Shown here: positions 1 to 59,747 of the stretch, one piece after another | Layout of the letters: every line of letters begins with the position of its first letter | Numbering within the stretch: the first letter of the stretch is position 1 | Origin: Candidatus Moraniibacteriota bacterium | GTDB lineage: Bacteria; Patescibacteriota; Minisyncoccia; Moranbacterales; GCA-2747515 | Direction: 5' to 3' | NCBI GenBank assembly: GCA_002747515.1 | Contig: PDPP01000020.1 | Span: forward strand, 1-59,747 | Length of the DNA: 59,747 nt | Notes under the pieces: generated by a model | The model's database searches: none | What the model was told of the DNA's origin: nothing | What the model saw: the letters and a program-made list of their open reading frames with translations, nothing else | Made by a program: the position numbers and the translations under genes

Positions 1-6
1 GTAGAT

Positions 7-603
7 ATGCAAAATGCAAAAAATGAAGAAGCAAAAAAAATTCTCGAAGATGGGAAACCGCACAAGAAAGAAAATAATAAATCAATGAATAAAAAAACTA
101 TGGAAAACATCCCAACAGAAATTAATATGGAATTTGCCAAGACATGTACTGGCGCAACAGTAAAAACAAATAAAGGTACATTTGAATTGGAATTTTTTGG
201 TGCAGACGCACCTGTGACAGTGGCAAATTTCTGTACACTTGCGGATAAAGGTTTTTATGATAATGTGATTTTTCATCGCGTAATCAAAGACTTTATGATT
301 CAAGGTGGCGATCCAGATGGTATAGGCACCGGTGGTCCTGGTTATAAGTTTGATGATGAGATTCATGCAAACAATCATAACGTTGTAGGCACAATCGCAA
401 TGGCAAATGCAGGACCTGGCACAAACGGTAGTCAATTTTTTATCAACACAAAAGACAATAATTTCCTCGACGCAAAGCACACCGTATTTGGCAAAGTGGT
501 GAGTGGCATGGAGACAGTCACAACAATTGAGAATACAAAAACTGGTGCAATGGACAAACCAACAGAAGATATTATAATTGAGAGTGTGACACTAAAAAAA
601 TAG
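7..603 (+). CDS. Cyclophilin-type peptidyl-prolyl cis-trans isomerase (N-terminus may extend beyond the window)
   Basis: FHRVIKDFMIQGGD, AMANAGPGTNGSQFFI and LDAKHTVFG cyclophilin motifs. Confidence 0.95.
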   Translation: MQNAKNEEAKKILEDGKPHKKENNKSMNKKTMENIPTEINMEFAKTCTGATVKTNKGTFELEFFGADAPVTVANFCTLADKGFYDNVIFHRVIKDFMIQGGDPDGIGTGGPGYKFDDEIHANNHNVVGTIAMANAGPGTNGSQFFINTKDNNFLDAKHTVFGKVVSGMETVTTIENTKTGAMDKPTEDIIIESVTLKK

Positions 604-627
604 CACAAACATTTTTATAAAATACAC

Positions 628-659
628 AAAAACCACTTATGCAAAATAGGTGGTTTTTT
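628..659 (+). terminator. Intrinsic terminator after ppi
   Basis: AAAAACCAC...GTGGTTTTTT hairpin with T tract. Confidence 0.6.
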
Positions 660-728
660 GTTTAGACTTTTCCTTGCATAATCAGGAATGTATGATATAT
701 TTGCACTGATTATTTTTAAATAAAAAAT

Positions 729-2933
729 ATGAGTACACATTTTATAAAACGACAGCATATTGCTTTTTTTGGATCAATTATGTTGTCACTGATATATGTT
801 GTATTTTTGTGGCGCTTTTGGTCATATGGCACGCAGGCTGTTGGATTGAATTTTGCGGTATTTAATTGTCTGGTATTGGTATTTTTTATTGCTTTGCAGT
901 GGAATAAATTACGGCAGGCATCATTTCTGTGGATTACGCCACTATTTTTTATTAGTTTTAGCTTGTTTGCACACACGACATCATTTACGACGATGATTAG
1001 TACAATAATTTTTCCATTGTTATTTTTTGTGTTTACAACACATGAATCACATGCAGGAGTGCAAAGAAATCTGTGGAGTCGTTTTTTGCCAATTACAATG
1101 ATTATTATATTTGGACATTATTGTGCTGCTATATTTACATCATTACGTAGACAAGGTGATGTAGATACATATAAAAAAAGTCATGTGAAGATCAGCGATT
1201 CTAAAAAGAGTATGCTTTTTCAAGTTTTTGCAGGGCTATTTATTTTAATTAGTATTTCCTTAATTTTTATTGTGCCACTTTTATCTTCAGCTGATAAATC
1301 ATTTGCACAAATTTTTTCTCATTTTTTTACGTATTTTAGTGATTTTATTGAAGTGCTTATAGATTTTTTTGAGAATTTTAGTGTGACAACATTACAAAAG
1401 ATGCTTTCATTTATCTTTTTTATGTTAATATTTTTGGGATTTTCAGCGTATTGGAAAAAAGAGATAAAAGAAATTTTTACAGTATCAAAGAAAAAAACTG
1501 CGTACAAAAACACAATTACTTTGGGCATTGTGCTTGTAGGTATATTATGTCTTTATGTATTGTTTATCTTTTTGCAAATCAAGTCACTTTTTATTAGTGC
1601 ATTGCCTGTAGATTTTTCACAAACAGAAAACCTCGTAAAGTCTGGGTTTTGGCAATTGTTTGCTTTGACAATTTTTAATATTATATTATATTCGGCTGTT
1701 TTTCAAAAAAGTACAAAATGGATACAATGCATACTCGCAGCATTTACAGTGTCCTCACTATTTCTCGTGTTTTCTGCAGGACAAAGAGTGTTTTTGTATG
1801 TGGCAACGTATGGACTAAGTTATGAAAAGTTTTTTGCACTGTACACAGTGATATATTGCAGTATTGTTTTTATTTGGTTTGTGACACTTTTTATTGGAAA
1901 AAATGAAAAAGTGTATATTGTAAAGACGCTTGCTTTTTTGGCACTTGGTATGTATGCGTTTTCTGTGACACTGCCTTTGGAAAAAATTATTTTTACAACA
2001 AACTTAGGATTAACGCAAAAAGAAGATAGTCGTGTGAATATCAATGAATTACGTATGCTTGGATTTGATGCGTTACCTGTTGTGGAAGAAAATTATGATC
2101 TTTTGATTGCCGAAGCACGGAAAGATTTCGCACAAAAGAATCCTAGAAAATTCATGATATTGGAAACACACAACGGAGCGATGGAAAAATATATTACGGA
2201 GATGGTTGAAAAAAGATGGATTGAATGGATGAAAGAACATGATGTGCAACAAAATGTAGCGTTCAAAAGACCGTATGATTTGCATCAGTATCTGAAATCA
2301 AAAGAAAAAGAATGTGCAACGTGTGTACAAAAAAAATGGTATGAAAAAACATGGTTGGAATTGCAATATGCACCAAAAATACCAAAAGAAAAAATGAAAA
2401 AGCAACAAACGAAAAAAGGTGTGCGAACATGGAAAGATCCATTACATGGTTTTTCTGTACAGTATGCACACAATACGCGATTTGATGCAGGTGATTCGTA
2501 CAATATAACTGATTTGACTGAACATGATTATTGGCTTACTGTTTCTACTGATGTTGTTGGACATGCAGGAAGAAGTGTATACTTTACAGTATATAATGGA
2601 TCTGATCCAGATCCTTCAGAAAATCACATCGCATACACAAAAATGCTACGTACATATCAAAGAAATGGTGGTCCGCACATTTATCTTCCACACATGCCAA
2701 ATACTCCTGCGTATATTATTGTATATCACGGTAAAAATCCACAAGAGAGGTATTATGGATTACTATTTGATCTTGGAAATGGCAACGTTGGTCGCATTAG
2801 TTCCAATGACAGTGCGTCGTATGTACCACATATACAACGCATATCAGCAGACAAATATGTGCAATTGATTACACCACATCCGGAATTAGCTGATGTCATT
2901 ACATCATTTCAACCGATTGATATTGTAGAATAA
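729..2933 (+). CDS. DUF4173/DUF4153-type polytopic membrane protein with soluble C-terminal extension
   Basis: Many TM segments; PLLSSADxxF, GFWQLF and YxxxYGLS motifs typical of DUF4173; ~250 aa hydrophilic tail. Confidence 0.7.
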   Translation: MSTHFIKRQHIAFFGSIMLSLIYVVFLWRFWSYGTQAVGLNFAVFNCLVLVFFIALQWNKLRQASFLWITPLFFISFSLFAHTTSFTTMISTIIFPLLFFVFTTHESHAGVQRNLWSRFLPITMIIIFGHYCAAIFTSLRRQGDVDTYKKSHVKISDSKKSMLFQVFAGLFILISISLIFIVPLLSSADKSFAQIFSHFFTYFSDFIEVLIDFFENFSVTTLQKMLSFIFFMLIFLGFSAYWKKEIKEIFTVSKKKTAYKNTITLGIVLVGILCLYVLFIFLQIKSLFISALPVDFSQTENLVKSGFWQLFALTIFNIILYSAVFQKSTKWIQCILAAFTVSSLFLVFSAGQRVFLYVATYGLSYEKFFALYTVIYCSIVFIWFVTLFIGKNEKVYIVKTLAFLALGMYAFSVTLPLEKIIFTTNLGLTQKEDSRVNINELRMLGFDALPVVEENYDLLIAEARKDFAQKNPRKFMILETHNGAMEKYITEMVEKRWIEWMKEHDVQQNVAFKRPYDLHQYLKSKEKECATCVQKKWYEKTWLELQYAPKIPKEKMKKQQTKKGVRTWKDPLHGFSVQYAHNTRFDAGDSYNITDLTEHDYWLTVSTDVVGHAGRSVYFTVYNGSDPDPSENHIAYTKMLRTYQRNGGPHIYLPHMPNTPAYIIVYHGKNPQERYYGLLFDLGNGNVGRISSNDSASYVPHIQRISADKYVQLITPHPELADVITSFQPIDIVE

Positions 2934-3046
2934 ATATTCCCATTCATGCTATCTCTTCGTGATTGTTCAATTGACTAGAGAATTTGTACATAGAAGATGG
3001 AAGGTGGAAGATGGAATATAGCAAATAGCAATATTTTATGCACACA

Positions 3047-3070
3047 GTAGAGACGCGATTCATCGCGTCT
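3047..3070 (+). repeat. GTAG-headed REP-like palindrome
   Basis: GTAG + AGACGCGAT-TC-ATCGCGTCT, perfect 9-bp stem. Confidence 0.65.
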
Positions 3071-3254
3071 TTTATGTAGTTATAGAATATGGAAGGTAAA
3101 ATATCGTAGTTAGATTACCAGACATCTAGACCGCTAGATGCATAGATTGCGAGATAATTAGTGACGTATTACTGATTACTAGTTACTAATCCACTTTTGT
3201 CAAAGTGCTTCTAGCATTGTATGATAAATACACATATTTATCAGAAAACATATT

Positions 3255-5921
3255 ATGACAAAAAACAAGAAAAAAACACTTCTACTGCTTGATGGTAATG
3301 CAATTATTCATCGTGCATATCACGCAATTCCACCACTTTCAACGGAAGATGGCACAGAAATTAATGCTGTGTTTGGGTTTACTTCGACATTACTTACAGT
3401 TTTGGAAAAATTTCATCCAGATTATATTATTGCAACATTTGATTTACCAGGAAAGAATTTTCGTCATGAGATGTATAGTGATTACAAAGCAACACGCAAA
3501 GAAACGCCAGAAGACCTTATTCCACAATTTGATTTAGTAAAAGATGTTGTGCGGTCACTTGGGATTACTATTATTGAAAAAGCAGGTTTTGAAGCTGATG
3601 ATGTGATTGGTACGGTGGCAGCAGATGCAACAAAACAAAAAATTGATACAGTAATTGTTACAGGTGATAAAGATACGTTGCAACTTGTTGATGATAGTGT
3701 AAAAGTGTTTACGATGTCGCGCGGTATTCATGACATGCTTTTGTATGATAGGGAGTTGGTCAAAGAAAAAATGGGCATAGATGTTGATCAGATTATTGAC
3801 TACAAGGGACTGCGTGGAGATGCAAGTGATAATATTCCCGGTGTAAAAGGTGTGGGAGAAAAAACAGCAATTATGTTACTTGGTGAATATCATACATTGG
3901 AAAATGTGTACGATAACATCGAAAACATCAAAGGTGCAGTGCGTAAAAAATTAGAAGCAGATAAAGAACAAGCATTTCTTTCACGTGATCTTGGTATTAT
4001 TCGGCGAGATGTGCCAATTGAAATAATTTCATATGCAGAAACGGAGGTACAAAGGATGACATTTGATAATGCACGTAAAATGTTTCAAAAGCTTGGATTT
4101 ACAAGTCTCTTAAAGCGCCTGCCAGATGCAAAGAAGTCAAGTGATGTAAAAGGTGATGAACAAGAACAAAAAAAGCAATATATTTTTCTAAGTGAGGATG
4201 AGGTCGCAAGTACACTAGAGAAATTACAAAAAGAAGAGGTGTGCATCGCGATTGATGCTGATGAGAAAAAAATGTATGGTGTTGCACTCTGTAAGAATGA
4301 TGTTTTTTATGTAGCTTACACGGAAAAAACGAGGGAGCTTATAAATTTCTTTTTGCAAGACGGTGGTGTAAAAAAAGTGTGTTTTGATGCAAAAAATGAC
4401 ATGCATTTCCTTGCAAAAAATAATATTAGACTTCGTGGTGTGATATCAGATATATTATTGCAAGCATATGTGTTGCAGAGGAATAAAAAATTTGAATTTG
4501 AGCATCTTGTATTTGATGTGACAGGTGATATTTTGGAAGAAAAAAAGAAAACACCGCAAATGGAATTGAGCCTAAGGGATAATAGTATTGAAAGAGAACA
4601 AGTGTGTCAACGTGCTTTTTATATGAAAGCACTATATGGTTATTTCACGCAAAAGATTTGCGAGACAATTAAATCACAGAACAAAAAAGCAAATATTCAG
4701 ACGTTGCTTGATACGATTGAAATGCCACTTATTGAAATTCTTTTTAATATGGAGCAGTGTGGAATTCTCCTTGATCAGAAGCGATTTGGAGAAATTGCAG
4801 AACACATCAATACAAATATTGAAAAATTGACAGAAAACATTTATGAGTATGCGGGAGAGACATTTAATATTAATTCTACACAGCAATTACGTGTCATTCT
4901 TTTTGATAAATTAGGTATTGATACGAGCACTATCAAAAAGACTAAGACAGGATTTTCTACAGCGTCTAGTGAGCTAAATAAAATTCGGGATATTCATCCG
5001 ATTGTGGAAGAAATCGAAAAATATCGTGAGCTCTTTAAACTTAAAACGACATATGTGGATGTTTTGCCGACATTAGTGCATGCAGATCAGCGTATACATA
5101 CATCGTTTAATCAGGCAGTTGCATCAACAGGGCGACTTTCATCTTCAGATCCAAATTTGCAAAACATTCCAATTCGTACAGAAGAAGGACGCACGCTACG
5201 TGAGGGCTTTGTCGCGGGAGAGGGTAAAAAACTTGTGAGTGCGGATTACTCGCAGATTGATTTGCGCTGCGTCGCACATGTTAGTGGAGATGCGGTGCTC
5301 ATCGATGCGTTTCAAAAAGGTGCAGATATTCACACATTTACCGCTGCATCCGTCCTCGGCATTGCACAAAAAGATGTCACCACAAAACAACGCTCTAGTG
5401 CAAAAGAATTGAATTTTGGTTTAATCTATGGCATGGGACAGTTTGGATTTGCACGTGCTGCTGGTATTGACAATGACCAAGCTAAAAAATTTATCGCTGC
5501 GTATTTTGAGAAATTTGCTGGCGTGAAAACATACATGGATCAGACTAAAAAAGATGCGGCACAAAACGGCTACGTGGAAACACTCTTTGGACGTAGACGC
5601 TATGTCGCAGGCATCACATCAAAAAACTTCCAAATCAAAAGCGCCGGAGAACGTGCCGCGATTAACATGCCGATTCAGGGACTCGCAGCAGACATCATGA
5701 AACTCGCGATGATTGCCGCTGACAAGCACATTACAAAAATGTATCACAATGGGGAAGTCCATGCCATATTGCAAATTCACGATGAAATCATCTTTGAAGT
5801 CGATGATGCTGTAGTGGACATATTCACCCACGACATCCGCCGCGTCATGGAACACGTCTGCACCCTCGCTGTCCCTCTCGTCGTAGATGTCGCCATCGGC
5901 AACCACTGGGGGGAGTTGTGA
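3255..5921 (+). CDS. polA: DNA polymerase I
   Basis: 5'-3' exonuclease N-terminus (LLDGNAIIHRAYHA, GDASDNIPGV); family A motifs ADYSQIDLR, AKELNFGLIYG, QIHDE. Confidence 0.98.
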   Translation: MTKNKKKTLLLLDGNAIIHRAYHAIPPLSTEDGTEINAVFGFTSTLLTVLEKFHPDYIIATFDLPGKNFRHEMYSDYKATRKETPEDLIPQFDLVKDVVRSLGITIIEKAGFEADDVIGTVAADATKQKIDTVIVTGDKDTLQLVDDSVKVFTMSRGIHDMLLYDRELVKEKMGIDVDQIIDYKGLRGDASDNIPGVKGVGEKTAIMLLGEYHTLENVYDNIENIKGAVRKKLEADKEQAFLSRDLGIIRRDVPIEIISYAETEVQRMTFDNARKMFQKLGFTSLLKRLPDAKKSSDVKGDEQEQKKQYIFLSEDEVASTLEKLQKEEVCIAIDADEKKMYGVALCKNDVFYVAYTEKTRELINFFLQDGGVKKVCFDAKNDMHFLAKNNIRLRGVISDILLQAYVLQRNKKFEFEHLVFDVTGDILEEKKKTPQMELSLRDNSIEREQVCQRAFYMKALYGYFTQKICETIKSQNKKANIQTLLDTIEMPLIEILFNMEQCGILLDQKRFGEIAEHINTNIEKLTENIYEYAGETFNINSTQQLRVILFDKLGIDTSTIKKTKTGFSTASSELNKIRDIHPIVEEIEKYRELFKLKTTYVDVLPTLVHADQRIHTSFNQAVASTGRLSSSDPNLQNIPIRTEEGRTLREGFVAGEGKKLVSADYSQIDLRCVAHVSGDAVLIDAFQKGADIHTFTAASVLGIAQKDVTTKQRSSAKELNFGLIYGMGQFGFARAAGIDNDQAKKFIAAYFEKFAGVKTYMDQTKKDAAQNGYVETLFGRRRYVAGITSKNFQIKSAGERAAINMPIQGLAADIMKLAMIAADKHITKMYHNGEVHAILQIHDEIIFEVDDAVVDIFTHDIRRVMEHVCTLAVPLVVDVAIGNHWGEL

Positions 5922-5925
5922 TTTT

Positions 5926-6465
5926 TTATATTTTTTGTGCGGTATAGTGGGGAAATATTTTGTGCAGGTTTGCTTTGAAAAACAGGTCGTCCACTGCTTG
6001 TTCGGTTTCTTGGTATGACATTTGCGCGGTTTTGACATAGATGCACAAATGCAATAATTCATGCACTATTGTCATGAGCATGTCTTCAATCGGTGCATTG
6101 ATGTTGATAAATATTTCGTGTGGTGCATTGTAGTAGCCGTAACATCCGTAGAATGTGAGGAAACAATTGTAATCGTTGCACAGTGTGAGTGTATGATGAT
6201 GTGTGTTGTATTGTTGCAGTGCGTAGAATACGTCGCGTTCTTTTTTGTGCCATGCGGTTGTGAGTGTTTTTTGTGTGTTTTTTATCTGATACTTTTCTTC
6301 GTCAGAGCAAATTTGACGTCGCACATCGTCACCGCGCAGTGTAGTATGTGCATCAAAAGGAAAATAAAAAAACATCTCATTTTGTATAAAATGATTGATA
6401 TGTTTTTGGATAAACGGTAATTCTTTCGCGATTCTTTCTTGGCTATAAATAATACGAATTTTCAT
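5926..6465 (-). CDS. Hypothetical protein with HExxH (possible zinc metallopeptidase)
   Basis: 179-aa ORF containing IVHELLH; convergent with polA. Confidence 0.6.
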   Translation of the reverse strand: MKIRIIYSQERIAKELPFIQKHINHFIQNEMFFYFPFDAHTTLRGDDVRRQICSDEEKYQIKNTQKTLTTAWHKKERDVFYALQQYNTHHHTLTLCNDYNCFLTFYGCYGYYNAPHEIFININAPIEDMLMTIVHELLHLCIYVKTAQMSYQETEQAVDDLFFKANLHKIFPHYTAQKI

Positions 6466-6527
6466 TGCTGTTTGTCAAATAAAAACACCCTCTACTGAAT
6501 TTAAGTATAGGGTATTTTAGGAAGGAT

Positions 6528-6839
6528 TCAAGCGAAAAAATTTAACACTCCTTCTATTTCATACTTACTAACTTTTATAGAAAAGTCTTTCAATAATTTC
6601 ACTTGTATCTCTTTTATATTTGCACAATGACCGATAGAATCTAAAATCAAAAAAGATTTATGATTTAATACAATGATGCCTTTTTCCTCAATCATGCAGA
6701 TGTAAAAATTCTCATTTTCTCTGCGCATTTTGTATTGGCGATTTATTGATATAGAACTTCTTCTATCACAAGAATCGTTAGTCTCACAAGAATTAAATTG
6801 TGGTAATCTATTTCTTATGAGATAAATCCATTTATGCAA
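6528..6839 (-). CDS. Hypothetical protein or remnant with PqqD/RRE-like C-terminus
   Basis: TTG start; frame stays open ~45 codons upstream without ATG; LNHKSFLILDSI..ANIKEIQVKLLKDF resembles a PqqD winged helix. Confidence 0.35.
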   Translation of the reverse strand: MHKWIYLIRNRLPQFNSCETNDSCDRRSSISINRQYKMRRENENFYICMIEEKGIIVLNHKSFLILDSIGHCANIKEIQVKLLKDFSIKVSKYEIEGVLNFFA

Positions 6840-7031
6840 ATAATTTTTTGTTGTTATTACAAGAGACTGAAAAACAGATTCATCCTGGGGAGAATTGTAA
6901 GTAAGGAATTGTTTTTGATTAAATACATGTTGTTGATAGTTTGTGTTGACAGTTTGAAAATAAGAGGTTAAAATTCCATGTTAGATATTTAAAAAAATAT
7001 GAATACACAATTTTAATTACAGGAGAGAATA

Positions 7032-7535
7032 ATGGAATTGATCAATATTAAAGTTGAGCCGTCTATTATTTTAAAACAATTTGAAGTTTCTGATATAAAG
7101 GTGATTTTTCAAGTGATGGATAGGAATAGGGATTATCTAAAAAAGTGGTGTGCTAGAACGATTGATAAATATCCAAATGCTGAAGCACTTTGTGAGGATA
7201 TTGTGCGTTATAGAAATAGTAAAGCGTTTTGTTTGGGTATTTGGGACAAAAAAGAGTTTATGGGCAGTATAAATTTTACTGTATACAACGATTTTTTTGA
7301 AGTGCCTCGTTGCGTGATTGGGTATTGGATTGATGAGAATCATCAGGGCAGGGGTTATATAGGAAAATCTCTTGCGTATATTGTTGAGTATATTTTTGAT
7401 ACGTTTGATGTGCATATGATTCACGCAAAGGTATCAAGTCAAAATAAGAGAAGTATTAATGTACTTGAGAGAGCAGGATTTAGTAAATATGAAAGCATTT
7501 TTGAGCTTGAATTTGTTTTAGGGAGAAACGTGTAA
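7032..7535 (+). CDS. RimJ/RimL-family GNAT N-acetyltransferase
   Basis: IGYWIDENHQGRGY and NKRSINVLERAGF; AGGAG RBS. Confidence 0.9.
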   Translation: MELINIKVEPSIILKQFEVSDIKVIFQVMDRNRDYLKKWCARTIDKYPNAEALCEDIVRYRNSKAFCLGIWDKKEFMGSINFTVYNDFFEVPRCVIGYWIDENHQGRGYIGKSLAYIVEYIFDTFDVHMIHAKVSSQNKRSINVLERAGFSKYESIFELEFVLGRNV

Positions 7536-7628
7536 TTTTTGATTTTAGTATTGTTAAAAAATCACTGACAGATAATCTGTCTTAGCGGATTTTTTTATAC
7601 TCTTTTAGTTAATATTGTTGTTATTTTT

Positions 7629-7670
7629 CCCTCCGTATTTTTGTGCATAACTGTGCATAAAATACGGAGG
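7629..7670. terminator. Hairpin between convergent GNAT and cobW-like genes
   Basis: CCTCCGTATTTT...AAAATACGGAGG inverted repeat. Confidence 0.6.
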
Positions 7671-7727
7671 ATTTTTAATTTTAAGTTTTTTCTGTTCTTT
7701 TTTCAGCGATAGTGATAGTAAAATGGT

Positions 7728-8699
7728 TTATTTATGATGGTGATGATGACCTTTTGGCGTGTATTGTAATTCATTTTCTTCAACATGAAATGTTTTTGTG
7801 ATGAGATTGGCATCTTCTTTGATGTATTCACCCATAAAAACGACACGTGGTTCAATTTCTTTTTTGCTTAACAAGGTGAATTCTGTTTTACCAAATGAAT
7901 TATTAATTACAGCATTTCCTTGATTGGTTTTAATTACACCTTTAATTCGGTAGAATTTTTTCTTTGGAAATTTTTCTAACTCTGTTTTAAGGGTATGAAT
8001 ATCAAAAATGTGGTTAGGTGTAATTTCAATAAGATCAACCTCAAGTGTTTGATGATTGCTCTCGACTTCTTTTTCTTCATTAAGCACGCTTTCTTGTGTA
8101 AGAAAAAGTGTACTATCGAGTCCAAATACAATGTCAGGACTAATGTATCCGTGGTCAGTCTTAATTTTTGGTGTGTCAAGATTAATTTCATAGAGATCAT
8201 CGAGATTTGTGTCGAGCGTGCGTTCATCAAGATTTTCGTGTTTATTGATGAGGATGAGATCAGTGTATTTTGCTTGCATTTTGAGTGTAGGGCTTTTATC
8301 AACGTATCCTTTAAAATTAATTGCATCAATCACAGTAATGACACCATTAATGGTAAGACGAGGGTTTTTGCGAATTTCCCACACAATTGGTGCAGGTGCT
8401 GCTGAGCCAGATGTCTCGATGAATATATGATCTGGGTTGGATTCTAGCATTTCGTCGAGGGCACTATTGAGACTGCCAATCATATAATGACAGAGACAAC
8501 CTTTAAGAATTTCTTTTACTGTTGAGACATTTTGTTGTTCAGCAAGTTCAGAATCCACAGCAGTGTTTCCAACTTCATTTTTAAGCCATGCAATTGTGTA
8601 GTTTTTTGGTACGTTTTTGATGAGATTTATGATTACGGTGGTCTTGCCTGCGCCAAGATATCCAGTGAATAGTGTCACTGGAACTTTTTGTTTTTGCAT
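7728..8699 (-). CDS. COG0523/CobW-family G3E metallochaperone GTPase
   Basis: GYLGAGKTT, NEVG, GCLCH, ETSG, NKHE; C-terminal HHHHH; start placed at ATG 8699 (MQKQKVPV) just after the fda stop. Confidence 0.9.
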   Translation of the reverse strand: MQKQKVPVTLFTGYLGAGKTTVIINLIKNVPKNYTIAWLKNEVGNTAVDSELAEQQNVSTVKEILKGCLCHYMIGSLNSALDEMLESNPDHIFIETSGSAAPAPIVWEIRKNPRLTINGVITVIDAINFKGYVDKSPTLKMQAKYTDLILINKHENLDERTLDTNLDDLYEINLDTPKIKTDHGYISPDIVFGLDSTLFLTQESVLNEEKEVESNHQTLEVDLIEITPNHIFDIHTLKTELEKFPKKKFYRIKGVIKTNQGNAVINNSFGKTEFTLLSKKEIEPRVVFMGEYIKEDANLITKTFHVEENELQYTPKGHHHHHK

Positions 8700-8712
8700 A
8701 TATTTTTTAAAA

Positions 8713-9609
8713 TTATTTTTTTGTTGATGCATCGAAGATTGTTTGTATAGAGGCATCAAGTGTATTTGTAAACTCGTCTTCGCTTTGTTTTATTGATAAT
8801 CCTTCCGAAAGAGCACGTGAAAAACTTGCTATAATGCCATAATTTTGAGATAGTTTTTTGTTGGCTATTTCACGAGAATATCCTCCAGAGAGCGCAACAA
8901 CTCTTAAAACTTGTGGATGTTCAATACATTTTTTATATAAATTATTTTTGTTTGGAAGTGTGATCTTTATCATCACAAACTGATCATTTTGTAGTGTATC
9001 TAAATGTGTTAATAATTCTGTGAGAAGCAAGTTTTCTGCATGAGATTTTTCTGGTGCATATATATCAACTTCTGGTTCTATAATTGGTACAAGTCCTTTA
9101 GCGATAATTTGTTTTGCAATAGTAAATTGTTGTGAAACAATATTTGCAATTCCTACAGCATTTGCATTTTTGATAACCGAACGCATTTTTGTTCCAAAGA
9201 CATTTTGTGATTTTGCAAAATCTAGCATGCTATCTAGGTCAGGAATTGGTTTCATAAGTTGCACATTATTTTGTTCTTCATCCAATCCTTTGTCAATTTT
9301 TAAAAAAGGCACAATACTTTTCTTTTCCCATAGATATTGTGCTGTTGGCATTTTTTTAATATTTCTTTCAAGAGTATTTTGGAATAAGATTGCACCAAGA
9401 ATACGATCTTTGTTAAATGTGGGATTTGTGATAATACGTGTACGCATTTCATGAATTATGTCAAACATTTCCTTTTCATTGCTGTATTGTTCTTTATTTA
9501 TGCCGTACAAATTTAGTGTTTTTGGTGTGCTGCCACCACTTTGGTCTAGTGCTGCGATAAATCCTTTTGCTGTTTTAATTTTTTGAAATTGTTGTTTAAA
9601 ATAAGACAT
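8713..9609 (-). CDS. fda: Class I fructose-bisphosphate aldolase (staphylococcal Fda type)
   Basis: GFIAALDQSGGSTPK, VPFLKIDKGL, VVALSGGYSR, SFSRAL. Confidence 0.93.
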   Translation of the reverse strand: MSYFKQQFQKIKTAKGFIAALDQSGGSTPKTLNLYGINKEQYSNEKEMFDIIHEMRTRIITNPTFNKDRILGAILFQNTLERNIKKMPTAQYLWEKKSIVPFLKIDKGLDEEQNNVQLMKPIPDLDSMLDFAKSQNVFGTKMRSVIKNANAVGIANIVSQQFTIAKQIIAKGLVPIIEPEVDIYAPEKSHAENLLLTELLTHLDTLQNDQFVMIKITLPNKNNLYKKCIEHPQVLRVVALSGGYSREIANKKLSQNYGIIASFSRALSEGLSIKQSEDEFTNTLDASIQTIFDASTKK

Positions 9610-9876
9610 TTTGTATCAATTTATTATTACATATTTAGTATAGTCTTCTTCAAAAAAAATGACAAAATAGAAAAACTTTAAAATATGTGTATTTAGAAAT
9701 TATTTCAGAAGAAGATATGAACTATAAATAGTCATTAAAATAATCAAAGGAGAGATTTATAGAGTAAAAATGATATATTTTTTGATTTTTTGAGAAGGTA
9801 TAAAAATATATTGCATTATCACATATGTATTATACTATGTTATACTAATTTTATAATATTATAATTTTTTACATTT

Positions 9877-11088
9877 ATGAAAAAGAAACTCGTTTTTATG
9901 AGTATTGGTGTTATTGTTGTCGTTGCTCTTGCTGGTTGTGGGTGCAAAAAAAACCAGAAAAAAGAAATTTCTATAGAAAAAGATATGGTTACACCAGCAG
10001 TAGGTGTAGTGCCATATGAAGCGCCAATAAATGCATCACCAATTACAGGATTAACATGTGATAATTATGATAAGCGTCCATTTGGTGTGATGTATAGTGG
10101 GAGTTTAGATGCGCGAAAATATTGGAAAAATCTTGATCAAGCGGATTTTGTGCTTGAGATGCCACATCGCATGCATAATGAGCCACGAATTTTGGCAGTT
10201 TTTCAATGTAACACACCAAATGAAGCTGGACCAATGCGTTCTGGTCGTGTTGATCATATGTCTGTTGCTGATTCTTTGGGAGCAATATTTGTTACATGGG
10301 GAAAGTCAATTGTAGCTAAATCAGCGATGGATCGTGGTTTTGTAGACAATTTGGAAGTGGGAAATGGCACAACATCAAGTGATGGTACACGAGCAGGTTT
10401 TATTGATCCAAATATCAAATTTTATTCTGCAAATTCTGCGTATGCAGATCTTGCAGGCGTAATTAAGATGGCGGACGACAAGGGATACAGTAAAGCAAGT
10501 ACATTTACAGGGTTTGCACATCAAGGTGAGATTGCGTCAGAAAAACGTCCAAATCATGGTGTTGTAGATGTGCGTTTTGATTCAACGCAGTACCGCATCA
10601 CATATAAATATGATAAAGCGACAAATTCATATAAACGTTTTCGTTCGGGAGAGCCAAGCATTGATTATGCAAGTGGTCAGCAATATGCGCCAAAGAATAT
10701 TATTGGTATTGTGACAAAGCGAGATGCATGGCTTGCTGAGAAAGATTATGTAGCGGAAGGATTGCGTGATCCGTGGATAGGTGTTCCAGAGGAAAAAATA
10801 GAAAGTAATCAATATCCAAACATGCAACTTGGAGATCCGTGGTTTGATACAGTTTTTGAAGGTAAAGCAAAGTTTTTTATGAATGGACAGTATATTAAGG
10901 GAACATGGAAGCGTGAAAAAGGGGAAAATCAACCATTTAAATTTTATGATGAAAATGGACAGGAAATTCATTTTGTACCGGGTCAGATTTGGATGCATGT
11001 TTTGCCACATGGACAGAAAGTTGGTTATGAAGATGAGGAAGAGTATTTAGAGGCACAGGAAAATCCAGAATCAGAAATGCAAAAGTAA
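9877..11088 (+). CDS. DUF3048-family lipoprotein
   Basis: Lipobox LAGC; SPITG...RP, GPMRSGR, GTWKR..F.FYDENG.EI.FVPGQIW pattern. Confidence 0.75.
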   Translation: MKKKLVFMSIGVIVVVALAGCGCKKNQKKEISIEKDMVTPAVGVVPYEAPINASPITGLTCDNYDKRPFGVMYSGSLDARKYWKNLDQADFVLEMPHRMHNEPRILAVFQCNTPNEAGPMRSGRVDHMSVADSLGAIFVTWGKSIVAKSAMDRGFVDNLEVGNGTTSSDGTRAGFIDPNIKFYSANSAYADLAGVIKMADDKGYSKASTFTGFAHQGEIASEKRPNHGVVDVRFDSTQYRITYKYDKATNSYKRFRSGEPSIDYASGQQYAPKNIIGIVTKRDAWLAEKDYVAEGLRDPWIGVPEEKIESNQYPNMQLGDPWFDTVFEGKAKFFMNGQYIKGTWKREKGENQPFKFYDENGQEIHFVPGQIWMHVLPHGQKVGYEDEEEYLEAQENPESEMQK

Positions 11089-11235
11089 TTTTGAGCAGGT
11101 ACATCAAAAAATATTCATTGTGTGATATACTGCACACAATGAATATTTTTTATTTTTAAAATTTCGGCTAACGGTAAGTTTTTGATGGTGTATGAAATAT
11201 CTTATAAGATACTTACTATGAGTTTTTACTGGATA

Positions 11236-12180
11236 ATGATTTTATTTTTTTATGGTGAAGAAACATTTCAATCTTCACAAAAAGTACAAAAATTGAAAAA
11301 AAGTTTTTTGGATAATCATGCATCGAGTGAACCAATTGTTTTTGATTGTGAAGAGAAGTGTGATGTGAATGAGATTGCTGGAGCGTTTGCTGTACAAGAT
11401 CTTTTTTCTCAGGAAAAAATGATTGTAATTGAAAATTTTTTTGCAAACACAAAAGCTGAAGAGCAAAAACAATTATTAGAATATTTAGATATACAAATAT
11501 CGGATGTAATTATTTTTTTTGAAAAATGTGTACCACGCAAAAATGCTACGCTTTTTACATGGTTGATAAAAAATGCACAAACTGTCTTTGAAAGCAAGGA
11601 GTTACAAGGATTTGAATTAGAAAGATGGATAGAGGAGGTAAGTGCAAATCGTAATATTGATATCGATATTGCCGCTATAAAAGAGTTGATATTATATGTT
11701 GGCAATGACCTTTGGCTTTTGTCACAAGAGATAGATAAGCTGGGTAATTATGCAGGAGGTGATAATATTTCTGTTGATAGTGTAAAACAAATGGTACATG
11801 GACGTGTGGATGCAGACATGTTTCAAACAGTTGAATCTATCGTTTCTGGCGATAAAGGGAAGGCGATGATGTTTTTGAAAAAACAAATTGCAAAGGGTGA
11901 TGAACCATTTCATATTTTTAGTATGTATGCGTATCAATTGCGAACATTGATCTTGATAAGTGGCGTGGTAAGTGACAAAAAGATTTTTGATAAAAACAGT
12001 ATTGCAAAGATTGTAAAGATTCATCCGTTTGTTGTACAAAAATCTCTTTCAATGTTGCAAAATATATCCCAAAAAAAGCTTAAAAAAATGCATAAAGATT
12101 TAACCTTACTTGATCGTGATGTAAAACAGGGAAAAAGGGATATTTTTGAAGCACTAGATATTTTTATAACACGTGTATAA
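11236..12180 (+). CDS. holA: DNA polymerase III delta subunit
   Basis: MILFFYGEE start, DLFSQEK, QEIDKL, IHPFVVQK, DRDVKQG; convergent with rpsT. Confidence 0.9.
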   Translation: MILFFYGEETFQSSQKVQKLKKSFLDNHASSEPIVFDCEEKCDVNEIAGAFAVQDLFSQEKMIVIENFFANTKAEEQKQLLEYLDIQISDVIIFFEKCVPRKNATLFTWLIKNAQTVFESKELQGFELERWIEEVSANRNIDIDIAAIKELILYVGNDLWLLSQEIDKLGNYAGGDNISVDSVKQMVHGRVDADMFQTVESIVSGDKGKAMMFLKKQIAKGDEPFHIFSMYAYQLRTLILISGVVSDKKIFDKNSIAKIVKIHPFVVQKSLSMLQNISQKKLKKMHKDLTLLDRDVKQGKRDIFEALDIFITRV

Positions 12181-12289
12181 AACAATTCTTGATTGTAAGA
12201 AAAAATGTTTTTGTGATGAAGATGATAAAAGTGCATGCCAATAGAAAACTAGCGAACAGGCTCTTATAAATAAATTATTAAAAAAAATA

Positions 12290-12323
12290 AAAAACTCGAT
12301 AAATTGTAATGTATCGAGTTTTT
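12290..12323. terminator. Bidirectional terminator between holA and rpsT
   Basis: AAAAACTCGATA...TATCGAGTTTTT. Confidence 0.65.
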
Positions 12324-12330
12324 GTAGAAA

Positions 12331-12597
12331 TTATTTTTTTGTTGCTAAAACCATTTTATTTAGTCGTGATTTTTTGCGTGCTGCAGTGTTTTTCTTGATT
12401 ACATTTTTTTGTACCGCTTTGTCAAGTGTTTTTTGTGATAAGAGGAGATATTTTTCCATTTCTTTTTTATCACCGGCATGCACTGCTTTTTCAAGGTTTC
12501 TTATTGCTGCACGATAAGCACCACGTGTTTTACGATTTTCTTCTGTCTTTTTTGCAGTGACTTTCATGTATTTTTTTGCAGAATCTTTAATCGGCAT
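12331..12597 (-). CDS. rpsT: 30S ribosomal protein S20
   Basis: MPIKDSAKK...LDKAVQKNVIKKNTAARKKSRL; start reassigned to ATG 12597. Confidence 0.95.
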   Translation of the reverse strand: MPIKDSAKKYMKVTAKKTEENRKTRGAYRAAIRNLEKAVHAGDKKEMEKYLLLSQKTLDKAVQKNVIKKNTAARKKSRLNKMVLATKK

Positions 12598-12806
12598 AGT
12601 GTATAAAATTTTTAGTAATAAATTGTGAGCATTATATATTACGAATATTATTGTAAAACTGAGAAATTTACAAAATAATCGTTTATTCTTTATAGCATAG
12701 AAAATGTATTTTGGCAACAATAGTTAAAAGGTGATACACTACTAGCGAAATATTTTATTTTTCAAAATTTAATATTTAAATTTTTTAATTTTTAAATTCT
12801 AAAAAA

Positions 12807-13373
12807 ATGATTGGTTTTTTGAAAGGTGACGTTTTAAAGAAAAATGATGATAATGTAATCATCGGAGTGAATGGTGTTGGATATAAAGTTTTTATGACAG
12901 AATATGGTATCGAGCAATGTGGTAATGCATCAGTGGCTATCTCTGTATATACACATGTGCGAGAACAAGAGATATCATTATATGGATTTTTACAAGAAGA
13001 GGAGCAGGAAATTTTTGAGCTTCTTATCAGTGTATCTGGTATTGGTCCAAAGGCAGCCCTTAACATCCTTACGGTATCTGACGTAGTATCAATCAAGGCA
13101 GCGATTGTTGCTGAAGATACAACAATTCTTACAAAAGTTTCAGGAATCGGTCCAAAGACAGCAAAAAAAGTTGTACATGAGCTTTCTGATAAGATTGTAG
13201 TGCCAATCAATAAAGCTGTGGGTGGTGCAGTCGCAAATTCTGATGCAATTGATGCACTGAGATCTATGGGATACTCTGTTACAGAGGCGCGTGATGCATT
13301 GAGTGAAGTGTCAAAGGATATTGTTGACGTAGGTGAGCGTGTAAAGGAAGCGCTTAAATATTTAGGAAAATAA
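12807..13373 (+). CDS. ruvA: Holliday junction branch migration protein RuvA
   Basis: VNGVGY, VRE..LYGF, two HhH motifs (VSGIGPK), DALRSMGY. Confidence 0.97.
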   Translation: MIGFLKGDVLKKNDDNVIIGVNGVGYKVFMTEYGIEQCGNASVAISVYTHVREQEISLYGFLQEEEQEIFELLISVSGIGPKAALNILTVSDVVSIKAAIVAEDTTILTKVSGIGPKTAKKVVHELSDKIVVPINKAVGGAVANSDAIDALRSMGYSVTEARDALSEVSKDIVDVGERVKEALKYLGK

Positions 13374-13374
13374 T

Positions 13375-14055
13375 ATGGAGATAAAAAAAGGAATTTTATA
13401 TGTTGTTGCGACGCCAATTGGCAACCTTGCTGATATGACATTTCGTGCAGTAGACACATTGTTAAGTGTTGATTTGATTGCATGTGAGGATACACGTGTG
13501 ACGAGAAAGTTACTTGCACATTATGATATTAATACGCATGTCATTACGTATCATCAACATACAAATAATTCAAAATTACAGAGAATTATAGAAGAGATAC
13601 GCGCTGGAAAAAATATTGCGATTGTGACAGATGCTGGCACACCAGGCATGAGTGATCCTGGTAATAAGTTGGTTGCAGAAGCAATTACGCATGAGATTGA
13701 AATTGTGCCAATTCCGGGCACATCAGCAGTCAGTACGTTAATATCTGTTGCTGGTATTGATATGCAAAAATTTACATTCATGGCGTATCCACCACACAAA
13801 AAAGGACGGAAAACATTTTTTGAAAAAGTTTGTGCGAGTGAAGTTCCAATTATTTATTATGAAAGTGTGCATCGTATTTTAAAAAATCTTTCGATGCTTT
13901 CTGAAATGGATAAAAATATAAAAATTATTGTAGGAAAAGAACTAACAAAAATACATGAACAAATCATACGTGGAAGTGTGGATGAAATATTGAAGTATTT
14001 TGAAGAAAACCCTGATAAAGTGCGTGGTGAGTTTGTGATTATTGCATATAGATAA
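13375..14055 (+). CDS. rsmI: 16S rRNA C1402 2'-O-methyltransferase
   Basis: LYVVATPIGNLADMTFRA, CEDTR, DAGTPGMSDPG, KELTKIHE. Confidence 0.97.
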   Translation: MEIKKGILYVVATPIGNLADMTFRAVDTLLSVDLIACEDTRVTRKLLAHYDINTHVITYHQHTNNSKLQRIIEEIRAGKNIAIVTDAGTPGMSDPGNKLVAEAITHEIEIVPIPGTSAVSTLISVAGIDMQKFTFMAYPPHKKGRKTFFEKVCASEVPIIYYESVHRILKNLSMLSEMDKNIKIIVGKELTKIHEQIIRGSVDEILKYFEENPDKVRGEFVIIAYR

Positions 14056-14141
14056 TGACAGGAAGTGTAAAAGTAGAAAAGTGTATTTTATAAAGAAGAA
14101 AAAATAAAAAACCACCAAAATACATTAGTGGTTTTTATAAT

Positions 14142-14435
14142 CTATCGTCGTGTAATGATAAGTGCAATCATTGCACCAATGAGTGCACCAACTGCAGCTG
14201 CGATGCCGATAGATTTTTCTGGATTTTCACGGACATATTCGCGTGTTTGTTTATGTGCTTCATGCACTTTTTCTTTTGCGTTTTCTGCAGTATCAGCAAT
14301 ATGTGTTTTTGTTTCATCAATTTTTTCTGTAATTACTGTTTTTGCATCAGTATATGCATCCATACTTTTTTGAAGTGCTGCATCTGCTTTACTTGCTAGT
14401 GGCGTTGTTGCTTTTGTAATAGGTCCTTTTGTCAT
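14142..14435 (-). CDS. ElaB/YqjD/DUF883-family tail-anchored protein
   Basis: C-terminal YVRENPEKSIGIAAAVGALIG...TRR. Confidence 0.8.
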   Translation of the reverse strand: MTKGPITKATTPLASKADAALQKSMDAYTDAKTVITEKIDETKTHIADTAENAKEKVHEAHKQTREYVRENPEKSIGIAAAVGALIGAMIALIITRR

Positions 14436-14454
14436 AGTTGTTTTTTAAATTAAT

Positions 14455-14796
14455 TTATTTATTGTTTTTTTGTGTTAATGCGATGATGAGTGCAACGATA
14501 AAGATAGTAATTCCCGTAACAAGAAGACCAAACCATATACCAAATTCTGAAACAGTGCCGAGCCAAATGGAAAATCCTGTAAGCATAAATATAAGACCAG
14601 TAAGTCCGAGAAATACAACTGTGAGCATCATGACAATATTGTGTGTGATGCGATGTGCAGTTGCTTCAATGCGTTCAATGATGCGTTCTTGTGCAAGTTT
14701 GAGAAGTGATCCTGTAAGTTCGGATATTGCAGCGACAATTGGTGATTCTGTTGCAAAGTTTTCTCGTTGTGTTTGTTGAGAATTTTGTTTTGTCAT
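14455..14796 (-). CDS. YqjE/holin-like two-TM membrane protein
   Basis: Helical N-terminus then two TM helices; adjacent to DUF883; start placed at ATG 14796. Confidence 0.6.
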   Translation of the reverse strand: MTKQNSQQTQRENFATESPIVAAISELTGSLLKLAQERIIERIEATAHRITHNIVMMLTVVFLGLTGLIFMLTGFSIWLGTVSEFGIWFGLLVTGITIFIVALIIALTQKNNK

Positions 14797-14861
14797 AGAA
14801 TTTTTTATCAAATATTTATCTAGTATAAATATATCACGAATGCACATAAAATTGAAATAAA

Positions 14862-14898
14862 AACCCCAACAGAACACGTTTGTGTTTCTGTTGGGGTT
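14862..14898 (-). terminator. Terminator after the 14902-15261 ORF
   Basis: AACCCCAACAGAA...TTCTGTTGGGGTT stem with an A run on the + strand upstream. Confidence 0.6.
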
Positions 14899-14901
14899 AT
14901 G

Positions 14902-15261
14902 TTATGCACGCACTTCATGAGACTTGCCATCTAGCATGGTCTCATGAAATGACTCTTCTAAAAAATTGTCACAAACACTTAAGTACGTGACAGTGACAAT
15001 TTTTTTTATCCGTTCATTTCGAGGAAATAACCGCAACATACGAAATGCGGCTTTTTCTGTTAAAATTCCTGAGGCCAGAACAGCCTCAATTACATTGACA
15101 TTTGATTTATAGTGATCTATTAAACTATAAATCTCTTCATCATTCAACTCGTTTTTATATGTTTCTAAAAGCGAGATGAGTTTTGCTTTTTTATCACCAT
15201 ATGATTGGTGTAAGACGTTAATTATAAGGATAATTTTTTGTGTAAGAGCTTGTGTACTCAT
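14902..15261 (-). CDS. Hypothetical protein
   Basis: 119-aa ORF with AAAGGAG RBS and downstream terminator. Confidence 0.6.
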   Translation of the reverse strand: MSTQALTQKIILIINVLHQSYGDKKAKLISLLETYKNELNDEEIYSLIDHYKSNVNVIEAVLASGILTEKAAFRMLRLFPRNERIKKIVTVTYLSVCDNFLEESFHETMLDGKSHEVRA

Positions 15262-15437
15262 GCTTTTCTCCTTTTTAATTTATTTTTTGAATAATTAACA
15301 AAACATTGTATCATAAAATAATAAATTTGTCAACATTTTTCTGATGTAAAGACCGTATAATAAGCGTAAAAACAGAATATTTGGTAAAATATAAAAAGTA
15401 AGAGTAAATTATTATAATTATTAATTTATTATAAAAT

Positions 15438-16112
15438 ATGAAAAATATAATTATTTTTTCTACACTATGTGTAATTGGTATAATGAGTTTTTTTGTTTAT
15501 AACAATTATTTTTTTGATGGAAAAGTTAGTGACACGTCACAACAAAAAACGCCACACAACTTTGATAAAAAAGAAGGAAAAAGAGTAAAAAATGAAAAAG
15601 AGTTGCACCATGCAGTACAACAACAAAATGAAGATATAATTGATGAGAGCGTGAAAGAAATGCAGGAAGACACAATGATTTCTGTGCCATTCATATTTGG
15701 AACGGGAAATGTTGGGTGTGGTGTCGGTATAAAATTTGTGTCGTATAAAGTGGAACACACACAAAGTGTTTTGGATATCGTATATAGAAAACTTTTTGAC
15801 AGTGGTTTAGAGATTTCGCCGGAGTATCGTAATCCTATCTTATCTTATGAATTTTTGATGTATGATTCTGTGGTATTGTCTAATGGCAATGCACGTGTGT
15901 ATCTCAGTGGGGATATGCGTGGACCTGGTCACTGTACATTACCAGAAATACGTGCATTGATTGATGAGGCAGCATTTCAGTTTGATACTGTGGATACAGT
16001 GACAGTGTATCTCAATGGTGAAATTTATGACTGGTGCGAAAAAGATCTCTCGGACGGAGAAACAGGTTGTCCAGCTAAAAAGAAATTATGGATAGATAGA
16101 AAAGATAAATGA
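15438..16112 (+). CDS. Membrane-anchored GerMN-like protein
   Basis: N-terminal TM; NGNARVYLSG..G.C....RALI...AFQFDTVDTVTVYLNG matches the GerMN pattern. Confidence 0.65.
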   Translation: MKNIIIFSTLCVIGIMSFFVYNNYFFDGKVSDTSQQKTPHNFDKKEGKRVKNEKELHHAVQQQNEDIIDESVKEMQEDTMISVPFIFGTGNVGCGVGIKFVSYKVEHTQSVLDIVYRKLFDSGLEISPEYRNPILSYEFLMYDSVVLSNGNARVYLSGDMRGPGHCTLPEIRALIDEAAFQFDTVDTVTVYLNGEIYDWCEKDLSDGETGCPAKKKLWIDRKDK

Positions 16113-16256
16113 AAATAGAGTTTTTTAGATTTTTTGCATTTTTTAGGGGAATATCTTTTTGTATCATAAAAATTATTTGACACTTTTATTTTTTTATGAT
16201 ACAGTTTTCTGTTGTTTGATTTTTTTAAAAATTTTAACAAAAAAAAGGAGAGCGTG

Positions 16257-16868
16257 ATGTTCACCATGAGATTTTTTGTAATTTTGACAGTTCTTTTATG
16301 TGCTCACTCTTCATATGCGTGGCATACTGCTGATTTTTTTCAGCATACGGTTAGAAAAGGGGACACTCTTGCAAAGTTGGTGCCAGAGCATCAATGGCTA
16401 TTGGTGCAAAAGGTGAATCGGATTGATTTTAGACATTTGCCTTTGGGGGAAAATATTCTTCTACCACGGTGGTCAGGCCTAACTTTACAAGATATTGCTC
16501 CACCTGTAGATATTGTAGCTCCAGCACTTATTTATGATGCCCGTGGTATTGTGATATATATAAATTTACAATATTTCGGTGCTTATGAATATGGTCGCCT
16601 GAAATATTGGGGACCTGTATCAACAGGTAAAAATGACAGTACGCCACGTGGCAGGTTTTTTGTGCAGTGGAAGTGTAAAGACTATGTTTCTCGTAAATAT
16701 TATTCTGCAATGCCATTTTCTGTGGCTTATGATAGTGCAGGATATTTTTTACACCAACAATCGTTAACTGGGAAGCCGGCATCACATGGGTGCACACGAT
16801 TGCTCATGGAAGATGCTCAATGGATTTTCTATTGGCTGCGAAAAGGTGATCTCATTATGATTATTTAA
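16257..16868 (+). CDS. L,D-transpeptidase (YkuD family) with LysM-like domain
   Basis: Signal peptide, HTVRKGDTL, VSTG..TPRG, LHQ...PASHGCTRL catalytic motif; AAGGAG RBS. Confidence 0.88.
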   Translation: MFTMRFFVILTVLLCAHSSYAWHTADFFQHTVRKGDTLAKLVPEHQWLLVQKVNRIDFRHLPLGENILLPRWSGLTLQDIAPPVDIVAPALIYDARGIVIYINLQYFGAYEYGRLKYWGPVSTGKNDSTPRGRFFVQWKCKDYVSRKYYSAMPFSVAYDSAGYFLHQQSLTGKPASHGCTRLLMEDAQWIFYWLRKGDLIMII

Positions 16869-17196
16869 ACAACAAAGCGGTATGTGTTTTAAAAAAATAC
16901 ATGCCGCTATTCTTTGTCGTGTAGGAAATTTTTTAGATAGGTAAGATTGTTTGTTTTTAGCTAGACTTTTTTGTTTATTTATGATACAGTAACACGTCTT
17001 GTGGGCATTGATGATTTGTGTGTATTTTTTAGAATTTTGTTTGTTCAATGGAGTGGATAAGGTTCTGGAAAATATCCAGATATGTGGATTGAAAAAATCC
17101 ACTGTTCGTTTAAAATTTGAAGTTTAAAAGTAGGATGAAAACTAACACCTTCATAAAGGTAAACCTCATTATTCTCAATTAAAAGGAGGAAAGATT

Positions 17197-17796
17197 ATGA
17201 GTCAGAGGCTGAAACATGTTTTAATTGGTGTAGCTAGTGCGGTTTTTGGTATCTTTGCACTTGCACTCATCGGTGTAAAAATGATTTTTGCAGTGATAGT
17301 CGGTATTATAATCGGCATTATTGTTGCTGCAACTCTCATTGCGCAGTCTCGGGGTGAAAAACCACGAGATGTGATGGAAGAAGTTGCGAAGCAGGCCGTA
17401 CAGACGGATCCTGATGTAAAGGAACGTTTGATTTTTGAGTCGCTAACACGCCTTAATCAATTATTGCGCACGGATGCGTATATAACAGGCACGGTAGTTG
17501 AAAAGTGTGAAGAGCTGATTGATGTTTTGCAAGATGTTGCTTCACGCGCACAGCAAGAAGTGCCGTATGCGGAGGTGACATTTGACCTTGTTGAAATGGC
17601 AACAAATCATTTGCCAGAGTATTTTGACAAGTATCTAAAGACTTCTGTAGATGACCGTGATGATGAAAAAGTTCTCGCACGGCTTAATGAGTTACTTCAG
17701 TTTGTTCTTGATAAAAAGGAAAAACTGGACCAAGGAAATTTGGATGCATTTACTGCCAGCGATGGTTTCGTTGATGTAAAATTTGGTAGAAAATAA
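17197..17796 (+). CDS. Two-TM protein resembling XpaC, the usual partner of TelA
   Basis: Two N-terminal TM helices, helical C-domain with HLPEYFDKY; directly upstream of a TelA-like gene; AAAGGAGG RBS. Confidence 0.55.
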   Translation: MSQRLKHVLIGVASAVFGIFALALIGVKMIFAVIVGIIIGIIVAATLIAQSRGEKPRDVMEEVAKQAVQTDPDVKERLIFESLTRLNQLLRTDAYITGTVVEKCEELIDVLQDVASRAQQEVPYAEVTFDLVEMATNHLPEYFDKYLKTSVDDRDDEKVLARLNELLQFVLDKKEKLDQGNLDAFTASDGFVDVKFGRK

Positions 17797-17813
17797 CCAT
17801 AAAGGAGTAAGAA

Positions 17814-19040
17814 ATGAGTGAACAAGTAATGGTTGTTGATGGTCAAAACAGTGAATCTGTTTCTACAAGTACAGAAGTTGTTGTTGCGGAGCCAATGACA
17901 GTGCAAGACCCAAGTAATATTGTGCCGGTATGTCCATCATTTGTGGACGCGGAACAAGATGCTATGGTTAAAAAGCACGTTGCAGATTTGGCTGATGCGA
18001 TATTGCAAAATCCGTCGGATGTCAGTATTACATCTCAGATGTATAGCCTGGGGAAACCGGCGATGGACGCAAACACGCAAAACATTGGATTGATGGATAC
18101 TCAAATTAGTGTTGTTACGCAATCAGTGACAGTTGAAAGTCCTGTTGTGCAGACAATCACAGAAATTAAAAGTCAACTTGATTTGATTAATCCGACAGTC
18201 CTCGCTAAAACCGAATCAAAGCTACCTGGCAAAATTTTGGGAATTATTCCTATGTCAGTGAGCCGTTTGCCCAAAGCTAAAGAGATTATGGTGATGATTA
18301 ATGAGCGAAAGGACACAATCTCTTCAACAGTTCATGCTTTACAGCAACATTTATGGCAGGAACGTGATGAGACAATGAAACATGCCGTTCAACTCAGTCA
18401 ATTGTCAAATCATTTGTTTGAAACACAAGAAGATTTGCAAATGGCGGTGTATCAAGGGCAATTAATCTGGGAAAAGTTAAATGAAGCACGAAAAGCAGAA
18501 ACAGACCCGGTGCGTTCGCAGGCATTAACTTACTTAGTGAATGACTTGTCAATGCTGGTAGTTGATTTGCAAACTGTTGATCAATTAAATATCCAATCTC
18601 GTTTAGGAGCGGAGAACTTGATTAACAATGCTCGTCAAATTCAGACATTGGTTAAGCGCGTAACAAACATCTTATTGCCAAGTGTACAGAATGCTTTAGC
18701 TGTTAAAGCGGCTGCGGCTCAACAGGCACAATTAGCAGGATTTGCAAATCAGGTTATGAAATCTGCAAGTGAAACAATTGCTCAAACAGCATCTGATATT
18801 CGTCAGGCAACTGTTGCCACTGCAAAAATGAATACTGAAGTAATGATTGATATGGATGCAATTGAAAGTGCATGTAATGACTTTGAACAATTGCAACGTG
18901 AGCTTCTTGATGTCTTTGAGACGGCAGAAAAGAATGTACGTGGTATTAGCAATCAGATGTCACAGGCAAATGAACGTATGCGCAAGCATGCAGATCCATT
19001 AACAAAAGCACGTCAGGCAAAAGAAAGTGCTGGTGTGTAA
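17814..19040 (+). CDS. Toxic anion resistance protein (TelA/KlaA family)
   Basis: 408-aa coiled-coil protein; ITEIKSQLDLINP, KILGIIP, LINNARQI...VTNILLP pattern. Confidence 0.7.
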   Translation: MSEQVMVVDGQNSESVSTSTEVVVAEPMTVQDPSNIVPVCPSFVDAEQDAMVKKHVADLADAILQNPSDVSITSQMYSLGKPAMDANTQNIGLMDTQISVVTQSVTVESPVVQTITEIKSQLDLINPTVLAKTESKLPGKILGIIPMSVSRLPKAKEIMVMINERKDTISSTVHALQQHLWQERDETMKHAVQLSQLSNHLFETQEDLQMAVYQGQLIWEKLNEARKAETDPVRSQALTYLVNDLSMLVVDLQTVDQLNIQSRLGAENLINNARQIQTLVKRVTNILLPSVQNALAVKAAAAQQAQLAGFANQVMKSASETIAQTASDIRQATVATAKMNTEVMIDMDAIESACNDFEQLQRELLDVFETAEKNVRGISNQMSQANERMRKHADPLTKARQAKESAGV

Positions 19041-19059
19041 ATGTGTTGAGGAGAAAATC

Positions 19060-19704
19060 ATGAATGTAGCGGAAAAGCAAAATTTTGCACGCCGGTTATC
19101 TGAAATACGGAAGATTGAAAAAATTATTCCGTCAGAAAAGCGTGCAGAACATGACATTAGGGATATTGCTGTCGGCGGCGTACTGTCATTGTATGGCAAA
19201 ACATATCGCGTGCTTGCCGTTGCTACGTATACTGAGACAGATGATTTGTATGCAAAGGAAAAGTCATATGTGGCTACTGAGTATACATTATTTTGTCTTG
19301 AGACAGGAGAAACGCACTACATTGAGTGGGGCGTTGATGATGAAGTTGAAATTAGCTTCACACAAAAAAAACTGTCACGTAGTGCAGTTCATCGTAATCT
19401 TGCATATGATGATGGTGAAATCGTTGATGTAGATGATATGGATGAAATTTTCCAAAAGGGATGGGATGTTATTTACGATGGCACCACTTTTTCCCCAGAG
19501 GATGATTGGCCCGCACGGTATGTGTCCGATGATGGACGATCACTGTATGTGTATTTTTATGAATTTGAAAGTGCACGCGGTGAACAATTGACTGTTGAGG
19601 CATGGTCTGACGAACCAGATGATGATGGAAAATGGGAATATGAGATATATCTCAGTTCTGATGTTTCTACAAATAGTGTTCAAATTCTGAGTTTGGGAGG
19701 ATAA
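19060..19704 (+). CDS. DUF4178-like protein
   Basis: IRDIAVGG.L...G.TY.V, acidic beta-rich body, LTVEAW..EYEI; GAGGAG RBS before ATG 19060; context. Confidence 0.65.
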   Translation: MNVAEKQNFARRLSEIRKIEKIIPSEKRAEHDIRDIAVGGVLSLYGKTYRVLAVATYTETDDLYAKEKSYVATEYTLFCLETGETHYIEWGVDDEVEISFTQKKLSRSAVHRNLAYDDGEIVDVDDMDEIFQKGWDVIYDGTTFSPEDDWPARYVSDDGRSLYVYFYEFESARGEQLTVEAWSDEPDDDGKWEYEIYLSSDVSTNSVQILSLGG

Positions 19705-20288
19705 TGATGAGTGGATTGATTTATCAAGATCAATCTGCAGACGACCTACAATTATGTCTTGTGCAGGGAAGGATACAAAAAGAAAAGCTGTCCATTCTCT
19801 GCACAGACAGTATTATTGGTGATGGTATTTATCTAGAAATTGGCATTATTGGCGCGAGTCACTTTTGGCAATTAATAGATTCTTTCGGAACATGTTGCTT
19901 GGCAGAAGTTTTTTCTTGTGTACAAGATTATAGTTTTGCTGGAAAAAACAAAACAATGATTTTTACACTGAGTGATGCGAAAAATATATCAAAGACATTT
20001 GATCATATATCGTATCATTTTCATTCAGAGAAAAAAACAGTACAGTCAGGCAAAAGAAAAATGTATGCATTGATAGACAAAATTCAGTCTAGTGCTTTAT
20101 TGAATAAGGAAGGAGAAGCCGGTTTGATGTATACATTTCCACAAATTGACGAGAGAGATATTCCACCGACTACGGTCGTTTGTGCAATGTTTGATCCATA
20201 CAGTAGAGGGATTACTGTGGAAACAATACATGCGTATCCGAATGAGGATGCAATTGTATTCACAAAAACTATGCTTGAAGGAGAATAG
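19704..20288 (+). CDS. DUF2617-like protein
   Basis: LEIGIIGASH and ETIHAYPNE..IVFTKT motifs; start overlaps the previous stop. Confidence 0.7.
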   Translation: MMSGLIYQDQSADDLQLCLVQGRIQKEKLSILCTDSIIGDGIYLEIGIIGASHFWQLIDSFGTCCLAEVFSCVQDYSFAGKNKTMIFTLSDAKNISKTFDHISYHFHSEKKTVQSGKRKMYALIDKIQSSALLNKEGEAGLMYTFPQIDERDIPPTTVVCAMFDPYSRGITVETIHAYPNEDAIVFTKTMLEGE

Positions 20289-20290
20289 GT

Positions 20291-22012
20291 ATGAAAAAGA
20301 CTACGGTGTCATTTATCGTTATATCTTTGTTCATCACGGCGTTGCTCACCGGATGCGGAGGCTTGCCAAATGAGGCAAAGGATAAAGCTGAAAAAGTTCC
20401 AACAGATATAAATGCTGTGTTCAAAAAGGTTGAAGCAAAAGAAGCACAGTTCACGTTAATGCAATCATCTGTCGATTGGAAGATTTTTGAGCAATATGCG
20501 AAAAGGGAAAATTGGCAGAATAACTTTGCGGAGGCACATCAGTATTGTGCAAAAGCAAAGTCTGTGTATGAGCAAAAAGTTATTCCGATTATCAAGAGAA
20601 ATAAAGAAGAGGACGTGAGCACATTATTTGTGCATATTGGCACAATTAAAAAACTTCTGCGACAGGCAGAAGGTGCTGCTAACACACCTTTTCGCCGGAA
20701 AGCTGTTTTGGAACAGGCGAGTAAAAATAGCCAGAAATGGGTAAAAGATGCAAAGGAAAATGTAGCGTCTATTGATGCGTTGCTTGCAGTTGCACAAAAG
20801 AAAACCATTAAGGCAAAAGCTGATGCTAAAAAGTATGGTTGGTCCAAATCTGACAAGGATTTTGATGGAGCAATTGGACCATTGAAGATTAAGAAGGAAC
20901 AGGCACATGAGTTATTTCATGTGGCTGAGAGTGAATCAAAAAAAGGCACGAATGCTGATTTAGCACTTCTTGCCGATTCTGTGAATGATATCAAAAACAT
21001 TCTTCTATCCTTGCAGAAAAAACAACCAGATTTTTTGGCAAAAATAGATCAATTATATCACAGTTATTCTAAAATTCTTGAGGATATGCGTATCGAGAAT
21101 TATGTGAAAATTGGTCGCGCGAGCTGGGATGATTCCTCGGACTGGAATACGACAAAGGAGGTGTTTATTACTTCCAAGCAGGTTAGCGAAGAGGTTCTTG
21201 AATTTTTCAGTACTAAAAGTGAAATTGGAACCTTTTATGCAGGTTTGTTTGGTTCAGGAGGGTTCAAATTGCAAGCCAATATAACTCAAAAGTATTGGGA
21301 TGCCTTAGGGATTAATCCAAAGCAAAATTGGCCAAGTAATTCTCACAACATGGCTGAGTATTGGGTGGAAGATGTTATTTTAATAGCATTTCACAAGTAT
21401 ATCATCGTACAAGATGGTGTTGAGAAAAAAACAGACTGGGTTCGAGTTGATGAGGATTTTTACTGGGAAAATGAGCAGAACCTAGGAATGACGATTGTGT
21501 CAAAACCATATGGCATGTATGAATCAGAGGTTGTCAAGCAAGCAATGCCCGCTGGTATGAATTGCATCGCTACGCCACGCGTTGCTGCTGATGGATCTGT
21601 CAGTGGTTCAAATCAATATGGCGAGTGGAAAAAGGATACCTCAACAGGTTCATATTTCTGGAGTGCATTTGCTGGAAGTGCTGTTGCGAATATGTTGTTT
21701 GGTGGGAATACCTATTATTACAATGATTGGAATACCTGGAATAAAAATTATCGTGGCAAAAAAGCATATTACGGTAATGATGATCAATATGGTACCTATG
21801 GGTATCATACATATCGATCTGGATCCAGATATAATCAAGGATATTATGCCAAGGCGAATCCAGAAAGTGTTCGCAAATCACGAACAGAAAGGGTGTCTAC
21901 AAAGAACAATGTGAATCGTTCTCATGCGACTAATAGGTCGCAGAAAGTATCTGTTCGTGGAGCAGGTCCTGCTAATCGGGGACGCGGTGCATCAGGAAAA
22001 GGCGGAAAGTAA
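20291..22012 (+). CDS. Large lipoprotein with coiled coils and a Tyr/Gly/Arg-rich tail
   Basis: Lipobox LLTGC; ends SVRGAGPANRGRGASGKGGK. Confidence 0.75.
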   Translation: MKKTTVSFIVISLFITALLTGCGGLPNEAKDKAEKVPTDINAVFKKVEAKEAQFTLMQSSVDWKIFEQYAKRENWQNNFAEAHQYCAKAKSVYEQKVIPIIKRNKEEDVSTLFVHIGTIKKLLRQAEGAANTPFRRKAVLEQASKNSQKWVKDAKENVASIDALLAVAQKKTIKAKADAKKYGWSKSDKDFDGAIGPLKIKKEQAHELFHVAESESKKGTNADLALLADSVNDIKNILLSLQKKQPDFLAKIDQLYHSYSKILEDMRIENYVKIGRASWDDSSDWNTTKEVFITSKQVSEEVLEFFSTKSEIGTFYAGLFGSGGFKLQANITQKYWDALGINPKQNWPSNSHNMAEYWVEDVILIAFHKYIIVQDGVEKKTDWVRVDEDFYWENEQNLGMTIVSKPYGMYESEVVKQAMPAGMNCIATPRVAADGSVSGSNQYGEWKKDTSTGSYFWSAFAGSAVANMLFGGNTYYYNDWNTWNKNYRGKKAYYGNDDQYGTYGYHTYRSGSRYNQGYYAKANPESVRKSRTERVSTKNNVNRSHATNRSQKVSVRGAGPANRGRGASGKGGK

Positions 22013-22044
22013 AGGTTGTTAAAAGTCTATATGGAGGAAATAAC

Positions 22045-22896
22045 ATGGAATTCATGAAAATTTTTGTTGGATTTGCACAGTCACTATGGTTTGTGGGCAT
22101 CGTTGGAGCCTTTCTCATTCTCACAAAGTATATGGCCGATAAACTGGCTGGATTTGATGCTGATGATATGATTGAGGAAAAGAGTAGTGTATCTGTTGGT
22201 TTTCGAAGGGCAGGACTGTATCTCGGAACAGCAATAGCGATGTATGGTGCCGTGGCAGGACAATCAAAGGGCTTTGCAAGTGATACGTTATCCCTTCTTA
22301 TCGATGGTGTAATGATTACTGTTTTTATGATTATTGCACGTGTGGTCAATGATAATTTGATTGTGCGAGGTATTAACAATAATCGTGCCATTGAAGAAGG
22401 GAATACAACGGTTGGAATTGTTGAAGCTGGATCGTATATAGCCACTGGTATAATCGCGTACGCTTCAGTGACTGGTGAAGGCGGTTCTTGGTGGAGTTCT
22501 TTGGTGTATTTTGTTCTTGGTCAGACTGTTTTGATTAGTGCAATGGCCCTGTATGAGAAAAATACCGCATGGAGTGTTATAGACAACATGCGAAAAGACA
22601 ATGTCTCTGCTGGACTAATGCTTGCAGGCATAATGATTTCTATCAGCATTGTCCTAAAAGGTGCAATTGCCGGTCCATTTCATGGATGGTTCCAAGATCT
22701 TGTTGGTTTTGGGATTAGTGCTGCTGCTGGACTCATGATGATTTTAATCATTCTTAACAAGTTCATTGACAGGTTCTTTTTGCCAGGAACAGATATTCGC
22801 ACAGAAATTGATCGAGATCACAACATTGCTGCAATTGCGATTGTTGTATCTGTAAAGATTGCACTGTCTTTTGTGATTAGTGCTGCAATCATCTAA
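22045..22896 (+). CDS. DUF350 (UPF0719) membrane protein with duplicated domains
   Basis: Repeated IEEGNTTVG / MRKDNVSAG / IDRDHNIAA motifs between TM pairs. Confidence 0.85.
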   Translation: MEFMKIFVGFAQSLWFVGIVGAFLILTKYMADKLAGFDADDMIEEKSSVSVGFRRAGLYLGTAIAMYGAVAGQSKGFASDTLSLLIDGVMITVFMIIARVVNDNLIVRGINNNRAIEEGNTTVGIVEAGSYIATGIIAYASVTGEGGSWWSSLVYFVLGQTVLISAMALYEKNTAWSVIDNMRKDNVSAGLMLAGIMISISIVLKGAIAGPFHGWFQDLVGFGISAAAGLMMILIILNKFIDRFFLPGTDIRTEIDRDHNIAAIAIVVSVKIALSFVISAAII

Positions 22897-22918
22897 ACTT
22901 TCAACTTCAAATAATATT

Positions 22919-22959
22919 GTGGATTTCGTAGAATTTTCTACGAAATCCACGCATTTTTT
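22919..22959 (+). terminator. Perfect 15-bp inverted repeat plus T tract inside the operon
   Basis: GTGGATTTCGTAGAA-TT-TTCTACGAAATCCAC then GCATTTTTT. Confidence 0.6.
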
Positions 22960-23043
22960 CTGTCTATTTTATGATGAAAAGTAGGCAGAAATAAATGTAG
23001 CACATTAAAAAAATGAAATATAAAGGACAAAGGAGAAAGTGAT

Positions 23044-24759
23044 ATGCAAACAGTAAATGTGTGTGTAGATAAAAAGATTCCTGTAAATAAAGAACGCTTG
23101 CTTACGTTTTTATTCGGATTTTGTATGTTTTCAACTGGTGGTGCTGGTTTAGTTAATGAATATATTCTTGCGACAATGACAACATATATTCTAGGTAATA
23201 GCATTGAACAGTTTTCTATTGTTATTGCTGCAATGATGCTTATGATGGGATTGTCTGGGTGGGTGCAAGAGAAAATTAGCGATGAATATAATATTGAAAA
23301 ATTTATAATCATTGAAACACTTCTTGCAATCCTTGGAGGATTTGCACCAATTGCTATCTATGCAGCATACGGTTTTTTCACAGACCATTTCGTATTTGTG
23401 CACTATTTTTTCGTATTATCAATTGGATTTCTCATTGGTTTTGAGATACCAATTGTGATGAGAATTATCAATCAATATGGAATTGGTATTAAGAAAAACT
23501 TAAAAATCGTGTATGCAATGGATTACATTGGGGCGTTTGTATTTGCAATCGTGTGGATTACGTTTCTGCTGAAACATTTTCCTTTAACAGAAATTAGTTT
23601 TTTTGTTAATGGCTTTAATTTTTTTGTTGCTTGTGTAACAATTGGATATTTTGTTGTGCAAAATGTCATCGTAAAGCGACGTGTTGTTATATTGGTTTTA
23701 ATTGCTACAGCACTTTCGCTTGTTTACGGATATATGCATAACCGTAGTTGGAATGTTCTAATGGAACAGAAGTTCTATGATGATCCGATTGTGCATGTTG
23801 AGACAACCAAATATCAACATCTGGTTCTTACGCAGGACAAAAAAAGGAATGATGTGCGATTGTACATCAACGGAGCAACACAATTTTCTTCGACAGATGA
23901 AAAGAGGTATCATGAACTTTTAGTGCATCCTGCGATGACGATATCGCATGATGTAAAAAATGTTTTGATACTTGGCGGAGGTGATGGGTTGGCATTGCGA
24001 GAAGTTTTGAAATATCGCGATGTGAAATCTGTAACACTTGCAGACTTAGATCCGGATATGGTGAAATTTGCTTCAACACATCCAATCATGCGTAAACTCA
24101 ATCGTGATTCATTTGCCGATGCGAGAGTATTTGTCAGAAAAACAAATAATCTCAAAAGCATTGGTCCAGATACTGTTTATCTTCAGTCAGACACGGTTCA
24201 CGTAGACGAATCTGAAAAAGTAGAGTTTGTTGCACAAGTCGATGTGTATCATGTTGATGCAGACCGATTTTTAAGTGAATTGCACGGCAAAAAATGGGAT
24301 GTTATTATTATTGACTTTCCTGATCCATCTAGTGTAGAGTTGGCGAAATTGTACTCACGGGAGTTTTATCGTAAACTGCAATGGATTATGCATGATGATA
24401 CAATTGTTGCTATTCAATCAACATCGCCGTATCATGCAAAAGAGGCTTTTCTCACAATTCAGCGCACGATGAATGCTGCTGGTTTAAAAACGATTCCGTA
24501 TAGGCAGAATATTCCCTCATTTGGTGATTGGGGATATATGCTTGCATGGCGTGGAGCAATTTCTGTAAAATCTATGAAAGATAAAATTCGTGACGTAGAT
24601 AATTTTCACATCACAACAGATTTTATTACACCTGATGTGATGATTGCTTCTATGGCATTCGGCAAAAATGAGTTGGTTAGTAAAAACACATGTGTTAATT
24701 CTCTCATGATGCCTTGTTTATTAAATCAGTATATAGACTATGGCTGGGCTGTTGAATGA
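23044..24759 (+). CDS. speE: Membrane-bound polyamine aminopropyltransferase (spermidine synthase-like)
   Basis: About 7 N-terminal TMs; QFSSTDEKRYHELLVHP, LILGGGDGLALREVLK, DFPDP, LYSREFY, PSFGDWG. Confidence 0.88.
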   Translation: MQTVNVCVDKKIPVNKERLLTFLFGFCMFSTGGAGLVNEYILATMTTYILGNSIEQFSIVIAAMMLMMGLSGWVQEKISDEYNIEKFIIIETLLAILGGFAPIAIYAAYGFFTDHFVFVHYFFVLSIGFLIGFEIPIVMRIINQYGIGIKKNLKIVYAMDYIGAFVFAIVWITFLLKHFPLTEISFFVNGFNFFVACVTIGYFVVQNVIVKRRVVILVLIATALSLVYGYMHNRSWNVLMEQKFYDDPIVHVETTKYQHLVLTQDKKRNDVRLYINGATQFSSTDEKRYHELLVHPAMTISHDVKNVLILGGGDGLALREVLKYRDVKSVTLADLDPDMVKFASTHPIMRKLNRDSFADARVFVRKTNNLKSIGPDTVYLQSDTVHVDESEKVEFVAQVDVYHVDADRFLSELHGKKWDVIIIDFPDPSSVELAKLYSREFYRKLQWIMHDDTIVAIQSTSPYHAKEAFLTIQRTMNAAGLKTIPYRQNIPSFGDWGYMLAWRGAISVKSMKDKIRDVDNFHITTDFITPDVMIASMAFGKNELVSKNTCVNSLMMPCLLNQYIDYGWAVE

Positions 24760-24833
24760 GAGGTGTGCATAGAAAAATTATGGGCAGAATATGCTTGTAA
24801 AATTTTCGTCATATTTATGGGAGGTTTTCTGTA

Positions 24834-25916
24834 ATGATTTTTAACACGCTTAGACGTATTAAAGGAGCCATTAAAGGAAATAGAATTTTTTTGTGGACTT
24901 TTTACACTTCTATAGCATTCCTTATATGGTTTATATTGTTGGCTGTTGTTCATAGATTTTGTGAACAATCAGATTGGATTACGTCGTTTTGGATGGCATG
25001 GGAAACGATGACGACAGTAGGGTATGGTGATGCTCCTGCTGTGACTACTGCTGGTAGAATCAGTACGATGTTGTTTGGTTCAGTTGGTATTGTTATTATG
25101 AGTGCTTTGTTTGGCACTATAGTTGTGTTAGTTGAATCCTATGATGAAAGAAGGAGAAAAGGCATGAATAGAAATCCCTATAAAGACTGTACAATTATCA
25201 TACACTTTCCAGGCACTCAACGTTTGAGTGCGTATGTCAAAGAAACACGTGAAACGCGACCAGATACAAAGGTTTGTATTGTGGATAATAGTATAGAAGA
25301 ATTACCCATAGAAATTCAAAATCTTGGTGGTATCCACTTTGTGAAGGGGAGTATGCTGGATCAGAATACCCATTTCATGTCTCGCATACATGAAGCAAGC
25401 ACGGTCATTATATTTCCTCCAAAAACAAATAGCATCGATGCAGATGCGATGACGAGTACATTGGTAAAACTTGTTGAGGAAGAAGTCTATGAAAGTGTGC
25501 GGTTGATTCATGTTGTTTCTGATAAGAGTAACATGCGTTTGTTTAAAGGATCGCGATCTGTGCCAATTTTAGAGCATCTTGAAGTTCTTTCAATCGTGCA
25601 AGAAAATCAAGATCCTCATTCAGCTCCAATTGTAGAGAAGTTACTACGGAATTCTGATGGGGGCAATCCTAAAAGTGTAAAAGTCAAAAAATGTTTTGGC
25701 ATCACATGGCATGAATTACAAATTCGATTTGCACATGCTACAAGTAGATTAGGTGTGCAGGCAAATTTGCTAGCTTTGGTCAGTGATAATGAAATTTATT
25801 TATGTCCAGATGCAGATTATATTCTTGCTTTTGGTGATGAATTATCCATCATAGCTAAGAATGACTTTGCTTGGCCGCCTGTGGAAGACGCAATGTGTGC
25901 AGAAATTTTTGAATAA
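24834..25916 (+). CDS. Two-TM potassium channel with RCK-like domain
   Basis: TMTTVGYGD selectivity filter; cytoplasmic RCK-like region. Confidence 0.88.
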   Translation: MIFNTLRRIKGAIKGNRIFLWTFYTSIAFLIWFILLAVVHRFCEQSDWITSFWMAWETMTTVGYGDAPAVTTAGRISTMLFGSVGIVIMSALFGTIVVLVESYDERRRKGMNRNPYKDCTIIIHFPGTQRLSAYVKETRETRPDTKVCIVDNSIEELPIEIQNLGGIHFVKGSMLDQNTHFMSRIHEASTVIIFPPKTNSIDADAMTSTLVKLVEEEVYESVRLIHVVSDKSNMRLFKGSRSVPILEHLEVLSIVQENQDPHSAPIVEKLLRNSDGGNPKSVKVKKCFGITWHELQIRFAHATSRLGVQANLLALVSDNEIYLCPDADYILAFGDELSIIAKNDFAWPPVEDAMCAEIFE

Positions 25917-25935
25917 ATTTGCAAAGGAGGAAAAA

Positions 25936-26283
25936 ATGGCACATCCGATTTTTTGGGTAGGACTTGTTGCGATAAAGATTTTTGGAGCTTTTTCTCTTGG
26001 AAAAAAATATCATGTTTCTTCTATGGAAGATGCTCTTAGAGATGAAATGCGAGCACAAAATGTTCCGGAGGAATATATTGGAACAATTCTTCAGAACATT
26101 AGAAAGAAAATCAGTGATCAAAATGAACACGTGACTCCAGATTACTTTATCGATTTATTCTTGGAGGTGATTGATGAAAATGTGGCTCTGGCTACTGAGT
26201 GGTTAGATAAAACCATAGAATCAGCAAATCAAAAAATCGCAAAAACATTACGTCACATCGCAGATGTTTTTGATAAAAAGTAA
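25936..26283 (+). CDS. Hypothetical protein, last gene of the cluster
   Basis: AAGGAGG RBS before ATG 25936; terminator-like hairpin at about 26300-26336. Confidence 0.6.
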   Translation: MAHPIFWVGLVAIKIFGAFSLGKKYHVSSMEDALRDEMRAQNVPEEYIGTILQNIRKKISDQNEHVTPDYFIDLFLEVIDENVALATEWLDKTIESANQKIAKTLRHIADVFDKK

Positions 26284-26398
26284 TCAAAGCTTACTTTATA
26301 AGCGAGAAAGAAAAATTCTATCTCGCTTTTATTTTTCTAGGATGGTATTGATAGTGTCGAGGTAGGTATGTATTGTTTGTTTAACAAAAAATTTTTGT

Positions 26399-26427
26399 TT
26401 GACAAAAATATAAAAAATTAGTATAGT
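26399..26427 (+). promoter_or_regulatory. Sigma70-type promoter of the T-box/glyS transcript
   Basis: TTGACA (26399-26404), 17 bp spacer, TATAGT (26422-26427). Confidence 0.8.
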
Positions 26428-26432
26428 TCCTC

Positions 26433-26588
26433 TGCGGATGAGTGAGTAGTGGCGTACTCACAGGGAAACAATATGAGAGGTGTTTGAGAAAGAATTCTCA
26501 AAAATACAGGTGGAACCGCGGGTTCAAAAGACTCGTCCTGATAATTTTACTGTTTATGTGAAATGATGAGGATGGGTTTTTTATTTTT
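26433..26588 (+). ncRNA. T-box riboswitch (glycine), transcriptional, compact
   Basis: T-box AATACAGGTGGAACCGCG (26503-26520); antiterminator 3' strand CGTCCTG; terminator ACTCGTCCT...AGGATGGGT-TTTTT; upstream of glyS. Confidence 0.85.
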
Positions 26589-26603
26589 CAATATAAGAAA
26601 TAT

Positions 26604-26999
26604 ATGTCTAAAGAAAAATTAATTGATGCACTTGTGCGAAATATATGGGGAAGTTGGGATGAACTGTATACTGCAACAAGAAATTTGATAAATGTAGTAC
26701 ATGATAATCGTGAGATTGGAAGTAAGCAATTCAAAAATGCGCTTATAGGTAGTACACAATTATCTTCAGATGAATACATACTTGCGATAAAAGCAATTGA
26801 AAAATCTATTACGTACGTGAAGAAAAAAGAGGAAAATAAAGAGATATATAAACCAGAAGAGAAAAAACAGGAAAATTCATCTGAAAAAACACAAAAAGTT
26901 GTAACAAAAGAAATGATTCAAGATGCTAAATATATGGAACAAAGAGAGATGAAACGTGCAGGTGGAGAACAATCATATAATCGTACAATGTTTAAATAA
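26604..26999 (+). CDS. Hypothetical protein between the T-box and glyS
   Basis: 131-aa charged ORF ending 13 bp before the glyS ATG. Confidence 0.65.
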   Translation: MSKEKLIDALVRNIWGSWDELYTATRNLINVVHDNREIGSKQFKNALIGSTQLSSDEYILAIKAIEKSITYVKKKEENKEIYKPEEKKQENSSEKTQKVVTKEMIQDAKYMEQREMKRAGGEQSYNRTMFK

Positions 27000-27012
27000 T
27001 AATTATAAATAT

Positions 27013-28401
27013 ATGTCAGAAAAAAATAATGTGCTCATGGAAAATATTGTGAGTTTTGCAAAACGTCGGGGATTTGTATTTGCGTCAAGTGAAATTTATG
27101 GTGGTTTTGCTGCGGTGTATGATTTTGGTCCCTATGGTGCAGAATTAGCAAAAAATATTCGTGAAGCATGGTGGAAGGCAATGGTGCAAGAAAATGAAAA
27201 TATTGTTGGACTTGATAGTAGTATTTTTATGCATCCACGCATATGGGAAGCGTCAGGTCATGTGGGTGGATTTAGCGATCCACTTTCTGAATGTAAAAAT
27301 TGTCATGCACGTGTGCGTGTAGACCATCTTTTGGAGGATGCTGGTGTTTTTGCTGATGAAAAAATGTCTGAAGAAGAAATTAATGCATTACTTTCGGAAA
27401 ATGTAGATAAATTATCATGCCCAAAATGCGGAAAAAATGAATTTGCCAAGGCGAAGAATTTTAATTTACTTGTCCAATCAAATCTTGGAAACTTTACAGG
27501 TGATTGGACAAAGGAGCCAACATATTTACGAGGTGAAACATGTCAGGGTATTTATGTGAATTATAAAAACGTACTTAATTCAACACGTGTAAAGGTGCCA
27601 TTTGGCATTGCACAAATTGGAAAAGCATTTCGCAATGAAATTACTGCGAGACAATTCATTTTTCGTAAACGTGAATTTGAACAAATGGAGATGCAAATGT
27701 TTGTACATCCAGATGAGGCGAGTGATATCTATGAAAAGTGGCGTAAAAGGCGATGGCAATACTGTCTTGACTTGGGAATTCGAGAAGAAAATTTGCGGTG
27801 GCATGAACATGAAAATCTCGTATTTTATGCACGTGCTGCATGGGACATTGAATACAAATTTCCATTTGGTTTTAAAGAGTTAGAAGGAGTGCATGCGCGA
27901 GGTAATTATGATTTGACACAACATGCAAAGTTTTCTGGTAAAAAATTAGAGTATCGTAATCCACAAACAAATGAAACATTTGTACCACATGTTGTAGAAA
28001 CATCTGTTGGTGTGGATCGCACATTTCTTGCGGTGCTTACTGATGCTTATACAGAGGAGCAATTAGAAGATGGCAAAACACGTATAGTATTAAAATTACC
28101 AAAAAAGTTAGCTCCGGTGAAAGTTGCAATTTTTCCACTTCTTAAAAACAAGCCAGAGCTTGTAGAAAAAGCACGTGCTATTTATGATGAATTAAAGCAA
28201 ATTTATATGTGTGAGTTTGACGACAATGGAAATGTTGGTAAGCGGTATCGTCGTCAAGATGAGATTGGAACACCATATTGTATAACTGTGGATTTTGATA
28301 CGATTAAGAATGGTGAAGTGACTGTACGCAATCGTGATACAATGAAGCAGAAAAGGGTTGCAGTTGATGAATTAGAGGTTTTTCTTGCAAAAAATCTCTA
28401 A
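27013..28401 (+). CDS. glyS: Glycine--tRNA ligase (alpha2, eukaryote-like type)
   Basis: AKRRGFVF.SSEIYGG, YLRGETCQG, GKAFRNEI, REFEQME, GKRYRRQDEIGTPYC; start placed at ATG 27013. Confidence 0.97.
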   Translation: MSEKNNVLMENIVSFAKRRGFVFASSEIYGGFAAVYDFGPYGAELAKNIREAWWKAMVQENENIVGLDSSIFMHPRIWEASGHVGGFSDPLSECKNCHARVRVDHLLEDAGVFADEKMSEEEINALLSENVDKLSCPKCGKNEFAKAKNFNLLVQSNLGNFTGDWTKEPTYLRGETCQGIYVNYKNVLNSTRVKVPFGIAQIGKAFRNEITARQFIFRKREFEQMEMQMFVHPDEASDIYEKWRKRRWQYCLDLGIREENLRWHEHENLVFYARAAWDIEYKFPFGFKELEGVHARGNYDLTQHAKFSGKKLEYRNPQTNETFVPHVVETSVGVDRTFLAVLTDAYTEEQLEDGKTRIVLKLPKKLAPVKVAIFPLLKNKPELVEKARAIYDELKQIYMCEFDDNGNVGKRYRRQDEIGTPYCITVDFDTIKNGEVTVRNRDTMKQKRVAVDELEVFLAKNL

Positions 28402-28574
28402 ATTGTGATGAGATTGAAATAATAAGAAAAATATTGTGGTAAAAGCGTATCGTGATTTTTATTATGTGTTTTTGGTGTTATTGTATGTATATATGATTAT
28501 TTTGTGAACTATATAGTTGACGTGGAGATAAAAAAAACATTTAATAGAGATGTAAGTAGTTAATATTTTTTATT

Positions 28575-28976
28575 ATGAAAAAAATATTTTTTTCACTCAG
28601 TTCCTTTTTTGGAATTTTTGTTTTTGCACAGAATGTGTTGGCAGAGTGCACGTTAAATGGAGAAGTCATACCATGTGAGGATGTGCCAAAATGGCTTTTC
28701 GTTTTCCCATTTGTATTTATGGGAGTGTTTTTTATTTTTTTATTTCTTGGTGTAGCATTGTGGATTTGGATGCTTGTTGATGCAATAAAAAATGAAAAAG
28801 ATAATGATCTTATCGTGTGGGTTTTGGTGCTTGTGTTTTTACAGATTTTTGGTGCGATTATATACTATTTTGTACGAAAACGACCACGAAACAAAGTTGA
28901 GAATAATGCATTAGAAATGAACGCACAATCGCAAAAAGAAGAAAAAATTAATGATCAATCTAAGCTGAAAAACTAG
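28575..28976 (+). CDS. PLDc_N-like membrane protein, copy 1
   Basis: LWIWMLVDA...VWVLVLVFLQIFGAIIYYFVRKRPR. Confidence 0.8.
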   Translation: MKKIFFSLSSFFGIFVFAQNVLAECTLNGEVIPCEDVPKWLFVFPFVFMGVFFIFLFLGVALWIWMLVDAIKNEKDNDLIVWVLVLVFLQIFGAIIYYFVRKRPRNKVENNALEMNAQSQKEEKINDQSKLKN

Positions 28977-28997
28977 ATAGTAATTTGGTATAAACCT

Positions 28998-29381
28998 ATG
29001 AAAAAAATTATTTACACCTCATTATTTTCATTGTTTGGTATGGGTGTGTTTGTGCAAAATGTTTTAGCACAAACTAGTGCTAATGAAAAATCAACAGAGT
29101 CTGGTGAGATTGCTGTTGCAGTAATAGGTGCAATGATGATTTTTGGTGTTTCGGTTGTGTATTTTCTTTTTATAGGAATGATATTGATTGTTTCAATTTT
29201 AGGAACTGTTTTGTGGATATGGATGATCATTGATGCTGCAAAAAATGAAAAAAATGATGATTTACTTGTTTGGATTCTTATTTTAGTGTTTTTACAATTT
29301 ATTGGAGCGGTTGTGTATTATTTTGTGCGTAAGCGACCACGTGATCAAAAAAAGAAAAATGGAGGAGTGTCTGTGAGTTAA
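28998..29381 (+). CDS. PLDc_N-like membrane protein, copy 2 (tandem paralog)
   Basis: LWIWMIIDA...VWILILVFLQFIGAVVYYFVRKRPR. Confidence 0.8.
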   Translation: MKKIIYTSLFSLFGMGVFVQNVLAQTSANEKSTESGEIAVAVIGAMMIFGVSVVYFLFIGMILIVSILGTVLWIWMIIDAAKNEKNDDLLVWILILVFLQFIGAVVYYFVRKRPRDQKKKNGGVSVS

Positions 29382-29401
29382 TTCATTTAATAGAAGAAGG
29401 T

Positions 29402-30790
29402 ATGAAAATTACGGTTTTGGAGAAAAATGCAAAAAAAGAATGTGTTCGTGTTGTATTTAGTGAAAATATTGGAGGAAATCGATTTTGTAGTGATGGGAAA
29501 AGAGGAATTTTGGAAATGAAAGTGCCTAAAAAGGAAGAAATGACGCGTCGTCAGTGGATTGTTTTTGTGCGATCAATTATTTTGGAGGCAAAAAAACATA
29601 AGATTGATCGACTTGAAATTATTTGGAAAGATTTAGTTGCTTTTGATAAATTAGGGAACGATCTTGCAAAGATTTTTGCAGAAGCTGTGTATATGGCAGA
29701 TTATGAGTTTCGCAAATATAAGAAAAAACCAGAAGAAGGATGGCATAATATTGCAGAAGTAATCCTCTTAATTAATAAAAAAGACAAAACATTTGTGCGA
29801 CAAAATTTGCGTCGTGGCGCGACGATTGCAAAACAGGTGAATTTTTGTCGTGATTTAGCAAATACACCAGGTGCTGATATGACACCAATACATCTCGTTT
29901 CTGTTGTGCGTAAAATGATTAAAGGGACAGCATTGAAATTGCGGGTACTTGATGAAAAACAAATGCGAAGGAAGAAGATGAATGGTGTGCTTACTGTTGG
30001 TCAGGGAAGTTCTGTGCAATCACGATTTATTATTTTGGAATATGCAGGAGCAGGAGAAAATACAAAACCAACTGTTTTAGTTGGGAAGGGCGTAACATTT
30101 GATAGTGGTGGTATTGATACCAAACCACATCCGCATGGACTTGAGATGATGATGGATATGAGCGGTGCTGCGGCAGTAGTAGCGACGATTTTGGTAGCAG
30201 AAAAACTTGGGCTCAAAAAAAATATTGTTGCACTGATTCCTGCGGTAGAAAACATGCCGAGTGGTTCGAGCGTGCGTCCAGGAGATATCATTACGATGAT
30301 GGATGGGACGCATGTAGAAGTGGGACATACGGATGCAGAGGGACGACTTATTCTTGCTGATGCGTTAACATTTGCAAAAAGCTTTAATCCAAAACAAGTA
30401 ATTGATGTAGCAACTCTTACAGGTGCAGCAATGGTAGCACTTGGTGAACGTGCAAGTGCGATTTTTACAGACAATGAGGAATTAGCACAAAAAACAATTA
30501 TTTCTGCAGAAAAAACAGGGGATGATGTATGGCGATTGCCTTTGTGGGATGAATATGCTGCAGAAATTGCAGGAACGTATGGTGATATTGCAAATATTCG
30601 TACTAAAGGACAATCTGGTGCAGGTGGAGCGATTACAGCAGCAATGTTTCTCAAAAATTTTGCAAAAGACTATGTAGATAATTGGATGCATATTGATATT
30701 GCACCAACGATGACAGCGGTTTTTGATGAAAATCTTGCAAAAGGTGCAAAGGGGTCACCTGTGCGATTACTTGTTGAATTGCTTTCATAA
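29402..30790 (+). CDS. pepA: Leucyl aminopeptidase (M17)
   Basis: VGKGVTFDSGG, DMSGAA, TDAEGRLILADAL, WMHIDIA. Confidence 0.95.
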   Translation: MKITVLEKNAKKECVRVVFSENIGGNRFCSDGKRGILEMKVPKKEEMTRRQWIVFVRSIILEAKKHKIDRLEIIWKDLVAFDKLGNDLAKIFAEAVYMADYEFRKYKKKPEEGWHNIAEVILLINKKDKTFVRQNLRRGATIAKQVNFCRDLANTPGADMTPIHLVSVVRKMIKGTALKLRVLDEKQMRRKKMNGVLTVGQGSSVQSRFIILEYAGAGENTKPTVLVGKGVTFDSGGIDTKPHPHGLEMMMDMSGAAAVVATILVAEKLGLKKNIVALIPAVENMPSGSSVRPGDIITMMDGTHVEVGHTDAEGRLILADALTFAKSFNPKQVIDVATLTGAAMVALGERASAIFTDNEELAQKTIISAEKTGDDVWRLPLWDEYAAEIAGTYGDIANIRTKGQSGAGGAITAAMFLKNFAKDYVDNWMHIDIAPTMTAVFDENLAKGAKGSPVRLLVELLS

Positions 30791-30835
30791 CTTTTGAGAA
30801 GGATATTATTTTAAAAATAATATTAAAGTAATATT

Positions 30836-30856
30836 ATTCTGAATTTATTTCAGAAT
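30836..30856 (+). repeat. REP-like palindrome, copy 1
   Basis: ATTCTGAATTTATTTCAGAAT; its reverse complement occurs at 41396-41416. Confidence 0.55.
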
Positions 30857-30938
30857 CTTTTCTGTGCGTAAAATTAAAAAAATATGAATTTTTAATTTTT
30901 ATATAGTATAATTTTTCTATAAGTGTTGTGTTGAATAT

Positions 30939-32411
30939 ATGAAAAAATATTTATTAGAACTCACTGTTTTTATAAGTGGTCTAATTGTGATGATTTTTGA
31001 AATTGTTGGTTCACGTGTATTTGGGCCATATTTTGGCACATCTACATTTGTGTGGACGACTTTGATTGGAGTTGTGCTAGGCAGTTTGAGTATTGGATAT
31101 TATTTTGGAGGGAAAATTGCTGATAAAGAAGCAACATTTAAAAAAATGTCACTTATCCTTTTGATGTCAGGTTTTTGTATAGGAATAATGATCTTTATTA
31201 AAGATGGATTATTAAGTGTTTTGCAAGATCATGTAAAAAATATTAATAGTGCATTAATTGTTGGAGGTATTATATTATTTTCACCAACAAGTATTTTTCT
31301 TGGAATGGTATCGCCTTATGCAGCAAAGTTACGTATTAAAAATCTTTCTACATCTGGCGCTGATATCGGAAGGCTTTATGCATTGTCGACGTGTGGAAGT
31401 ATTGTTGGGACATTTCTTGCAGGATTTTATCTTATTCCTTTTTTTGGAACAAATACATTACTTTCTTTATTAGCAATTGTAGTTATTATTTTTTCAATTG
31501 TTCTTTTTTATGAGAGAGAAAAATTTTTATTATTATTGCTTTTTTGTGGGGTTTTTTGGTTTGTTAGTGAAAATAATATTAAGACAGTTGGAAAAAATTT
31601 TGTAGACGTAGATACGAGATATAATCGTGTATGGATTTATGATGAACAATATGAACAAAACAAAAAACAATTTGAAATTCGAAAAATGGGGATAAATAAT
31701 GAAAATCACTCAGCTATGCTTTTAATGAGTGATCAGTTGGTAAATGAATATACAAAATATTATCATCTCTCACGACATTTTCATCCACATTTTCGCAAAT
31801 CTCTTATTTTTGGTGGAGCCGGTTATTCATTTCCAAAAGATTATCTAAAGGTATATCCACATGCAACAATTGATGTGGTTGAGATAGATCCAGGCGTAAC
31901 AGAATTAGCAAAAAAATATTTCTCTCTCAAGGAGAATTCTCGTATGAATATTTATCACGAAGATGGGCGAGTTTTTCTTAATAAAAATATTGAGAAGTAT
32001 GATGTGATTTTTGGTGATGCATTTGGATCACGATATGCTGTACCATATCATATGACAACAGTCGAAGCAGTGCAGAAAATGTATGATACTTTATACGACA
32101 ATGGAGTCGTAATTGTGAATCTCATATCCTCTGTGGATGGAAAAAATGATTTTTTGCGTGCAGAATATTATACGTATAAAAAGATATTTCCACAAGTTTA
32201 TCTTTTTCGCGTGCAAAACCAAAATGAGAGGCATTTGCAAAATATTATGTTAGTTGCACTTAAATCTCAAAAAATACCACAATTTACTAGTGAAGATAAA
32301 AAAATTGATGAATTTTTAAAAAATAGATGGTCAGAAGAACTAATCGAAGATGTACCAATCTTAACAGATGATTATGCGCCGGTGGAATATTATATGCGTA
32401 AAGTATTGTAA
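30939..32411 (+). CDS. Fused MFS-like/spermidine synthase-like SAM-dependent transferase
   Basis: EIVGSRVFGPYFGTSTFVW, GRLYALSTCGSIVGTF, VEIDP, DGRVFL, LTDDYAPVE. Confidence 0.88.
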   Translation: MKKYLLELTVFISGLIVMIFEIVGSRVFGPYFGTSTFVWTTLIGVVLGSLSIGYYFGGKIADKEATFKKMSLILLMSGFCIGIMIFIKDGLLSVLQDHVKNINSALIVGGIILFSPTSIFLGMVSPYAAKLRIKNLSTSGADIGRLYALSTCGSIVGTFLAGFYLIPFFGTNTLLSLLAIVVIIFSIVLFYEREKFLLLLLFCGVFWFVSENNIKTVGKNFVDVDTRYNRVWIYDEQYEQNKKQFEIRKMGINNENHSAMLLMSDQLVNEYTKYYHLSRHFHPHFRKSLIFGGAGYSFPKDYLKVYPHATIDVVEIDPGVTELAKKYFSLKENSRMNIYHEDGRVFLNKNIEKYDVIFGDAFGSRYAVPYHMTTVEAVQKMYDTLYDNGVVIVNLISSVDGKNDFLRAEYYTYKKIFPQVYLFRVQNQNERHLQNIMLVALKSQKIPQFTSEDKKIDEFLKNRWSEELIEDVPILTDDYAPVEYYMRKVL

Positions 32412-32460
32412 GATAATACACTTGAAAAAAGGTGTTTTTTTGCGTATACTTGTATAACGT

Positions 32461-35325
32461 ATGAAAAACACAACAAACGAAATTATTATTAAAGGTGCAA
32501 GGGAAAATAATCTTCAAAATATCAATCTCACGATTCCGCGGGATAAATTTGTGGTTTTTACCGGACTTTCTGGCAGTGGAAAATCAACGCTTGCGTTTGA
32601 TACGATTTTTGCAGAGGGACAAAGAAGATATCTTGAGAGTCTCTCGAGTTATGCACGGCAATTTCTTGGCCAGATGGATAAGCCTGATGTAGATACAATT
32701 GAAGGATTATCTCCTGCAATATCAATTGACCAAAAGACAACATCACATAATCCACGCTCTACTGTAGGTACTGTGACAGAAGTGCATGATTATTTGCGAC
32801 TACTCTGGTCAAAAATTGGTGTACCACATTGTCCAAAGTGTGATAAACCGATTACAGTGCTTTCTACTGATGAGATTGTTTCGCAAATTATTGAAGATGC
32901 AGATGGAAAAGAAATTGAAATTTGTGCACCTGTTGTGCGGGCGAGAAAAGGAACATACTTAAAACTTTTTTCTGATATGTGGGATAGGGGTTTTATGGAT
33001 GCATATATTGATGGTGAAGTGCATAATTTGGATGTAGCTGCAGAGCTTACGCTAGATCGACATAAAAAACATGATATTGATATTGTGGTGGATAGTCTGA
33101 AAGTAGATGAAGAAAACATTTCTCGATTATTTGAAGCTGTAGAAATTTCTCTGAAAATTGCAGAAGGTTTGGTAAAAGTCCGAAAACCATATACGAAGAA
33201 AAAAGATGATATTCGTGTTTTTAATCAAAAATTTGCATGCCCAGATCATCCAAAGATTACTTTTCCAGATTTAGAGCCGCGACTGTTTAGTTTTAACTCG
33301 CCCTATGGCGCATGTGATGCGTGTGAGGGATTAGGCACAAAAAAAGAAATTGACTGGACATTGGCGATTCCAGATATAAACAAAACAATCGCATCCGGTG
33401 GTGTGTTGCCGTGGAGTAATAAAAAGAAAAATTCATATTATGGCGGGATTTTTCACGCAGTATTACAGCACTATCATATTCCAGACAACAAACGTTTACG
33501 TGATTTAACAGAAACACAGTTTGATATTTTGGTGCATGGTGAGGAATGTCCAGATGATATCCCTGTGAGTATGCGTAGTGCAAAAGGAAGTACATGGAAA
33601 TTTACAATTGCGTGGAAAGGGATTGTGGGATTTTTGGAAGATCGGTACAAAAAAACAGAATCAGAAAGTGTGCGTAAAGACATAGAGCAATATATGTCTC
33701 GCAAACCATGTAGTGCATGTAGTGGTAGTCGGTATACAAAAGAGGTTTTATGGATTTATGTTGGTGAAAAAAACATTGATGATGTGGCACAGATGACAAT
33801 TACAGAGGCAGTAGAATTTTTTGAAAAATTAGAACTCAATGCACAACAAAAGATTATTGGTGAGCGTATTATCAAAGAAGTCATTTCACGATTGCGCTTT
33901 TTGGATAAAGTTGGTCTCGGATATCTTACGATGTCACGCAGTGCGCATACGCTCAGCGGTGGTGAAGCACAGCGTATTCGGCTAGCAAGTCAGATTGGTT
34001 CACAGTTGGTGGGTGTGTTATACATCCTTGATGAGCCGTCAATTGGACTCCATGCACGTGACAATACAAAGCTCCTTGAAACATTGTTGTATTTGCGTGA
34101 TCTTGGCAATACTGTTGTTGTGATTGAACATGATGAAGAGACGATGCGTGCGTCTGATTTTTTGGTGGATATTGGTCCTGGTGCGGGAAAACATGGTGGA
34201 CGTATTGTCACGGCAGATCATCCAGATGCAGTTTTGAAAAATAAAAAATCACTTACCGCACAGTACCTTACAGGAAAAAAATCCATCCCTGTACCACGAG
34301 AACGACGGAATGTGAAAAACAAGAAAATACTTACCGTGCGTGGTGCGCGAGAAAATAATTTGCGTGGTATCACAGTAGAATTTCCGCTTGGAATGTTTAC
34401 TGTTGTGACTGGTGTGTCAGGCAGCGGCAAGTCAACACTTGTAGAAGAAATACTTTACAAAGCAACAGCAAATAAATTAATGCGATCCGTGACGCGTCCA
34501 GGAAAACATCAAGAGATTGTGGGACTGGAACATCTTGATAAAGTTATCATGATTGATCAAAGCCCAATCGGACGTACTCCACGTTCCAATCCAGCAACGT
34601 ATACAGGAGTATTTACACCAATCCGTGAATTATTTGCGCAGACCAAAGCAGCGAAAGCGCGCGGATATAAACCAGGTCGTTTTAGTTTTAATGTGCGTGG
34701 TGGACGTTGTGATAATTGTAATGGAGACGGTGCGCTCAAAATTGAAATGCAATTTATGGCAGATGTGTACTTGCCGTGTGATGTGTGTAAGGGTAAACGA
34801 TACAACAGTGAGACATTGCAGGTGACGTATCGTGGTAAATCAATTGCCGATGTGTTAGCAATGACTGTTGATGAGGCAGTAGAATTTTTTGATGCATATC
34901 CGGCAATTTATACTATCGTCAAGACACTGCAAGATGTGGGATTAGGCTATATTCATCTCGGACAAAGTGCAACCACGCTCAGCGGTGGTGAAGCACAGCG
35001 CGTCAAACTTGCATCAGAACTTGCGCGGCGTGGCACAGGGAAAACGCTCTACATCCTCGACGAACCGACGACAGGACTGCACTTTGACGACGTAGCAAAA
35101 CTCCTCAATGTCCTGACACGACTGGTGGACAAGGGCAACACTGTCGTCGTCATCGAGCATAACATGGATGTCATCAAAACAGCCGACTGGATCATCGACA
35201 TGGGTCCCGAAGGTGGCAGCGGTGGCGGAAAAGTTGTCATCGCCGGCGCACCAGAAGAAGTCATCAAATACCACAAAGAATCCCACACCGCCCACTACCT
35301 CCGCAAAATCCTCCGCAAAAAATAA
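32461..35325 (+). CDS. uvrA: Excinuclease ABC subunit A
   Basis: Two ABC ATPase modules ([24 protein letters not shown] twice) and zinc fingers. Confidence 0.98.
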
Positions 35326-35606
35326 CCACGTCAATACTCTAGAGTATTGATGTGTATTTTATTACACACACTTTTCAAAAGTGCTCACTACTATACTACG
35401 TAGTATGATAGTGTTTTTTTGTAGGGAGAACGTAATGTGGAATGAATTGCTCGTAAAAGTGTCAGTCATGTATTTTTGTTTTGCAGCGCTTTTTAATTGT
35501 GCGATTATTGACAGATGATTTTTTGATGTGATACATTGTAAGACTTCAATAGAGTAGGTTTATTGAGGATTTTTGGTTTAAAAATTACATACAAAAGGAG
35601 GGCATT

Positions 35607-36116
35607 GTGGAACAATTTACAGTAAATGATTTTGGTCATTATAGGGTCACGGTAACAGGAAACGGTTTATCGGGCATGCAACAGCTTTATGCTGTTGGCA
35701 TGGAAAAAACACAAATCATTGCAAGGCAGGTTTTGTGTAACCCTGATTACAATCAACAGGTTTTACCAAAGGGAGAGGGAAGCACCTTGGTGATTATTCC
35801 GACAAGGGATTTTCCCGGTTGTACACAGGAGGCGATCGATGAAATTGTTAGAGATCAATGGGGTTATAAAAAACCCATCGCCGGCGCAATTCTGTCATTA
35901 TGTGAAAGCGGGGAAACATCTGCTCTAATGAAAAAGATGAGCGTTCAATATATTGCCGGCGCAAGCATTCCAATCGCAGATAGTGCCAGTTTGTCGAATG
36001 TGCTGGGATTAAGTTTTCCAAGTGAAACAAGTGAAACTGTTTTGCTGGATGCTTTCTATACTACGCCCCATCGGAAGTGGGATAATAAGGGAGCACTGGT
36101 TTATGCTATCCCGTGA
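35607..36116 (+). CDS. Hypothetical protein (CPR-type, possibly CLec-like C-terminus)
   Basis: GTG start with AAGGAGGG RBS, TTGACA upstream, terminator CCGCATG...CATGCGG at about 36139-36176. Confidence 0.65.
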   Translation: MEQFTVNDFGHYRVTVTGNGLSGMQQLYAVGMEKTQIIARQVLCNPDYNQQVLPKGEGSTLVIIPTRDFPGCTQEAIDEIVRDQWGYKKPIAGAILSLCESGETSALMKKMSVQYIAGASIPIADSASLSNVLGLSFPSETSETVLLDAFYTTPHRKWDNKGALVYAIP

Positions 36117-36356
36117 AGGTACTATTCCTTTAAAATGTCCGCATGTGTTTCAAAAGAAGCGCATGCGGTTTTCTTTACTGTGGTTTATTGTCTGATGTAT
36201 TCAAAGGTGCCATGATATAATCAAAAGCAGGACAATTTTATGAATATTGTGGTTTGGTTTTTTGCGTCTCACTAAAAAAATGCAATAATGAGGATTAAGG
36301 ATGAACGCTTGCTAATTGGTTAAGTTTTCATTATTTGTTTTATAAAAACAGCAACT

Positions 36357-37196
36357 ATGAACACAAAAAAGAACTCTATCGTGCTTTTTGATAAAAAACA
36401 CGTGCGACGTCACTGGGATGAAGAAAATGAAGTGTGGTATTTTTCGATTATCGACATTGTTGAGATTTTAACGGATTCAAGTGTGCCGAAAAGGTATTGG
36501 AGTGACTTAAAGGGTAAGCTGAAAAAGGAGGGAAGTGAGGTGTACGAAAAAATCGTACAACTGAAATTTGTTGCTTCTGATGGAAAAAAATATGCTACTG
36601 ATTGTTTTTCGACAGAAGATCTTTTGCGCGTTATTCAATCAATTCCATCACCAAAGGCGGAGCCTGTGAAGGTGTGGCTTGCCAAAGTTGGGCATGAGCG
36701 CATGGAGGAAATGGAGGACCCGGAGCGCGCTTTTGATAGGGCAATGAGAATGTATTTACAAAAAGGCTATTCCAAAGAATGGATCAATCAGCGACTCAAA
36801 AGTATTGAGGTGCGCAAAGAATTGACCGATGAATGGAAAGAGTGTGGCGTGCAAGAGGGTATGGAATTTGCCATTTTGACCGATGAAATTACCAAAGCGT
36901 GGTCTGGCGAATCCGTGAAATCTTATAAAAAACTGAAAGGTCTGAAAAAAGAAAATCTGCGTGACAATATGACTAATCTCGAGTTAGTGCTTAATATGCT
37001 AGTGGAAGCAACTACTACTGAAATTTCCAAAAAGAAAAAGCCCACAAATTTTCGTCAGAGCAAAGATATTGCCAAACAAGGTGGCGAAACAGCGGGAAAA
37101 GCGCGTAAGGACATTGAGCAAAAAACCGGTGCTCGTGTAGTTCCTTCTAAAAATGCAAAGCAATTGCGCACAAAAAAAGTGAAAAGAATCAAATAA
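36357..37196 (+). CDS. Bro-N domain (antirepressor-like) protein
   Basis: VRRHWD..WYFSIIDIV, YWSDLK, DGKKY.TD, IQSIPSPKAEP, NLRDNMT. Confidence 0.85.
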   Translation: MNTKKNSIVLFDKKHVRRHWDEENEVWYFSIIDIVEILTDSSVPKRYWSDLKGKLKKEGSEVYEKIVQLKFVASDGKKYATDCFSTEDLLRVIQSIPSPKAEPVKVWLAKVGHERMEEMEDPERAFDRAMRMYLQKGYSKEWINQRLKSIEVRKELTDEWKECGVQEGMEFAILTDEITKAWSGESVKSYKKLKGLKKENLRDNMTNLELVLNMLVEATTTEISKKKKPTNFRQSKDIAKQGGETAGKARKDIEQKTGARVVPSKNAKQLRTKKVKRIK

Positions 37197-37205
37197 ATAA
37201 AGTTT

Positions 37206-37865
37206 ATGCAGAAGTATCGAAAAATTAAAAAACTGTTTGAAGCCAATAAAAATCCGGAAAAGGCGGCACAGGAGGCGCAGTATATGCGCAATCAGTTTCG
37301 GTTTTATGGCATGCAGACGCCGGTGCGCAGAAAACTATACAAAGATTTTCTCAAAGCGGAAAAAGAAAATGGAAAAATTGATTGGACATTTTTGAATCAG
37401 TGCTACAAAGATGATTACCGCGAGTTTCAGTATCTGGTGACGGATTATTTGATTGCGATGAAAAAATATCTGACTTACGAAGACATTCCCAAGATTTTAA
37501 AATTTATTAAAATCAAGCAATGGTGGGATACGATTGATCGCTTTGATCGGATTGTGGGTGGTATCGGACTGACCGATAAAAGAGTGGACACATTGATGCT
37601 CAAGTGGTCACAAGACAATGATTTCTGGGTGCGACGTGTAGCGATTGATCATCAATTAAACAGAAAAGAAAAAACCAATACCACACTTCTGGAAAAAATC
37701 ATTGTCAATAATTTCGGTTCAGACGAGTTTTTTATCAACAAAGCCATCGGGTGGAGTTTGCGTGAGTATTCTAAAACCGACCCTGCATGGGTGAAAAACT
37801 TTATCACAAAAAACAAAAACAGGATGGACAAACTAAGTATTAGAGAAGCAAGTAAATACATATAA
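37206..37865 (+). CDS. AlkD-like DNA alkylation repair protein
   Basis: YMRNQFRFYG, REFQY, WWDTID, EFFINKAIGWSLREYSKT, SIREASKY. Confidence 0.9.
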   Translation: MQKYRKIKKLFEANKNPEKAAQEAQYMRNQFRFYGMQTPVRRKLYKDFLKAEKENGKIDWTFLNQCYKDDYREFQYLVTDYLIAMKKYLTYEDIPKILKFIKIKQWWDTIDRFDRIVGGIGLTDKRVDTLMLKWSQDNDFWVRRVAIDHQLNRKEKTNTTLLEKIIVNNFGSDEFFINKAIGWSLREYSKTDPAWVKNFITKNKNRMDKLSIREASKYI

Positions 37866-38032
37866 TGCACAAAATACTTTATGAATATGAAAAGATTTTA
37901 AGAATCATAATATTGAAAAAAACGGTTGTAAAAAAAGAACTTAACCAGCTCTTTTTTGTTTTTTTCCTGTGGTGCATTGCATAAAGTGTGGCATTTTGGT
38001 ACGCTGAGTACACTTTGTATGATTTTGTCGTG

Positions 38033-39274
38033 ATGAAAAAGGATATAGAACAAAAAACTGCAGATTTTCCGCGGACACCAGGTGTGTATGTGTTTCGTGG
38101 TGCGCGCAAAACGGTGTTATATGTGGGTAAAGCGACGAGTTTGCGCGATCGTGTGCGGCAGTATTTTAGTGGGCATGATACGCGTGGTGCGCGGATTGTG
38201 CAGTTGGTGGCGAGTGCTACAGATGTGGATGTGATTGAGACGGATACGGTTGTGGAAGCACTGCTTTTGGAAGCGGAACTGATCAAAAAATATCAACCGC
38301 CATACAATATTGACGGTAAAGATGACAAGAGTTTTTCGTATTTTGTGATGACAAAAGAACAATTTCCACGCGTGATCATGTTGCGTCAGACGGATTTGCA
38401 CAAGGGGAAATATCAGGATTTGATGTATACGCGTGGCAAAGTTTTTGGTCCGTACACGTCGCGTGAGCAGATGAAAATCGCACTCAAAATCATTCGCAAA
38501 ATTTTTCCATTTCATGACCGTAGTGAAAAAAGTGAAAAAGGATGTCTACACTACCAAATCGGTTTGTGTCCCGGTCCGTATGACGGTGCGATTAGTGAAA
38601 AGGCATACAAAAAAAACATGCGCAACATCTCACTTTTTCTCTCTGGGCGCAAGAAAATGCTTCTGAAAAAGTTGGAAAAAGAAATGCGCATGCATGCGCG
38701 CAAAGAAGAGTTTGAAGAAGCAGAAAAAGTGAAAAGGCAAATATTTGCTCTGACACACATCAATGATATTGCACTTATGAAAAAAGAAAATGCGTTTGTG
38801 CGCATTAATAATATAGGCGTGCGTGTAGAAGCGTATGACATCTCGCATATTGGTGGGGAGTGCATGGTGGCATCGATGGTAGTTTTTGTAGATGGTGTAC
38901 CAGATAAAAGTCAGTATCGGAAATTTAAAGTGCAATCTGTAGATGGCATCAATGATGTGGGGGCGATGCGAGAAGTGCTTGCAAGACGGATGAATCATCT
39001 CGATGATTGGGGGATGCCACAGTTAATTGTATTGGATGGTGGAAAAGGACATATTAATATGGCAGATGATTTGTGGCAAAAACTTGATATCAAAATTCCA
39101 GTTATTGCAGTGGCAAAAGGACCAACACGTAAAAAAGTAGATATTTATAAAAGCGCATTTTTTCCAGTAAATCATGCACTTATTATGGACAAGGAATTAC
39201 TTGAAAGCATTCGTGAAGAAGCACATCGCTTTGCGATTACATACCATAAGAAATTACGAGATAAAAAAATATAA
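38033..39274 (+). CDS. uvrC: Excinuclease ABC subunit C (short form without C-terminal HhH)
   Basis: PGVYVF..YVGKATSLRDRV GIY-YIG, UVR motif, EAYDISH, LDGGKGH, IREEAHRFAITYH. Confidence 0.92.
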   Translation: MKKDIEQKTADFPRTPGVYVFRGARKTVLYVGKATSLRDRVRQYFSGHDTRGARIVQLVASATDVDVIETDTVVEALLLEAELIKKYQPPYNIDGKDDKSFSYFVMTKEQFPRVIMLRQTDLHKGKYQDLMYTRGKVFGPYTSREQMKIALKIIRKIFPFHDRSEKSEKGCLHYQIGLCPGPYDGAISEKAYKKNMRNISLFLSGRKKMLLKKLEKEMRMHARKEEFEEAEKVKRQIFALTHINDIALMKKENAFVRINNIGVRVEAYDISHIGGECMVASMVVFVDGVPDKSQYRKFKVQSVDGINDVGAMREVLARRMNHLDDWGMPQLIVLDGGKGHINMADDLWQKLDIKIPVIAVAKGPTRKKVDIYKSAFFPVNHALIMDKELLESIREEAHRFAITYHKKLRDKKI

Positions 39275-39304
39275 AGACCATAGTATTTTTACTACAGCCT
39301 TCTT

Positions 39305-39457
39305 TTACTGTTTTCTATTTAGAATAGATTTTTTAGGTTTTTGCAGTAATAGCACATAATTATAATAGCGATTTGCATCATTTATATGTGTTTTTATTAC
39401 GCTAGGATTTCCAATAATCTGAGGGTTTTTATTATGTCTGAAAAATCTTTTTGCCAT
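39305..39457 (-). CDS. Candidate 50-aa basic small protein (below the ORF-track cutoff)
   Basis: AGGAG then ATG; MAKRFFRHNKNPQIIGNPSVIKTHINDANRYYNYVLLLQKPKKSILNRKQ. Confidence 0.4.
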   Translation of the reverse strand: MAKRFFRHNKNPQIIGNPSVIKTHINDANRYYNYVLLLQKPKKSILNRKQ

Positions 39458-39632
39458 GATATTCTCCTATAAAAGATTTTTAATAATTTACTATATTTAA
39501 TTATATTCCATCACATTATTGCATGCTAAATATATCATAAAACATGTTGTTTATCTATTATTATAATGAAATGAAGGTATTTTAAATAAAAATATAGTGT
39601 ATAATAAAATATATAATCCTTTTCTTTTTTAT

Positions 39633-41330
39633 ATGAAAAAAATATTTTTCTCTTTTCTTTTCTTCTTCTTTTTTCTTCCAATTTTTGTTTTTGCAGAGGA
39701 AATTTCAGATTATCGTGTGGATATTACAATCAATGAGGATGCGACGATTAATGTGGTAGAAGAAATTCATTATGATTTTGGTGATGCGATGCGACATGGG
39801 ATTTACCGCGATATTCCTGTGAAATATAAGACGGCTGGCAATAATAATCGTTCTATACAGCTCAGAAATATTTCTGTTACAGATCTCGATGGAGAAGTGT
39901 ATGTATATGATGTGTTAAAAGAAGGTCGTAATAAGCGCATCAAAATCGGTGAAGCGCATACATATGTAACAGGAGAGAAAGTATATGTCGTGTCATATTC
40001 CGTAAAAGGGGCGATGAATTATTTTGACACACATGATGAATTGTATTGGAATGTGATCGGTGATCAGTGGACCGTGCCGATTGCACGCGCTACAGTAACG
40101 ATTCATGCGCCGCATATTATCAATCACGCATGCTACTTCGGTGCATATGGTTCCAAGACGCCCTGTGATACTGTGACGCAAGACACGGAAGAACAAATTG
40201 TCATTTCTCAAAAAAATATTACACCAGGTAACAATGTCACAGCGGTAATTGGCATGCCAGCTGGCACAGTGTACAAGCCGAGTGGGTGGGAAAAAGCGCT
40301 AGCGATGGTAATGCAAAACAGCTTGGTATTGTTACCGGTTTTTGTCGGGATTTTTATGTGGCGGAAATGGTATCAGCGTGGACGTGACCCCGAGGGGCGC
40401 GGGTCAGTTGTGCCATATTATAACGCACCACATAATATGTCTCCGGGATATGCTGATGTCATCGTGCACGAAAAAATCAAAAACGCATCAGTCTCTGCGA
40501 TGATTGTGGATTTGGCAGTAAAAGGGTTTGTCACAATTAGACGCATTGATGAAGGTGGCATTTTTTCATCAGCAGATTATGAGATTACCAAAACAGAAAA
40601 AAGCATAGAAGAATCTGACGTGACACCGGATGAAAAGAAACTTTATCACGCGCTTTTTAAATATGGAAATGGCAAAACAATCAAAATTTCACAACTGAAA
40701 GACGTATTTTATACAGATCTCTCACAGGTGAAAAAAATCATTCGTGAAAATATTGTAAGAGATGGATATTATCCAGAAAGTCCCAACTCTGTGCGTATAA
40801 CGTATTTTGCGATAGCAGGATTACTACTTTTTGGACTATTTTTTGTCGGACCGTTCATCGTCCCATTTTTTGGTTCTTTGGGCATTGTAGCAATAGTGTT
40901 ATCTGCCGTGATCATTGGTGTTTTTGGATATTTCATGCCACAAGTGACACGAAAAGGAGCACATATGCGTGAACAATTATCGGGTCTTAAGTTGTATATG
41001 GAAAAAGCAGAAAAAGATCGTATCAATTTTCACAACGCACCGGAAAAAGATCCGAAACAATTTGAAAAATTGTTGCCATATGCGATGGTGTTTGGCGTGG
41101 AGGAACAATGGGCAAAGCAATTTGAAGATATATATGATAGGCAACCGGAATGGTATGAAGGCACGGGAACTTTTGCCCCAGCGGTATTGGCACATGAAAT
41201 GCAAAACTTAAGTTCGGCAGCGGCTAGCACGATGAGTTCAACACCATCTTCAGCAAGTTCCGGTGGATCAGGGTTTAGTGGTGGAGGTGGAGGCGGTGGT
41301 TTTGGTGGTGGAGGTGGAGGCAGTTGGTAA
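39633..41330 (+). CDS. DUF2207 membrane protein
   Basis: RHGIYRDIP, DELYWNVIG, FEKLLPYAMVFGV, Gly-rich tail GGFGGGGGGSW. Confidence 0.92.
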   Translation: MKKIFFSFLFFFFFLPIFVFAEEISDYRVDITINEDATINVVEEIHYDFGDAMRHGIYRDIPVKYKTAGNNNRSIQLRNISVTDLDGEVYVYDVLKEGRNKRIKIGEAHTYVTGEKVYVVSYSVKGAMNYFDTHDELYWNVIGDQWTVPIARATVTIHAPHIINHACYFGAYGSKTPCDTVTQDTEEQIVISQKNITPGNNVTAVIGMPAGTVYKPSGWEKALAMVMQNSLVLLPVFVGIFMWRKWYQRGRDPEGRGSVVPYYNAPHNMSPGYADVIVHEKIKNASVSAMIVDLAVKGFVTIRRIDEGGIFSSADYEITKTEKSIEESDVTPDEKKLYHALFKYGNGKTIKISQLKDVFYTDLSQVKKIIRENIVRDGYYPESPNSVRITYFAIAGLLLFGLFFVGPFIVPFFGSLGIVAIVLSAVIIGVFGYFMPQVTRKGAHMREQLSGLKLYMEKAEKDRINFHNAPEKDPKQFEKLLPYAMVFGVEEQWAKQFEDIYDRQPEWYEGTGTFAPAVLAHEMQNLSSAAASTMSSTPSSASSGGSGFSGGGGGGGFGGGGGGSW

Positions 41331-41389
41331 CTAGTAGATGGTTTTAAGGTTTAGATTTATTTTATTAAATAATCTATAGTACATAAAAA

Positions 41390-41422
41390 TTTGTCATTCT
41401 GAAATAAATTCAGAATGACAAA
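41390..41422. repeat. REP-like palindrome, copy 2
   Basis: TTTGTCATTCTGAA-ATAAA-TTCAGAATGACAAA, 14-bp stem. Confidence 0.6.
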
Positions 41423-41611
41423 AATTTTAGCTTGTGAAATAGGTTTAGGTAATTCAATGATTGTTATTTTTGTGAATGGGTCACGGTATAATTTAGTACT
41501 ATGAATTTAATAGACAAATATTAAAAATTGTGATATAATTTTGATTTCAGTTCATTAACAATAGTGATATTGTTTTTGTGTTTTTCAAACATGCAACAAA
41601 GGAGGAAGTGT

Positions 41612-43543
41612 ATGCAGATAAAAAAAGTATCACAAATGTGGAAATTATCGGCAGTTCTATTATTTTTGGGTTGTGTCAGTATTTTGGGATTTATTTTTGA
41701 TGGGCTGCGCATAACTGCAGATTCGACAAAATACTTAAATACAAAAAATCTTCTCATGATTGAGGTTGCAGACATTGCAGCTATGACAGAAGAAGTGACG
41801 GAACATTTTCTATTAAAGGTGAACTTTGAACGAGAAATTCAGGGGAAAAATTTAATAGAGATTGTGTATAAAGAAGTTGTCGATTCTGATATTATGAAAA
41901 CACGTGTTTTACGGAATCTCACATCAAAAAACCTCATCATTGAATTGAACTATTATGATAGTGGCTTTGGAAAAAAAATTGTTGCCGCTGGGTTTGATAA
42001 ACGTTTGTTCTGGAAAACACATATTGCAAAAAATAGTGAAAGCATAGAAACATTTATTGAGTGGTTTCATGCATTTCAAATGCGATTAAACACTGCATCT
42101 GATCCATATTTTTCCGAAGGAGTTGCGTATTCTGAAGAGCAATTACAGGTTTTACGTTCTTTTGCACCAATATCAGTTGTACTACAAAGAGAACATTTAT
42201 GTAATCTTCGTGAATTTATTGAGAGAGTGCAAAATGAAGAATATTTGTTTCCTAAGGAAAAGAAGGGATTGGATTATTTTATTGAGGAAGTGCATTATTT
42301 AGAAAATACTGCACGAATAACTGAGGTAGAATGGCCTGTGATGTATGCTTGGTACATGTGGCATAAATATAAGCTTAAAATGCTATTTGTTACATATTTA
42401 CCGGTTATTGTGTTGAGCATAATATTAATATTTTTTCTCACTCTCTTATGGTTTTTGTTTAGGTATATCGTGCAAAGAGATTTATGGTATGTGCTTCACA
42501 GTGAATTTCGAAATCACGGCCTAACAATTGATATGAGATTATTTTGGCGTGTGACATTTGTACATTGGCGAATGATTTTGAATCCGCCATCAGAGGATGT
42601 TATGCGACTCACTATCCAAAAAATGTGTGAAAAAATTAAAGAGGAACTTGATCGAAAAAAAATGTGCACCAATGCGAATAAGATATGGAAAGATATCATG
42701 ACGCATGTGGATATTTCGGTTTCTATGGTAGGCACATTGCGGCATTATTATGACTGTGCTACCAACCCTATGTCAGACATTGATTATGCATGGAGAAATC
42801 TTAATTTGCTTGAAAGTAAATTGCGAAATATCCGTAATCGACAGAAAATGCAGGAAAATCAATTGGCTGAAGATGTGTACACAACTCGTGAAAAGCCTAA
42901 GCGCAAAAAAGCACATAGGAAAGATCGAGAATTGGTTAGAGAAGTGAAAAAACTTTTACCAGTAGATTGCGATATGGAGTTGGATTCATGGAGTAATAAT
43001 AATCTACTTTGTTTTATGCGTGCATTGATGACATTGTCTGATATGCATCCGGAAGCAGTTAGTCGATTGATCAATAGGTCAGATTTAAAAAATCTGATGA
43101 TGCGCCGCAATCCATTTATGAATGCGATTGAAACAACTAATCAGAAGATTATTTTTGATCGATTGAATATTGATATTGATTGTGAAAGACAAGATTCTGT
43201 TGAAAAAAGTTTTTCACAATATTTACCATCAGATTTACGTGTGGTCATTGTGGGGTATGGTACAGCTGTCAGTAGGAAAAGGGATTTGGAAAATGCTGTA
43301 CAGGACCTTGGATGTGAAACATGTGAATTCATTGATGCAGCACAAAAAAAGCGAGTGAAATCACTCGTACAATCAATGAAGAGTAATCCAAATATTTTAG
43401 TTGTTCTTACGGTCAGTCACATGAAGCATTCTGTTAGTGCAATGTTTCAACCAGTGATGTCGCAAGTTATTTATACACACAGTCTTTCTGTGAGTAAATT
43501 TAAAAAACAAATCCTTGAAGGATATCAATCCATGAAGGGTTAA
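41612..43543 (+). CDS. Membrane protein with C-terminal DUF2325-like domain
   Basis: Two TM segments around an external region; C-terminal VVIVG...ILVVLTVSHMKHSVS; GGAGG RBS before ATG 41612. Confidence 0.55.
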   Translation: MQIKKVSQMWKLSAVLLFLGCVSILGFIFDGLRITADSTKYLNTKNLLMIEVADIAAMTEEVTEHFLLKVNFEREIQGKNLIEIVYKEVVDSDIMKTRVLRNLTSKNLIIELNYYDSGFGKKIVAAGFDKRLFWKTHIAKNSESIETFIEWFHAFQMRLNTASDPYFSEGVAYSEEQLQVLRSFAPISVVLQREHLCNLREFIERVQNEEYLFPKEKKGLDYFIEEVHYLENTARITEVEWPVMYAWYMWHKYKLKMLFVTYLPVIVLSIILIFFLTLLWFLFRYIVQRDLWYVLHSEFRNHGLTIDMRLFWRVTFVHWRMILNPPSEDVMRLTIQKMCEKIKEELDRKKMCTNANKIWKDIMTHVDISVSMVGTLRHYYDCATNPMSDIDYAWRNLNLLESKLRNIRNRQKMQENQLAEDVYTTREKPKRKKAHRKDRELVREVKKLLPVDCDMELDSWSNNNLLCFMRALMTLSDMHPEAVSRLINRSDLKNLMMRRNPFMNAIETTNQKIIFDRLNIDIDCERQDSVEKSFSQYLPSDLRVVIVGYGTAVSRKRDLENAVQDLGCETCEFIDAAQKKRVKSLVQSMKSNPNILVVLTVSHMKHSVSAMFQPVMSQVIYTHSLSVSKFKKQILEGYQSMKG

Positions 43544-43554
43544 GAGGTAAAGAA

Positions 43555-43594
43555 AAATGCCGATGCATCAATTAGTGCATCGGCATTTATTTTA
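43555..43594. terminator. Terminator between convergent genes
   Basis: AAATGCCGATGCA...TGCATCGGCATTT followed by T-rich run. Confidence 0.7.
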
Positions 43595-43729
43595 TTGCAC
43601 AGACCATAAAAAGGTCTATTTCTTTTTTTGAGTTTTCACATTCGTGGTGAGTGGGCTTTACGAAGAAAGAGCGAGTTCTGTGAAATTTTTCACGGAACTC
43701 GCATGTGTGGCAGTGGATATATTTTTCTG

Positions 43730-44047
43730 TCATGGCAATGCAATAGCAAATATTTCACCAAATGACATGGGTGTTCCGTCAGAAGTGCGGGGCCAATATG
43801 ATAGCGATGCAATGTTTTTGGTATCTTTGATTACATCATAAATTTCTACATATTGTAACGCTTTTTCTCTATCTTTTTTTGTTAATATTCCTGGATTTGC
43901 ACAGCAATGACTGCAAATATGAATATTTTCTCCGATTTTTTCACTTTCACATCCGCCAGATGCTCTAACAGAAGTAATTTGTTCATGGCAGATATTGCAA
44001 ATGTGTACAAAGCACTTTCCAGCATGACCTTTCTTTAGTACTTTCAT
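43730..44047 (-). CDS. Small C4 zinc-finger protein
   Basis: CNIC...ICSHC; AAGGAGG RBS before ATG 44047. Confidence 0.6.
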   Translation of the reverse strand: MKVLKKGHAGKCFVHICNICHEQITSVRASGGCESEKIGENIHICSHCCANPGILTKKDREKALQYVEIYDVIKDTKNIASLSYWPRTSDGTPMSFGEIFAIALP

Positions 44048-44145
44048 AATGTACCTCCTTTTTTTATACCACACTTATCCCACATGACACTATATAAATT
44101 TGAAATAATTTTGTCAATATGTAATAAATATGTCACAATTATTTT

Positions 44146-44772
44146 ATGGATAAAAAACAACAAACACGAAAGATTTTAAAGGAGCTTAAAAAGGAATACA
44201 AAAAAACAGGACCTTTTATTGAATGGTCTACACCGCTGGAGTTACTTGTGGGTACGATTTTGTCAGCACAGTGTACTGATGAACGCGTTAATGCAGTGAC
44301 ACAAAAACTTTTTAAAAAATATACGACTGCGGGGGATTATGCAAAAGCATCAATAAATACTTTGGAAAAAGAGGTGTATTCTACAGGTTTTTATAAAAAT
44401 AAAGCAAAAGCACTTAAAGAAAGTGGTCAGATTATGGTGGATCATTTTGATGGGGAGGTGCCAGACACTTTGGAAGGTTTATTGAAATTGCGAGGTGTTT
44501 CTATTAAAACGGCATACCTTGTCCTGTCAAAAGTGTATGGAAAAAACGTGGGACTTGCTGTGGATACACATGTATTTCGTTTATCAAAACGTATTGGATT
44601 AAGTGATGCAAAAACGCCAGAAAAGATGAGTAAAGAATTAAGTGAAATTGTTGATAAAAAAAATTATCTTTTATGGAATGAATATCTCATTACACATGGA
44701 CGTGCAGTATGTGGGCGAAAACCAAAATGTGATACATGTGTGATAAATGAGCTATGTAAAAAAAATATATAA
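44146..44772 (+). CDS. nth: Endonuclease III
   Basis: LSAQCTDERVN, HhH GVSIKTA, VDTHV, Fe-S cluster cysteines at C-terminus. Confidence 0.96.
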   Translation: MDKKQQTRKILKELKKEYKKTGPFIEWSTPLELLVGTILSAQCTDERVNAVTQKLFKKYTTAGDYAKASINTLEKEVYSTGFYKNKAKALKESGQIMVDHFDGEVPDTLEGLLKLRGVSIKTAYLVLSKVYGKNVGLAVDTHVFRLSKRIGLSDAKTPEKMSKELSEIVDKKNYLLWNEYLITHGRAVCGRKPKCDTCVINELCKKNI

Positions 44773-44778
44773 AATTAT

Positions 44779-44985
44779 ATGGAACAAGAAAAAATTATTG
44801 AAAAACTGAACGCACAAGAAAAAAAGCTTGATGACATTGGTAAAAAGGTACATCGCATGTATATTGTTTTTATTGCAATGGCTATTTTGAGTATTATAAC
44901 ATTTGTTCTTCCGTTGATTGGTTTAATCTTTGTGATTCCTTGGGTAATAAATGTGATTGGAGGTACATATAGTGGATTGTTATGA
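44779..44985 (+). CDS. Small membrane protein
   Basis: 68 aa, coiled coil plus hydrophobic C-terminus; tightly packed between nth and the next gene. Confidence 0.65.
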   Translation: MEQEKIIEKLNAQEKKLDDIGKKVHRMYIVFIAMAILSIITFVLPLIGLIFVIPWVINVIGGTYSGLL

Positions 44986-45722
44986 AAAATAAGTATTGGT
45001 TGAAAAATAAGCCAATTGCACATCGTGGACTATGGACTGAAAATATTCCTGAAAATTCTTTTTTTGCTTTTGAAAATGCTATAGAAAATGGTTGGTCAAT
45101 TGAGCTGGATGTACAAATGACATCTGATGGTAAATTAGTTGTTTTTCATGACTGGAAAATTGATCGTATGACTGATATGAAAGGCAAAATCACAAAAATA
45201 TCATCAAAAAACATTTCGAATGTATATTTAGGAAATACTAAACAAAAAATTCCATTTTTTGTAGATTTGTTGGATTTTGTGGATGGTCGCGTTCCAATTC
45301 TTATTGAAATGAAATATCGTGGATTTAGAAAAAAAACATACATTGAAAATCTTTTTTCAGCACTTGAAGGGTATGAGGGAAAATATGCACTTTCTTCTTT
45401 TAATCCATTTCTCGTAAAACAAGCAAAGGAAAAATTTGGGAATATTTTATGCGGTCAAAATTTTTCTGACTATAAGGAGTCGGGGTTCATTATTGGACGA
45501 TTGAAAAAAGCAAGCGTATATTTTTTGTGGAAGATGAGTTTGCATATTCCAGATTTTATCGTTTGTTGTGCTTCAATGATTCCGAATGCATATATTGAAC
45601 AAATTACAAAGAAAGAGAAGTTGCCATTACTAGTATGGGCGATTAAAGATAAAAAGGAATATATACAAAAAAAACAATATATAGATAATTATATTTTTGA
45701 TCAAAAAATATTTGAGATTTGA
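44982..45722 (+). CDS. Glycerophosphodiester phosphodiesterase
   Basis: IAHRG, PENS, IELDV..TSDG.LVVFHD, IEMK. Confidence 0.92.
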   Translation: MKNKYWLKNKPIAHRGLWTENIPENSFFAFENAIENGWSIELDVQMTSDGKLVVFHDWKIDRMTDMKGKITKISSKNISNVYLGNTKQKIPFFVDLLDFVDGRVPILIEMKYRGFRKKTYIENLFSALEGYEGKYALSSFNPFLVKQAKEKFGNILCGQNFSDYKESGFIIGRLKKASVYFLWKMSLHIPDFIVCCASMIPNAYIEQITKKEKLPLLVWAIKDKKEYIQKKQYIDNYIFDQKIFEI

Positions 45723-45863
45723 AGAAAAATTATTTTTTACACAAAATAAAGATTGGGAAAATGTATTTGATAAAAAAACAGAATTTTGTTTTTATGAATA
45801 AAATTCTGTTTTTACATTTGATAATACAAAAATAGGGATTGTATATTTTTTGGTTTTTTAATA

Positions 45864-46160
45864 TTATTTCACGATATTTTTAATACGTTCAGCTTCTTGT
45901 TCAAGCGTAGGAGATTCTTCGTATTCTCCATGATGTCGTGTATCATCGCCATATGTATGTTTTTTTTGATCGATGTGAAAGCTGACGTGCAAGTCGCGTC
46001 CTTTGAGTGTGACATACATGTGAAATCGCGGATAACCAGCGCGTGCCATGATACGCACAAAACTCATCTCACCTTGGTCAGTGTAATGTTGAAAGGTGTA
46101 CCCAGCACGACGTAGTGCTGTTGTGGGATTTGTTGAGAGATTTTCGATGATAAAACGCAT
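45864..46160 (-). CDS. Hypothetical protein
   Basis: 98-aa ORF with YPRFH, H.DQK and H.GEY motifs. Confidence 0.7.
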   Translation of the reverse strand: MRFIIENLSTNPTTALRRAGYTFQHYTDQGEMSFVRIMARAGYPRFHMYVTLKGRDLHVSFHIDQKKHTYGDDTRHHGEYEESPTLEQEAERIKNIVK

Positions 46161-46263
46161 AATTTTAGTACATATAATGTATTTGACAGTATATCATATA
46201 CCCAGTAGGCATTCAAAGATGTAATATTGAAATTCAGTTTTGACAAAAATTGCGAGTATGATA

Positions 46264-46283
46264 TACTTTATTTAGATAAAGTG
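46264..46283 (+). promoter_or_regulatory. Putative HisR/YerC operator overlapping the yerC promoter
   Basis: Palindrome TACTTTA-TTTAGA-TAAAGTG; overlaps TATACT (46262-46267; TTGACA at 46240-46245) and abuts TGATATAAT (46282-46290). Confidence 0.7.
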
Positions 46284-46298
46284 ATATAATAAAATACA

Positions 46299-46622
46299 GT
46301 GATGAAATGGGACAATAAAAAAACGGAAGAATTGATTAATGTAATTTTGCTTTTGGAAAATAAAAAAGAAGCAAAAACTTTTTTGCGTGATCTTTTGACT
46401 GCTTCTGAAATAGCAGAGTTGAGTAATCGTTGGCGAGCGGCGCAAATGTTATCACAAAAAATTCCTTATACCAAAGTTGAAAAAGAGACGGGGCTTTCTT
46501 CTACGACGGTAGCGCGCGTTTCGCGTTGGTTGCAAAAAGGAAAAGGAGGTTACAAGGCGATGATTACTAAGGTAAATGCACTTCATCATAGCTCTTCCTC
46601 TTTCGAGAAAGGGTTGGATTGA
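46299..46622 (+). CDS. TrpR-like YerC/YecD (HisR-type) repressor
   Basis: FLRDLLTASEIAELSNRW, ETGLSSTTVARVSRWL..G.GGY. Confidence 0.92.
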   Translation: MMKWDNKKTEELINVILLLENKKEAKTFLRDLLTASEIAELSNRWRAAQMLSQKIPYTKVEKETGLSSTTVARVSRWLQKGKGGYKAMITKVNALHHSSSSFEKGLD

Positions 46623-46676
46623 TTGTGTGTAATGATTAGTCAATATAACTCTTTCTCGGTAGAGGAAGAGTTTTTT
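46584..46676 (+). promoter_or_regulatory. Ribosome-coupled transcription attenuator embedded in the yerC 3' end
   Basis: CAT CAT codons, then mutually exclusive hairpins ending in terminator AACTCTTTCTC-GGTA-GAGGAAGAGTT-TTTT. Confidence 0.7.
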
Positions 46677-46777
46677 AATACAGTAACAGAAATCAAAGGG
46701 AAGTGATTTTTCCTACTAGCAAGAAAGATTTATATTGGAAAAAATGTTTATTTTAAACCTAAAAAAGGAGAAGTAAA

Positions 46778-47290
46778 ATGACTATTGAGATTAGAAATGC
46801 AATTGGAATTGAACAATCTGCGCTCGAAAGTTGTGCAAAATTGTATTGTGATATTTGGCGCGAGCCACCATGGAATGAAGATTTTTGGAAAGAGGAGAAT
46901 GTATTGATTGATATGGAAAAGCAGTTGCAAAAGGATGATGCAAGGGCTTATTTCGCGCTTTGTGATGAAAAAGTCGTTGGTTTTACTTGGGGATATATTG
47001 TATCGCCTAATGAGATGAACGTTATTTCAAACACTGATTTTTGGTCAGGAGAGGATCTTTTCTATATCGATGAGTTAGCGGTTAAGAAAGGTTTTCGTTC
47101 CAAGGGATTAGGTAAACAATTAACTCTCCAAATCATTTCAGGCTTAAAACACAACGCGGTTTTGAGAACGGACCAAAAAGCTCAAGCGGCCAGAGAAGTG
47201 TATCGCAATTGCGGATTCTCTGAATTGCCAGTTATTGATGGAGTGCATGCTAGTCGTAGTTATTGGATTAGAAAGCTTAAATTAACCTAA
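46778..47290 (+). CDS. GNAT N-acetyltransferase
   Basis: EPPWNE, YIDELAVKKGFRSKGLG, AREVYRNCGF; AAGGAG RBS. Confidence 0.9.
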   Translation: MTIEIRNAIGIEQSALESCAKLYCDIWREPPWNEDFWKEENVLIDMEKQLQKDDARAYFALCDEKVVGFTWGYIVSPNEMNVISNTDFWSGEDLFYIDELAVKKGFRSKGLGKQLTLQIISGLKHNAVLRTDQKAQAAREVYRNCGFSELPVIDGVHASRSYWIRKLKLT

Positions 47291-47353
47291 ATACCGAGGG
47301 GAGCGAAAAAAATCTCGCTCCCCTAATCACTAAAATAATTTATTTAATGAAAA

Positions 47354-48067
47354 ATGATGAAAAAAATATTAGTTATTATTGCCACACATGGCGATGAAAA
47401 AATTGGCGGAGAAATTGTAAAAATGTTATTGCAGTCATCGTGCAAAAATGACTTTGATTATATAATTGGCAATCCTAGGGCATATGAAAAAAATACTCGC
47501 TTCATTGATGTGGATTTAAATCGGAATTATCCTGGCAGTATTTTTTCTGATTGTTATGAAGTAAAAAGAGCGGCTATTAATATGCAAAAAATACGAGGCT
47601 ATGATTATATTATTGATTTGCATGAGGCTAGCCAAGGTGAAGATGATTTTATTATCGTTCCCAAAAAAACTTTTCCAAAGAAAATTCCTTGGAATATTAT
47701 TGACATGGAAAAAGTGCTTCTGTGGCCTGACCCCACAGGACCATTGGGTGGAGTGGTTGAAAATGCAGTGGAGCTAGAATTTGGCACGAAATCACGTGAT
47801 AGAAAAATGGTAATATCTAAAGGGGCAAGAATTGTGGAAAAATTTATCACAGATGTTAATAGTAATCAGTTGATTGAGAATAAGAAACAGGTAGTTTATC
47901 TGGTTTACGGAAAGATAAAAGTAAAAGATGGAATGAATTTGGAAAAAGAAAATGTGTTACAGGATTTTCAAAAAATTATGTATAGAGGGGAGTTTTTTTA
48001 TCCACTGTTGGTCAATCAGTATCTCAAAGAGGGCATTTTATGCTATAAGATGCAGAAGGAAGTATGA
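47354..48067 (+). CDS. Succinylglutamate desuccinylase/aspartoacylase-family deacylase
   Basis: THGDE, NPRA...RFIDVDLNRNYPG, IDLHE, ELE motifs. Confidence 0.85.
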   Translation: MMKKILVIIATHGDEKIGGEIVKMLLQSSCKNDFDYIIGNPRAYEKNTRFIDVDLNRNYPGSIFSDCYEVKRAAINMQKIRGYDYIIDLHEASQGEDDFIIVPKKTFPKKIPWNIIDMEKVLLWPDPTGPLGGVVENAVELEFGTKSRDRKMVISKGARIVEKFITDVNSNQLIENKKQVVYLVYGKIKVKDGMNLEKENVLQDFQKIMYRGEFFYPLLVNQYLKEGILCYKMQKEV

Positions 48068-48148
48068 TATTTTAGAGCATTCATTTCTTATGGATTAAAA
48101 AGTGTCATTTTCAATATATTTTCGGATAGTTGTCTTATATGCCTACTT

Positions 48149-49606
48149 CTACTGCACCCAGTGTTTCTTTTTGAATTGTGCATCGTCTTCTTTGCGCTTT
48201 TCTGCGATTTTTTCTTGTGCGAGATGTTGCAGGGTGGTGAGGTTTTCATTTTTGAGTGCATGTGCACGTTCTGAGAGGTGTGCGAGTGTGTTTTTTGTCG
48301 GGTCTTCGATGACTTCAGCGAGGAGCACATCGAGTACAGCGCCAATTTGTGGTCCGGGTGCGAAATCGAGATCTTTAATCATGATATTTCCGTTAAGTTT
48401 GAGCATTTTAACACTCACAGGATCATTGGATACTTTGTCTACCATGTATTCGAAGTGTCGTAATTTATATGGCTTTGCTTTTGCTACACCTGAACCAAGT
48501 CTGTCTCCAATGCGTACATCCATAAGATCTTTCATGTTTTCAATGCCTACTTTTTTTATGATGCGACGTACAGCTGTTTCTGTGACCTCATCGACATTGT
48601 AATAGAACATGTGATTGCGGACGAGAAGGACTGTTTTATCTATAATTTTTTTTGGAAAACGCATTCTTTTCATGAGATTTTTTGTGAGACGTGCACTGAT
48701 GTATTCATGATTATAAAAAGTACAATCACGTCCCTTGCCTTTTTTTGATTCTGGTTTTCCAATGTCATGAAAAAGTGTTGCGAGACGCACTTCTAATTTA
48801 TTGCTTGGACAATTTTGTAGTGAAAGGAGATTATGATCCCAGACAGTTAGTGTATGGTGGTGATTTTGTTCGACACCAATGCCAATTTCAAGTTCTGGTA
48901 AAAAATGTGTGAGCAGTCCTGTGTCATGAAGTGTATCTATACCATGAGCAGGGTGGTGACTTTTAACAATATGTATAAATTCATCACGAATACGCTCCAT
49001 TGAAACATGTGTGAGAAGAGTGTTTTTTTCTGAGATTGCTTTGAAGGTTTTTTCTTCGATTGTGAAATGAAGCTCAGCAGCAAAACGTACTGCACGCATC
49101 ATGCGAAGTGCATCTTCATCAAAACGTTCAAATGGATTACCAACGGCACGAATTATTTTTTTTTCAATATCTGCTTGACCGCCAAATGGATCAATTAAAT
49201 TATTATTTACATCAAGTGCAAGAGCATTCATTGTAAAATCTCTACGGGAAAGATCTTCTTCAAGTGTCTCAGAAAACTGCACTTCGTCAGGGCGACGTCG
49301 GTCAGAATAAGTAGATTCAATACGATATGTTGTTACTTCTATAACATCATGTTCTCTATCGGATTTACCAAATGGGAGAAATGGTTTCACTTTTACTCCA
49401 ACAGTGCCAAAATTATTTTCATAAAAACTGTCAGGAAAAATTTCTTGCACTTTTTCAGGTCGTGCGTTTGTTGTGATATCCCAATCTTTTGGATTGCGAT
49501 TTAGCGTGAGGTCACGTACACAACCGCCAACAATGTATGCATCAAAGCCAGCATTATTTAATGCTGTAAGTACGTCTTTTACTTCTTGTGGTATTTTTGT
49601 AATCAT
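48149..49606 (-). CDS. cca: CCA tRNA nucleotidyltransferase with HD domain
   Basis: VGGCVRD, DWDITT, RRDFTMNA, EDALRMMRAVRF, FHDIGKP. Confidence 0.9.
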   Translation of the reverse strand: MITKIPQEVKDVLTALNNAGFDAYIVGGCVRDLTLNRNPKDWDITTNARPEKVQEIFPDSFYENNFGTVGVKVKPFLPFGKSDREHDVIEVTTYRIESTYSDRRRPDEVQFSETLEEDLSRRDFTMNALALDVNNNLIDPFGGQADIEKKIIRAVGNPFERFDEDALRMMRAVRFAAELHFTIEEKTFKAISEKNTLLTHVSMERIRDEFIHIVKSHHPAHGIDTLHDTGLLTHFLPELEIGIGVEQNHHHTLTVWDHNLLSLQNCPSNKLEVRLATLFHDIGKPESKKGKGRDCTFYNHEYISARLTKNLMKRMRFPKKIIDKTVLLVRNHMFYYNVDEVTETAVRRIIKKVGIENMKDLMDVRIGDRLGSGVAKAKPYKLRHFEYMVDKVSNDPVSVKMLKLNGNIMIKDLDFAPGPQIGAVLDVLLAEVIEDPTKNTLAHLSERAHALKNENLTTLQHLAQEKIAEKRKEDDAQFKKKHWVQ

Positions 49607-49879
49607 ATGTTATGTATAATAGCGTAAAAATGGGATAAAAGCTATATTTTTATGGCATTATACATTTTTTATATAATGTCACAAAAAAATACAAGTGTAT
49701 TTTTTTGTGAATTGATTTTAATTAAAAAATAATACCCGAGCTATTGACTTATTTTGTAGTATGATATACGATAGATTATCGCAACTTAACAATATAAGCT
49801 CACACAAAAAAAGGAGGTTAATAAAAATTACGTGAGCAAAAGAAGGAAAAAATAAAATTCAAACTGATGGAGAAAGACA

Positions 49880-50479
49880 GTGAGAAAAATTAACGTTTTA
49901 CTTTTAAGTGCAGTCTTTGTTTTTTTGGCTCAATCTGCACAAGCAATCGGGTTTGATTTTTTCAGTAGTGAAGAAATCTTTTTTGAGAATATTGAAGAAG
50001 AGGCTGAATACGAATCCAGTTTTGGTCTCTTTGACATGAATAATCCACAGAATACCTTTGAGGTGTTTTCGTGGACGGAAGAGGTTGGTGCACAGCGTCT
50101 TGTTTCAGCTGCGGAGTGGACACCACTAAAGACAGGATTTGGCCTGTATTATGACGTGCACACAGGCGGAATCAATGATTTCTCTGCTGACTATAGATGG
50201 TTTTCTAACAGCTCTTTAAATCAAAGATCTGATGGAACGCCTTTTGATGTCGGAGAGGAGCACGTTCGTGTGAGTCTAGAAAGTAAAAATTTGTTGCTTT
50301 CCTTTTTAGACGACCAGATCACATCGTATACAACAGACAGAGATTATACGGATATGACTGTTGCAGTAATATCAAAAGATATTCAGACGATTGCTCCAGT
50401 ACCAGAACCTACAACTATCCTGTTGTTTGGAACTGGTCTTGCAGGACTTGCAGCTGTAAGTCGTAGGAAACGCAAATAA
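49880..50479 (+). CDS. PEP-CTERM sorting-domain protein
   Basis: Signal peptide (AQA) and C-terminal PVPEPTTILLFGTGLAGLAAVSRRKRK. Confidence 0.85.
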   Translation: MRKINVLLLSAVFVFLAQSAQAIGFDFFSSEEIFFENIEEEAEYESSFGLFDMNNPQNTFEVFSWTEEVGAQRLVSAAEWTPLKTGFGLYYDVHTGGINDFSADYRWFSNSSLNQRSDGTPFDVGEEHVRVSLESKNLLLSFLDDQITSYTTDRDYTDMTVAVISKDIQTIAPVPEPTTILLFGTGLAGLAAVSRRKRK

Positions 50480-50508
50480 TTCTAAAAAGACTAGTCTGTA
50501 GAATTACT

Positions 50509-50542
50509 AAGTCTGATATGTAATACATATCAGACTTTTTTT
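50509..50542 (+). terminator. Intrinsic terminator
   Basis: AAGTCTGATATGTA-A-TACATATCAGACTT plus T tract. Confidence 0.7.
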
Positions 50543-50602
50543 CTTGACAAAATATAGTTTTGGGTATATATTCATATTATAATTATATAATACATAAAAT
50601 AT

Positions 50603-50788
50603 ATGCCACAAAAAGATGGTACAGGACCACAAGGAAAGGGTCCACGAACTGGGCGTGCTATGGGTACATGCAGTTCAAAAAAGGAAAATGTTCAGAAACA
50701 AAATGAACAACCATCCCAATCACCAAGAGATGGACGTGGTGCAGGGAAGGGCTGCAGTCGTGGATACAGAGTACGAAATAATTTTTAA
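50603..50788 (+). CDS. DUF5320-family small protein
   Basis: MPQKDGTGPQGKGPRTGRAMGTC. Confidence 0.8.
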   Translation: MPQKDGTGPQGKGPRTGRAMGTCSSKKENVQKQNEQPSQSPRDGRGAGKGCSRGYRVRNNF

Positions 50789-50806
50789 CTTTCTCGTATT
50801 CAAACT

Positions 50807-51085
50807 ATGCCACGACCACGTAAACGACGATGTATTCGCAGTGTACCGAAAGCGTTTTTTTATAAGCCACACGGCGTGTCACTGCGTCAGTTAGAAATTG
50901 TCGAGTTGTCTTTGGATGAATATGAGGCACTCCGATTGAAAAATGTAGAACAACTAGACCAAACAACATGTGCACAACACATGAACATCTCCCAAAGTAC
51001 ATTTCAGCGGATCCTCACTGTCGCCATGCAAAAAGTCAGCACAGCAATTGTCCAAGGCAAAGCAATTCGCATCGCACAAAAATAA
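50807..51085 (+). CDS. DUF134 (UPF0251) HTH protein
   Basis: MPRPRKRRCI, DEYEALRL, MNISQSTFQRIL, VQGKAIRI. Confidence 0.92.
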   Translation: MPRPRKRRCIRSVPKAFFYKPHGVSLRQLEIVELSLDEYEALRLKNVEQLDQTTCAQHMNISQSTFQRILTVAMQKVSTAIVQGKAIRIAQK

Positions 51086-51119
51086 AAAACACCGTTTTGT
51101 AACGGTGTTTTTTTGGTGA
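51084..51119. repeat. 36-bp direct repeat, copy 1 (bidirectional terminator)
   Basis: AAAAAACACCGTTTTGTAACGGTGTTTTTTTGGTGA, identical to 52438-52473. Confidence 0.9.
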
Positions 51120-51303
51120 CGGATTTTGATGGCATGTTTAAAAAATACACAATATTTTTTTAATAATGAATGTTTGTTTTTTGTTGACAATGAAACAATC
51201 TCAAGTTACTTTTTAATAAAGTAATTTTTTAACGCAGGTTTTTGAAAGAGGAGAAAATATTTAGCGTTATCCTTTTGATTCCTAAAGAATAAAATCAAAA
51301 TTT

Positions 51304-52419
51304 ATGTATATTATCGATAAAGATGAGAATAAGTTGAATGAGGTAAATGTTGTGACTTTTGCTGAGGCGGGTTTTAAAGAGCGAAAAAATTTGCAAGAAT
51401 GGATTGCAAAAGATCCAACATGTCTTGGAGAAGAATTATTGATTATTCAAAAAGAATTTTCCGGTTTTGACGAAACAAAAGAAAGGCTGGATTTGCTGGC
51501 TTTGGACAAATCTGGCAATCTCGTGATTATTGAAAATAAGCTTGATAGCACGGGAAAAGATGTGGTGTGGCAAGCGCTGAAATATGTTTCATATTGTTCC
51601 AGTTTATCAGTGGAAGATATCGAAAATATTTATGAAGAATATCTTGGAAAGATTAATTCTAAAGATGATGCAAAGGAGATGCTCTCAGATTTTTTTGACG
51701 GAGAGGAATATGAAGAGAAAATTAATATTGGATACTCTCAAAGGATGATTTTGGTTTCTGGTAATTATCGAAAAGAAGTCACATCAACCGTAATATGGCT
51801 ATTGAATAATGGAATTGATGTAACGTGTTTTAAAGCAACACCATATAAGATAGGGGAAAATTATGTCATTGATTTTAGGCAAATTATTCCCCTTAAAGAT
51901 GCGGAAGAATATATCATTAAAATTGCAGAAAAACAAAAAAAAGAAACCTTAAATCAAAGGGTTCGTGGTTCACAACAGGAAAAGATGAAGGTATTTTGGA
52001 GTGAATTTTTAGAGGCGTCAAGTAAATTAGAACAGACAAAACACTTAACCGAAAACTTAACTGCAAGGCCTGCAACGTGGATTTCGGTTAGTTTGGGCAA
52101 ACAGGGCATAACACTTAATCTTGTTGTTTCTGGAAAATATGCTCGTGCTGAAATATATATTACTTGTGGTGATAGAGATATAAACAAAAGAATTTTTGAT
52201 ACTTTTGAAAAAGAAAAAGAAAAAATAGAACAGGAAGTTGGATTTAATCTTACATGGGAAAGGATGGACAACAAGGTAACGTCACGCATTAAAAGAGAAA
52301 ATAATACATTAAGTGTTTACAAAAAAGAAGATTATCCAGAAGCAATAGAGTTTTTGCTCGAGAGCTTGGAAAAAATGCAACCAGTTTTTGCAAAATATGT
52401 AGAAAAACTCGATATATAA
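51304..52419 (+). CDS. PD-(D/E)xK nuclease (NucS/DUF91-like) fused to DUF4268
   Basis: ERKNLQEWI, RLDLLALD..GNLVIIENK, QALKY; C-terminal FWSEF..WERMD. Confidence 0.8.
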   Translation: MYIIDKDENKLNEVNVVTFAEAGFKERKNLQEWIAKDPTCLGEELLIIQKEFSGFDETKERLDLLALDKSGNLVIIENKLDSTGKDVVWQALKYVSYCSSLSVEDIENIYEEYLGKINSKDDAKEMLSDFFDGEEYEEKINIGYSQRMILVSGNYRKEVTSTVIWLLNNGIDVTCFKATPYKIGENYVIDFRQIIPLKDAEEYIIKIAEKQKKETLNQRVRGSQQEKMKVFWSEFLEASSKLEQTKHLTENLTARPATWISVSLGKQGITLNLVVSGKYARAEIYITCGDRDINKRIFDTFEKEKEKIEQEVGFNLTWERMDNKVTSRIKRENNTLSVYKKEDYPEAIEFLLESLEKMQPVFAKYVEKLDI

Positions 52420-52437
52420 TTAAAATACACATTTTGC

Positions 52438-52473
52438 AAAAAACACCGTTTTGTAACGGTGTTTTTTTGGTGA
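52438..52473. repeat. 36-bp direct repeat, copy 2 (infB terminator)
   Basis: Identical to 51084-51119. Confidence 0.9.
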
Positions 52474-52475
52474 TG

Positions 52476-54242
52476 CTATAACTCTTTTTCTTTGGTGATT
52501 TCAGTGTAGATTTTGAGTGTGTCGCCGACTTTGATTTTGGTTTCGCCGGCAAATGTCATGCCGCATTCTTGGTCTTTTTTCACTTCGTCGATGTCGACTT
52601 TGTTGTGTTGGAGGTTGGTGAGGTCACCGATGCCGATCGGTTCGTCACTGTTCCGGTAGACGGCGATTTTGGCGTTTTTTGCGACGACTTTTCCATCAGT
52701 GACACGTCCGCCGATAATCATTTTGTTTTTTTCTGTGCGAAAAATACCTAGCACTTCCAATGTCCCAACATTGGTGCGTTCAATTTCTTCTGGTAGCAGT
52801 GCGAGAAGTTGACTTTTGATGTCATCGACGAGTTCATAGATCACTTTGTATGTTTTGACGGTGATATCTGCATCATCTGCCATGCGACTTGCGACAGAAC
52901 TGGTGACGACATTGAATCCATAAATCACTGCATCGGCACTTTCTGCCATTTTGATATCTGATTCTGTGATATTTCCCACGCCAGTGTCAATATAGTTGAT
53001 GGCAACTTTTTGTTGTGGGATAGTGTCGAGAATTTGCTCGATGGCTTCGATAGATCCTTGTACGTCGGATTTGATAATGATGTTGAATTTTGGGATGCCG
53101 TCATTGTCGTTGATACTTTTAACTTGTTTTTTATCGCCGGTGAGACGCATCGCAACTTCTTGTGATTTGAGGCGTGCGCTTCTTTTGGCGTTGGCAACTT
53201 GGATGATGTCGTTGGTCTCTGCAGTGTCGACGAGTCCAAAAATCGTAACCGGTGTCGATGGCGGGGCTTTTTCAATCGCGTGTCCACGGTGGTCTTCCAT
53301 GCGGCGGATGCGTCCATAGGTTTTACCGGCATTGACGTCTTGTCCGACTTTGAGTGTACCGGTTTTGACGACGACGGTGGCGACAGGTCCTTTTTGCTCG
53401 TCTTTGTGTGATTCGAGGACGACTGCGAGACCGTCACGTTTTTCGTTGGCTTTGAAATCTTCCACTTCGGCAAGGAGAAGAATACTCTCGAGCAAATCAG
53501 TAATGCCGATATTGTTTTTTGCGCTAATCTCGTTGCACATCACTGTGCCACCCCATTGTTCGATGAGGATTTCGTGTTCGGCGAGTTCTTGTTTGACGCG
53601 CTCTGGGTTGGCATTTGGTTTGTCGATTTTGTTGACAGCGACAATTGTCGGAATCTTTTTTTCTTTCAAATACGTGATGACTTCTTTTGTTTGCGGGCGC
53701 ACACCGTCATCCGCTGCAACGACGAGAATGGCAATGTCGGCAATTGAGACACCACGCTCGCGCATCGCCGCAAATGCTTCGTGTCCTGGTGTGTCGATAA
53801 ATGTGATATTTTTACCACGTTTGCGTGTTTGATAGGCGCTGATGTGTTGTGTAATGCCACCAGATTCACCACTAGCAACAGATGCTTTGCGAATCGTATC
53901 GAGCAATGTCGTCTTGCCATGATCAACGTGTCCGAGGATGGTTACAATTGGTGAGCGTGGCGCGAGTTTTTCGTCTGACTGACCTTCTTTTGCACAAATA
54001 TCGAGGAGTTTTTCCAGTGTAATCATCTCATCATCAGCCACTTCTAAATCTTCCAGAGCGCTGTAGCCGAGATCTTCTGCGATGATTGCGGCAGTATCAA
54101 AATCAATTTCTTCATTGATGGTTGCCATGATGCCGTTTTTCATCAGCTCGGCGATAAGGTCCGTTGCAGGCATATCCAAAATCTCTGCAAATTTCTTTAC
54201 AGTGATTGTTGTTGGAATTTTTATGTTTTTTTGATCTGTCAT
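52476..54242 (-). CDS. infB: Translation initiation factor IF-2 (short form)
   Basis: GHVDHGKTTLLD, GGITQHI, DTPGHEAF, NKID, KSDVQGSIEA. Confidence 0.98.
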   Translation of the reverse strand: MTDQKNIKIPTTITVKKFAEILDMPATDLIAELMKNGIMATINEEIDFDTAAIIAEDLGYSALEDLEVADDEMITLEKLLDICAKEGQSDEKLAPRSPIVTILGHVDHGKTTLLDTIRKASVASGESGGITQHISAYQTRKRGKNITFIDTPGHEAFAAMRERGVSIADIAILVVAADDGVRPQTKEVITYLKEKKIPTIVAVNKIDKPNANPERVKQELAEHEILIEQWGGTVMCNEISAKNNIGITDLLESILLLAEVEDFKANEKRDGLAVVLESHKDEQKGPVATVVVKTGTLKVGQDVNAGKTYGRIRRMEDHRGHAIEKAPPSTPVTIFGLVDTAETNDIIQVANAKRSARLKSQEVAMRLTGDKKQVKSINDNDGIPKFNIIIKSDVQGSIEAIEQILDTIPQQKVAINYIDTGVGNITESDIKMAESADAVIYGFNVVTSSVASRMADDADITVKTYKVIYELVDDIKSQLLALLPEEIERTNVGTLEVLGIFRTEKNKMIIGGRVTDGKVVAKNAKIAVYRNSDEPIGIGDLTNLQHNKVDIDEVKKDQECGMTFAGETKIKVGDTLKIYTEITKEKEL

Positions 54243-54273
54243 GATGTGTAGTGTATATTAAACGGTGAATTAA

Positions 54274-54768
54274 TTAGCGTGCTTGAAAAATAGCATCTTG
54301 TTCTTCTTGTGTGAGTGCGTGTTTGACAGTTTTGCCTTTGCAAATATCTTTTGCGTAGATGCGTGTGCCTTCACGTGTGTGAAATGACGAGACGACAATG
54401 CCGGTATCTGTGCTATCAAGTAGTGCAAGTGCAAAACTCTGATTGCCACTCCCTTCGCCAAACGGATCAAAACGCAGTAGGGACACTTTATTGAGACCTT
54501 TGTGCGCTTGCTTGTGAATGGTGTTTGAAATTGCGAACAATTCTTGAATTTCGCCATCGAACTCTTCAATGCGCTTGGCGTTGTCCATGATGACATCTTC
54601 GAGGTCTGTGGCTTTTTTGCCAGCAAAAAGTGTATCGAGTGTGTCACGCATGGTGCGCGTACGCTTCAGAGTGATGAGTGCTATCACAAGTGCAGTGATT
54701 GTGAGGATGCACGTGATGATTGTTAGTATTGCAAGCGCTGCAATATGTGATGAGAAAAATTCTGACAT
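54274..54768 (-). CDS. DUF4446 protein
   Basis: N-terminal TM; RFDPF...GNQSFALALLD, GTRIYAK, LTQEE. Confidence 0.85.
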   Translation of the reverse strand: MSEFFSSHIAALAILTIITCILTITALVIALITLKRTRTMRDTLDTLFAGKKATDLEDVIMDNAKRIEEFDGEIQELFAISNTIHKQAHKGLNKVSLLRFDPFGEGSGNQSFALALLDSTDTGIVVSSFHTREGTRIYAKDICKGKTVKHALTQEEQDAIFQAR

Positions 54769-54855
54769 AAAAGTTAAACACAATTATAGGGAAGAATATC
54801 ACCAAAATGGTATTTTGTAAAGAAAAAAATGATTTTTTTGGGCTTTTGTGTGTTT

Positions 54856-55617
54856 CTATTTTTGTGTATAGAGTTTGTCGAGGTATTGCCAGAATGCGAC
54901 ACCACCACCAATCTCACCGACGCATTCTGCTGCTTCTGCTTTAGTGCGTGCATATGGATGTGAGCTATCAACTGGCATGTGACGGAAGACCCAGCGGACA
55001 TCATCTGCATAATCAGCTCGCATGTGTGCAGTCGCCGCATGAAATTTTTTGCAGTATGGACAATCAATGTCAGAATATTCGATTATTGTGATGCGTGCAT
55101 CGTCATTTCCAATAACCCAATCATTCTCATTTACAGGCGTAACATCTCTTTCTGCACTGACATCTTTTGCACGTGGGTTATTTCCAGCGAGGAGATCATC
55201 AAAAAATGTGCGCATCTCAAATTCTTCGTATGCACCGGGAATTTCATACAATGCATCGTCGATGAGCACAAAGCTGTGTGGCGTACCTGTGACGCCAGTT
55301 TTTCGCGCATCATCAATATGGTTTTGAACAACGTCCTTGTGCCGTCTCTCTGACATACATGCAGAGAAATCTTCTCGTGAGATTTCTAATTCTGTAGCGA
55401 GGTCTCCAAGTGATATATCAATAGAAACACTTTCCTCTTCAGAAGACTCCTTATTTGAAATGTTTGTTGCTTTGATATGCTTTGATGTTTTTTGATTAAA
55501 TGTAATTTTTTCAGTAACTGTAAAAATTAGTAACATAAAAAGAATGAAAGTGAGTGCACACATAAATCCAAACCAAAAAGAGTGCCAATGTGTTTTATGT
55601 GTTTTTTTGTTTGTCAT
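54856..55617 (-). CDS. Membrane-anchored DsbA-family oxidoreductase, circularly permuted
   Basis: GVTGTP precedes EYSDIDCPYC and WVFRHMP..HPYA..AEAAEC. Confidence 0.85.
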   Translation of the reverse strand: MTNKKTHKTHWHSFWFGFMCALTFILFMLLIFTVTEKITFNQKTSKHIKATNISNKESSEEESVSIDISLGDLATELEISREDFSACMSERRHKDVVQNHIDDARKTGVTGTPHSFVLIDDALYEIPGAYEEFEMRTFFDDLLAGNNPRAKDVSAERDVTPVNENDWVIGNDDARITIIEYSDIDCPYCKKFHAATAHMRADYADDVRWVFRHMPVDSSHPYARTKAEAAECVGEIGGGVAFWQYLDKLYTQK

Positions 55618-55856
55618 ATTTTTATATTTAGTGATATATTTTTTATTACATTTTTTATAGTGTACGTATTTTATGCTGAATGTGCAAGAATTATTTGATG
55701 TATTAGACAAAAAGACTAATAGATATGTAAGATGTGAGTGTGACTATGAATTATAAGGAGATATGTGGTATTATCACTTTATATCACAAACGTGTAATAT
55801 TTGTTTATACATTAATATATTATTTATTGATTACTAATTTCTAATTTATCAGAAAA

Positions 55857-56561
55857 ATGATTTCTCAATTTAGCACAAAACTAATTTCAAAAGAAGTTAT
55901 CGCAGAAGATACATATCAATTTACATTTGAAAAACCAGATGATTTTAGTTTTCTTGCTGGTCAATATGTATTTTTGGATTTTACAGAGCCAGAACATACA
56001 GACGATCGTCCAACGATGCGTGCAATGTCAATTGCTTCTGCACCACAAGAAGATTTTCTTATGTTTATTATGCGTAAAAGTGACAGTGCATTTAAGAAAA
56101 ATATTATAGCAATGAAAGTAGGTGATAAAATTTTAGTAAAAGGACCAATCGGTCATATTGCTTTGCCAACTGATGTACATCAACGGATCGCATTTATCAT
56201 CTCTGGTGTTGGTATTTCAGCAGCACGTTCTATGATTAAACATGAAGAAATCATTGATTCGCCACGTAATATAAAATTACTGTATTCTAGTCGTACAAAA
56301 GATTCAATTGCACTGAAAGATGAGATGGATCATATGACGTTGAGTAATTATGAGATTATTCATACGTTGACACGTGAAGGTGGTGAGTGGAGTGGAGAAG
56401 AAGGGCGTATTAATCGTGAAATGATCGAGAAGTATATTGACGATACTAAAAATACCGTGTATTATGTTGTAGGTGCAGGTGCATTCATTGAATCCATGAA
56501 AGAAATTCTCGAAGAGATGGGTATCAATAAACTCAATGTACATTTTGACAATTTTGGATAA
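55857..56561 (+). CDS. FNR-type FAD/NAD(P)H oxidoreductase
   Basis: FLAGQY, RAMSIASAP, GPIG, SGVGI, terminal FDNFG. Confidence 0.88.
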   Translation: MISQFSTKLISKEVIAEDTYQFTFEKPDDFSFLAGQYVFLDFTEPEHTDDRPTMRAMSIASAPQEDFLMFIMRKSDSAFKKNIIAMKVGDKILVKGPIGHIALPTDVHQRIAFIISGVGISAARSMIKHEEIIDSPRNIKLLYSSRTKDSIALKDEMDHMTLSNYEIIHTLTREGGEWSGEEGRINREMIEKYIDDTKNTVYYVVGAGAFIESMKEILEEMGINKLNVHFDNFG

Positions 56562-56567
56562 GGCATT

Positions 56568-56831
56568 ATGTGGTATGTTTATGTTTTGGAGAGCCAAAAG
56601 AATGGAAACCTGTATAAAGGATTTTGTAAAGACTTAAAAAAGAGAGTTTTGCAACATAATGCTGGGGAAACATATTCAACAAAAAGTGGTGTGCCCTGGA
56701 ATTTGATTTATTATGAAGCATTTATAGATAAAGATGATGCAATAGTGCGAGAGAAATATTTGAAAACCGGATGGGGACGACGTTCTTTGCAAAAAATGCT
56801 TCACAATTATTTTAAAAATACAAAAGAGTGA
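56568..56831 (+). CDS. Small GIY-YIG nuclease
   Basis: YVYVL..LYKG..DLKKRVLQHN, YYEAF..A..REKYLKTGWGR. Confidence 0.9.
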   Translation: MWYVYVLESQKNGNLYKGFCKDLKKRVLQHNAGETYSTKSGVPWNLIYYEAFIDKDDAIVREKYLKTGWGRRSLQKMLHNYFKNTKE

Positions 56832-56897
56832 CTTGCACAAAATGTGATGTGCAGGCGCGCCTGCCAAAGTTTTTTACAAAGTAAAAAATTTCGGCAG

Positions 56898-56970
56898 GCG
56901 GGTGTCGTATAGTGGCTTATTATATCAGCCTTCCAAGCTGAGGACGAGGGTTCGATTCCCTTCACCCGCT
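56898..56970 (+). tRNA. tRNA-Gly(UCC), CCA not encoded
   Basis: Acceptor GCGGGTG/CACCCGC, anticodon arm TCAGC-CTTCCAA-GCTGA, T arm GAGGG-TTCGATT-CCCTT, U discriminator. Confidence 0.96.
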
Positions 56971-57030
56971 CAAAAACAAACAAAAAGACTTCTTGTAAAA
57001 GGGGTCTTTTTGTATTTTAAAAATTTGTTA

Positions 57031-58051
57031 TATCCAAGGACATTTGGCCTCAAATTAATTAACTATTTTCAACATATCATTAGGTGTTTTACCGTGCAAG
57101 GAACAATGCTCTAAATTATTGTAATACGTATTCCATATACGTATTTTCTTTTTAAGATCTGAAAAATCTTTAAAAATATTTTTTTGATAAAACTTTTCTT
57201 CATCTTCTCTATGAGATCTTTCCACAGTACCATTTTGTGCAGGTTTCCCTTTATCAATGAGATAATGGATGATATTGTGCGTAGCACAATATTGATCCAA
57301 TCCATGTAATCTTTTTACAGTCATATTACTTCTTTTATTTGTTCCTACATAGTAATTTGTAAAAGTTGCATGATTATCGGTTTTAATCGCTTTGATTTCA
57401 TAAGGAAATATCTTTCTTATGATTTTAAGAAATGCAATACTGTGTGTTGTTGTTTCTTCATCAAATATTTCTAGATGTCTCCATCTACTAGCAGTATCAA
57501 TAGCAGTATATTGATAGTACTTTTTACCTAAAATACGTCCAGGAACGTGTTTTACGTCAATTTCAACAAGTTCTCCGGGTTTTCTTTTAGCCCTCATATA
57601 TTTATACTTTACTTTCTTTTTTCTATATTTTCTTACCAAACCAGCATCTTTAATGATTTTTGAGATTGTACTAGTCGGTACATCAAGATTTTTTTCACTA
57701 ATTAATCTCCAGTGCAATTTCATTGCACATAATCCAGTTTCTTTTCGTAAAGAAATCACTTCTTCTTTAATGCAAATAGGTGTTTCATTTGGTTGTGTAT
57801 GCGGTTGTGTACTTTTCGGTTCTAATCCAGCTTCTCCATATTTTATATACAAAGCTTTCCATCTTTTTAAACTTCTTTCACTATACGGACATATTTTTAC
57901 AACATCACATAATCTTATTTGTTTGTTTACGATGGGTAAAACCCATCGTAAACGCTCTTCTTTTACATTTTTCGCCATACTAATACTCATATTACCTAGT
58001 ATGAATAGTAAACTATTCATAATAGCAGAAAGGGCCAAATGTGTTTAGACA
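57031..58051 (-). mobile_element. IS481-like insertion sequence (~1.0 kb)
   Basis: Imperfect 20-bp terminal inverted repeats (TATCCAAGGACATTTGGCCT vs reverse complement TGTCTAAACACATTTGGCCC, 15/20); TTA on both flanks. Confidence 0.75.
57055..57990 (-). CDS. DDE (rve integrase core) transposase
   Basis: HTH N-terminus; EIDVK, YTAID..SR, KTDN, QNGTVERSHR, YN...H.SL.GKTP. Confidence 0.9.
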   Translation of the reverse strand: MSISMAKNVKEERLRWVLPIVNKQIRLCDVVKICPYSERSLKRWKALYIKYGEAGLEPKSTQPHTQPNETPICIKEEVISLRKETGLCAMKLHWRLISEKNLDVPTSTISKIIKDAGLVRKYRKKKVKYKYMRAKRKPGELVEIDVKHVPGRILGKKYYQYTAIDTASRWRHLEIFDEETTTHSIAFLKIIRKIFPYEIKAIKTDNHATFTNYYVGTNKRSNMTVKRLHGLDQYCATHNIIHYLIDKGKPAQNGTVERSHREDEEKFYQKNIFKDFSDLKKKIRIWNTYYNNLEHCSLHGKTPNDMLKIVN

Positions 58052-58157
58052 TTACCAATTTTCGTTGACTTATTGTTCTTTTTGTGCTATAATTCAGTGT
58101 TTCTTTAACAATAATATAGAATTGTATTTTCTCACATTTCACAGTATAGGAGGGTGA

Positions 58158-59747
58158 ATGATGATTGCATTGTATCCGGAGTATCAAGTGCCGGCATTTC
58201 AAAAGCTAGTGCGGCATTTTAAAAGTAATGCCAGAGCGCTCATGGTTATGGCAACTGGTCTTGGAAAGACGATTGTCGCTGCATTTTGGGCGAAACGTGA
58301 ATACACAAAAGATCGGAAAGGGTTGTTTTTGTGCCATGATACTGGTATTTTGGATCAGGCACAAAGCGCATTTCGTAAAGTGATGGGAAACACGGTTTCT
58401 CTCAAAACATTTTATGGTAACGACAAAGACTGGAGTGCGGATAAGGGAGATGTTGTGTTTGCGACATTTCAAACATTAACCAATACAAATCCATTTTTTG
58501 CGGATGAGTTTGACTTCATCATCGTTGATGAGTCACATCACGGACAAGCACCGACGTACAAAGAAGTGATTCAATACTTCACACCGGCAAAACTTCTCGG
58601 TATGACAGCGACACCCAACAGGGAAGACATGCAGGATATTAGAGACATTTTTGGTGATGAAGTGGTAGATATTTCACTGGAAGAAGGTATTGCCAGTGGC
58701 TGGCTGTCACAAGTGGAATATCACATTCTCAATGACAATCTTAATCATTGGAAGCTGAAAAAAATTGCTTCGGATGTTTTGGAAAATGGAAAGCGTATTT
58801 CCCTGAAACAACTCAATGAAACAATTTTTGTCACAGCGCGTGATAGAGAAATTGCTGAAATCATTCAGCAGTATGCTGGTGATACAAAGAAAGTGATGAT
58901 TTTTTGTGAGAGTATCCCTCATGCAGAAAACTTTCAAAATTTTTTGCCACATGCAGAAGTGTATCATTCAAAGAAATCAAAGAAGCATAACCGTGCGGTT
59001 TTGCAAAGCTTTAGAGATGGCAATAATCAGTATATTCTTTCAGTCGACAAGATGAATGAGGGTATTGATGTGCCTGACGCTGAAGTGATTGTGTTTCTTA
59101 GACATACTGATTCCACAAGGATTTTTTATCAACAACTTGGGAGGGGTTTGCGTAAAATTCTCCAGAAGAAAAAAGTTGTTGTGTTGGATTTTGTGGCAAA
59201 TTGTGAGCGTATTATTGCTATGCAACAGTTTGTTCGGGATATCAAAAAACATGTAGGAGGCAATTTCGATCTGTCGAAAGATGTGCTACGTGTTTCCGGT
59301 GCGGCGTTTGAGTTTATCTTTGAAGATGCGCATGTTGACATTTTGGAAGTGATTAAAAAGATTACAGCCAAAGTGCATGTTTCAGATATTCCGCATTTAC
59401 AAGCGGAATATTCACCAAAAAATCCAATTCCGGCAAATCAAATCATCGCTGGCACACACAAAAAACTTTGGTGGATATGCTCGGTTTGTTCACACGAGTG
59501 GCAAGCTCCGGGAAGAAGTCGTGTACGTGGAATAGGGTGTCCCGCATGTGCCGGTCGAGTTGCCACAAAGACCAATAACCTTGCCGTGACACACCCAGAG
59601 TTAGCCAAAGAATATGCACCAAAAAATACACTCCCAGCAGATCACGTCATTGCTGGTACGAACAAAAAACTTTGGTGGACATGTTCGGTATGTTCACACG
59701 AGTGGCAAGCTCAAGGAAGTGATCGTGTACAAGGAACTGGTTGCCCA
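58158..59747 (+). CDS. SF2 DExH helicase (ResIII-like) with tandem zinc-ribbon repeats; runs off the window and is absent from the ORF track
   Basis: Own translation from ATG 58158 (AGGAGG RBS): MATGLGKT, VDESHH, GMTATP, EGIDVP, QQLGRGLR, then repeats KKLWWxCSVCSHEWQA..R..G.GCP. Confidence 0.9.
   Translation, partial: MMIALYPEYQVPAFQKLVRHFKSNARALMVMATGLGKTIVAAFWAKREYTKDRKGLFLCHDTGILDQAQSAFRKVMGNTVSLKTFYGNDKDWSADKGDVVFATFQTLTNTNPFFADEFDFIIVDESHHGQAPTYKEVIQYFTPAKLLGMTATPNREDMQDIRDIFGDEVVDISLEEGIASGWLSQVEYHILNDNLNHWKLKKIASDVLENGKRISLKQLNETIFVTARDREIAEIIQQYAGDTKKVMIFCESIPHAENFQNFLPHAEVYHSKKSKKHNRAVLQSFRDGNNQYILSVDKMNEGIDVPDAEVIVFLRHTDSTRIFYQQLGRGLRKILQKKKVVVLDFVANCERIIAMQQFVRDIKKHVGGNFDLSKDVLRVSGAAFEFIFEDAHVDILEVIKKITAKVHVSDIPHLQAEYSPKNPIPANQIIAGTHKKLWWICSVCSHEWQAPGRSRVRGIGCPACAGRVATKTNNLAVTHPELAKEYAPKNTLPADHVIAGTNKKLWWTCSVCSHEWQAQGSDRVQGTGCP

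What the first reader, a model, noticed from the sequence alone, without database searches (positions are those of the whole stretch)
26399..26590. Minimal glycine T-box riboswitch with an apparent ultrashort Stem I and no Stem II
Seen: only about 70 nt separate the predicted TSS (~26433) from the T-box sequence. They contain a perfect 7-bp helix GTGAGTA/TACTCAC (26442-26461) closing the loop GTGGCG, which displays the Gly codon GGC (26451-26453), and a Stem III-like hairpin TTTGAGAA-AGAA-TTCTCAAA. The bulge UGGA fits the U73 discriminator of tRNA-Gly, and a terminator follows. Established: canonical Stem I is about 100 nt with interdigitated T-loops; ultrashort Stem I is known from translational actinobacterial ileS T-boxes, which rely on Stem II. 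Inference: a transcriptional Gly T-box lacking both the elbow clamp and Stem II would be a new minimal architecture. Alternative: AGTAG...AGGGA...GGTG could be a remnant of a deleted canonical Stem I.
Basis: partly seen in the sequence, partly recalled or inferred. Interest (0 to 1): 0.75.

Follow-up and report, generated by a model that had tools for sequence, protein, structure and literature searches.

The report
Miniature glycine T-box riboswitch
The leader of the glycyl-tRNA synthetase operon of this ultrasmall (Moranbacteria, CPR) bacterium is a real tRNA-sensing T-box switch of only about 100 nucleotides that shows its glycine codon in the tip of a 7-base-pair hairpin and lacks both of the extra tRNA-gripping parts that studied T-boxes are thought to need.

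Summary
A near-consensus promoter (26399-26427) is followed by a perfect 7-bp hairpin (26442-26461) with the loop GUGGCG. Then come a 21-nt unstructured linker, Stem III (26483-26502), a canonical antiterminator with a UGGAACC bulge (26507-40), and a strong terminator with a U run.

Rfam's T-box model scores 46.7 bits against a cut-off of 93, because Stem I is missing. Downstream lie a small conserved ORF and the dimeric-type glycyl-tRNA synthetase gene.

Comparison settles it. I compared 41 synthetase-linked leaders from Moranbacteria and allies.
- A script found U-GGN in the loop of a short hairpin in 37 of 41.
- The hairpin covaries, with double changes at 7 of 7 pairs.
- All 41 carry a terminator arm plus a T run.
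- Linkers of 18-35 nt leave no room for Stem II.

The genome's tRNA-Gly(GCC) and tRNA-Gly(UCC) have U73, which matches the UGGA bulge.

I did not find that combination in the papers I could search. This scan has already noted such minimal glycine T-boxes in other CPR genomes. Function is inferred and has not been shown.

The parts
26399..26427 (+). Sigma-70-type promoter: TTGACA, 17 nt, TATAGT. The inferred transcription start is near 26434.
   Evidence: 11 of 12 matches. The start site is inferred, not observed. In the closest relatives L006 and L007 a TATAAT / TATATT box lies 5 nt before the hairpin.
26442..26461 (+). Ultrashort Stem I. It is a 7-bp helix (26442-48 with 26455-61) closing the hexaloop G-U-GGC-G (26449-54). 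The specifier GGC lies at 26451-53.
   Evidence: I9. Covariation in 11 near relatives: 88.3% of cells paired against 23-48% when partners are slid, 7 of 7 pairs with double changes, and 0 of 500 shuffles reaching the score. In the 41-leader alignment the helix is 88.1% paired.
26462..26482 (+). Single-stranded linker of 21 nt, ending in the purine string AGGUG just 5' of Stem III. There is no Stem II and no Stem IIA/B pseudoknot.
   Evidence: the linker folds at 0.0 kcal/mol, and linkers are 18-35 nt in the 38 well-aligned leaders. The RRRNG motif is as quoted in the TBDB paper PMC7778990 (passages).
26483..26502 (+). Stem III: an 8-bp helix with loop AGAA, followed by AA.
   Evidence: I7. RF00230 alignment. 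95.9% of cells paired and 8 of 8 pairs with double changes across 41 leaders (an alignment fitted to the model).
26507..26540 (+). Antiterminator. Helix A1 is CAGG / CCUG. The 7-nt T-box bulge UGGAACC spans 26511-17, and its UGGA pairs with the tRNA 3' end UCCA. Helix A2 is GCGGG / CUCGU.
   Evidence: alignment (high posterior probabilities). (helices 100% and 97.6% paired). U73 in all three tRNA-Gly genes of the genome.
26526..26588 (+). Intrinsic terminator. Its 5' arm reuses the 3' strand of the antiterminator (ACUCGUCCU, 26531-39) and pairs with AGGAUGGGU (26569-77). A U run follows at 26577-88.
   Evidence: dG -24.7, z -6.5. The same arm plus a T run is found in 41 of 41 leaders.
26604..26999 (+). 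First gene of the controlled operon: a 131-aa protein of unknown function.
   Evidence: No Pfam family. 30-45% identical ORFs sit between the T-box and glyS in L012, L025 and L094. The atlas gave no usable hit.
27013..28401 (+). Glycine-tRNA ligase, dimeric class II type (462 aa counted from the ATG at 27013).
   Evidence: tRNA-synt_2b 1.2e-14, HGTP_anticodon 1.1e-22. (77-85% identity to Moraniibacteriota GlyRS).

Best explanation
This is a glycine-specific T-box riboswitch that works by transcription attenuation, built on a minimal plan.

Proposed mechanism:
- RNA polymerase starts near 26434.
- The first structure to form is a 7-bp hairpin whose 6-nt end loop (G-U-GGC-G) displays the Gly codon GGC.
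- The anticodon of tRNA-Gly(GCC) pairs with that loop. The flanking U and G could extend the contact towards A37 and U33 of the tRNA.
- A 21-nt flexible linker leads to Stem III and the antiterminator.
- If the bound tRNA is uncharged, its 3' end UCCA pairs with UGGA in the bulge (26511-14). This locks the antiterminator, and transcription runs on into the 131-aa ORF and glyS.
- If the tRNA is charged, or absent, the more stable terminator (26526-88) forms and transcription stops.

There is no distal Stem I platform to stack on the tRNA elbow. There is also no Stem II or pseudoknot to buttress the codon-anticodon helix. The whole sensor from Stem I to the end of the antiterminator is 99 nt.

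Shown here: the sequence elements, their conservation and covariation, the gene context, and the fit to the genome's own tRNAs. Inferred: tRNA binding, the start site, and readthrough.
For: - T-box core: RF00230 matches at E = 2.8e-9. Stem III, the UGGAACC bulge and both antiterminator helices are aligned with high posterior probability.
- Competing terminator: dG -24.7, z -6.5, overlapping the antiterminator 3' strand.
- Comparative set: 41 GlyRS-linked leaders. These are the window, 22 of 80 GlyRS loci from genome contigs, and 18 non-duplicate loci from a sample of 151 genomes of the order.
  - A script finds U-GGN in a hairpin loop in 37 of 41.
  - A stem of at least 5 bp closes a 6-10-nt loop holding [U/G]GGNN in 34 of 41. 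The rate is 10.6% in 5000 random 60-mers of the genome and 19% in 4100 shuffles. For stems of at least 6 bp the figures are 27 of 41 against 4.9% and 8%.
- Stem I covariation: 11 near relatives aligned without gaps give 88.3% of cells paired (23-48% when slid), double changes at 7 of 7 pairs, and 0 of 500 shuffles reaching the score. The loop GUGG is invariant.
- Codon variation: the third codon base varies (GGC, GGA, GGU) while GG is kept, so every version still reads glycine.
- Matching tRNAs: the genome encodes two tRNA-Gly(GCC) genes and one tRNA-Gly(UCC) gene, all with discriminator U73, which is complementary to the A of UGGA.
- No Stem II: the linker is 21 nt in the window and 18-35 nt (median 24) in the 38 well-aligned leaders, mostly unfolded.
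  - The aspS and ileS T-boxes of the same genome do carry a Stem II with GAA...AGUA and a CGG..CCGUUA pseudoknot element.
- Terminator: the terminator arm plus a T run is present in 41 of 41.
- Promoter position: a promoter lies directly 5' of the hairpin in the window. In L006 and L007 I read a -10-like box by eye 5 nt before the stem.
Against: - There is no experimental evidence of any kind. No RNA run was listed, so the start site, termination and readthrough are all inferred.
- The published work I read argues that such a design should bind tRNA poorly.
  - The review PMC7583486 (passages) says transcriptional T-boxes generally require the long Stem I with the elbow-binding motif.
  - It also says truncated Stem I's barely bind tRNA without Stem II.
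- The RF00230 score is half the curated cut-off (46.7 against 93 bits).
- Infernal's own alignment lays model Stem I on the AT-rich promoter region and model Stem II on the hairpin.
- The alignment of 41 leaders was fitted to my model, so its pair counts lean towards the structure.
  - In 3 of 41 rows (L014, L027, L114) the model picked another hairpin.
- A few relatives (L027, L104, L109, L113) have an extra small hairpin in the linker.
- The base after the codon is a purine in only 32 of 41 by the script.
Confidence: 0.85

Rival explanations
1. It is a canonical T-box whose long Stem I lies upstream (26348-26440), as Infernal aligned it. The 7-bp hairpin would then be Stem II.
For: The cmscan alignment of RF00230 spans 26348-26543 with few flagged non-canonical pairs and puts model Stem II on 26442-26461. 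About 100 nt lie between the upstream gene's terminator (26297-26331) and the hairpin.
Against: - That stretch holds the 11-of-12 promoter and AT-rich inverted repeats (I2, I3, I6).
- The aligned positions carry no AG bulge, no distal-loop motif, no GAA S-turn, and no Gly codon at the specifier place.
- In L006 and L007 a -10-like box lies 5 nt before the hairpin.
- The hairpin loop, not any upstream element, keeps GGN in 37 of 41 leaders, and the hairpin covaries.
Confidence: 0.03
2. It is a decaying relic, or a tRNA-independent attenuator. The loss of Stem I would have left a leader that terminates constitutively or responds to something else.
For: The literature predicts weak tRNA binding for this design.
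Against: - The design is kept in 41 leaders from several families. Stem I, Stem III and helix A1 all show compensatory changes, and the UGGAACC bulge is nearly invariant (L025 reads UGGGACC).
- Each leader sits ahead of GlyRS.
- The codon stays glycine while its third base drifts.
- A constitutive terminator (dG -24.7) in front of the only GlyRS gene found by tblastn in the genome would be harmful. I saw only the window copy with the ORF search, and I did not run a dedicated GlyRS search of the whole genome.
Confidence: 0.05
3. It is a real glycine T-box, but it is not self-sufficient. A protein or a further RNA contact would replace the missing elbow and Stem II contacts. Candidates include a factor that binds the K-turn-like remnant, the co-transcribed 131-aa protein, or the semi-conserved ACAAU(U)AU stretch of the linker.
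For: - Published binding data say a truncated Stem I alone is not enough (PMC7583486, passages).
- The linker of the 11 near relatives shares an ACAAU-like stretch, read by eye.
- A small conserved ORF is co-transcribed in some relatives.
Against: - No candidate was identified. The ORF is absent from many leaders of the class; for example, in L006 the T-box lies about 115 nt from GlyRS.
- The linker is poorly conserved across the 41 leaders.
- GGC:GCC is an all-G-C helix, which the literature holds sufficient to dispense with Stem II.
Confidence: 0.3
4. The specifier is UGG (Trp), which is the invariant triplet in the loop, rather than GGN.
For: U-G-G is the most conserved part of the loop, while the next base varies.
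Against: - The genome's tRNA-Trp has G73, which does not match UGGA, while all tRNA-Gly genes have U73.
- The downstream gene is GlyRS in all 41 leaders.
- L113 has AGGGCA with no U.
- Under the Trp reading, the base after the codon would be C in most leaders rather than a purine.
Confidence: 0.02

Closest known systems
Glycine (glyQS / glyS) T-box riboswitches of Bacilli (B. subtilis, G. kaustophilus, O. iheyensis, S. aureus), Rfam RF00230
   Same: Both use a Gly specifier (GGC) and a UGGA bulge for U73. Neither has Stem II or the IIA/B pseudoknot, and a single-stranded linker joins Stem I to Stem III. Both have a Stem III flanked by purines and a competing antiterminator and terminator, both act on transcription, and both sit ahead of a glycyl-tRNA synthetase gene.
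   Different: - The studied ones have a Stem I of about 100 nt with a K-turn, an internal specifier loop with an S-turn, an AG bulge and a distal loop. These stack on the tRNA elbow and are reported as essential for function (PMC7583486, PMC11404447; passages).
- Here Stem I is a 20-nt hairpin with the codon in the end loop, preceded by a conserved U.
- The sensor core is 99 nt. The B. subtilis glyQS RNA used for the cryo-EM complex is 169 nt (Table 1 of PMC12990946).
Ultrashort (US) Stem I translational ileS T-boxes of Actinobacteria (Mycobacterium, Nocardia)
   Same: Stem I is reduced to a short helix with the specifier in its terminal loop, there is no elbow-binding platform, and the discriminator domain is canonical (passages of 10.1101/2023.02.28.530422 and PMC12990946).
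   Different: - Those are described as all ileS, and they act on translation through a sequestrator.
- They depend on Stem II and the IIA/B pseudoknot to hold the anticodon.
- Here the amino acid is glycine, the expression platform is a terminator, and Stem II and the pseudoknot are absent.
- I could not read Sherwood 2015 or Battaglia 2019 (not held), so details of their loops are not compared.
aspS and ileS T-boxes of the same genome (C39:62858 and C2:37492)
   Same: Both show the same kind of Stem I. It is a short hairpin with a hexaloop of the form N-U-codon-R (UUGACA for Asp, AUAUCA for Ile, GUGGCG for Gly), followed by terminator-like U runs.
   Different: They keep a Stem II with GAA...AGUA and the CGG...CCGUUA pseudoknot element. 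The glycine leader has only a 21-nt linker at that place.

Membership tests
T-box leader (Rfam RF00230) | Antiterminator with a 7-nt bulge UGGNACC between helices A1 and A2 | tested here: met
   UGGAACC at 26511-17, flanked by CAGG/CCUG and GCGGG/CUCGU. The helices are 100% and 97.6% paired in 41 leaders.
T-box leader (Rfam RF00230) | Mutually exclusive terminator that reuses the 3' strand of the antiterminator, followed by a U run | tested here: met
   26526-88, dG -24.7, z -6.5. Found in 41 of 41 leaders.
T-box leader (Rfam RF00230) | Stem III with 5' purine string (RRRNG) and 3' AA | tested here: met
   AGGUG, then 26483-26502, then AA. The motif is as quoted in PMC7778990.
T-box leader (Rfam RF00230) | Specifier codon matching the amino acid of the regulated gene, and a bulge N matching the tRNA discriminator | tested here: met
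   GGC at 26451-53. GlyRS lies downstream. tRNA-Gly(GCC) is present twice and carries U73.
T-box leader (Rfam RF00230) | Long Stem I with K-turn, internal specifier loop with S-turn, AG bulge and distal loop | tested here: not met
   Only a 7-bp hairpin is present. Model Stem I was laid on the promoter with no motif matches, and the hairpin has no complementary lower helix for a K-turn.
T-box leader (Rfam RF00230) | Score at or above the curated gathering threshold (93 bits) | tested here: not met
   46.7 bits. It is not listed at the gathering threshold.
T-box leader (Rfam RF00230) | Readthrough induced by uncharged cognate tRNA | not testable with these tools
   This needs in vitro transcription or a reporter assay. 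No RNA run was listed.
Ultrashort-Stem-I (class II, translational ileS) T-boxes | Specifier in the terminal loop of a short Stem I, with no elbow platform | tested here: met
Ultrashort-Stem-I (class II, translational ileS) T-boxes | Stem II with S-turn, plus Stem IIA/B pseudoknot | tested here: not met
   The 21-nt linker folds at 0.0 kcal/mol. RF00230 positions for IIA/B are deleted in the alignment.
Ultrashort-Stem-I (class II, translational ileS) T-boxes | Sequestrator that hides the ribosome-binding site; ileS as the regulated gene | tested here: not met
   A terminator with a U run is present instead, and the regulated genes are ORF131 and GlyRS.

The most novel reading that the evidence does not exclude
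A natural tRNA sensor of about 100 nt makes a co-transcriptional decision using only two short base-paired contacts. One is a loop-loop 'kiss' between the tRNA anticodon loop and a hairpin loop that looks like an anticodon loop itself (N-U-NNN-R, possibly 5 pairs including A37 and U33). The other is the 4-bp contact with the tRNA 3' end. No elbow platform, Stem II or protein helper would be involved. This would overturn the view that transcriptional T-boxes need the elbow contact, and that a truncated Stem I needs Stem II. It would also define the smallest working T-box, widespread in CPR bacteria and invisible to Rfam's threshold.
Probability: 0.45. Interest if true: 0.85.

Novelty: new variant of a known kind. 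Interest (0 to 1): 0.7.

Why it matters
T-boxes are the model for RNA-RNA recognition by riboswitches. Three architectures are described in what I could read:
- long Stem I plus Stem II;
- long Stem I without Stem II (glycine);
- ultrashort Stem I with Stem II (translational ileS).

This leader and its 40 relatives fill the fourth, supposedly non-viable, combination, and they join it to a terminator.

If it works unaided, several things follow.
- It gives a lower bound of about 100 nt for a specific tRNA and aminoacylation sensor.
- It offers a compact part for engineering.
- It provides a test of how much the elbow contact and Stem II really contribute to binding speed.

It also exposes an annotation gap. 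In a sample of 151 Patescibacteria genomes, 51 had an RF00230 match, but only 5 had one above the curated cut-off.

Tried and rejected
- The Rfam scan at the gathering threshold gave only a tRNA in the window. The T-box appears only with the E-value threshold.
- RNAalifold on a plain MAFFT alignment of 12 leaders recovered only the antiterminator, because Stem I and Stem III were misaligned. I then built a covariance model with a hand-given structure and re-aligned.
- My first hairpin script picked wrong hairpins in about 9 leaders, so I tightened it. still mis-picks L014, L016, L106 and L114 by my reading.
- My first terminator script scored only 30 of 39, because it stopped at T runs inside terminator loops. 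I replaced it with a direct search for the complementary arm plus a T run.
- Expression: no RNA holder was listed for 26300-27300, and read laying was not used.
- Isoacceptor check:
  - All four genomes with a GGA specifier (G113, G019, G063, G121) have tRNA-Gly(UCC).
  - tRNA-Gly(GCC) was seen only in G113 and G121, and not in the GGC-type G099.
  - The query was the UCC gene and the genomes are incomplete, so nothing follows from this.
- The 131-aa ORF has no Pfam family and no usable atlas hit.
- A 5-bp pairing of CCUCU (26429-33) with AGAGG (26478-82) was rejected. It lies before the likely start and is not kept in relatives.
- An 8-bp pairing of GGAUGAGU (26436-43) with ACUCGUCC (26531-38) appears in one fold. 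It is not kept in L007 or L091, so it is probably a by-product of conserved motifs.
- Literature:
  - Sherwood 2015 (PMC4313828) and Battaglia 2019 (PMC6953718) are not held.
  - Searches found no paper that joins T-boxes with Patescibacteria, CPR, Parcubacteria or Moranbacteria, or that describes a glycine T-box with an ultrashort Stem I.
  - Subscription journals and supplements of bioRxiv preprints were not searchable.

Full report
**What is there.** The window is contig C30 of a 1.08-Mb, 99.8%-complete genome. Its GlyRS is 77-85% identical to that of Candidatus Moraniibacteriota MAGs (CPR/Patescibacteria).

Between a gene of unknown function that ends at 26283 and an ORF that starts at 26604, the sequence reads as follows:
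- an inverted repeat with a T run that looks like the upstream gene's terminator (26297-26331);
- an AT-rich spacer;
- a promoter, TTGACA-17-TATAGT (26399-26427, 11 of 12 matches);
- a perfect 7-bp hairpin, GUGAGUA/UACUCAC (26442-48 / 26455-61), with loop GUGGCG (26449-54);
- 21 nt with no predicted structure;
- Stem III, UUUGAGAA-AGAA-UUCUCAAA (26483-26502);
- the antiterminator CAGG-UGGAACC-GCGGG...CUCGU-CCUG (26507-40);
- a terminator whose 5' arm reuses ACUCGUCCU, at dG -24.7 kcal/mol and z -6.5, followed by UUUUUUAUUUUU.

Downstream lie a 131-aa ORF with no Pfam family and a 462-aa class II glycine-tRNA ligase.

**Rfam.** At the curated threshold the window shows only a tRNA. With the E-value threshold, RF00230 matches 26348-26543 at 46.7 bits (cut-off 93), E = 2.8e-9. 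The 3' half (Stem III, T-box bulge, antiterminator) aligns with high confidence. The model's Stem I is stretched over the AT-rich promoter, without the AG bulge, distal loop, S-turn or a Gly codon at the specifier place. The 7-bp hairpin is laid on model Stem II, and the IIA/B positions are deleted. So the T-box core is real, while Infernal's reading of the 5' half is a forced fit.

**The same genome.** RF00230 finds three more sub-threshold T-boxes.
- One sits ahead of an aspS-like gene (C39). My reading of that gene from its first residues is recalled, not tested.
- One sits ahead of an ileS-like gene (C2), read the same way.

In all three, model Stem I is deleted down to a small hairpin with a 6-nt loop: UUGACA (GAC, Asp), AUAUCA (AUC, Ile) and UUAUCA. 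The glycine loop GUGGCG has the same form, N-U-codon-purine. The Asp and Ile leaders keep a Stem II (GAA...AGUA) and the CGG...CCGUUA element. The glycine leader has only a linker there. An ultrashort Stem I is therefore the habit of this genome, and the glycine leader is its most reduced member.

**The tRNAs.** The genome encodes two tRNA-Gly(GCC) genes and one tRNA-Gly(UCC) gene (the latter in the window at 56898). All three have U73, which is complementary to the A of UGGA. tRNA-Trp has G73. The inner five loop bases, U-GGC-G, are complementary to positions 33-37 of tRNA-Gly(GCC), with one G-U pair. The same holds for the Asp and Ile loops and their tRNAs. This is my inference. It is partly trivial, because U33 is universal and A37 is common.

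**Relatives.** I assembled the comparison set in two steps.
- Of 80 GlyRS loci from genome contigs, 22 carry a T-box within 1.5 kb upstream. A motif search and my covariance model R1 found the same 22. One further motif hit, in L019, lies in coding sequence and was dropped.
- R1 matched in 40 of 151 sampled genomes of the order, including all 8 other genomes of the genus. These counts include non-glycine T-boxes.
  - Of the 30 loci returned, 25 have GlyRS next to the match.
  - Seven of those 25 duplicate earlier loci or the window, which leaves 18 new ones.

The set is thus 41 leaders including the window.

None shows a long Stem I, and L014 looks intermediate. The results on the set were:
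- A script finds U-GGN in a hairpin loop in 37 of 41.
  - By eye, L016, L106 and L114 also have UUGGC in a G-C-closed loop that the script passed over.
  - L113 has AGGGCA, and L014 is unclear.
- Codons by script are GGC 23, GGA 12, GGG 4 and GGU 2. By my reading they are about 27 GGC, 11 GGA, 1 GGU and 1 GGG or GGA, with 1 unclear.
- Stems of at least 5 bp around such a loop occur in 34 of 41, against 10.6% of random genome 60-mers and 19% of shuffles. Stems of at least 6 bp occur in 27 of 41, against 4.9% and 8%.

**Covariation.** Eleven near relatives share the 6-nt loop and align without gaps.
- 88.3% of cells pair, against 23-48% when partners are slid.
- All 7 pairs show changes on both sides.
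- 0 of 500 shuffles reach the covariation score.
- L025 is out of register and counts against the structure.

On the 41-leader alignment, which was fitted to the model and so leans towards the structure, the helices behave as follows:

| Helix | Cells paired | Pairs with double changes |
|---|---|---|
| Stem I | 88.1% | 7 of 7 |
| Stem III | 95.9% | 8 of 8 |
| Antiterminator A1 | 100% | 3 of 4 |
| Antiterminator A2 | 97.6% | 1 of 5 |

In 3 of 41 rows (L014, L027, L114) the model chose another hairpin.

**No Stem II; transcriptional.**
- In the 38 well-aligned rows the linker from Stem I to Stem III is 18-35 nt (median 24 over all 41 rows). It is mostly unfolded.
- L012, L109 and L113 have a small hairpin in the linker at about -4.5 kcal/mol, and L027 has an extra hairpin.
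- The median core from Stem I to the end of the antiterminator is 103 nt, and the window's core is 99 nt.
- All 41 have the complement of the antiterminator 3' strand followed by a T run.
- Several have an extra hairpin inserted in the antiterminator loop.

**Two sub-forms.** One group of leaders (L005, L008, L016, L028, L042, L114 and others) keeps a K-turn-like base (..GA-stem...stem-GGAG..) under a loop with UUGGA or UUGGC. The window's group has lost the lower helix and keeps only GAUGA and AGGGA around the hairpin. It does not rescue a canonical Stem I today.

**Literature.**
- The review PMC7583486 (passages) makes three relevant points.
[quoted passage not shown] - Glycine T-boxes can lack Stem II because GGC:GCC is a strong helix.
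- PMC11404447 (passages) says all characterised glycyl T-boxes but one lack Stem II, and it describes Stem I as about 100 nt.
- The preprint 10.1101/2023.02.28.530422 (passages) defines the ultrashort class as having the specifier in the terminal loop, and says all its members regulate ileS.
- The TBDB paper PMC7778990 (passages) searched its class II model only in Actinobacteria and in class I hits with a truncated Stem I.
- I found no paper joining T-boxes with CPR lineages, and none describing a glycine T-box with an ultrashort Stem I.
- Sherwood 2015 and Battaglia 2019 were not available.

**This scan's own notes.** Searches show that minimal glycine T-boxes were already noted in other CPR genomes (e1-1145288, e1-1578237, e1-2046577, e1-1313673, e1-1101130). 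Ultrashort-Stem-I T-boxes with terminators were noted for Trp, Pro, Ile, Val and Ser. These are unchecked AI notes. They agree with what I found here, but they are not independent evidence.

**Breadth.** In an even sample of 151 Patescibacteria genomes, 51 have an RF00230 match at E <= 0.001, and only 5 have one above the cut-off. Most CPR T-boxes therefore escape standard annotation, probably because of a reduced Stem I. I did not inspect those hits one by one.

**Verdict.** The element is a member of the T-box kind by its discriminator domain, specifier logic and gene context. It fails the Stem I features and Rfam's threshold. It also fails two of three features of the ultrashort ileS class. 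It is best called a new variant: a transcriptional glycine T-box with an ultrashort Stem I and no Stem II.

How it binds tRNA fast and tightly enough is open. I put about 0.45 on the bare RNA being sufficient and about 0.3 on a helper. All functional statements are inferences from sequence.

Noticed in passing
G000:C39:62858-63026 (L001 1501-1669) and G000:C2:37492-37671 (L002 1501-1680): These are the aspS-like and ileS-like T-box leaders of the same genome. Both have an ultrashort Stem I hairpin with hexaloops UUGACA and AUAUCA, but with Stem II and the pseudoknot element kept and terminator-like U runs. This is another combination (ultrashort Stem I plus terminator) that the papers I read do not describe.
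   Followed up: partly
G000:C2:28487-28639 (L004 1501-1653): A decayed paralogue of the ileS leader (26.5 bits; bulge UGGC; loop UUAUCA) with no clear ORF behind it. The stretch after it resembles the start of ileS. The earlier scan note e1-1055229 describes the same element.
   Followed up: partly
window 26604-26999: A 131-aa ORF sits between the T-box and glyS. It has no Pfam family. ORFs 30-45% identical lie at the same place in L012, L025 and L094, and near GlyRS in L018, L036, L022 and L057. It looks like a conserved unknown protein co-regulated with GlyRS in part of the lineage.
   Followed up: partly
L098, L099, L101, L110, L111 (around position 1470-1600 of each; L110 around 740-870): A different small T-box class found in relatives of the order. 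It has a short hairpin followed by a conserved ACUAAGCC-like stretch and a bulge reading UGGA, with no GlyRS in the locus. The specifier and the regulated gene were not worked out.
   Followed up: no
L005, L008, L013, L025, L090, L091, L105, L112, L114 (antiterminator loop): Extra hairpins of 40-90 nt are inserted in the loop of antiterminator helix A2 in some glycine leaders. They recall the lineage-specific insertions reported for staphylococcal glyS T-boxes (PMC9177973, abstract only).
   Followed up: no
window 26372-26409: AT-rich nested inverted repeats (for example TTTGTTTAACAAAAA / TTTTTGTTTGACAAA) overlap the -35 box of the leader promoter. They could be an operator or a chance product of AT richness.
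   Followed up: no
window 26436-26443 and 26531-26538: GGAUGAGU at the 5' end of the leader can pair with ACUCGUCC, the shared strand of antiterminator and terminator (MFE). The pairing is not kept in L007 or L091.
   Followed up: partly
window 26297-26338: A terminator-like hairpin with a T run (TATAAGCGAGAAAGAA / TTCTATCTCGCTTTTA) lies just after the upstream gene (25861-26283). It bounds the space available for the leader.
   Followed up: no
Patescibacteria sample: Only 5 of the 51 genomes with an RF00230 match have one above the curated cut-off. T-boxes of this radiation are therefore largely missed by standard Rfam annotation.
   Followed up: partly
window 24834-25916: A 360-aa protein with an Ion_trans_2 (potassium-channel-like) domain lies two genes upstream. 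It is unrelated to the finding.
   Followed up: no

What the first reader, a model, noticed from the sequence alone, without database searches (positions are those of the whole stretch)
46240..48067. Repressor gene that doubles as its own attenuator leader: His-His codons and a full 1:2/2:3/3:4 attenuator at the 3' end of a HisR/YerC-like gene
Seen: the TrpR-like ORF ends ...ALHHSSSSFEKGLD*. Right after CAT CAT (46584-46589) come segment 1 AGCTCTTCCTC (46590-46600), segment 2 GAGAAAGGGTTGGATTGATTG (46605-46625, spanning the stop), segment 3 TAGTCAATATAACTCTTTCTC (46637-46657) and segment 4 GAGGAAGAGTT plus T tract (46662-46676). 1:2 can pair, 2:3 pairs over about 20 bp, and 3:4 is an intrinsic terminator. 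Established: this is the logic of trp/his leader attenuators, which normally use a separate short leader peptide. Inference: a ribosome stalled at His codons masks segment 1, so 2:3 forms and transcription reads through; a ribosome reaching the stop masks segment 2, so 3:4 terminates. The odd SSSSFEKGL tail would then be a by-product of RNA structure. A 107-aa transcription factor acting as the leader peptide is not an arrangement I know to be described.
Basis: partly seen in the sequence, partly recalled or inferred. Interest (0 to 1): 0.88.

Follow-up and report, generated by a model that had tools for sequence, protein, structure and literature searches.

The report
Repressor gene doubling as attenuator leader
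In this tiny-genome (Patescibacteria/CPR) bacterium and many relatives, the gene for the histidine repressor HisR ends in two histidine codons followed by a terminator/antiterminator RNA switch, so the repressor's own tail appears to act as the "leader peptide" that decides whether the downstream genes are transcribed.

Summary
The 106-aa ORF (46302-46622) is a YerC/YecD (HisR) TrpR-family repressor. A HisR-type operator overlaps its promoter. Its last 12 codons carry CAT CAT, then segments 1-4 and a T tract.

The layout is conserved across Patescibacteria:
- 71 of 82 non-redundant loci have HH in the tail, mostly 9-11 codons before the stop.
- The body of the protein has 0 His in 6,936 residues.
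- Pairings 2:3, 3:4 and, more weakly, 1:2 exceed shuffled and slid controls on a sequence-only alignment.
- With a ribosome modelled at the His codons, the terminator's 5' arm is already paired in 55 of 62 loci. With a ribosome at the stop codon, this is so in 1 of 62.
- Downstream genes are often hisG, hisI, hisD or hisS, or the same GNAT and AstE-like pair as here.
- One locus (L097) carries the His codons and hairpins as a separate 22-codon leader ORF after a tail-less hisR.
- Loci without HH lack the switch.

Best reading (about 0.75): a ribosome-mediated His attenuator built into the 3' end of hisR. It is a new variant of a known mechanism, and four literature searches found no description of it. 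There are no expression data. This genome lacks hisG/hisI, so the target here is the GNAT and AstE-like pair.

The parts
46240..46267 (+). Sigma-70-type promoter of the operon: -35 TTGACA (46240-46245), 16-nt spacer with TG, -10 TATACT (46262-46267)
   Evidence: 11 of 12 matches, the best promoter-like site in 45500-48500. This is a consensus match only.
46264..46283 (+). HisR-type operator, a 20-bp palindrome (TACTTTATTTAGATAAAGTG) overlapping the -10 box
   Evidence: The exact core ACTTTA-N6-TAAAGT is unique in the window, and this is the only site with at least 4 of 6 flank matches in the 1.08-Mb genome. It fits the published HisR consensus cacTTTAnnnnnnTAAAgtg (PMC9413887, passages read). 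A site of the same type lies within 220 nt upstream of hisR in 75 of 82 loci.
46302..46622 (+). hisR-like gene (YerC/YecD TrpR-family repressor), 106 aa from ATG 46302; the ORF is open from GTG 46299
   Evidence: PF01371 E 6e-21. TIGR02531 yecD_yerC scores 68.1 bits against a cut-off of 42.2. PDB relatives are 3frw, 3kor and 3g1c. The start is chosen from the alignment with orthologs.
46584..46589 (+). Two His codons (CAT CAT), the proposed sensor and the only His codons in the gene
   Evidence: HH is conserved in 71 of 82 loci. His is absent from the body of all 82 proteins.
46590..46600 (+). Segment 1. It pairs with segment 2, or with segment 4 in the long hairpin. It would be covered by a ribosome stalled at the His codons.
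46605..46625 (+). Segment 2, spanning the TGA stop (46620-46622). It pairs with segment 1 or with segment 3 (antiterminator). It would be covered by a ribosome at the stop codon.
   Evidence: With the His-codon mask the window folds into 2:3 (-25.1 kcal/mol).
46637..46657 (+). Segment 3, the 5' arm of the terminator and partner of segment 2
46662..46676 (+). Segment 4 plus the run of six T. With segment 3 it forms an 11-bp intrinsic terminator with loop GGTA.
   Evidence: terminator scan; -14.6 kcal/mol when segment 2 is masked.
46716..46737 (+). Extra segment complementary to segment 3 (22 nt, 86%). Role unknown, probably not part of the conserved switch.
   Evidence: pair I2. Comparable pairing is significant in only 7 of 62 loci.
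46778..47290 (+). GNAT-family N-acetyltransferase gene, first gene downstream of the attenuator
   Evidence: PF00583 E 1.5e-11. Homologs follow hisR in 8 other loci. GNAT is the commonest first downstream gene, in 11 of 73. No specific function was found.
47354..48067 (+). AstE/AspA-like (succinylglutamate desuccinylase/aspartoacylase family) putative deacylase gene, second downstream gene
   Evidence: PF24827 E 3.9e-12. Homologs lie downstream of hisR in 10 other loci, 9 of them on the hisR strand; GNAT then AstE in the same order occurs in L089, L091 and L101.

Best explanation
This is a ribosome-mediated (trp/his-type) transcription attenuator built into the last 12 codons of the histidine repressor gene hisR. 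The repressor's own C-terminal tail therefore plays the part of the leader peptide.

The operon hisR - GNAT - AstE-like starts at a promoter overlapped by a HisR operator. That gives layer 1: free histidine sensed by the HisR protein.

Layer 2 is decided by the ribosome that translates hisR behind the polymerase:
- If His-tRNA is scarce, the ribosome stalls at CAT CAT (46584-46589) and covers segment 1. Segment 2 then pairs with segment 3 as it emerges, segment 4 has no partner, and transcription continues into the downstream genes.
- If His-tRNA is plentiful, the ribosome runs on to the TGA inside segment 2 and covers it. Segments 3 and 4 then form the terminator, and the transcript ends after hisR.
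- With no ribosome, 1:2 plus 3:4, or the long hairpin 1-2:3-4 whose 1:4 stem abuts the T tract, also terminates.

Shown here: the anatomy, its conservation, covariation, geometry, the HisR operator and the downstream gene content.

Inferred: stalling at the His codons, transcription-translation coupling over a 320-nt ORF, and the His-dependence of read-through.

A further inferred consequence is that repressor mRNA can still be made when the structural genes are shut off.
For: 1. Identity. The gene is a YerC/YecD family member above cut-off. A HisR-type palindromic operator overlaps the -10 box and is unique in the genome. The same operator type lies upstream of 75 of 82 orthologous loci and matches the published consensus (PMC9413887).

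2. Conserved sensor codons.
- HH, HHH or HHHH occurs in the tail of 71 of 82 non-redundant loci. The last His lies 9-11 residues before the stop in 56 of those 71.
- An independent database set gives 97 of 117.
- His is absent from the body: 0 of 6,936 residues and 4 of 10,032.
- By contrast, paralogous TrpR-like ORFs have 1.6% His and this genome's proteins 2.2%.

3. Geometry (52 aligned loci). The last His codon lies 18 nt (25 loci) or 21 nt (14 loci) before segment 2. The stop lies at segment-2 start +15 in 41 loci. Segment 3 starts about 27 nt after the stop.

4. Covariation on a MAFFT alignment that was not fitted to any structure.
- 2:3: 77.6% paired, 56 double-change cells against 27.2 in shuffles (0 of 500 reach it), and 10 of 12 pairs have compensatory changes. 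Slid controls give 41-64%.
- 3:4: 82.6% paired, 42 against 25.3 (0 of 500).
- 1:2: 66.6% paired, 33 against 18.3 (9 of 500).
- Same-locus duplex energies beat cross-locus ones for 2:3, 1:2 and 3:4 (0 of 2000 permutations each).

5. Switch behaviour.
- On the nascent transcript, before segment 4 is made, a His-stalled ribosome leaves at least 70% of the terminator's 5' arm already paired in 55 of 62 loci (mean -15.8 kcal/mol).
- A ribosome at the stop does so in 1 of 62 (mean -0.7).
- The terminator forms in 60 of 62 loci when segment 2 is masked.
- Window values: -25.1 (2:3) with the His mask and -14.6 (3:4) with the stop mask.

6. Natural controls.
- L097 has a tail-less hisR followed by a separate 22-codon ORF with HH and the same hairpins.
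- L005/L084 and L007 lack both HH and the switch and face a convergent gene. L111 and L119 lack both and overlap the next gene.
- The same RNA motif is read in a different frame in 6 of 52 loci.

7. Targets. Among 73 first downstream ORFs: HisG 10, PRA-CH (HisI) 9, histidinol dehydrogenase 2, His-tRNA synthetase 3, GNAT 11, AstE 2. L037 has a HisI-HisG fusion. The next gene is co-directional in 73 of 82 loci.
Against: - There are no expression or 3'-end data. No sequencing run was listed, so nothing is shown experimentally.
- At equilibrium the full-length RNA with the His mask keeps the terminator as the minimum-energy fold in 27 of 62 loci, and loses it in 32 of 62. The model therefore relies on kinetic pre-emption, as in classical attenuators.
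- Without any mask the window folds into one long hairpin of -46 kcal/mol.
- 47 of 82 loci have only two His codons, fewer than the three to five of the Firmicutes His leaders (PMC9413887) or the seven I recall for enterobacterial hisL.
- The 1:2 pairing has the weakest support.
- The lead ribosome would have to stay coupled to the polymerase over a 320-nt ORF. This is unknown for these organisms.
- The window's genome has no hisG/hisI, and the function of its GNAT and AstE-like targets is unknown.
- About half of the first downstream genes are not obviously histidine-related: radical SAM 7, SLOG 5, nucleoside phosphorylase 4.
- Segment 2 is read in one frame in 46 of 52 loci, so some constraint at the peptide level cannot be excluded.
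- The sequences are related, and the shuffle and permutation tests do not correct for phylogeny.
- L067 may have a convergent downstream gene despite carrying HH and the switch.
Confidence: 0.75

Rival explanations
1. It is an ordinary, unusually long intrinsic terminator for a monocistronic hisR that happens to reach back into the coding region. The His-His tail is a feature of the protein, for example effector or metal binding, and not a translational sensor.
For: The unconstrained fold is one 34-bp hairpin followed by T's. Segment 2 is read in a constant frame in 46 of 52 loci, giving a recurrent [G/E]K[G/R]L peptide. With the His mask the terminator stays the equilibrium fold in 27 of 62 loci.
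Against: - 2:3 co-varies as strongly as 3:4. A plain terminator does not need 2:3.
- In L097 the HH and hairpins sit on a separate mini-ORF, and HisR does without them.
- Solved HisR-family structures end right after the domain.
- Loci where hisR faces a convergent gene lack both HH and the switch.
- A downstream gene is co-directional in 73 of 82 loci.
- The body has no His at all. That is unexplained if His matters only as a protein residue.
Confidence: 0.1
2. It is a translation-coupled attenuator that reports general ribosome traffic or coupling, such as any slowdown or the absence of translation, rather than histidine specifically. The His codons are incidental.
For: Most loci have only two His codons (47 of 82). 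11 of 82 loci lack adjacent His codons; in 6 of these the longest His run is a single His (patterns such as HxH) and a hairpin set is still present, for example L045, L054, L055, L074, L083 and L113. Many downstream genes are not histidine genes.
Against: HH sits at a fixed distance in 71 of 82 loci, against zero His elsewhere in the protein. The gene is the histidine repressor, with its operator. Recurrent targets are hisG, hisI, hisD and hisS.
Confidence: 0.08
3. The two similar palindromes (1:2 and 3:4) are protein-binding sites, on DNA or RNA, for HisR itself or another factor. Regulation is then protein-mediated, of the PyrR/TRAP type or a second operator, and not ribosome-mediated.
For: Both hairpins are near-identical palindromes in the window. 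The regulator is encoded just upstream, an architecture I recall from the B. subtilis pyr operon.
Against: - The HisR operator is a different, well-conserved motif found upstream of the gene.
- The hairpin sequences vary between loci while the HTH recognition helix is nearly invariant.
- Pairs change by compensation and by G-U wobble, as in RNA helices.
- The T tract follows 3:4.
Confidence: 0.03

Closest known systems
Classical ribosome-mediated attenuators of amino-acid operons (E. coli trpL and hisL, and the His-leader attenuators proposed for the Bacillus cereus group, Eubacteriales and Erysipelotrichales in PMC9413887)
   Same: Tandem codons for the cognate amino acid lie just upstream of segment 1. 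The 1:2, 2:3 and 3:4 pairings are mutually exclusive. The stop codon is placed so that a terminating ribosome masks segment 2. An intrinsic terminator with a U tract follows, and in relatives his genes lie downstream. The distance from sensor codons to U tract is about 90 nt here; I recall about 80 nt in E. coli trpL, which was not checked.
   Different: The translated ORF is not a dedicated 14-30-codon leader. It is the full 106-aa HisR repressor, and the rest of it is devoid of His codons. Only L097 has the classical separate leader. PMC9413887 (abstract and passages read) reports His attenuators only in lineages that lack HisR and does not mention Patescibacteria (0 occurrences). No Rfam family matches.
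HisR (YerC) histidine repressor regulons of Firmicutes, Actinobacteria, Proteobacteria and others (PMC9413887)
   Same: The protein family is the same (TIGR02531, PF01371). The 20-bp palindromic operator is of the same type. Autoregulation, and hisR as first gene of a his operon, are described there for Proteobacteria and Elusimicrobium (passages read).
   Different: That paper describes no C-terminal His tail and no attenuator inside hisR. Solved family members (3frw, 3kor, 3g1c) end right after the domain. In this genome the regulon is a GNAT and AstE-like pair rather than his or transporter genes.
Dual control of the E. coli trp operon by TrpR repression plus trpL attenuation (recalled)
   Same: Two layers act on one operon. 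A TrpR-family repressor senses the free amino acid at the promoter, and an attenuator senses charged tRNA.
   Different: In E. coli the repressor gene is unlinked and the leader is a separate mini-ORF. Here both sensors are encoded by one gene at the head of the operon.
Leader peptides with a second function, for example peTrpL of Sinorhizobium meliloti (PMC7298713, abstract seen in a search listing only)
   Same: One translated ORF serves both as attenuator sensor and as a trans-acting product.
   Different: peTrpL is a 14-aa leader that gained a trans function. Here a full-size DNA-binding regulator carries the sensor.
B. subtilis pyr operon: pyrR as first gene with an attenuator between pyrR and pyrP (recalled)
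   Same: The order is regulator gene, then attenuator, then structural genes.
   Different: PyrR binds the RNA. That switch is protein-mediated and not set by a ribosome translating the regulator's own 3' end.

Membership tests
YerC/YecD (HisR) branch of the TrpR family | Sequence match to the family models above the curated cut-offs | tested here: met
   PF01371 scores 74.7 bits against a cut-off of 27. TIGR02531 scores 68.1 bits against 42.2, whereas TIGR01321 (TrpR proper) scores 25.6 bits, below its cut-off of 67.25.
YerC/YecD (HisR) branch of the TrpR family | A 20-bp palindromic HisR operator (published consensus cacTTTAnnnnnnTAAAgtg) in front of regulated genes | tested here: met
   The window site at 46264-46283 overlaps the -10 box. 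75 of 82 loci have such a site within 220 nt upstream of hisR. The consensus is taken from PMC9413887.
YerC/YecD (HisR) branch of the TrpR family | The regulon contains histidine biosynthesis or uptake genes | tested here: inconclusive
   Met in relatives: HisG 10, PRA-CH 9, histidinol dehydrogenase 2 and HisRS 3 of 73 first downstream ORFs. Not met in the window's genome, which has no hisG/hisI and whose only strong operator precedes hisR-GNAT-AstE.
YerC/YecD (HisR) branch of the TrpR family | Histidine-stimulated DNA binding | not testable with these tools
   This needs purified protein. It was shown for the R. gnavus HisR in PMC9413887 (abstract).
Ribosome-mediated (leader-peptide) transcription attenuator | Tandem codons of the sensed amino acid in a translated ORF immediately upstream of segment 1 | tested here: met
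   CAT CAT at 46584-46589 is followed directly by segment 1. The feature is conserved in 71 of 82 loci with fixed spacing.
Ribosome-mediated (leader-peptide) transcription attenuator | Mutually exclusive 1:2, 2:3 and 3:4 pairings supported by comparison of sequences | tested here: met
   Searches give the covariation and permutation results. Searches give the masked folds. Support for 1:2 is the weakest.
Ribosome-mediated (leader-peptide) transcription attenuator | The 3:4 pairing is an intrinsic terminator (GC-containing stem plus U tract) | tested here: met
   for the window. 62 of 71 HH loci have a hairpin of -6 kcal/mol or better directly followed by at least four T. The other 9 have hairpins with interrupted T runs.
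Ribosome-mediated (leader-peptide) transcription attenuator | The stop codon is placed so that a terminating ribosome covers segment 2 | tested here: met
   The stop lies inside segment 2 in the window, and at segment-2 start +15 in 41 of 52 loci.
Ribosome-mediated (leader-peptide) transcription attenuator | A short dedicated leader ORF | tested here: not met
   The ORF is the 106-aa repressor. Only L097 has a separate 22-codon leader. This is the point of novelty. The element works like the family but is not a standard member.
Ribosome-mediated (leader-peptide) transcription attenuator | Read-through increases when the cognate tRNA is uncharged | not testable with these tools
   No RNA data are available.
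Rfam His leader, T-box or any curated cis-regulatory RNA | Match to a covariance model at or near its gathering score | tested here: not met
   In the window only sub-threshold microRNA-type hits to the long hairpin appear. At gathering threshold, 20 related loci give nothing at the attenuator.

The most novel reading that the evidence does not exclude
Across Patescibacteria, the sensor peptide of a ribosome-mediated histidine attenuator has been fused to the C-terminus of the pathway's own repressor. One small gene would then read free histidine through the HisR protein at the operator, and charged tRNA-His through its own His-codon tail during translation. The rest of the protein has been purged of histidine so that only the tail can stall the ribosome. 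This would be the first case of a full-length functional protein serving as an attenuator leader. It would also imply tight transcription-translation coupling over a 320-nt ORF in CPR bacteria.
Probability: 0.65. Interest if true: 0.85.

Novelty: new variant of a known kind. Interest (0 to 1): 0.8.

Why it matters
Leader-peptide attenuation is a textbook mechanism that has always been tied to tiny dedicated ORFs. If this reading is right, it has four consequences.

1. The sensing ORF can be a real 106-aa regulatory protein. Genome scans for attenuators that look only for mini-ORFs in 5' leaders would then miss a whole class.
2. It gives a compact, two-input (free His plus charged tRNA-His) control module in organisms with about 1-Mb genomes and almost no characterised regulation. 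More than 560 relatives are already present in public genomes.
3. It predicts tight ribosome-polymerase coupling in uncultivated CPR bacteria, which a simple reporter could test.
4. The complete absence of His from the repressor body is a clear example of codon-level selection imposed by a regulatory mechanism.

It also flags a conserved GNAT plus AstE/AspA-like gene pair, together with radical-SAM, SLOG and nucleoside-phosphorylase genes, as histidine-controlled. These are leads to unknown histidine-related metabolism in auxotrophic CPR bacteria.

Tried and rejected
- Repeat or mobile element: rejected. The 101-nt region has no second copy in the genome; the other two hits are 15-18 nt chance matches.
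- Known RNA family: rejected. Only sub-threshold microRNA-type matches hit the long hairpin, and nothing hits at the gathering threshold in 20 related loci.
- RNAalifold on the raw MAFFT alignment A3 predicted no pairs at all. I then counted named structures on the same alignment instead.
- Segment 3 with the extra downstream segment (46716-46737) as a conserved fifth element: rejected as general. z < -2 in only 7 of 62 loci, mean z -0.25.
- Function of the GNAT. NCBIfam gives only weak sub-cut-off hits to rimI and sat4, and the protein atlas gives only generic GNAT clusters. No specific function was assigned.
- Sequencing runs: none was listed for 46200-47400 and no RNA holder was listed.
- My first terminator finder sometimes picked the 1:2 hairpin. 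The later version was restricted to at least 8 nt after the stop. 9 of 71 HH loci then failed the strict criterion of a stem directly followed by four T. These 9 were left out of the 62-locus fold statistics.
- The 52-sequence alignment A3 further excluded loci whose His-to-stop or stop-to-terminator distances lay outside 27-39 and 18-45 nt.
- Downstream ORFs were called crudely, as the first ATG/GTG/TTG ORF of at least 80 aa. 9 of 82 loci had none within 450 nt or were not passed on: L005 (its first + ORF looked spurious), L007, L038, L040, L043, L067, L096, L102 and L117. This leaves the 73 ORFs scanned.
- Literature. Four searches found no description of an attenuator inside hisR, or of a full-length protein as attenuator leader. 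Supplementary files of PMC9413887 could not be seen and might list more taxa.
- No structure prediction, complex prediction or covariance model was made.


Full report
**Observation**

- CAT CAT lies at 46584-46589.
- Segment 1 is 46590-46600.
- Segment 2 is 46605-46625, with the TGA stop at 46620-46622 inside it.
- Segment 3 is 46637-46657.
- Segment 4 is 46662-46672, with six T at 46671-46676.

The ORF (GTG 46299 or ATG 46302 to 46622) ends ...ALHHSSSSFEKGLD*. A terminator scan finds 3:4 on its own: 11 pairs, loop of 4, T tail. The repeat finder reports the 31-nt inverted repeat 1-2 against 3-4.

The 121-nt region folds to -46.1 kcal/mol against -23.6 +/- 3.2 for shuffles, z = -7.0. The element is single-copy in the 1.08-Mb, 35.4% G+C genome.

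As a chance control I took all 215 ORF ends in this genome that have a terminator-like hairpin within 90 nt. This locus ranks first for pairing between the end of the ORF and the terminator's 5' arm: -20.3 kcal/mol against a genome mean of -4.3, sd 2.8.

**What the gene is**

The protein is a Trp_repressor-domain protein (PF01371, E 6e-21, domain ending at residue 91). It passes the curated cut-off of the YerC/YecD model TIGR02531 (68.1 against 42.2 bits) but not that of TrpR proper. Its solved relatives are 3frw, 3kor and 3g1c, which end a few residues after the domain.

YerC is the histidine repressor HisR described by Ashniev et al. (PMC9413887; abstract and passages read). Its operator consensus is cacTTTAnnnnnnTAAAgtg.

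Such a palindrome, TACTTTATTTAGATAAAGTG, lies at 46264-46283. It overlaps the -10 box of the best promoter-like site in the region, TTGACA-16-TATACT with TG. It is the only site in the genome with at least 4 of 6 flank matches. The operon hisR - GNAT (46778-47290) - AstE/AspA-like (47354-48067) is therefore predicted to be repressed by its own first product.

**The tail is conserved**

- Searching relatives found four orthologs in other families of the same order that also end in HH followed by the same four-segment layout: L037, L038, L040 and L041.
The best 80 loci were kept, nearly all labelled Patescibacteria or CPR.
- After removing 4 duplicates there are 82 loci. 71 have HH, HHH or HHHH in the last 30 residues. 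In 56 of those 71 the last His is 9-11 residues from the stop.
- Outside the last 20 residues these proteins contain 0 His in 6,936 residues, against 195 in 1,640 (11.9%) in the tail.
- An independent set of the 120 best hits from a 5.8-billion-protein collection gives the same picture. 97 of 117 have HH after the GGY anchor; His is 4 of 10,032 before it and 263 of 2,432 after it.
- Paralogous TrpR-like ORFs from the same group of genomes have 1.6% His, and this genome's long ORFs have 2.2%.

**RNA structure**

On a MAFFT alignment of 52 tails (A3, not fitted to any structure) I counted three named structures.

| Pairing | Cells paired | Double-change cells, observed vs shuffled | Shuffles reaching observed |
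|---|---|---|---|
| 2:3 antiterminator (12 pairs) | 77.6% | 56 vs 27.2 | 0 of 500 |
| 3:4 terminator | 82.6% | 42 vs 25.3 | 0 of 500 |
| 1:2 | 66.6% | 33 vs 18.3 | 9 of 500 |

For 2:3, 10 of 12 pairs show compensatory change, and partners slid by 1-3 columns give 41-64% paired. One pair, for example, reads GC 22, AU 18, GU 10, other 2.

An alignment-free test agrees. Duplex energies between segments of the same locus beat those between different loci:
- 2:3: -12.5 against -9.8 kcal/mol.
- 1:2: -10.3 against -7.6.
- 3:4: -15.1 against -8.8.
- 0 of 2000 permutations reach the observed mean in each case.

These tests do not correct for shared ancestry.

**Geometry and switch**

- In A3 the last His codon starts 18 nt (25 loci) or 21 nt (14 loci) before segment 2.
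- The stop starts 15 nt into segment 2 in 41 of 52 loci.
- Segment 3 starts about 27 nt after the stop.

I assumed a ribosome protects about 13 nt beyond the first base of its A-site codon; this figure is my assumption. A ribosome at the last His codon then covers segment 1 and leaves segment 2 free. A ribosome at the stop covers segment 2.

I folded the nascent transcript up to the end of the terminator's 5' arm, before segment 4 exists.
- With the His mask, at least 70% of that arm is already paired in 55 of 62 loci (mean -15.8 kcal/mol).
- With the stop mask this happens in 1 of 62 (mean -0.7).
- The mean terminator energy is -14.7.

On the full-length RNA the stop mask gives an intact terminator in 60 of 62 loci. 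The His mask removes it in 32 of 62 and leaves it as the equilibrium fold in 27 of 62. As in classical attenuators, the model therefore depends on the antiterminator forming first.

For the window:
- Free: -45.7 kcal/mol (long hairpin).
- His mask: -25.1 (2:3, terminator absent).
- Stop mask: -14.6 (3:4).

Its outer stem, 1:4, abuts the T tract, so the ribosome-free RNA still terminates. Only masking of segment 1 frees segment 4.

**Natural controls**

- In L097 hisR ends without a His tail. Eleven bases later comes a separate 22-codon ORF, MNKNCNKFNHHSQLFREEIGCF*, followed by the same hairpins and a terminator. This is a classical leader peptide. A related database protein carries a similar tail fused to HisR (P0101).
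- L005/L084 and L007 have neither HH nor the switch, and face a convergent gene.
- L111 and L119 have neither, and overlap the next gene by one base.
- Six loci have separated single His codons (patterns such as HxH or a lone H) with hairpins.
- The same RNA motif is read in a different frame in 6 of 52 loci, including the window's nearest relatives. The other 46 share one frame, with a recurrent [G/E]K[G/R]L.

**What is regulated**

- The next sizeable gene is co-directional in 73 of 82 loci. 7 look convergent: two are the HH-less loci, four are probably shadow ORFs, and L067 may be real. 2 contigs end too soon.
- Pfam on 73 first downstream ORFs gives GNAT 11, HisG 10, PRA-CH (HisI) 9, radical SAM 7, SLOG cluster 4 5, nucleoside phosphorylase 4, His-tRNA synthetase 3, histidinol dehydrogenase 2 and AstE/AspA 2.
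- In L037 the gene is a HisI-HisG fusion.
- The window's genome has no hisG or hisI: tblastn found nothing below E = 5, and PF01634 was not found while all 14 control genomes had it.
- Its GNAT and/or AstE-like genes recur downstream of hisR in 13 other loci, in the same order in L089, L091 and L101. Their substrates are unknown.
- An ortholog of this hisR was not found in the 11 same-genus genomes searched, which gave paralog-level hits only.

**Mechanism proposed**

Layer 1 is HisR with histidine at the operator. This is inferred from family membership and the motif.

Layer 2 is the ribosome translating hisR, which either stalls at the two His codons or runs on to the stop. That choice selects 2:3 (read-through) or 3:4 (termination).

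The His-free body would ensure that starvation stalls the ribosome only at the sensor. The 1:2 hairpin may pause the polymerase until the ribosome arrives; this is inferred by analogy.

One consequence is that basal transcripts end after hisR. The repressor is then maintained without expressing the structural genes.

**Caveats**

- There are no expression data.
- Most loci have only two His codons.
- Support for 1:2 is weaker.
- In 27 of 62 loci the equilibrium fold favours the terminator.
- Coupling over 320 nt is unproven.
- About half of the downstream genes have no known link to histidine.
- Some peptide-level constraint on the tail cannot be excluded.

**Comparison and novelty**

The logic is that of trp/his leader attenuation, and the protein is a known family. 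The new point is that the two are fused, with the regulator itself as the translated sensor.

PMC9413887 reports His attenuators only in lineages lacking HisR and does not mention Patescibacteria. Four full-text searches found nothing closer. No Rfam family matches.

I therefore rate it a new variant of a known kind, widespread in CPR, with confidence of about 0.75 in the mechanism.

Noticed in passing
window 47296-47327: A GC-rich stem-loop sits between the GNAT stop and the AstE-like start and has no adjacent T tract. Rfam gives only a sub-threshold, surely spurious 'Plastid-psbM' hit over 47291-47364. It may be an intercistronic stabiliser or a weak terminator.
   Followed up: no
window 46641-46662 and 46716-46737: Segment 3 is also 86% complementary over 22 nt to a stretch about 40 nt upstream of the GNAT start. 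Comparable pairing is not conserved in other loci (7 of 62).
   Followed up: yes
82 hisR loci (window, L005, L007, L037, L038, L040, L043-L122): The body of this HisR orthologous group contains no histidine at all: 0 of 6,936 residues, and 4 of 10,032 in a database set. Paralogs have 1.6% and the proteome 2.2%.
   Followed up: yes
L097, from 11 nt after the hisR stop: A stand-alone 22-codon His-His leader ORF with the same hairpins follows a tail-less hisR. A database protein (P0083) has the same tail-less ending, and P0101 has a similar tail fused to HisR.
   Followed up: partly
L037:1565-2824; L040 (minus strand): A HisI (PRA-CH)-HisG fusion gene of 419 aa follows the attenuator in L037. In L040 the corresponding reading frame is split into two overlapping ORFs, either a frameshift or an assembly error.
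   Followed up: no
G000 whole genome; G001-G011: The window's genome lacks hisG/hisI yet keeps HisR, its operator and the attenuator in front of the GNAT and AstE-like genes. None of the 11 same-genus genomes searched has an ortholog of this hisR, only paralog-level hits. This suggests patchy gain or loss.
   Followed up: partly
L045-L116 downstream genes: Radical-SAM/SPASM proteins (7), SLOG cluster-4/TIGR00725 proteins (5) and uridine/purine nucleoside phosphorylase-like proteins (4) recur as the first gene after the hisR attenuator. A link to histidine or PRPP/nucleoside metabolism is not explained.
   Followed up: no
window 45864-46160 (-): A 98-aa ORF is divergently placed upstream of the hisR promoter and has no Pfam match.
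   Followed up: no
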